Positions 1 to 9,658 of a DNA stretch of 9,658 bases are shown in pieces. The position numbers and the translations under genes were made by a program. The notes beneath the pieces are model-generated. The model was not told where the DNA came from and did no database searches. It saw nothing but the letters and a program-made list of their open reading frames with translations. This DNA comes from Caedibacter taeniospiralis. GTDB lineage: Bacteria > Pseudomonadota > Gammaproteobacteria > Francisellales > Francisellaceae. The stretch spans positions 8,214-17,871 of the forward strand of contig NZ_PGGB02000018.1 in assembly GCF_002803295.2 (NCBI RefSeq), in the 5' to 3' direction. How positions within the stretch are numbered: the first letter of the stretch is position 1; every line of letters begins with the position of its first letter.

Positions 1-107
1 TGAGCCGTGATAGGCTGTCTCATGTCAGTAATAATTTGATAGCGTGTATTGTTAGGCTTAGCATCATCATTGTAAGGAATATTGGGTCTTTGGAATCGAT
101 TACTCAT
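1..107 (-). CDS. hypothetical virion-module protein, 5' end only (gene runs off the window start)
   Basis: ATG at 107..105. An AGGA Shine-Dalgarno-like motif lies about 9 nt upstream, just after the stop of the 701-aa gene. 35 codons (MSNRFQRPNIPYNDDAKPNNTRYQIITDMRQPITA...) are open to position 1. It occupies the slot after the gp12-like gene, where T7-like phages encode internal virion proteins; this is position only. Confidence 0.45.
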   Translation of the reverse strand, partial: MSNRFQRPNIPYNDDAKPNNTRYQIITDMRQPITA

Positions 108-118
108 GCTAATTCATC

Positions 119-2224
119 CTATTTACGCTCATATCGACCGTACAAATGCATCTTTTTAAGTGTAAAGGCGCCATTATGCACTTGACCTGACAGCACAATC
201 CAAAATGAGCGTGCAGTAAACTGCAAACGACGATTCATCATGACACCATGTTGCGCTAATCTTAATCCTGAATGACTATCCAAACCCAATGGGACACTAT
301 CCAAAAAATCACCTTTAAAGTCCAAAGAATAACCTTGATGAATATCTTGAGAAAGATCGAAATAACTTGGCCAGTCACCAAAAACACGTAACGATAGTTG
401 GTTGGCTTTATTGATGGCGAAATCAGAAGAGTAGTCAGCAACAACATCATATCGTTTACAGGCAAATCGTCTTGATTTAAGGCTTTTAACAGGCAATGCC
501 CAATTAAAAGTAAATGCTTTGCCGTCATCGGTGTACACATGTCTTAAGCCAACATGATCAGCATACTCTAAAACATTGTTACCAACCGATAGAAACAATC
601 TCCCTAATGCACTGACAAAGCTACTAGCAAATTGAAAAGCTCCTGAAAATAGACTAAAACTGGTTACTTGCGTACTGATGGTTGCAATGACTGTTTTTTC
701 AAAACCTATTTTGAAGCCAATCATTGTGCCACTGCCATAATAAAAACTTCGACAGTTTTTATAGGCTGTATTAGTAGCTTGTGCTGAATTGACGTAACGT
801 TGAATCAGTGGGTCTAAGGCATTCACACTGGATACGGCTGGTTGCTGAGCAATATTCAAAGTGCCTAAACTGACTAAGCCAGTCGGGGAAACAAATAGCA
901 CGTCATTTCCAACACACTGTACTAAATTGCCATGCACTAAACCTTGGTTGAGTGTGATTTGCCATTTAAAATTATCAATATCAAGTGGATTGTATCCACT
1001 CCATATCTGTAATTGTTTTCTGCCAAATAAGACAAGATGATTTTGGATTGAGCCAATAGCTTCTAATTGATCAGTAACACCATGCTTATTGGAAACATCA
1101 ATATAAGACACTTGTTTGCTATCTTCGTCAAACCAGCTCGTGATAGAGTCAGCGCGATAACTGTAATACACCTTCAAAGGGCTTAATCTATAGCTCAAAC
1201 TAACAGCACCTTCACTTAACGCCCACAATCGGTTATGTAGTACGTACAGAAAACTAAAACAAGGTGGATAATCTTGATAGAAAAGTTTAACGCCATTTTC
1301 AAACTTAGGCAGTACATCGTTAACCTTGACCGTGACTGTTTCATCTGTTTGTGTCGCATCACTCACTTGAAATGAATAATTCCTGTCGTTAACCTTCAGA
1401 ACAATCGTATTACCAACATATTTTTCAATTGGTGTAATTTTGCCCCACTCAAATGTGAACTGCTCATCATCTAATCGCTTAAAACTTTGCGCAGAAGAAA
1501 GAACGTAATCGCACACTTTGATAATCTTATCACCATCAAAACGGATAATATTATCTATGCCATTGCAGATAATAAGCTCATCTTTGAAAAAGACCGCTCT
1601 AGGAATAATATTCGTAGCCAAATGCTCGTATAATTTAGTGAGTTTATGATGTAAATAATCATAGCAATACAAAGAACCTGAGCCATGATATATCTTGGTT
1701 ATTTTACCGTGCGCAACAGGCTCTGCAATAAAGTTATTTTGCAGATCAATCCTAAGTGTATTCTCTGATTGATGAGTGATTCTGTAATGAGCAATCAGCT
1801 GCTGTGCGCCTGAATTTTCATATTCAATTTTGATGCGATCAGCAGTACAGTAACACTCAATGTTTTTGCTAGCAAATTCGACACACTCAGCAGAAATGAG
1901 TTTCGCGTTAGCCCATGTTGTATCGAAGGTGAACTCGCTGACATACAACAGCAAAAGTTGTCGTCCATCTCGATGACAAAAATCGAACATTTCAAGGATG
2001 ATGCTGTCATGTTTTAAACCTTCAGTATAATGCTCAGCATCATAGGCAATAGAGGGCAAGGCTTTGCTTCCGTACCTCACTTTGCCTTCACCTAGGGGCA
2101 AAGCAACCATATTTTCCAATAGGTAGCTGCGATTCTCTGGTAATGACTCAGGCGAGATATTTTGATTCATCCCATAGACTGGTATAGCTGCCTCGATAAT
2201 CTCGTATTGACCACTTTTCAACAT
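119..2224 (-). CDS. tail tubular protein B-like (nozzle; T7 gp12-like)
   Basis: 701-aa ORF with ATG at 2224 and AGGTG (2232-2236) 7 nt upstream. It follows a roughly 200-aa gene downstream of the capsid gene, as in the T7 gp11/gp12 order. The N-terminal YGMNQNISPESLPENRSYLLEN and the C-terminal ...LYGRYERK resemble, from memory, the N- and C-terminal patterns of T7 gp12. No alignment was run. Confidence 0.55.
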   Translation of the reverse strand: MLKSGQYEIIEAAIPVYGMNQNISPESLPENRSYLLENMVALPLGEGKVRYGSKALPSIAYDAEHYTEGLKHDSIILEMFDFCHRDGRQLLLLYVSEFTFDTTWANAKLISAECVEFASKNIECYCTADRIKIEYENSGAQQLIAHYRITHQSENTLRIDLQNNFIAEPVAHGKITKIYHGSGSLYCYDYLHHKLTKLYEHLATNIIPRAVFFKDELIICNGIDNIIRFDGDKIIKVCDYVLSSAQSFKRLDDEQFTFEWGKITPIEKYVGNTIVLKVNDRNYSFQVSDATQTDETVTVKVNDVLPKFENGVKLFYQDYPPCFSFLYVLHNRLWALSEGAVSLSYRLSPLKVYYSYRADSITSWFDEDSKQVSYIDVSNKHGVTDQLEAIGSIQNHLVLFGRKQLQIWSGYNPLDIDNFKWQITLNQGLVHGNLVQCVGNDVLFVSPTGLVSLGTLNIAQQPAVSSVNALDPLIQRYVNSAQATNTAYKNCRSFYYGSGTMIGFKIGFEKTVIATISTQVTSFSLFSGAFQFASSFVSALGRLFLSVGNNVLEYADHVGLRHVYTDDGKAFTFNWALPVKSLKSRRFACKRYDVVADYSSDFAINKANQLSLRVFGDWPSYFDLSQDIHQGYSLDFKGDFLDSVPLGLDSHSGLRLAQHGVMMNRRLQFTARSFWIVLSGQVHNGAFTLKKMHLYGRYERK

Positions 2225-2234
2225 ATTGGCGCAC

Positions 2235-2864
2235 CTAACTAATGTTAAAAGTCGCTTTTACCGGTTTGTGGTAATTTGCAGTCAAATGACCATGGAAATC
2301 ACGTATACCAGTCTGCCAACGATTCAAGGTAGCCAAGAGCTCACTACTATTTTTCATGCCGCTATCATTTTGATAGATGCGATAGGCTGTGCCATCAATT
2401 AGTAGTGGCTGGTAGGATGATTCATACGGAATATCTTCCGATTTTGTCGCTAAACTAAAAGGCTGAGGTCTATCTATTGACCAAACACCCACCCGACAGC
2501 TTTTGCGTGGATAGCAGTGCATTCGTTCATTCAACAAAAACCACCACAATGGCTCGCCTTTTTTTTCAATGCGAGGATCGCTTTTAGTAATAGCAATGAA
2601 ACTCACTGGCTCAAGCAACCGATTGTTTGCCCTGTCGTAGACTTGCAACACACGAAACGCGCTCAACTTATCTGCAGAGATGCCATCAGCTAAATCAACC
2701 TCCTGGTGAGATTTTGTTGCTAATGGATTGACGGTTGCGGTAAAGTTATATAACTCGAAGTGTGCTTGATTGAGATAGCTCAAATATATGGCACAATCAT
2801 CGTCACTTGGCGATATGCCTAAGCTTTGTGAAGCTGCTTGTGTAATAATCTCACGAGCATCCAT
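2235..2864 (-). CDS. tail tubular protein A-like / head-tail adaptor (T7 gp11-like)
   Basis: 209-aa ORF. Its ATG (2864..2862) overlaps the TAA of the upstream gene in a TAATG arrangement, indicating translational coupling. Size and position immediately before the gp12-like gene match T7 gp11. Sequence similarity was not verified. Confidence 0.45.
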   Translation of the reverse strand: MDAREIITQAASQSLGISPSDDDCAIYLSYLNQAHFELYNFTATVNPLATKSHQEVDLADGISADKLSAFRVLQVYDRANNRLLEPVSFIAITKSDPRIEKKGEPLWWFLLNERMHCYPRKSCRVGVWSIDRPQPFSLATKSEDIPYESSYQPLLIDGTAYRIYQNDSGMKNSSELLATLNRWQTGIRDFHGHLTANYHKPVKATFNIS

Positions 2865-3211
2865 TAAGCACCAATCACTAAGGTTAGAATGATTCGAGCA
2901 TTAGCAGGTATTTTATTGTCTTCTACATCTGGAATAGTTAAATTTAACGTATTGGTAGCAGCATCTACAGCAATTGTATCACCGGTTGTGTCTATGACTA
3001 CGCCAGCATCTGTATACACATCAAAGCTCTGAACTGCGAGTATCTTACCCCCAGACGTCCACTTGTAAATCGGATAAGCAGCGTTATGAGCTAATTCCAG
3101 TGTGTTAGCAATATCAATCACGTGTAGCTGTTTGTCTGAACCGCTTGTGTCTCGACTATTGATAGCAGTAGCAGCCTCTGCTTTTGTGGTTTTGGTATAA
3201 CGTATAATCAT
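2864..3211 (-). CDS. small hypothetical virion-module protein (possible head decoration or accessory protein)
   Basis: 115-aa ORF with ATG at 3211 and AGGAG (3218-3222) 6 nt upstream. It lies between the capsid and adaptor genes. I recognised no motif. Confidence 0.6.
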   Translation of the reverse strand: MIIRYTKTTKAEAATAINSRDTSGSDKQLHVIDIANTLELAHNAAYPIYKWTSGGKILAVQSFDVYTDAGVVIDTTGDTIAVDAATNTLNLTIPDVEDNKIPANARIILTLVIGA

Positions 3212-3217
3212 ATAAAT

Positions 3218-3222
3218 CTCCT
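3218..3222 (-). promoter_or_regulatory. Shine-Dalgarno site (AGGAG) for the 115-aa gene
   Basis: The reverse complement of ctcct is AGGAG, 6 nt before the ATG at 3211. Confidence 0.7.
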
Positions 3223-3258
3223 ATTTTTTCCTATGCTTTTTTGCTCTTCTTTTGCTCT

Positions 3259-4380
3259 TTAAGCAATCCGTACAAAGGAATGAATAATGCCTGCTTCAGC
3301 ATCCACACGTGGGTCTATTTTACTTGGGAATTTCAAAGCAGCTTGTCCGCGATATTCTTTAACACCTATACCAATATTGTCTTGATAGTCCCATGTTTGC
3401 GTGATGATTTGTGGTCGAGATGACCACACTAAACCAACCGCATTACCGCCTAATAGAAGATTCCATGCAGCCACTTTGTTGTCTGCACTATTGACTCTGA
3501 ACTCTGCCAATTCATGACATTCATACACCATCACACCTTCAACTTGCCCACGATAACGTGCGCCATCTAAACCATTGGGCATATCTTCCGTTTGTCTTCG
3601 TGCGCTATCATAGTAAATTGACCAAGCAGGGTCTTTTGCAAGAGAGCTATAGCTTTCAGGGTCAATCAAGTAGATATAGTTTTCTACAGGAAATCCTTTG
3701 CGTGTTGTTAACTCAACAGGCGTCAATGGCGTTTCTCTATTAATATTGGTACCACCCATGCGTGCGTAACGATGCAATTTACGTATATGATCAACGGATA
3801 AACCATCTTTTGTATGTGAATCTACCTGAAAGTTAGCAGTATTCATCGCGTCACATCCAGCATAAATACTGTTTTGATAGCCTTTCCCGCCAAAAACAAC
3901 ACGATCAGTTATTGCGCCATTACCGCCATTTGCAGAGTTATACAAGTCGACGGTCATTGCTTTTAGTATATCTCGTACTAATTTTTTTCGCTGTAGTCTC
4001 AAAATAGCCGGTTGCATTGCCTCATATATTTTCAATGGCGATCTTTGACGCACAATATCAGGTGCTTGTAGTTTTAAGGCATTTCGTTCACGCGTAGTCA
4101 CAACGGTTTGTGAAAAAATATTTAAATCTTGCTCATTACCTTGTAACTGCTCAAATTCTTTCACATCATGGCCTAACTCTAACTCTCTTAACAACGAAAA
4201 TGTGTAAGATGCACCAGCGCCTGTATCTAACTCAGCTAGATGAATAGCGGAACTGTCAGAAACGCCCATGAAGGCAGACAGGTTGGTTAAGCCAACATAT
4301 TCTTTGAAAAATTGATCCGCAATTTTTCTATCTTCAAGGGTAATATCATAATGATTGGGTAAAGATGGACTAAAAGCCAT
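3259..4380 (-). CDS. major capsid protein (HK97 fold, T7 gp10-like)
   Basis: 373-aa ORF directly after the scaffolding gene, with ATG at 4380 and AGGAG 5 nt upstream. The segments YLIDPESYSSLAKD, GVMVYECHEL and LLLGGNAVGLVWSS parallel, from memory, FYCDPDSYSAILAAL, GFEVVEVPHL and GLFMHRSAVGTV of T7 gp10. Confidence 0.85.
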   Translation of the reverse strand: MAFSPSLPNHYDITLEDRKIADQFFKEYVGLTNLSAFMGVSDSSAIHLAELDTGAGASYTFSLLRELELGHDVKEFEQLQGNEQDLNIFSQTVVTTRERNALKLQAPDIVRQRSPLKIYEAMQPAILRLQRKKLVRDILKAMTVDLYNSANGGNGAITDRVVFGGKGYQNSIYAGCDAMNTANFQVDSHTKDGLSVDHIRKLHRYARMGGTNINRETPLTPVELTTRKGFPVENYIYLIDPESYSSLAKDPAWSIYYDSARRQTEDMPNGLDGARYRGQVEGVMVYECHELAEFRVNSADNKVAAWNLLLGGNAVGLVWSSRPQIITQTWDYQDNIGIGVKEYRGQAALKFPSKIDPRVDAEAGIIHSFVRIA

Positions 4381-4385
4381 AATCG

Positions 4386-4390
4386 CTCCT
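4386..4390 (-). promoter_or_regulatory. Shine-Dalgarno site (AGGAG) for the major capsid gene
   Basis: The reverse complement of ctcct is AGGAG, 5 nt before the ATG at 4380. Confidence 0.75.
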
Positions 4391-4628
4391 TATTTTTAAT
4401 ATCTTCTAAAACCAAAAAATTGTTAAGACAAAACAAATCCATAGCATTAAAAATACCATAAAAAAGTCATCTATTTTTTCATTGGTTCTAAAGGGAAGGA
4501 GCTGCTTTCTATGATTGAAACGCTTGCGTCTTTAGTATCAACGCTACAACAGATGATAAACTACTTGCTTTCTCACGAAGGAGGGACGGAGTTGGTTTAT
4601 CCTCTGTTGGTGTTCACGAACATATTTT

Positions 4629-5609
4629 TCAGCGACTACTTAAAGCTTGATTGAGCAGACTGCTTAGACTATTGTCTTTGGTTAGGAGACCTTTTGCTGC
4701 TTTATCTTGCAAGTAATAATTTTCACTGTAAATGTATTCGCTACTATGCTTGTATTCTAATATTTCTTGCTGTAACTTGTCAATCTCTTTTTGCTTATCA
4801 GCTAACGCTTTTTGGTAATATTTGCTGAGTTTTTTGATGCTGCCTTTCTGCGTTAATTCCTGGTGTACTGGCATATATTCTTCACCTGCTTTTAACATCG
4901 CACGTGTTAAGGCAATAGAATCCGATTTCAAATGCTTAAATTCCTCAAACAAATCCATTAACTCAGACTCATCGCCTGTTTTGAGTAATGTCTGAAAAGC
5001 ACTCACTTTCTCATCAATTGCCCCATCATTGGTGTATTTCTTGAGATTGGCAATTTCACTATCCCATATTGACGCATATTCAGTCAAAGGATGACTGTTA
5101 ACTTCTTCTTTACCCTCTTTACCCTCATGCTGGGCATCTTCAAACAATTCAGCAGCTTCTTCAGCGGTGAGTTTGCCTGACTCCACACAGTCATGAAGCT
5201 TTTTGTCTAAGGTTTTAAGCTTACGTGATAGCTGATTTCCCCATTGCAGCGTATCTTGATGCTTTTGCTCAAGTAATAACAACGCTTGCTTTATGTCTGG
5301 TTCGTCTGACTTTGAATCAGCCATCTTTTTTTCTTCTTTTGCTTCTTTTGCTTCTTTTGCTTCTTTTGCTTCTTTGACGTTTTTTGCATCTGTCTTAGAA
5401 TCAGAGGTGCCATTATTGTCAACACCACGACTTGATTGCTCTTTAGGACGATTAAAAATATCTATCAAAGAAACCTTTGTTTTGTTTGTTTTATCTGTTA
5501 TATTTTTTTTAGAAGCTTCTGATGTTTTTGATGTTTTTGATGTTTTTAATGGATTCTCAGATGCTTCTATATTCTCTTGATTCAACAGTGACTCATTTAG
5601 TTCAGGCAT
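4629..5609 (-). CDS. scaffolding protein
   Basis: 326-aa ORF between the portal and capsid genes. It is highly charged with K/E-rich, low-complexity, helical-looking sequence (KTSKTSKTS, KEAKEAKEAKEAKEEK). GGAGGA (5615-5620) lies 5 nt upstream of the ATG at 5609. Confidence 0.75.
   Translation of the reverse strand: MPELNESLLNQENIEASENPLKTSKTSKTSEASKKNITDKTNKTKVSLIDIFNRPKEQSSRGVDNNGTSDSKTDAKNVKEAKEAKEAKEAKEEKKMADSKSDEPDIKQALLLLEQKHQDTLQWGNQLSRKLKTLDKKLHDCVESGKLTAEEAAELFEDAQHEGKEGKEEVNSHPLTEYASIWDSEIANLKKYTNDGAIDEKVSAFQTLLKTGDESELMDLFEEFKHLKSDSIALTRAMLKAGEEYMPVHQELTQKGSIKKLSKYYQKALADKQKEIDKLQQEILEYKHSSEYIYSENYYLQDKAAKGLLTKDNSLSSLLNQALSSR
5333..5376. repeat. 9-bp tandem repeat (cttcttttg, about 4.9 copies) inside the scaffolding gene
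   Basis: Read directly from the sequence. It encodes (KEA)n on the minus strand. Confidence 0.9.
5521..5547. repeat. 9-bp tandem repeat (gatgttttt, 3 copies) inside the scaffolding gene
   Basis: Read directly from the sequence. It encodes KTSKTSKTS on the minus strand. Confidence 0.9.
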
Positions 5610-5773
5610 TATCTTCCTCCAGCATCTGTTATATTTAGATTATCCGATTGATTTGCTTGATTACTCTTCTGCAATATCATTTGAAAATCTTTAGCAAGGT
5701 CTTCGTAATCTCTAATTCCTAAACGTTTGAGCAACGCTGATGATTGTAATATCAGCATGGCATTTTGATTGCT
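5609..5773 (-). CDS. orphan 3' coding segment, probably the displaced C-terminal end of a portal gene
   Basis: The frame ...SNQNAMLILQSSALLKRLGIRDYEDLAKDFQMILQKSNQANQSDNLNITDAGGR* is open. Its TAA (5611..5609) overlaps the scaffold ATG in a TAATG arrangement. The only internal ATG (5758) has no SD, so it looks like the tail of a longer gene rather than an independent gene. It is too short (under 60 aa from ATG) to appear in the supplied ORF track. Confidence 0.4.
   Translation of the reverse strand, partial: SNQNAMLILQSSALLKRLGIRDYEDLAKDFQMILQKSNQANQSDNLNITDAGGR
5615..5620 (-). promoter_or_regulatory. Shine-Dalgarno site (GGAGGA) for the scaffolding gene
   Basis: The reverse complement of tcctcc is GGAGGA, 5 nt before the ATG at 5609. 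It is embedded in the last codons (..AGGR*) of the upstream coding segment. Confidence 0.75.
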
Positions 5774-5808
5774 GAGCAACGCTCGCTGCGAGCCATGGAT
5801 AGCGGAAC

Positions 5809-6074
5809 GCGAGGGCGAGTAGACCCGGGTAGCCTTGCGCTGTTGATCAGCAAGCGACGTGCCGAAGGCGCCAGAGCGAAGTCTGTGAAAAAGCTTTTAC
5901 CCAAGGCGTAGAGTAGAATCGGAAACGTGTTGTCTGTTCGGAATGAGCGTAGCGAATTTGTGAGGACAAGCACCGTTGAGGCGGGCGGCCCGGGCAAAAT
6001 TTATACCGCCGAGGATAGCCGATTCGATTTTGTGTATGGATATACAAAATCTATCATGAGGCCCGAGGCACCCT
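5809..6074 (+). repeat. copy 1 of a GC-enriched, hairpin-rich inverted-repeat element (true left end uncertain, possibly about 5774)
   Basis: My base-by-base comparison shows the reverse complement of 5809-6074 equals 9393-9658 except for one position (G5985 versus its equivalent at 9482). GC is 138/260 in 5811-6070 versus 41/100 in 6101-6200, both by hand count. All reading frames are open, so there is no coding signature. Confidence 0.95.
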
Positions 6075-7733
6075 GTCAAGTCGAGCCTGTTGCTCTTGAG
6101 TTGGACTTTCAAAATCAGGAACTTCCTCAATATGAATAGACAAAGGCAATGTCCTGATATCATTGACAACCACTCGCTTGCCGTCCACATCATGAACACA
6201 ATTCAAAATGACAATTTCTCGCTTCTCATCTTCTGTCAAAATCTGCGATTCAAGAAAAGCACCAGAGCCAGATTGAATTAAATTAAGCATCATTCTCGCT
6301 TCACGTTTCTTCATCAATTTAAGATTATCAAACGCAATCGTCTGACCTCTGACTGAGTTCACTTGCCGCGCTCTGATTGCTACACCACTTTGCGCATTGG
6401 TTTCTTTGCCAAGCGCCTCATCATAATACCCAGAGACACGTTGTATATCCTCAACAGTCTTTTCTAGTAAAGTAAAATACCCACCAGAAATTTGATTATT
6501 GGCATGCAATTCAAATCGACTTCCTGGTGATATTTCAATAGCAGCACCAGGATCGCTTAACATCGCTTCAATTTCATGTGGTTCTTTGTTAGAGAAAGCA
6601 CCTTCATCATAAATTGCGCGCGTGGAACTTAATAAATAAGACAGTCGAGTTTGTAGTGAATTGTATCTACGCTGTACAGGTTTCATTGAAGACAACCAAC
6701 CGTCGGGAACTCCATCACTATAGCGTCGTGACCACAGACAAGGAATATAAGTAAAATCTGGAAGATCAGGTACATTAGGCTTTAACGGCGCATATTCCAA
6801 CAGTCTATCTTCAGTAAACAACACGCGCATAATTGCTTTTGATGATTTCCTTTCTAAATCAGTCATTTTCTCAACAAGGCTTAATGCCTCTTTCTCATTA
6901 AAAGTGGCAAAATAATGACCATTGATATCCATTCCCTCAAAACTCATCATCTCCTGACGATATTGAACTTCAATCACACGAACACGTCGACCATATCCTT
7001 CACCTAAGTAAAAAGTATCTAACTCAATCTCTGCTCTTTGCTGAATCTCAGGAGAAACCTCTCCTTGATATTGCTTCCACTCTTTCGCCTCTCTTACATT
7101 TTTTACAACACTAAATCTAGAATCAAAATAACTGCTATGCTTAGGCCATAATCTTTTCATTTCAGCTAACGAAATCCAGCGAATACGAATAACAAACTCC
7201 GAGTTATTCAACTGCGAACTTAAGTCATCTGGGTCAAAAAGCACATCTAACGGATGCACATGCTCATAGATAATTTCGCTTGTACTGGGTTGTTTGAATA
7301 GGTTACTCCAACCAATACCCGTAATCAGCATATCCATGAATTTCTGGGTGGCTTTATGCGTCATGTCTTGATTTTCTTGAATATGATAGCCTAAGTGCGT
7401 AATCGCTTTAGCTAATCGATCGTCTTTCACATTGCCTGAGCTACTTCTAAAGGCAACACGAAAGCGTGTCTGAACATCAACGCCTGTCAGGCTGTTAATA
7501 ATCGGTTTGACAATGTTAAGTACTTCTGGCGGATAGCCATTAGCCGATAACTTGTGTAACTGAGATTTGTCCCACTGTCCCGTACCATCGTAGAAACCAT
7601 AATCCTCTATGGCTTTTTTACGATAAGCCTTGTTCACTTGGCTCGTCGCCGCATAACGAAAATAATACTGTGCCAAATCCAGTGCTTCTTTTTGTTTTAC
7701 GGTTAATTTTTGTTCCAAAGTTAGGTACTCCAA
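6054..7733 (-). CDS. portal protein (3' end altered or truncated by repeat copy 1)
   Basis: 559-aa ORF immediately after terL. The N-terminal region has EDYGFYDGTGQW, a Y/F-x-G-x-QW motif common in portal proteins. The predicted start is TTG (7733..7731) with no clear SD. The last 7 codons (RVPRAS*) are read from the repeat element, whose boundary is at 6074. Confidence 0.85.
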   Translation of the reverse strand: MEYLTLEQKLTVKQKEALDLAQYYFRYAATSQVNKAYRKKAIEDYGFYDGTGQWDKSQLHKLSANGYPPEVLNIVKPIINSLTGVDVQTRFRVAFRSSSGNVKDDRLAKAITHLGYHIQENQDMTHKATQKFMDMLITGIGWSNLFKQPSTSEIIYEHVHPLDVLFDPDDLSSQLNNSEFVIRIRWISLAEMKRLWPKHSSYFDSRFSVVKNVREAKEWKQYQGEVSPEIQQRAEIELDTFYLGEGYGRRVRVIEVQYRQEMMSFEGMDINGHYFATFNEKEALSLVEKMTDLERKSSKAIMRVLFTEDRLLEYAPLKPNVPDLPDFTYIPCLWSRRYSDGVPDGWLSSMKPVQRRYNSLQTRLSYLLSSTRAIYDEGAFSNKEPHEIEAMLSDPGAAIEISPGSRFELHANNQISGGYFTLLEKTVEDIQRVSGYYDEALGKETNAQSGVAIRARQVNSVRGQTIAFDNLKLMKKREARMMLNLIQSGSGAFLESQILTEDEKREIVILNCVHDVDGKRVVVNDIRTLPLSIHIEEVPDFESPTQEQQARLDRVPRAS

Positions 7734-7746
7734 AAATCTTAAAAAA

Positions 7747-9171
7747 CTAAAAAATGCCTTTTAGTGAAGGTCGATTATGGTAGGTACTGTTTCGTTGAAT
7801 GTCACTTTTGGCTAACCGCTCACCACTCATAACAATGTATCGTAAACAATCCATTAAGTGATCATTGCCTTTTTTGACATGACCTTTCTCATCTCGGCTA
7901 TACATCCTGAATTCCTTCAATGTGTTGTTTAAGGTATTGAATATCTTGAGTTTGCCATTTTGGAAACGTTGCAGTACCTTCATAATACCTTCTTCTTTCG
8001 CATTATCCGCTTTGTATAAGTAACGCAAACCTGAATCGCGATACAATTGCGCTAAATCACCACCATCACGTTGTGATGACTGCTCTCCCGCTGGGTCATA
8101 AACACCGTTTATTTTATCGGCTCCCAGTTTTTTAAGCTCATAAACATGCTGTTGTGGCGTTCTTTCAGACACGTAATACTCGCCAGTCAGATACATCACA
8201 TCATTATCTCTATCAATCACAGCAAATAAAGCCGCAGTAGGATTTATCCAGCCAAAGTCTAAACCAAAAACACGTCCCCAGTGCTTAGGAATAACAAAAG
8301 GGTTAACTACAACAGCAACTTCAGAAACAGGATACACTAAGCCACTACCTAAGGATGGAATGCCATGCTTGCGTGCCTCTTTTTCATGTGGCTTTAAGGA
8401 TTTACTTAACGTTTCCTTCGCACTGTCTAACAAATGCGGATTATCGTCCCATGATGCCTGGATGTAAAAACGATTATTGACAATAGAACCTTCATCAACT
8501 TTGATAACTTCTTCGGTCATTTCACTCATTTCACTGACACCACTTCCATTGATGACTTCACGTTCAATCGTGGTTTCCTGAAACTCAAGAATCAAATCGG
8601 TTAATCCTAATAACGGTGTCATCGTTAACAAAACAATTCCTTCATTGTCTACTTCCGTAGACATCGTTCGCATCAGAGACTCAACGTAAATATCCCTTGG
8701 CGGTTCTTCATCCAAATGCACCAAATCCAACTTGGCTGCTTGGAATTTCTTCCGACCTTGTTCATATGACTTGAAGGTTAACTCAGAATAACCACCTGTT
8801 TTGTAGTCTATTTTGTAGCTGTGACGTAATCGATCAACCCCAATCACTAAGTCTTCTGCAATCATCTCCAAATAGGCTTTCTCTAAGACCTCTGCAGTCA
8901 GTGCCGTCGTCACACTCGCCGCCCATGCTTTAATCGGGCGAGTAAATCGTTTCCCTATCCACCATTGAGGATAATATCCCGTAAGGTGCATCACACTTTC
9001 AGCAACCCCACAATACGTCTTCCCCGTTCTATTGCCTGCTAAGAACAATCGCTCTTTGGCACTTGCTCCTGCTGCGTGAAACTGTCGCTGCTTTTTGTGT
9101 GGAGTATACAGCAAAAAATGCTTCTGAACATGGTTAAAAGCCGCATCAACTACGAAACTATCAATATTCAT
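7747..9171 (-). CDS. terL: terminase large subunit
   Basis: 474-aa ORF with Walker A-like LAGNRTGKTY and Walker B-like LDLVHLDEEP in the N-terminal ATPase half, followed by a C-terminal nuclease-sized domain. It is followed by the portal gene. Its ATG lies 3 nt after the stop of the upstream small gene. Confidence 0.92.
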   Translation of the reverse strand: MNIDSFVVDAAFNHVQKHFLLYTPHKKQRQFHAAGASAKERLFLAGNRTGKTYCGVAESVMHLTGYYPQWWIGKRFTRPIKAWAASVTTALTAEVLEKAYLEMIAEDLVIGVDRLRHSYKIDYKTGGYSELTFKSYEQGRKKFQAAKLDLVHLDEEPPRDIYVESLMRTMSTEVDNEGIVLLTMTPLLGLTDLILEFQETTIEREVINGSGVSEMSEMTEEVIKVDEGSIVNNRFYIQASWDDNPHLLDSAKETLSKSLKPHEKEARKHGIPSLGSGLVYPVSEVAVVVNPFVIPKHWGRVFGLDFGWINPTAALFAVIDRDNDVMYLTGEYYVSERTPQQHVYELKKLGADKINGVYDPAGEQSSQRDGGDLAQLYRDSGLRYLYKADNAKEEGIMKVLQRFQNGKLKIFNTLNNTLKEFRMYSRDEKGHVKKGNDHLMDCLRYIVMSGERLAKSDIQRNSTYHNRPSLKGIF

Positions 9172-9174
9172 TTT

Positions 9175-9411
9175 TCATGACTCAATAATTTTACGTATGG
9201 CTAAAGCTTTTTCATCTGTCAGTTGAATATCTGGAATATTTTTAACTTCCATTAATTTATCAGCAGAGCACAAAAAATATGATAGAAATACCCTAATAGC
9301 TGAAATATCTCCATTTTCACCTAATACCTGTAACTTTCTTAACTGAGCTAGAATTTCATCTTCACTGAATTTGCTTAAAATATTATGAGTAAAGGGTGCC
9401 TCGGGCCTCAT
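9175..9411 (-). CDS. small protein in the terminase small-subunit position; 5' end supplied or replaced by repeat copy 2
   Basis: 72 unique codons (FTHNILSKFSEDEILAQLRKLQ...IRKIIES*) end 3 nt before the terL ATG. The unique part (9175-9393) contains no early in-frame start; its only ATG is at Met55 of 72. The first usable ATG is at 9411..9409, inside the repeat. The track ORF extends to a GTG at 9540. The terS assignment is by position only. Confidence 0.45.
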   Translation of the reverse strand: MRPEAPFTHNILSKFSEDEILAQLRKLQVLGENGDISAIRVFLSYFLCSADKLMEVKNIPDIQLTDEKALAIRKIIES

Positions 9412-9658
9412 GATAGATTTTGTATATCCATACACAAAATCGAATCGGCTATCCTCGGCGGTATAAATTTTGCCCGGGCCGTCCGCCTCAACGGTGCTTG
9501 TCCTCACAAATTCGCTACGCTCATTCCGAACAGACAACACGTTTCCGATTCTACTCTACGCCTTGGGTAAAAGCTTTTTCACAGACTTCGCTCTGGCGCC
9601 TTCGGCACGTCGCTTGCTGATCAACAGCGCAAGGCTACCCGGGTCTACTCGCCCTCGC
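9393..9658 (-). repeat. copy 2 of the inverted-repeat element (truncated by the window end)
   Basis: It is the reverse complement of 5809-6074 with 265/266 identity. Identity still holds at the last base of the window, so the true extent is unknown. Confidence 0.95.

Follow-up and report, generated by a model that had tools for sequence, protein, structure and literature searches.

The window (i.e. the whole stretch of DNA analysed, 9,658 nt) belongs to pKAP298, an R-body plasmid of phage origin from Caedibacter taeniospiralis, and showed a 100% match to NC_005915.1 (positions 15964-25621) over all 9658 nt. This plasmid has been regarded as of phage origin and possibly as a defective phage (PMC3583457, PMC7297999). 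Head-morphogenesis genes were found on the minus strand together with two copies of a repeat, termed X, one of which splits the portal gene (Table 1). Terminase_6N and Terminase_6C domains are recorded for a product identical to the large terminase. Searches of phage databases for near and distant relatives gave no matches, and terminase relatives in viral contigs shared just 43-52% identity; neither X nor a recognisable small-gene homologue was present with these relatives. IS elements and transposases are abundant in the Caedibacter genome.

Table 1. Features of the window, with coordinates counted from its first base
Feature	Coordinates	Strand	Evidence
Scaffold-like gene	4629..5609	-	ATG overlaps stop of portal remnant; context
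Portal 3' remnant, orphaned (57 codons, ALLSNQNAMLILQSSALLKRLGIRDYEDLAKDF..., plus stop)	5609..5782	-	Translation, homologue alignment
X copy 1	5783..6074	-	Repeat search; borders from homologue alignment and 26 independent copies
Portal gene, 5' part (553 codons, P22-like, PF16510)	6075..7733	-	ORF list, translation, homologues, alignment
Large terminase gene, intact	7747..9171	-	ORF; lies between both X copies; context
DUF5681 gene, 3' part, upstream of large terminase	9175..9392	-	Reconstruction from plasmid record
X copy 2, first 266 of 292 nt	9393..9658	+	265/266 identity to copy 1; full copy in plasmid record

Portal homologues with PF16510 (n = 76) were 570-622 aa in length. In the window, the portal frame reads ...EQQARLD, is followed on the minus strand by 292 nt (6074..5783) and continues as ALLSNQNAM...; aligned homologous portals (n = 14) read ...EQQATLE-ALLANPNAM... 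without a break, the hyphen marking the junction, and all 14 were ungapped through EQQA(T/R)L(E/D)-ALL(A/S)N. Comparison of homologous C-termini with the downstream peptide, a check proposed in the original prediction, was run and the 57-codon remnant aligned with them in 14/14 cases. Residues 26-588 of the restored 610-aa portal matched PF16510 positions 3-546 of 594 (E 3e-75), and a full-length match was obtained only with X removed. The earlier claim that a foreign element divides a once-continuous portal was thus borne out by both the homologue alignment and the Pfam match across the restored junction. The portal gene was hence formerly continuous and encoded ~610 aa. The 291-nt X and one extra nucleotide now separate codon 552 or 553 from the remainder of the gene; base 6075 may be this extra nucleotide and not part of the portal.

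As had been described, the portal frame enters the repeat at 6074 and stops seven codons on (...RLDRVPRAS and a stop); X copy 1 read in the portal frame gives the tail VPRAS followed by two stops. The present product would accordingly be 553 aa with a 6-residue foreign tail, leaving the 57-codon remnant orphaned. A portal product with the identical foreign tail (554 aa as called) has also been recorded from a 41,651-nt contig. The TAATG overlap of the downstream frame with the next gene, also reported before, was seen in the sequence (i.e. remnant stop 5611-5609, ATG 5609-5607). As a counterpoint, the remnant is an intact ORF that is translationally coupled to the next gene, and a functional split gene would look alike. 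The intact appearance of the remnant can be explained by a young insertion, as the plasmid copies of X in the portal gene, in the DUF5681 gene and beside an intron were 99.6-100% identical to one another. The portal has most likely become a pseudogene through a recent disruption; the term pseudogene is one that we infer, as a portal without the final 57 residues might remain functional.

Copy 2 of X extends 26 nt past the window end, to pKAP298 position 25647; its orientation is opposite to that of copy 1, and it runs antisense to the interrupted gene. The two window copies are not fully identical, differing at one position (5985/9482). The first 23 codons of the DUF5681 gene (MPFKKGKSGNPNGR...) are located outside the window, past X copy 2. 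Removal of 292 nt from the plasmid record restored a 95-aa ORF with a match to DUF5681 (PF18932; 34.1 bits, cut-off 27.5; E 4e-8) over residues 3-61, i.e. across the junction at 23/24, while the 3' fragment alone gave no Pfam match. X has therefore struck two head-morphogenesis genes in the window, the portal gene in sense and the terminase-adjacent DUF5681 gene in antisense orientation. On this phage-derived plasmid, the portal gene and a terminase-associated DUF5681 gene have both been broken by one young repeat, which offers a tangible explanation, at the molecular level, of why this 'phage' may act as a plasmid and may form no particles. The public annotation, in which the gene fragments are entered as separate hypothetical proteins, is corrected by these reconstructions.

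X is an undescribed dispersed repeat, consisting of a 291-nt core (6074..5784 in copy 1, AGGGTGCC...GGCTCGCAGCG) and one extra nucleotide, with a GC content of 54% as compared to 39% in the remaining window. Every copy begins AGGGTGCC and ends GCAGCG, and the 5' end of copy 1 is the same as that of copy 2 and of all other copies found. Five copies are present on pKAP298, and a mini copy on this plasmid (positions 1-83 and 259-292) has kept both termini. Chromosomal copies were found in a Caedibacter integrase gene (locus L046) and a GIPGG-repeat gene (locus L058), and further copies with differing flanks in ~18 AT-rich metagenome contigs, nearly all of which break inside X and share the same start base. 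The 5' flanks among the sequences fetched defined 26 distinct insertion sites. Copies found without selection for the 5' end had complete ends in 7/7 cases, one having an internal deletion. X falls into two subfamilies.

Removal of the core and exactly one variable nucleotide restored the frame in four genes (i.e. the portal, DUF5681, integrase and GIPGG-repeat genes), and the restored integrase contained a single uninterrupted Phage_integrase domain (profile positions 2-171 of 172). Domains were also hit internally in both orientations: antisense copies in metagenome contigs lie within GlgC, whose profile starts at position 39, and DUF1016_N, whose profile starts at position 76, and sense copies cut AAA_28 and DotM_C. 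All sense frames of X contain stop codons, and its presence shifts the reading frame. These copies show that X lands at many unrelated sites and in genes in either orientation, truncating them. X is most likely a DNA-level insertion with precise ends and without inverted repeats or any target duplication or deletion. No complementarity exists between the two X ends, AGGGTGCCTCGGGCC and CCATGGCTCGCAGCG. The original prediction of a mobile element with imperfect terminal inverted repeats was right as to a mobile insertion and wrong as to the repeats. Bases adjoining X differed in 4/7 copies, which argues against a 1-nt duplication, and a 1- or 2-nt crossover or duplication of the serine-recombinase type was rejected as the junction dinucleotides mismatch between the two ends. 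The base preceding X was T in 14, C in 7, A in 5 and G in 0 of 26 flanks (p about 0.01, for one of 20 positions examined); these flanks, on the AGGG side, exhibited a weak R-A-Y bias only, with no conserved 4-5-nt target. The 3' flanks had no common tetranucleotide, albeit in a small number (n = 7). The side on which the extra nucleotide lies is ambiguous in most copies. Two hairpins unlike each other were found in X, one AT-rich at nt 24-49 and one GC-rich and imperfect ~50 nt from the 3' end. No tRNA or tmRNA was found by scanning, and no promoter-like site was found in or adjoining copy 1. No protein family is encoded by X, as its six-frame translation, used as protein query, matched two fusion proteins only.

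An intron-like reading had been proposed earlier, partly from a complementarity between GAGCAAC-AG-GCTCG (6095..6082) and CGAGC-GTTGCTC (5785..5774). This complementarity exists, but its arms are not the element ends. Deletion of 5774-6095 is in frame as claimed; its 322-nt borders, however, lie 21 nt and 9 nt away from the respective ends of the true insert (6074..5783, 292 nt), and such a deletion would take out 10 residues conserved in the 14-homologue alignment. Likewise, the downstream frame assigned 54 codons comprises 57 (5782..5612). The pairing spans the element/exon border, 3 of its bases belonging to the element: pairing with the true exon flanks was no better than in 25% of shuffles, inclusion of the last 10 nt of the element gave p about 0.014, and none of six other X copies exhibited a comparable pairing (best, the integrase copy, 0.048 of shuffles).

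If X were a self-splicing or otherwise RNA-removed intervening sequence, sense copies such as that in the portal gene would be harmless. The upstream exon pairing with the element/exon border would fit such a sequence, as would the codon-exact, frame-restoring interruption of three sense genes (portal, integrase and GIPGG-repeat), and GC-rich inserts in AT-rich phage genes are frequently introns. However, no Rfam match was obtained for X (whole window, E<=1; 5740-6120, E<=10; whole plasmid), whether to group I, including the P3-P9 catalytic core, to group II or to any other ribozyme; neither strand folded more stably than its shuffles (z +0.5 and +0.3), and the differences between the two subfamilies were not compensatory. 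There is no fixed splice-site sequence, as the junction nucleotide is variable, and the flank pairing was not reproduced at other copies. The sense-only orientation of self-splicing introns does not hold for X, antisense copies of which lie within the coding regions of DUF5681, GlgC and DUF1016. Phage group I introns in structural genes and IStrons such as CdISt1 of Clostridioides difficile resemble X in interrupting protein-coding genes, phage morphogenesis genes among them, without target duplication and in the restoration of frame by exact removal, but X differs in having no ribozyme core, fixed target or orientation constraint. Palindromic elements of Rickettsia are similarly dispersed repeats of an intracellular bacterium inside ORFs; these are in-frame and translated, whereas X shifts the frame and carries its stops. 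Removal at the RNA level is very improbable. The data seem explicable without splicing or bypass, and the case against splicing or another RNA-level rescue of sense copies is an indirect one.

Precise excision of X from DNA in some cells, e.g. on induction, would restore the portal and DUF5681 genes and constitute a reversible switch. Clean insertions, intact remnant ORFs and the exact rebuilding of four genes by loss of core and one nucleotide are compatible with excision, for which orientation is irrelevant at the DNA level. Nevertheless, an element-free allele was seen in none of the sources examined: an independent Logan assembly breaks at both window copies and shows only occupied junctions, the 41,651-nt contig yields the same foreign-tailed portal product, and the restored portal junction was absent from viral contigs, in which an X-internal 32-mer and a portal flank gave no matches either. 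The extra nucleotide would also need removal and no recombinase is linked to X. Excision is a very unlikely explanation. An assembly artefact might be suspected for the inverted copy 2 and the split, as the repeat reaches exactly to the window end and many metagenome contigs terminate inside X. This has a negligible probability given that the finished plasmid record has the same layout, with a full 292-nt copy 2 followed by the missing 5' part of DUF5681, and that independent assemblies concur. The best explanation as a whole, and a likely one, is that the portal was split by X, acting as a gene-disrupting mobile insertion that has left a probable pseudogene.

X stands outside all standard classes: it lacks inverted repeats and a duplication, shows hardly any target preference and adds one variable base. 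As to its movement, X could be a non-autonomous DNA transposon (MITE-like or PATE-like) mobilised in trans by a transposase whose gene lies at another place in the Caedibacter genome, a plausible reading that falls short of being likely; the portal disruption would be unchanged and only the mode of movement would differ. Constant precise ends at 26 sites, the complete ends of all copies unselected for the 5' end, retention of both termini by the mini copy, the weak preference directly 5' of X and the richness of the genome in IS elements and transposases argue for a transposon. MITEs and short IS derivatives (Correia, ERIC, RUP) are likewise ~0.3 kb, non-coding and multi-copy, occur in genic and intergenic positions within one lineage, break assemblies and yield deletion derivatives. 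X differs from these in lacking terminal inverted repeats and a target-site duplication, in the one variable nucleotide added and in being GC-rich in an AT-rich genome. Elements of the IS200/IS605 type have neither inverted repeats nor target duplications, and their derivatives (PATEs and REPINs, with Y1 HUH transposases) insert seamlessly, with exact removal restoring the target. Against such an origin, no conserved tetra- or pentanucleotide was seen at either end (26 5' flanks, and 3' flanks in a small number, 7), and the two hairpins of X do not appear to form a similar subterminal pair; the single variable nucleotide is unexpected for such elements and from known transposases in general, and no partner element with the ends of X was found among the sequences fetched.

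A further X copy on pKAP298 (38855-39145) continues, at a seamless junction, into nt 106 of a group II intron, which lacks its first 105 nt and was recognised by its domains V-VI (RF00029, 53 bits, pKAP298 40945-41058) and an RT ORF (PF00078). The RF00029 match is to this neighbouring true intron only and not to X. An intron copy with 98.6% identity (L057) and relatives (L052-L056) are homologous only from pKAP298 39146 onward and have GTGCGCCAAGC... upstream; the normal 105-nt GTGCGCC... start was present in the 98.6% copy and in four relatives. The contiguous 291-nt identity (38855-39145) and a weak D1-D4 match starting in X led to consideration of X as the first 291 nt of the intron; this was rejected because close relatives start with a different 105 nt, to which the similarity of X was not significant (p 0.15 and 0.8). 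Mobile group II introns, their ORF-less derivatives and fragments share with X insertion without target duplication, and one X copy is fused to such an intron, but X starts AGGGUGCC and ends GCAGCG(N), with no GUGYG...AY, no domain V/VI and no EBS/IBS-type target specificity. The group II intron reverse transcriptase is encoded on the plasmid, and several full-length copies (444-446 aa) with 98-99% identity occur in Caedibacter-type sequences; an active-looking group II intron family with near-identical copies shares a genome with X.

A group II intron RT has been reported to add mainly A at the ends of cDNA and to switch templates seamlessly (PMC3280974). Copying by the RT of the intron is suggested by the X::intron fusion together with the extra nucleotide, and the excess of T at position -1 agrees with addition of A, seen as T on the top strand. 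X may, tentatively and somewhat short of an even chance, spread via an RNA copy made by the resident reverse transcriptase. A growing DNA 3' end would switch template onto the 3' end of X RNA, the RT would copy the RNA through to its 5' end and add one untemplated base, and synthesis would go back to the DNA template; the expected outcome is a seamless 3' junction, a 5' junction with one added base and an unchanged target. The extra nucleotide is variable and not a duplication. Several observations count against this route: no transcribed master copy of X or promoter was found, the 7/7 unselected copies have no 5' truncation, the weak R-A-Y preference could reflect target choice by a transposase, the ambiguous side of the extra base applies here also, and the fusion could have arisen by X insertion and then an adjacent deletion.

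On the broader reading, which is possible yet doubtful, X would be a bacterial SINE-like retroposon, i.e. a ~291-nt non-coding RNA copied by the group II intron RT, with template switching starting alternatively from broken intron RNA instead of a DNA 3' end. Duplication-free, target-unspecific insertions in either orientation would result, together with an X::truncated-intron chimera like U6/L1 chimeras. If the route is right, X resembles SINEs and U6/L1 chimeric retrocopies in being a small non-coding RNA copied by the enzyme of another element, with defined RNA ends, untemplated junction bases and template-switch chimeras with a 5'-truncated autonomous element; it differs in having no poly(A) tail, target duplication or 5'-truncated copies, in its bacterial host and in its putative RNA intermediate. 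X would then be a bacterial counterpart of eukaryotic SINEs and a natural in vivo trace of how a group II intron enzyme switches templates, an idea directly testable in a sequenced endosymbiont with existing transcriptome data. A 7-nt match (TATGAAG) between the flank of one X copy (L028) and intron nt 106-112 was set aside as probably coincidental, reflecting a gene start that encodes Met-Lys.

The P22-like portal frame runs into a dispersed repeat (hereafter X) at 6074 and stops seven codons later, as originally predicted. A protein search with the joined query returned 76 PF16510 proteins, mostly of 570-622 aa. Fourteen of these 76 proteins were aligned with the portal and its downstream peptide, and all 14 were gap-free across the junction. 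The homologue consensus reads ...EEVPDFES.xQEQQAxL(E/Q)-ALLxNxNAxxILQS...LLKRLG(V/I)RDY...; in the window portal, foreign sequence separates ...EEVPDFESPTQEQQARLD from ALLSNQNAMLILQSSALLKRLGIRDYEDLAKDF.... As the homologues continue ungapped through the break point, the interruption spans 292 nt (6074..5783), leaving a downstream remnant of 57 codons (5782..5612) and not the 54 initially proposed. The X-free portal has 610 aa and matches PF16510 at residues 26-588. The deletion of 322 nt suggested earlier (6095..5774) does restore the frame but would remove ten conserved residues. The 12-bp pairing between the flanks is present, but three of the bases involved are part of X. Pairing of the true exon flanks only was equalled by 25% of shuffles (p about 0.014 when the last 10 nt of X were included), and none of six other X copies had comparable flank pairing, the best being the copy in a Caedibacter integrase gene (0.048 of shuffles).

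The long ORFs of the window all lie on the minus strand and together form a phage head module, in the order small gene, large terminase, portal, scaffold-like gene, capsid gene and SU10-type adaptor. The entire window is 100% identical to positions 15964-25621 of NC_005915.1, i.e. pKAP298, the R-body ('killer trait') plasmid of Caedibacter taeniospiralis, a Paramecium endosymbiont. This plasmid is seen as a bacteriophage derivative, possibly a defective one (PMC3583457, PMC7297999). A portal product with an identical foreign tail, called at 554 aa, is also recorded from a contig of 41,651 nt, which is the reported size of the sister plasmid pKAP51. Within the scaffold-like gene, a 9-nt unit (TTTTGCTTC, + strand) occurs five times in tandem at window 5328-5390 and encodes a KEAKEAKEA run.

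Features of the head module, X copies on pKAP298 and genes restored by removal of X
Feature	Position	Strand	Remark
Large terminase	window 7747-9171	-	ORF
P22-like portal	window from 7733	-	ORF; restored by removal of 291+1 nt
Scaffold-like gene	window 4629-5609	-	ORF
Capsid gene		-	ORF in head module; PF13252
SU10-type adaptor		-	ORF in head module
DUF5681 gene			restored by removal of 291+1 nt
Integrase gene			restored by removal of 289+1 nt; one continuous Phage_integrase domain, profile 2-171 of 172
GIPGG-repeat gene			restored by removal of 289+1 nt
X copy in portal gene	window 6074..5783	-	
X copy in small (DUF5681) gene	pKAP298 25356-25647		
X copy	pKAP298 33404..33115		
X mini copy	pKAP298 32013-32125		113 nt, internal deletion
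X copy adjoining intron	pKAP298 38855-39145		

A second, inverted copy of X in the window (9393-9658) is identical to the portal copy at 265 of 266 positions, and an independent Logan contig covers precisely what lies between them, ending within each copy. Five copies are present on pKAP298. The mini copy, in which a deletion between two GCCC tetranucleotides joined X positions 1-83 to 259-292, immediately follows a tandem array of TTTTTGA. A six-frame protein query with X identified two fusion proteins, a Caedibacter integrase and a GIPGG-repeat protein, each of whose genes contains one chromosomal copy. A scan with the first 20 nt found X in about 18 AT-rich metagenome contigs with unrelated flanks, all with the identical start base (AGGGTGCC); almost every contig terminates within X, as expected for a high-copy repeat. 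In total, 26 distinct 5' flanks were obtained. There are two subfamilies, about 95% alike, with a core of 291 nt (289 nt in subfamily B) running from AGGGTGCC to GGCTCGCAGCG. The termini are AGGGUGCC (5') and GCAGCG (3'), and the GC content is 54% as against 39% in the surroundings. On the minus strand of pKAP298, a more AT-rich stretch of 47 nt (48084-48130), about 70 nt upstream of a gene starting at 48015, is about 80% identical to X nt 1-47 and may be an ancient relic or may have given rise to the X 5' end.

Removal of the core plus exactly one nucleotide restored both frame and domain in four genes, and these four insertions left the target with no duplicated or missing bases. The added base differs between copies and is not inherited with X; it is not a 1-nt duplication, since the adjoining bases differ in four of seven copies. 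The side on which it lies is formally ambiguous. In the portal homologues, the junction codon is E or Q and never D, so that GAA followed by an added C on the 5' side is the favoured reading; for the GIPGG-repeat gene, taking the T on that side as the extra base brings back a perfect repeat unit. At the 26 sites, X was preceded by T in 14 cases, C in 7, A in 5 and G in none; positions -2 and -3 were A-rich and purine-rich, and no longer motif was seen.

The original prediction had considered both an intron-like element and a mobile element with imperfect inverted repeats. Both the portal and the DUF5681 gene have been split by X, a mobile DNA insertion that has no terminal inverted repeats. 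Removal of X from the small gene next to the terminase (292 nt, plasmid record) joins MPFKKGKSGNPNGRxPRKIxATT to ITHNILSKFSEDE... in an ORF of 95 aa, whose above-cut-off match to Pfam DUF5681 spans the junction; the second copy therefore lies antisense within a real gene. Among the metagenome contigs, a GlgC nucleotidyl-transferase domain and a DUF1016 domain are interrupted by antisense copies, the profile matches beginning at positions 39 and 76, respectively; AAA_28 and DotM_C domains are broken by copies in the sense orientation. Location within coding domains in both orientations indicates a gene-disrupting DNA insertion that is not removed from transcripts, and the orientation of the copies is the strongest argument against an intron. 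Removal at the RNA level is accordingly very improbable: X had no Rfam match even at E<=10 when searched as an isolated region, folded no better than shuffled sequence on either strand, and showed no compensatory changes among the differences between its subfamilies. Reversible, precise excision from DNA is compatible with the clean junctions but is unlikely, as an empty site was not found in protein records, the Logan assembly or viral contigs. An assembly artefact can be dismissed almost entirely given the finished plasmid record and the independent assemblies. We infer that the portal and DUF5681 genes are recent pseudogenes, which fits a phage turned plasmid; the portal, DUF5681 and intron-adjoining plasmid copies are 99.6-100% identical, which accounts for the survival of the remnants as intact ORFs.

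One plasmid copy (38855-39145) directly abuts a group II intron, recognised by a D1-D4 match, a reverse transcriptase ORF (PF00078) with a frameshifted maturase part, the two parts being in different frames, and DV-DVI (53 bits) ending at 41058. The possibility that X is the 5' end of this intron was rejected, as intron relatives (one 98.6% and four others 71-90% identical) show homology to it that begins only at 39146. Before this point the relatives have a canonical 105-nt start (GTGCGCCAAGC...), to which X has no significant similarity, and the plasmid intron is therefore 5'-truncated at nt 105/106. The truncated intron and a complete X form a seamless fusion at the X 3' end. An intact chromosomal copy of the intron reverse transcriptase has 444 aa. 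In sequence L028, an X copy (558-846, minus strand) is followed by TATGAAG (552-558), the same heptamer as intron nt 106-112; next comes the start of an IS66-like ORF that contains an in-frame stop. The heptamer could mark a second X::intron junction but probably reflects chance agreement with a Met-Lys start codon. The intron relatives (L052-L057) are inserted directly 3' of a Shine-Dalgarno site, a 6-10-nt spacer and ATGA, i.e. just past the start codon, except for L054, which has TTGA without a clear AGGAG site. Four distinct intron 3' ends have their own Shine-Dalgarno-like AGGAG (AAGGA in L055/L056), with an ATG placed 13 nt from the end (ATGTCTACTCGAC|; 41020-41058 on pKAP298), so that an interrupted gene could regain a translation start from the intron.

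We know of no nameable transposase mechanism that predicts defined ends without repeats or duplication, almost no target choice and one variable base, whereas a reverse-transcriptase route does predict the junction features of X. A DNA 3' end would switch onto X RNA, which would be copied through to its 5' end; one base would be added after this end and synthesis would then go back to the DNA template, yielding precisely the junctions observed. The X::intron chimera would arise if the switch onto X started at nt 106 of a broken intron RNA. The reverse transcriptases of group II introns are reported to switch templates seamlessly and to add mostly A to the cDNA end (PMC3280974), which reads as T in the top strand. 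Spread of X by this route is a tentative proposal with somewhat less than even chances, and a DNA transposon with its partner elsewhere is about equally likely: ends are complete in every copy not selected for its 5' end, there is a weak R-A-Y bias before X, and no master copy or promoter of X was detected. Disruption of a portal gene by a mobile element is ordinary. Among non-autonomous mobile elements, X represents an unclassified variant, and its link with a reverse transcriptase is suggestive.

The pKAP298 sequence has been public since 2005, and in the accessible annotation the repeat is unmarked and each of the gene fragments is entered as a hypothetical protein of its own. In RefSeq, these comprise ORFs starting or ending in X copies and the orphan portal remnant (25138-25374, 21572-21721 / 22017-23681). 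The record contains N bases, e.g. at 39364-39365 and both at and just past the 3' end of the X copy at 25356-25647. In metagenome contigs L044, L042 and L040 (JACCDZ...), X interrupts genes for Dot/Icm DotM, GlgC and a sensor protein, which look important for an intracellular bacterium and suggest that X drives ongoing gene loss.

Follow-up and report, generated by a model that had tools for sequence, protein, structure and literature searches.

A dispersed non-coding repeat, E, in the packaging genes of the Caedibacter taeniospiralis R-body plasmid pKAP298

The analysed window, a stretch of 9,658 nucleotides, contained a long inverted repeat whose two arms are, with a probability of about 0.85, two independent insertions of a non-coding, non-autonomous mobile element into a decaying prophage module. 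The window was 100% identical to positions 15964–25621 of pKAP298 (NC_005915.1; circular record, 49,112 bp), the decayed, phage-derived R-body plasmid of Caedibacter taeniospiralis, an obligate endosymbiont of Paramecium. It corresponds to the N-free stretch bounded by the ambiguous bases 15963 and 25622 of that record. We use the name E for the repeat family defined in this analysis, each arm of the inverted repeat being one copy. The inverted layout simply results from E having landed twice, in opposite orientations, and is not a designed structure; the observation overall represents fairly ordinary genome decay. E is a previously unannotated repeat family that adds to the mobile elements carried by this endosymbiont.

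The inverted repeat and the interrupted genes

An inverted-repeat search of the window returned arms of 266 nt each at 5809–6074 and 9393–9658, spaced 3318 nt apart. The remaining inverted repeats in the window were at most 26 nt long with 73–81% complementarity, so the 266-nt repeat was far above chance. Base-by-base comparison reproduced the single mismatch given in a preliminary description of this DNA (G5985 versus the base paired with 9482), the arms being otherwise reverse complements. The sharp inner boundaries described there were also seen, as pairing was at chance level beyond 6075 and before 9392. The length of 266 nt was correct within the window, but in NC_005915.1 the arms extended over 291 nt and differed at one true mismatch and at one N. 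GC enrichment of the arms, likewise noted earlier, was evident from the GC fraction of the E core (0.546) versus those of the plasmid (0.373) and the 3.3-kb inter-arm segment (0.397).

Both arms lay within packaging genes. Copy 1 (5784–6075; core from 6074 to 5784 on the minus strand, variable base at 6075) interrupted the portal gene and had the same sense as that gene. The truncated portal ORF (559 aa; 6054–7733, minus strand), whose last codons and stop lie inside E, matched the Pfam family P22_portal (E = 4e-73, profile positions 3–507 of 594) and the portal family PHROG 156. The orphaned 3' end of the gene, approximately 57 codons at 5609–5783 (minus strand), overlapped the scaffold start codon at its end. 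In four sequences of related phages (L007, L009, L010 and L019), tblastn showed this segment directly following the portal body, uninterrupted. Removal of the core plus 1 nt at arm 1 yielded a full portal gene with the C-terminus found in the relatives.

Copy 2 (9392–9658, plus strand; variable base at 9392, core from 9393) was inserted antisense in a DUF5681 (small-terminase-like) gene. It is cut by the window end and extends to plasmid position 25646. The 3' part of the DUF5681 gene was located at 9175–9391 (minus strand), and its first approximately 23 codons lie past E copy 2, outside the window. Removal of 292 nt at arm 2 gave the joined ORF MPFKKGKSGNPNGRxPRK...ITHNILSKFSEDEILAQL..., which scored 34.1 bits against DUF5681 (cut-off 27.5) over residues 3–61, across the junction. 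Between the two copies, the large terminase gene (7747–9171, minus strand; Pfam Terminase_6N and Terminase_6C) was intact. The splitting of both the portal and the DUF5681 gene by E is a concrete reason for the phage-like packaging module of pKAP298 not being fully functional. As judged from the sequence, inversion of the terminase–portal segment between the 291-bp inverted copies, which are 3.3 kb apart, is plausible, and the copies might plausibly give rise to double-stranded RNA on a shared transcript.

With one arm running up to the window end and a functional module enclosed by the two, the repeat could in principle be a fold-back created during assembly, or a scar left by a packaging module that was swapped or can invert. 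We consider this highly improbable. The base following 9658 was an N inside the circular record and not a contig end, a point that the preliminary description had proposed to check. Portal and DUF5681 products truncated in the same way were encoded on an independently sequenced contig of 41,651 bp, the size reported for pKAP51, which was sequenced separately with Illumina and nanopore. Moreover, a Logan contig covered 6066–9422 with zero mismatches and crossed the 9392/9393 junction by 30 nt. These observations left the fold-back, one of the origins listed in the preliminary description, unsupported. A module swap, listed there as well, was contradicted by the flanks of each arm, which were two halves of one gene; since these halves were collinear across both arms, the inter-arm segment is in the ancestral orientation and was not imported. 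In invertible DNA switches of the Gin/Cin type, short recombinase sites flank the segment, an invertase is encoded nearby and both orientations are present. Here, no invertase adjoined the segment and the arms were gene-breaking insertions. The Logan contig extended 9 nt into arm 1 versus 30 nt into arm 2.

Copies and architecture of E

Five copies of E were present on pKAP298, the two arms and three more. The copy at plasmid positions 38855–39145 was 100% identical to arm 1 (with 100% identity over 293 nt at 38853–39145), the copy at 33116–33404 had 95.6% identity and the copy at 32013–32124 was internally deleted. Off the plasmid, copies with 94% identity were found on a C. taeniospiralis chromosome contig, where E splits a prophage integrase gene, and in a metagenome ORF. 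Beyond the plasmid and the chromosome contig, metagenome and assembly contigs carried 22 further distinct E sites, the total in the sequences searched being approximately 28 copies. The E 5' end was found with differing flanks on 19 more metagenome contigs, most of which broke approximately 100–127 nt into E, as is usual for assemblies at repeats. The sole metagenome contig tested in this respect (L124) encoded a protein clustering at ≥90% with a C. taeniospiralis protein. The E family is dispersed through C. taeniospiralis and close relatives. According to the preliminary description, the feature would be less novel if the host chromosome held numerous scattered copies; we regard the chromosome contig and the 22 further sites as such dispersal, and the claim that no feature with this layout had been described was therefore too strong. 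Its suggestion of two insertions of a non-autonomous element, in contrast, agrees with the occurrence of E elsewhere and with the intact gene restored by each removal.

BLAST searches with the window and with E gave no match among INPHARED phages, and pKAP298 was the sole match of E among PLSDB plasmids. The exact 43-mer searched for had no occurrence in IMG/VR or in the GTDB species genomes; the latter set evidently lacks C. taeniospiralis, since an intron search there missed it too.

E consists of a 291-nt core, AGGGTGCC...GGCTCGCAGCG, and one variable terminal base preceding the core (in total approximately 292 nt, 55% GC). Its termini are AGGGTGCC and CGCAGCG, and no inverted repeat paired the two. 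The variable base, which sits at the AGGG end, was T in 9/9 copies of one subfamily, including the internally deleted copy (c5), and mixed in the other subfamily. Beside it, the 88 nt at the invariant end of E were identical across all copies, while the remainder varied. At 292 nt, E has a length of 3n+1 and breaks the reading frame of the host gene. No credible ORF was found within it. A conserved hairpin was present at core nt 24–49 and an imperfect one near the opposite end. Neither promoter-like nor terminator-like sites were found in E, and a tRNA/tmRNA scan gave no match.

The presence of a GC-rich sequence in an AT-rich genome, with precise ends inside essential genes, would fit a self-splicing intron or a functional structured RNA that leaves the interrupted genes working. 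This is extremely unlikely given that the two copies have opposite orientations on one transcript. In addition, Rfam scans of the window, the whole plasmid and E alone (E ≤ 10) returned no E match. Single-sequence folding of both strands indicated no excess stability (z-scores 0.07 and 0.41), and the consensus folds of five copies on the two strands contained no compensatory changes among 80 or 87 predicted pairs. The structured RNA gene considered in the preliminary description was thus left with no Rfam match, excess stability or covariation.

Insertion signature and comparison with known elements

Empty and filled alleles could be compared at the base level for two sites (L124 versus L128–L130 and L125 versus L132). 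In both comparisons the target was not duplicated, and a single additional base that did not derive from the target stood at the AGGG end of E. A target-site duplication was also absent in one tandem-repeat reconstruction. Excision of the core plus 1 nt restored a 433-aa integrase with an HDLRH motif, a (GIPGG)n protein and a 116-aa ORF. G was found at +4 past the 3' junction at 10/10 sites, and the base preceding the variable base was A in 15 of 26 flanks. No tetranucleotide was common to the flanks (26 at one end, 10 at the other); a 7-nt flank, TATGAAG, was common to two copies. Fresh non-templated addition of the extra base is made less likely by the association of this base with subfamily, since a T in every copy of one subfamily looks inherited and not added at each event. 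The signature of E (no terminal inverted repeats, no target-site duplication, G at +4) matches no described transposon family and is the sole mildly novel part of the observation. Together with the variable terminal base, it could reflect a route of transposition yet to be characterised.

Continuing with E as a non-autonomous mobile element, we hypothesize that a host enzyme, encoded at another locus, mobilises it in trans. E would most likely move as DNA, without target duplication, by a single-strand (HUH-type) or recombinase mechanism. The flanks suggest that the target preference would be weak, with an A before the insertion point and a G four bases after it. In the sequences searched, the two end sequences of E always occurred together and an autonomous partner with E ends was not found.

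MITEs are likewise small, non-coding and multi-copy, with a transposase acting in trans and insertion-polymorphic sites, and E is short, non-coding and dispersed as they are. However, terminal inverted repeats and a target-site duplication are characteristic of MITEs, and E has neither. PATEs derived from IS200/IS605 elements resemble E in having no inverted ends, no target duplication, hairpins near the ends and a length of a few hundred bases; E showed the same absence of inverted ends and duplication, together with subterminal hairpins. IS200/IS605 elements depend on a fixed tetranucleotide as their target, and PATEs are inserted on the 3' side of an invariant 4–5-nt target that adjoins one end. 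E has no such target: all that its flanks have in common is a G or C at the fourth base from one junction, and the base adjoining its other end is not target-derived. Rickettsia palindromic elements (RPEs), reportedly described by Ogata and colleagues in 2000, are also short non-coding repeats that have proliferated in an obligate intracellular bacterium and are inserted within protein-coding genes, and for RPEs and E alike there is no known mobilising enzyme. RPEs are approximately 100–150 bp long, palindromic and in-frame, so that the host protein survives, whereas E is longer, non-palindromic and frame-breaking.

Two further systems were rejected. IS110-type elements with a bridge RNA insert at one specific target of approximately 11–14 nt, but the insertion sites of E were unrelated in sequence. 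A template/variable repeat pair of a diversity-generating retroelement (DGR) was dismissed because the copies were inverted and near-identical without adenine-specific changes, and no protein C-terminal variable region was involved.

The adjoining group II intron and reverse transcription

The E copy at 38855–39145 continues straight into the sequence of a group II intron (RF02005 at 39092–39366, RF00029 at 40945–41058), which is 5'-truncated and contains a reverse transcriptase ORF scoring 293 bits against TIGR04416. Group II introns start with GUGYG at the 5' end, and a GUGCC lies three bases from the start of E. E might accordingly be the 5' part of such an intron, in which case the copies found elsewhere would be intron fragments; the contiguity of one copy with an intron whose reverse transcriptase the plasmid encodes would agree with this reading. 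We judge it very unlikely. A full intron (L106, 98.5% identical) and relatives with 86% identical enzymes start with GTGCGCC... and have a normal 5' segment of 104 nt, and their similarity to pKAP298 begins exactly one base past E. These relatives lack E, which on pKAP298 stands in place of the native first 104–105 nt of the intron. Alignment of E with the 5' segment scored 18, against a mean of 17.4 for shuffled sequences. E alone had no Rfam hit, as noted above, and no exon-binding motif was common to the E insertion sites. On the basis of the intron relatives and the shuffle test, we rejected a native group II intron origin of E.

The same junction bears on another possibility, that E is a bacterial counterpart of SINEs, an RNA of approximately 290 nt that a reverse transcriptase copies into DNA and that is integrated through target-primed synthesis. 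To our knowledge, no bacterial SINE-like element is known. The enzyme, perhaps the group II intron reverse transcriptase of pKAP298, would recognise E through the invariant 88-nt end, and the variable terminal base would have been added during priming or run-off. The absence of target duplication and inverted ends is consistent with this, as are the extra non-target base solely at the junction beside the invariant end, the identity of that end in all copies against a variable remainder, the fusion of one copy to an intron encoding a reverse transcriptase and the TATGAAG flank common to two copies. Nevertheless, insertion by reverse transcription appears unlikely, although less so than an intron fragment, a structured RNA or a fold-back. 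E has no promoter-like or terminator-like site and neither excess fold stability nor covariation. The intron enzyme of the plasmid is truncated (277/353 model positions), and the extra base follows the subfamily and looks inherited. One copy (L117) retained only the terminal 25 nt of the invariant end, as 5' truncation would give, but it was the sole truncated copy of this kind among approximately 28.

The inverted repeat and the genes it interrupts

The repeat finder placed the arms of the inverted repeat at window positions 5809–6074 (arm 1) and 9393–9658 (arm 2), each 266 nt long and spaced by 3318 nt. Direct comparison revealed a single mismatch (G5985 versus the base paired with 9482) and an immediate loss of complementarity on the inner side of either arm. 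The remaining inverted repeats of the window were ≤26 nt, with 73–81% complementarity. The window was 100% identical to bases 15964–25621 of NC_005915.1, the record of pKAP298, a circular R-body plasmid (49,112 bp) of Caedibacter taeniospiralis, which lives as a symbiont in Paramecium tetraurelia. In this record the full arm size was 291 nt, the differences being one real mismatch and one N. The GC content of the element was 0.546, against 0.373 for the plasmid. The preliminary description of a near-perfect inverted repeat was correct in its coordinates, length, single mismatch, sharp inner edges and GC enrichment. The record contains 15 ambiguous bases (N), and window positions 1 and 9658 both adjoin one. 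Since these lie at plasmid bases 15963 and 25622, the window is an N-free stretch and position 9658 is not the contig end that had been considered.

An assembly fold-back, also considered earlier, was contradicted by two observations. A Logan contig (L001, run ERR3813248) matched window 6066–9422 with zero mismatches and crossed the junction 9392/9393 by 30 nt, and the truncated portal (554 aa) and truncated DUF5681 products were both recorded on a 41,651-bp contig. The same length has been reported for pKAP51, a plasmid of strain 51 with an independent Illumina and nanopore assembly (PMC7297999). The Logan contig reached 30 nt into arm 2 and just 9 nt into arm 1, ending at 6066; this short reach could reflect missing coverage, a sequence variant at 6065 or an RNA-level effect.

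The minus strand encodes all genes of the window. Transcription passes first through a small ORF (9175–9540) starting within arm 2, then the large terminase gene (7747–9171; Terminase_6N/6C), a P22-type portal gene (6054–7733) with its stop codon within arm 1, and a 56-codon ORF (5609–5779) downstream of the portal; the genes for a scaffold-like protein, the major capsid protein and an SU10-type adaptor follow. The scaffold-like protein contains a (KEA)n run, which is encoded at 5328–5390 by five 9-nt units in tandem (TTTTGCTTC, plus strand). The Logan-containing collection held no exact match to this protein, nor was a Logan contig retrieved for 5328–5390.

Both arms are simple insertions of a 292-nt element, consisting of a 291-nt core and one variable base adjoining its AGGG end. 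The portal gene was uninterrupted in related viral contigs (terminase approximately 46% identical), and in four of these (L007, L009, L010 and L019) a homologue of the 56-codon ORF directly followed the portal body. The window portal runs to ...QEQQARLD and resumes past the element with ALLSNQNAMLILQSSALLKRLGIRDYE..., where the relatives have ...NLQQLLANPQAPLILQNPELLKLLRFRDYE... The two portal parts are in different frames and therefore require an insert of 3n+1, which 292 nt fits. Removal of 292 nt at arm 2 joined the flanks into MPFKKGKSGNPNGRxPRKIxATTITHNILSKFSEDEILAQLRKLQVLGENGD... With its two ambiguous residues filled in, this ORF matched Pfam DUF5681 (34.1 bits, cut-off 27.5) over residues 3–61, spanning the junction; the gene is labelled small-terminase-like solely by its position upstream of the terminase. 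The collinearity of the halves of either gene shows that the 3.3-kb segment has kept its original orientation and is not an import, which argues against recombination scars of a swapped packaging module. The suggestion of two insertions of a non-autonomous mobile element was borne out, as removal restores the genes and the element is dispersed.

The portal would lack its last ~57 residues and the DUF5681 gene would be split. With 291-bp copies in inverted orientation on either side, the terminase–portal segment could undergo inversion, and a long RNA duplex could form if both copies were co-transcribed. These consequences fit with the view of pKAP298 as a decayed phage genome, expressed in PMC7297999 and in PMC3583457, which cites Jeblick and Kusch 2005.

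Dispersal and insertion signature of the element

Plasmid pKAP298 carried five copies: the two arms in opposite orientations, one at 38855–39145 identical to arm 1, one at 33116–33404 (95.6%) and an internally deleted one at 32013–32124. A protein query with the six-frame translation of the element yielded two further copies at 94% identity, one (L107, 4846–5134) on a 42.9-kb chromosome contig of C. taeniospiralis, where it splits a prophage integrase, and one (L108, 1516–1804) on a metagenome contig, within an ORF rich in repeats. The exact 21-mer of the 5' end matched 19 more metagenome contigs, all with different flanks; most stopped 84–127 nt into the element, as is typical of assemblies at repeats. 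The one contig checked (L124) encoded a GH57 protein clustering at ≥90% with a C. taeniospiralis protein. A further site was found in assembly contigs L128 and L129, which had one flank in common. Removal of the element also restored a 433-aa integrase with catalytic motifs, a (GIPGG)n protein and a 116-aa plasmid ORF. A chromosomal glgC-like (NTP_transferase) gene was insertion-polymorphic among Caedibacter-like populations (L124 versus L128–L130), so the family has been active recently. Dispersed host copies, named beforehand as the finding that would make the repeat less novel, were thus present on the chromosome contig and on many contigs with distinct flanks. The window repeat is for the most part ordinary: a degenerate prophage module was struck twice by a repeat family of the host. 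To the extent checked, this family is undescribed; its insertion signature is unusual.

Two pairs of filled and empty alleles were compared base by base. In the first, the empty allele (L128–L130) reads ...GCAGTTAGAT followed directly by AAAGCAAAATC, and the filled one (L124) ...GCAGTTAGAT, C, AGGGTGCC; in the second, the empty allele (L132) reads ...CTAGTTTAA followed by TTTGAAATAG, and the filled one (L125) ...CTAGTTTAA, C, AGGGTGCC. A 15-nt tandem unit at L108 provided a third reconstruction of an empty site. The inserted DNA was the core plus one non-target base adjoining AGGG, and no target duplication was found in the two allele pairs or the L108 reconstruction. Across 26 sites the variable base was T (14), C (7) or A (5), never G. 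It was T in all nine copies of the CCTCGGCA-marked subfamily, counting the internally deleted copy, and mixed in the other subfamily; because it tracks subfamily, it seems to be at least partly inherited. The base at +4 after the 3' junction was G at 10 of 10 sites, and the final target base preceding the insert was A at 7 of 10. A search for a terminal inverted repeat of the element found none. Core nucleotides 1–88 were invariant across all copies, with changes concentrated further in, and in one contig (L117) the element was reduced to its first 25 nt.

Possible routes of movement

The element had no Rfam match, including when searched alone at an E-value of ≤10. Its fold z-scores (0.07 and 0.41) indicated stability no greater than that of shuffled sequence, consensus folds of five copies contained no compensatory pairs on either strand, and no promoter-like or terminator-like site was found within it. 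The two arms are also oppositely oriented within one transcription unit. These results make an RNA gene or intron very unlikely, including the structured RNA gene present twice that had been proposed.

The element, a discrete unit, has entered coding DNA many times and in either orientation, without duplication. As it encodes nothing, it would have to be moved in trans. It does not show the defining features of MITEs or of IS200/IS605 derivatives. Movement at the DNA level by a duplication-free route is most likely, favoured mainly because all characterised small bacterial repeats, to our knowledge, move as DNA. An RNA-mediated route, which would be the interesting outcome, is improbable; in its favour are the extra base at the junction, the invariant end, the one truncated copy that retained this end and the copy fused to a reverse-transcriptase element. 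Rpn/YhgA-like (Transposase_31) genes, present on pKAP298 at 28353–29252, are candidate recombination enzymes. One ORF on an element-bearing contig (L116) also looked Rpn/YhgA-like by eye.

A group II intron adjoining one copy

The copy at pKAP298 38855–39145 runs straight into a group II intron, recognised by RF02005 (39092–39366), a reverse-transcriptase ORF (TIGR04416, 293 bits, ending at model position 277/353) and RF00029 (domains V and VI; 40945–41058). The ORF had already been annotated as a putative group II intron maturase by the original depositors. A full-length intron copy (L106), 98.5% identical to that of pKAP298, and relatives from Cysteiniphilum and Facilibium start with GTGCGCCAAGC... 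after an exon ending in ATGA and possess the normal 104-nt 5' segment; their similarity to pKAP298 begins exactly at 39146, one base past the element. This segment was absent from the entire pKAP298, and its alignment with the element was no better than that of shuffled sequence. The right-hand junction (TATG) keeps the G at +4. In the simplest reading, intron position 105/106 would have been the insertion point of the element, and the sequence to its left may then have been lost, e.g. via recombination between copies of the element. The stretch 39146–41058, an intron without its first 104–105 nt, is probably a dead copy. Its reverse-transcriptase ORF comprises 341 aa, with an early stop relative to a 447-aa protein (P0080, ≥90% identical), and the record has NN at 39364–39365, within the intron.

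Two copies, the one at L111 558–846 and the intron-adjoining one, share TATGAAG as the next 7 nt (39146–39152 in pKAP298, intron positions 106–112). This could be a target preference or a flank carried from a master copy.

Each related intron examined (L029–L044, L106) lay directly after ...ATGA, and several sites, e.g. L038 and L031, had a Shine-Dalgarno-like GGAG/AGGA just before. Translation start regions may be the homing target of this intron lineage.
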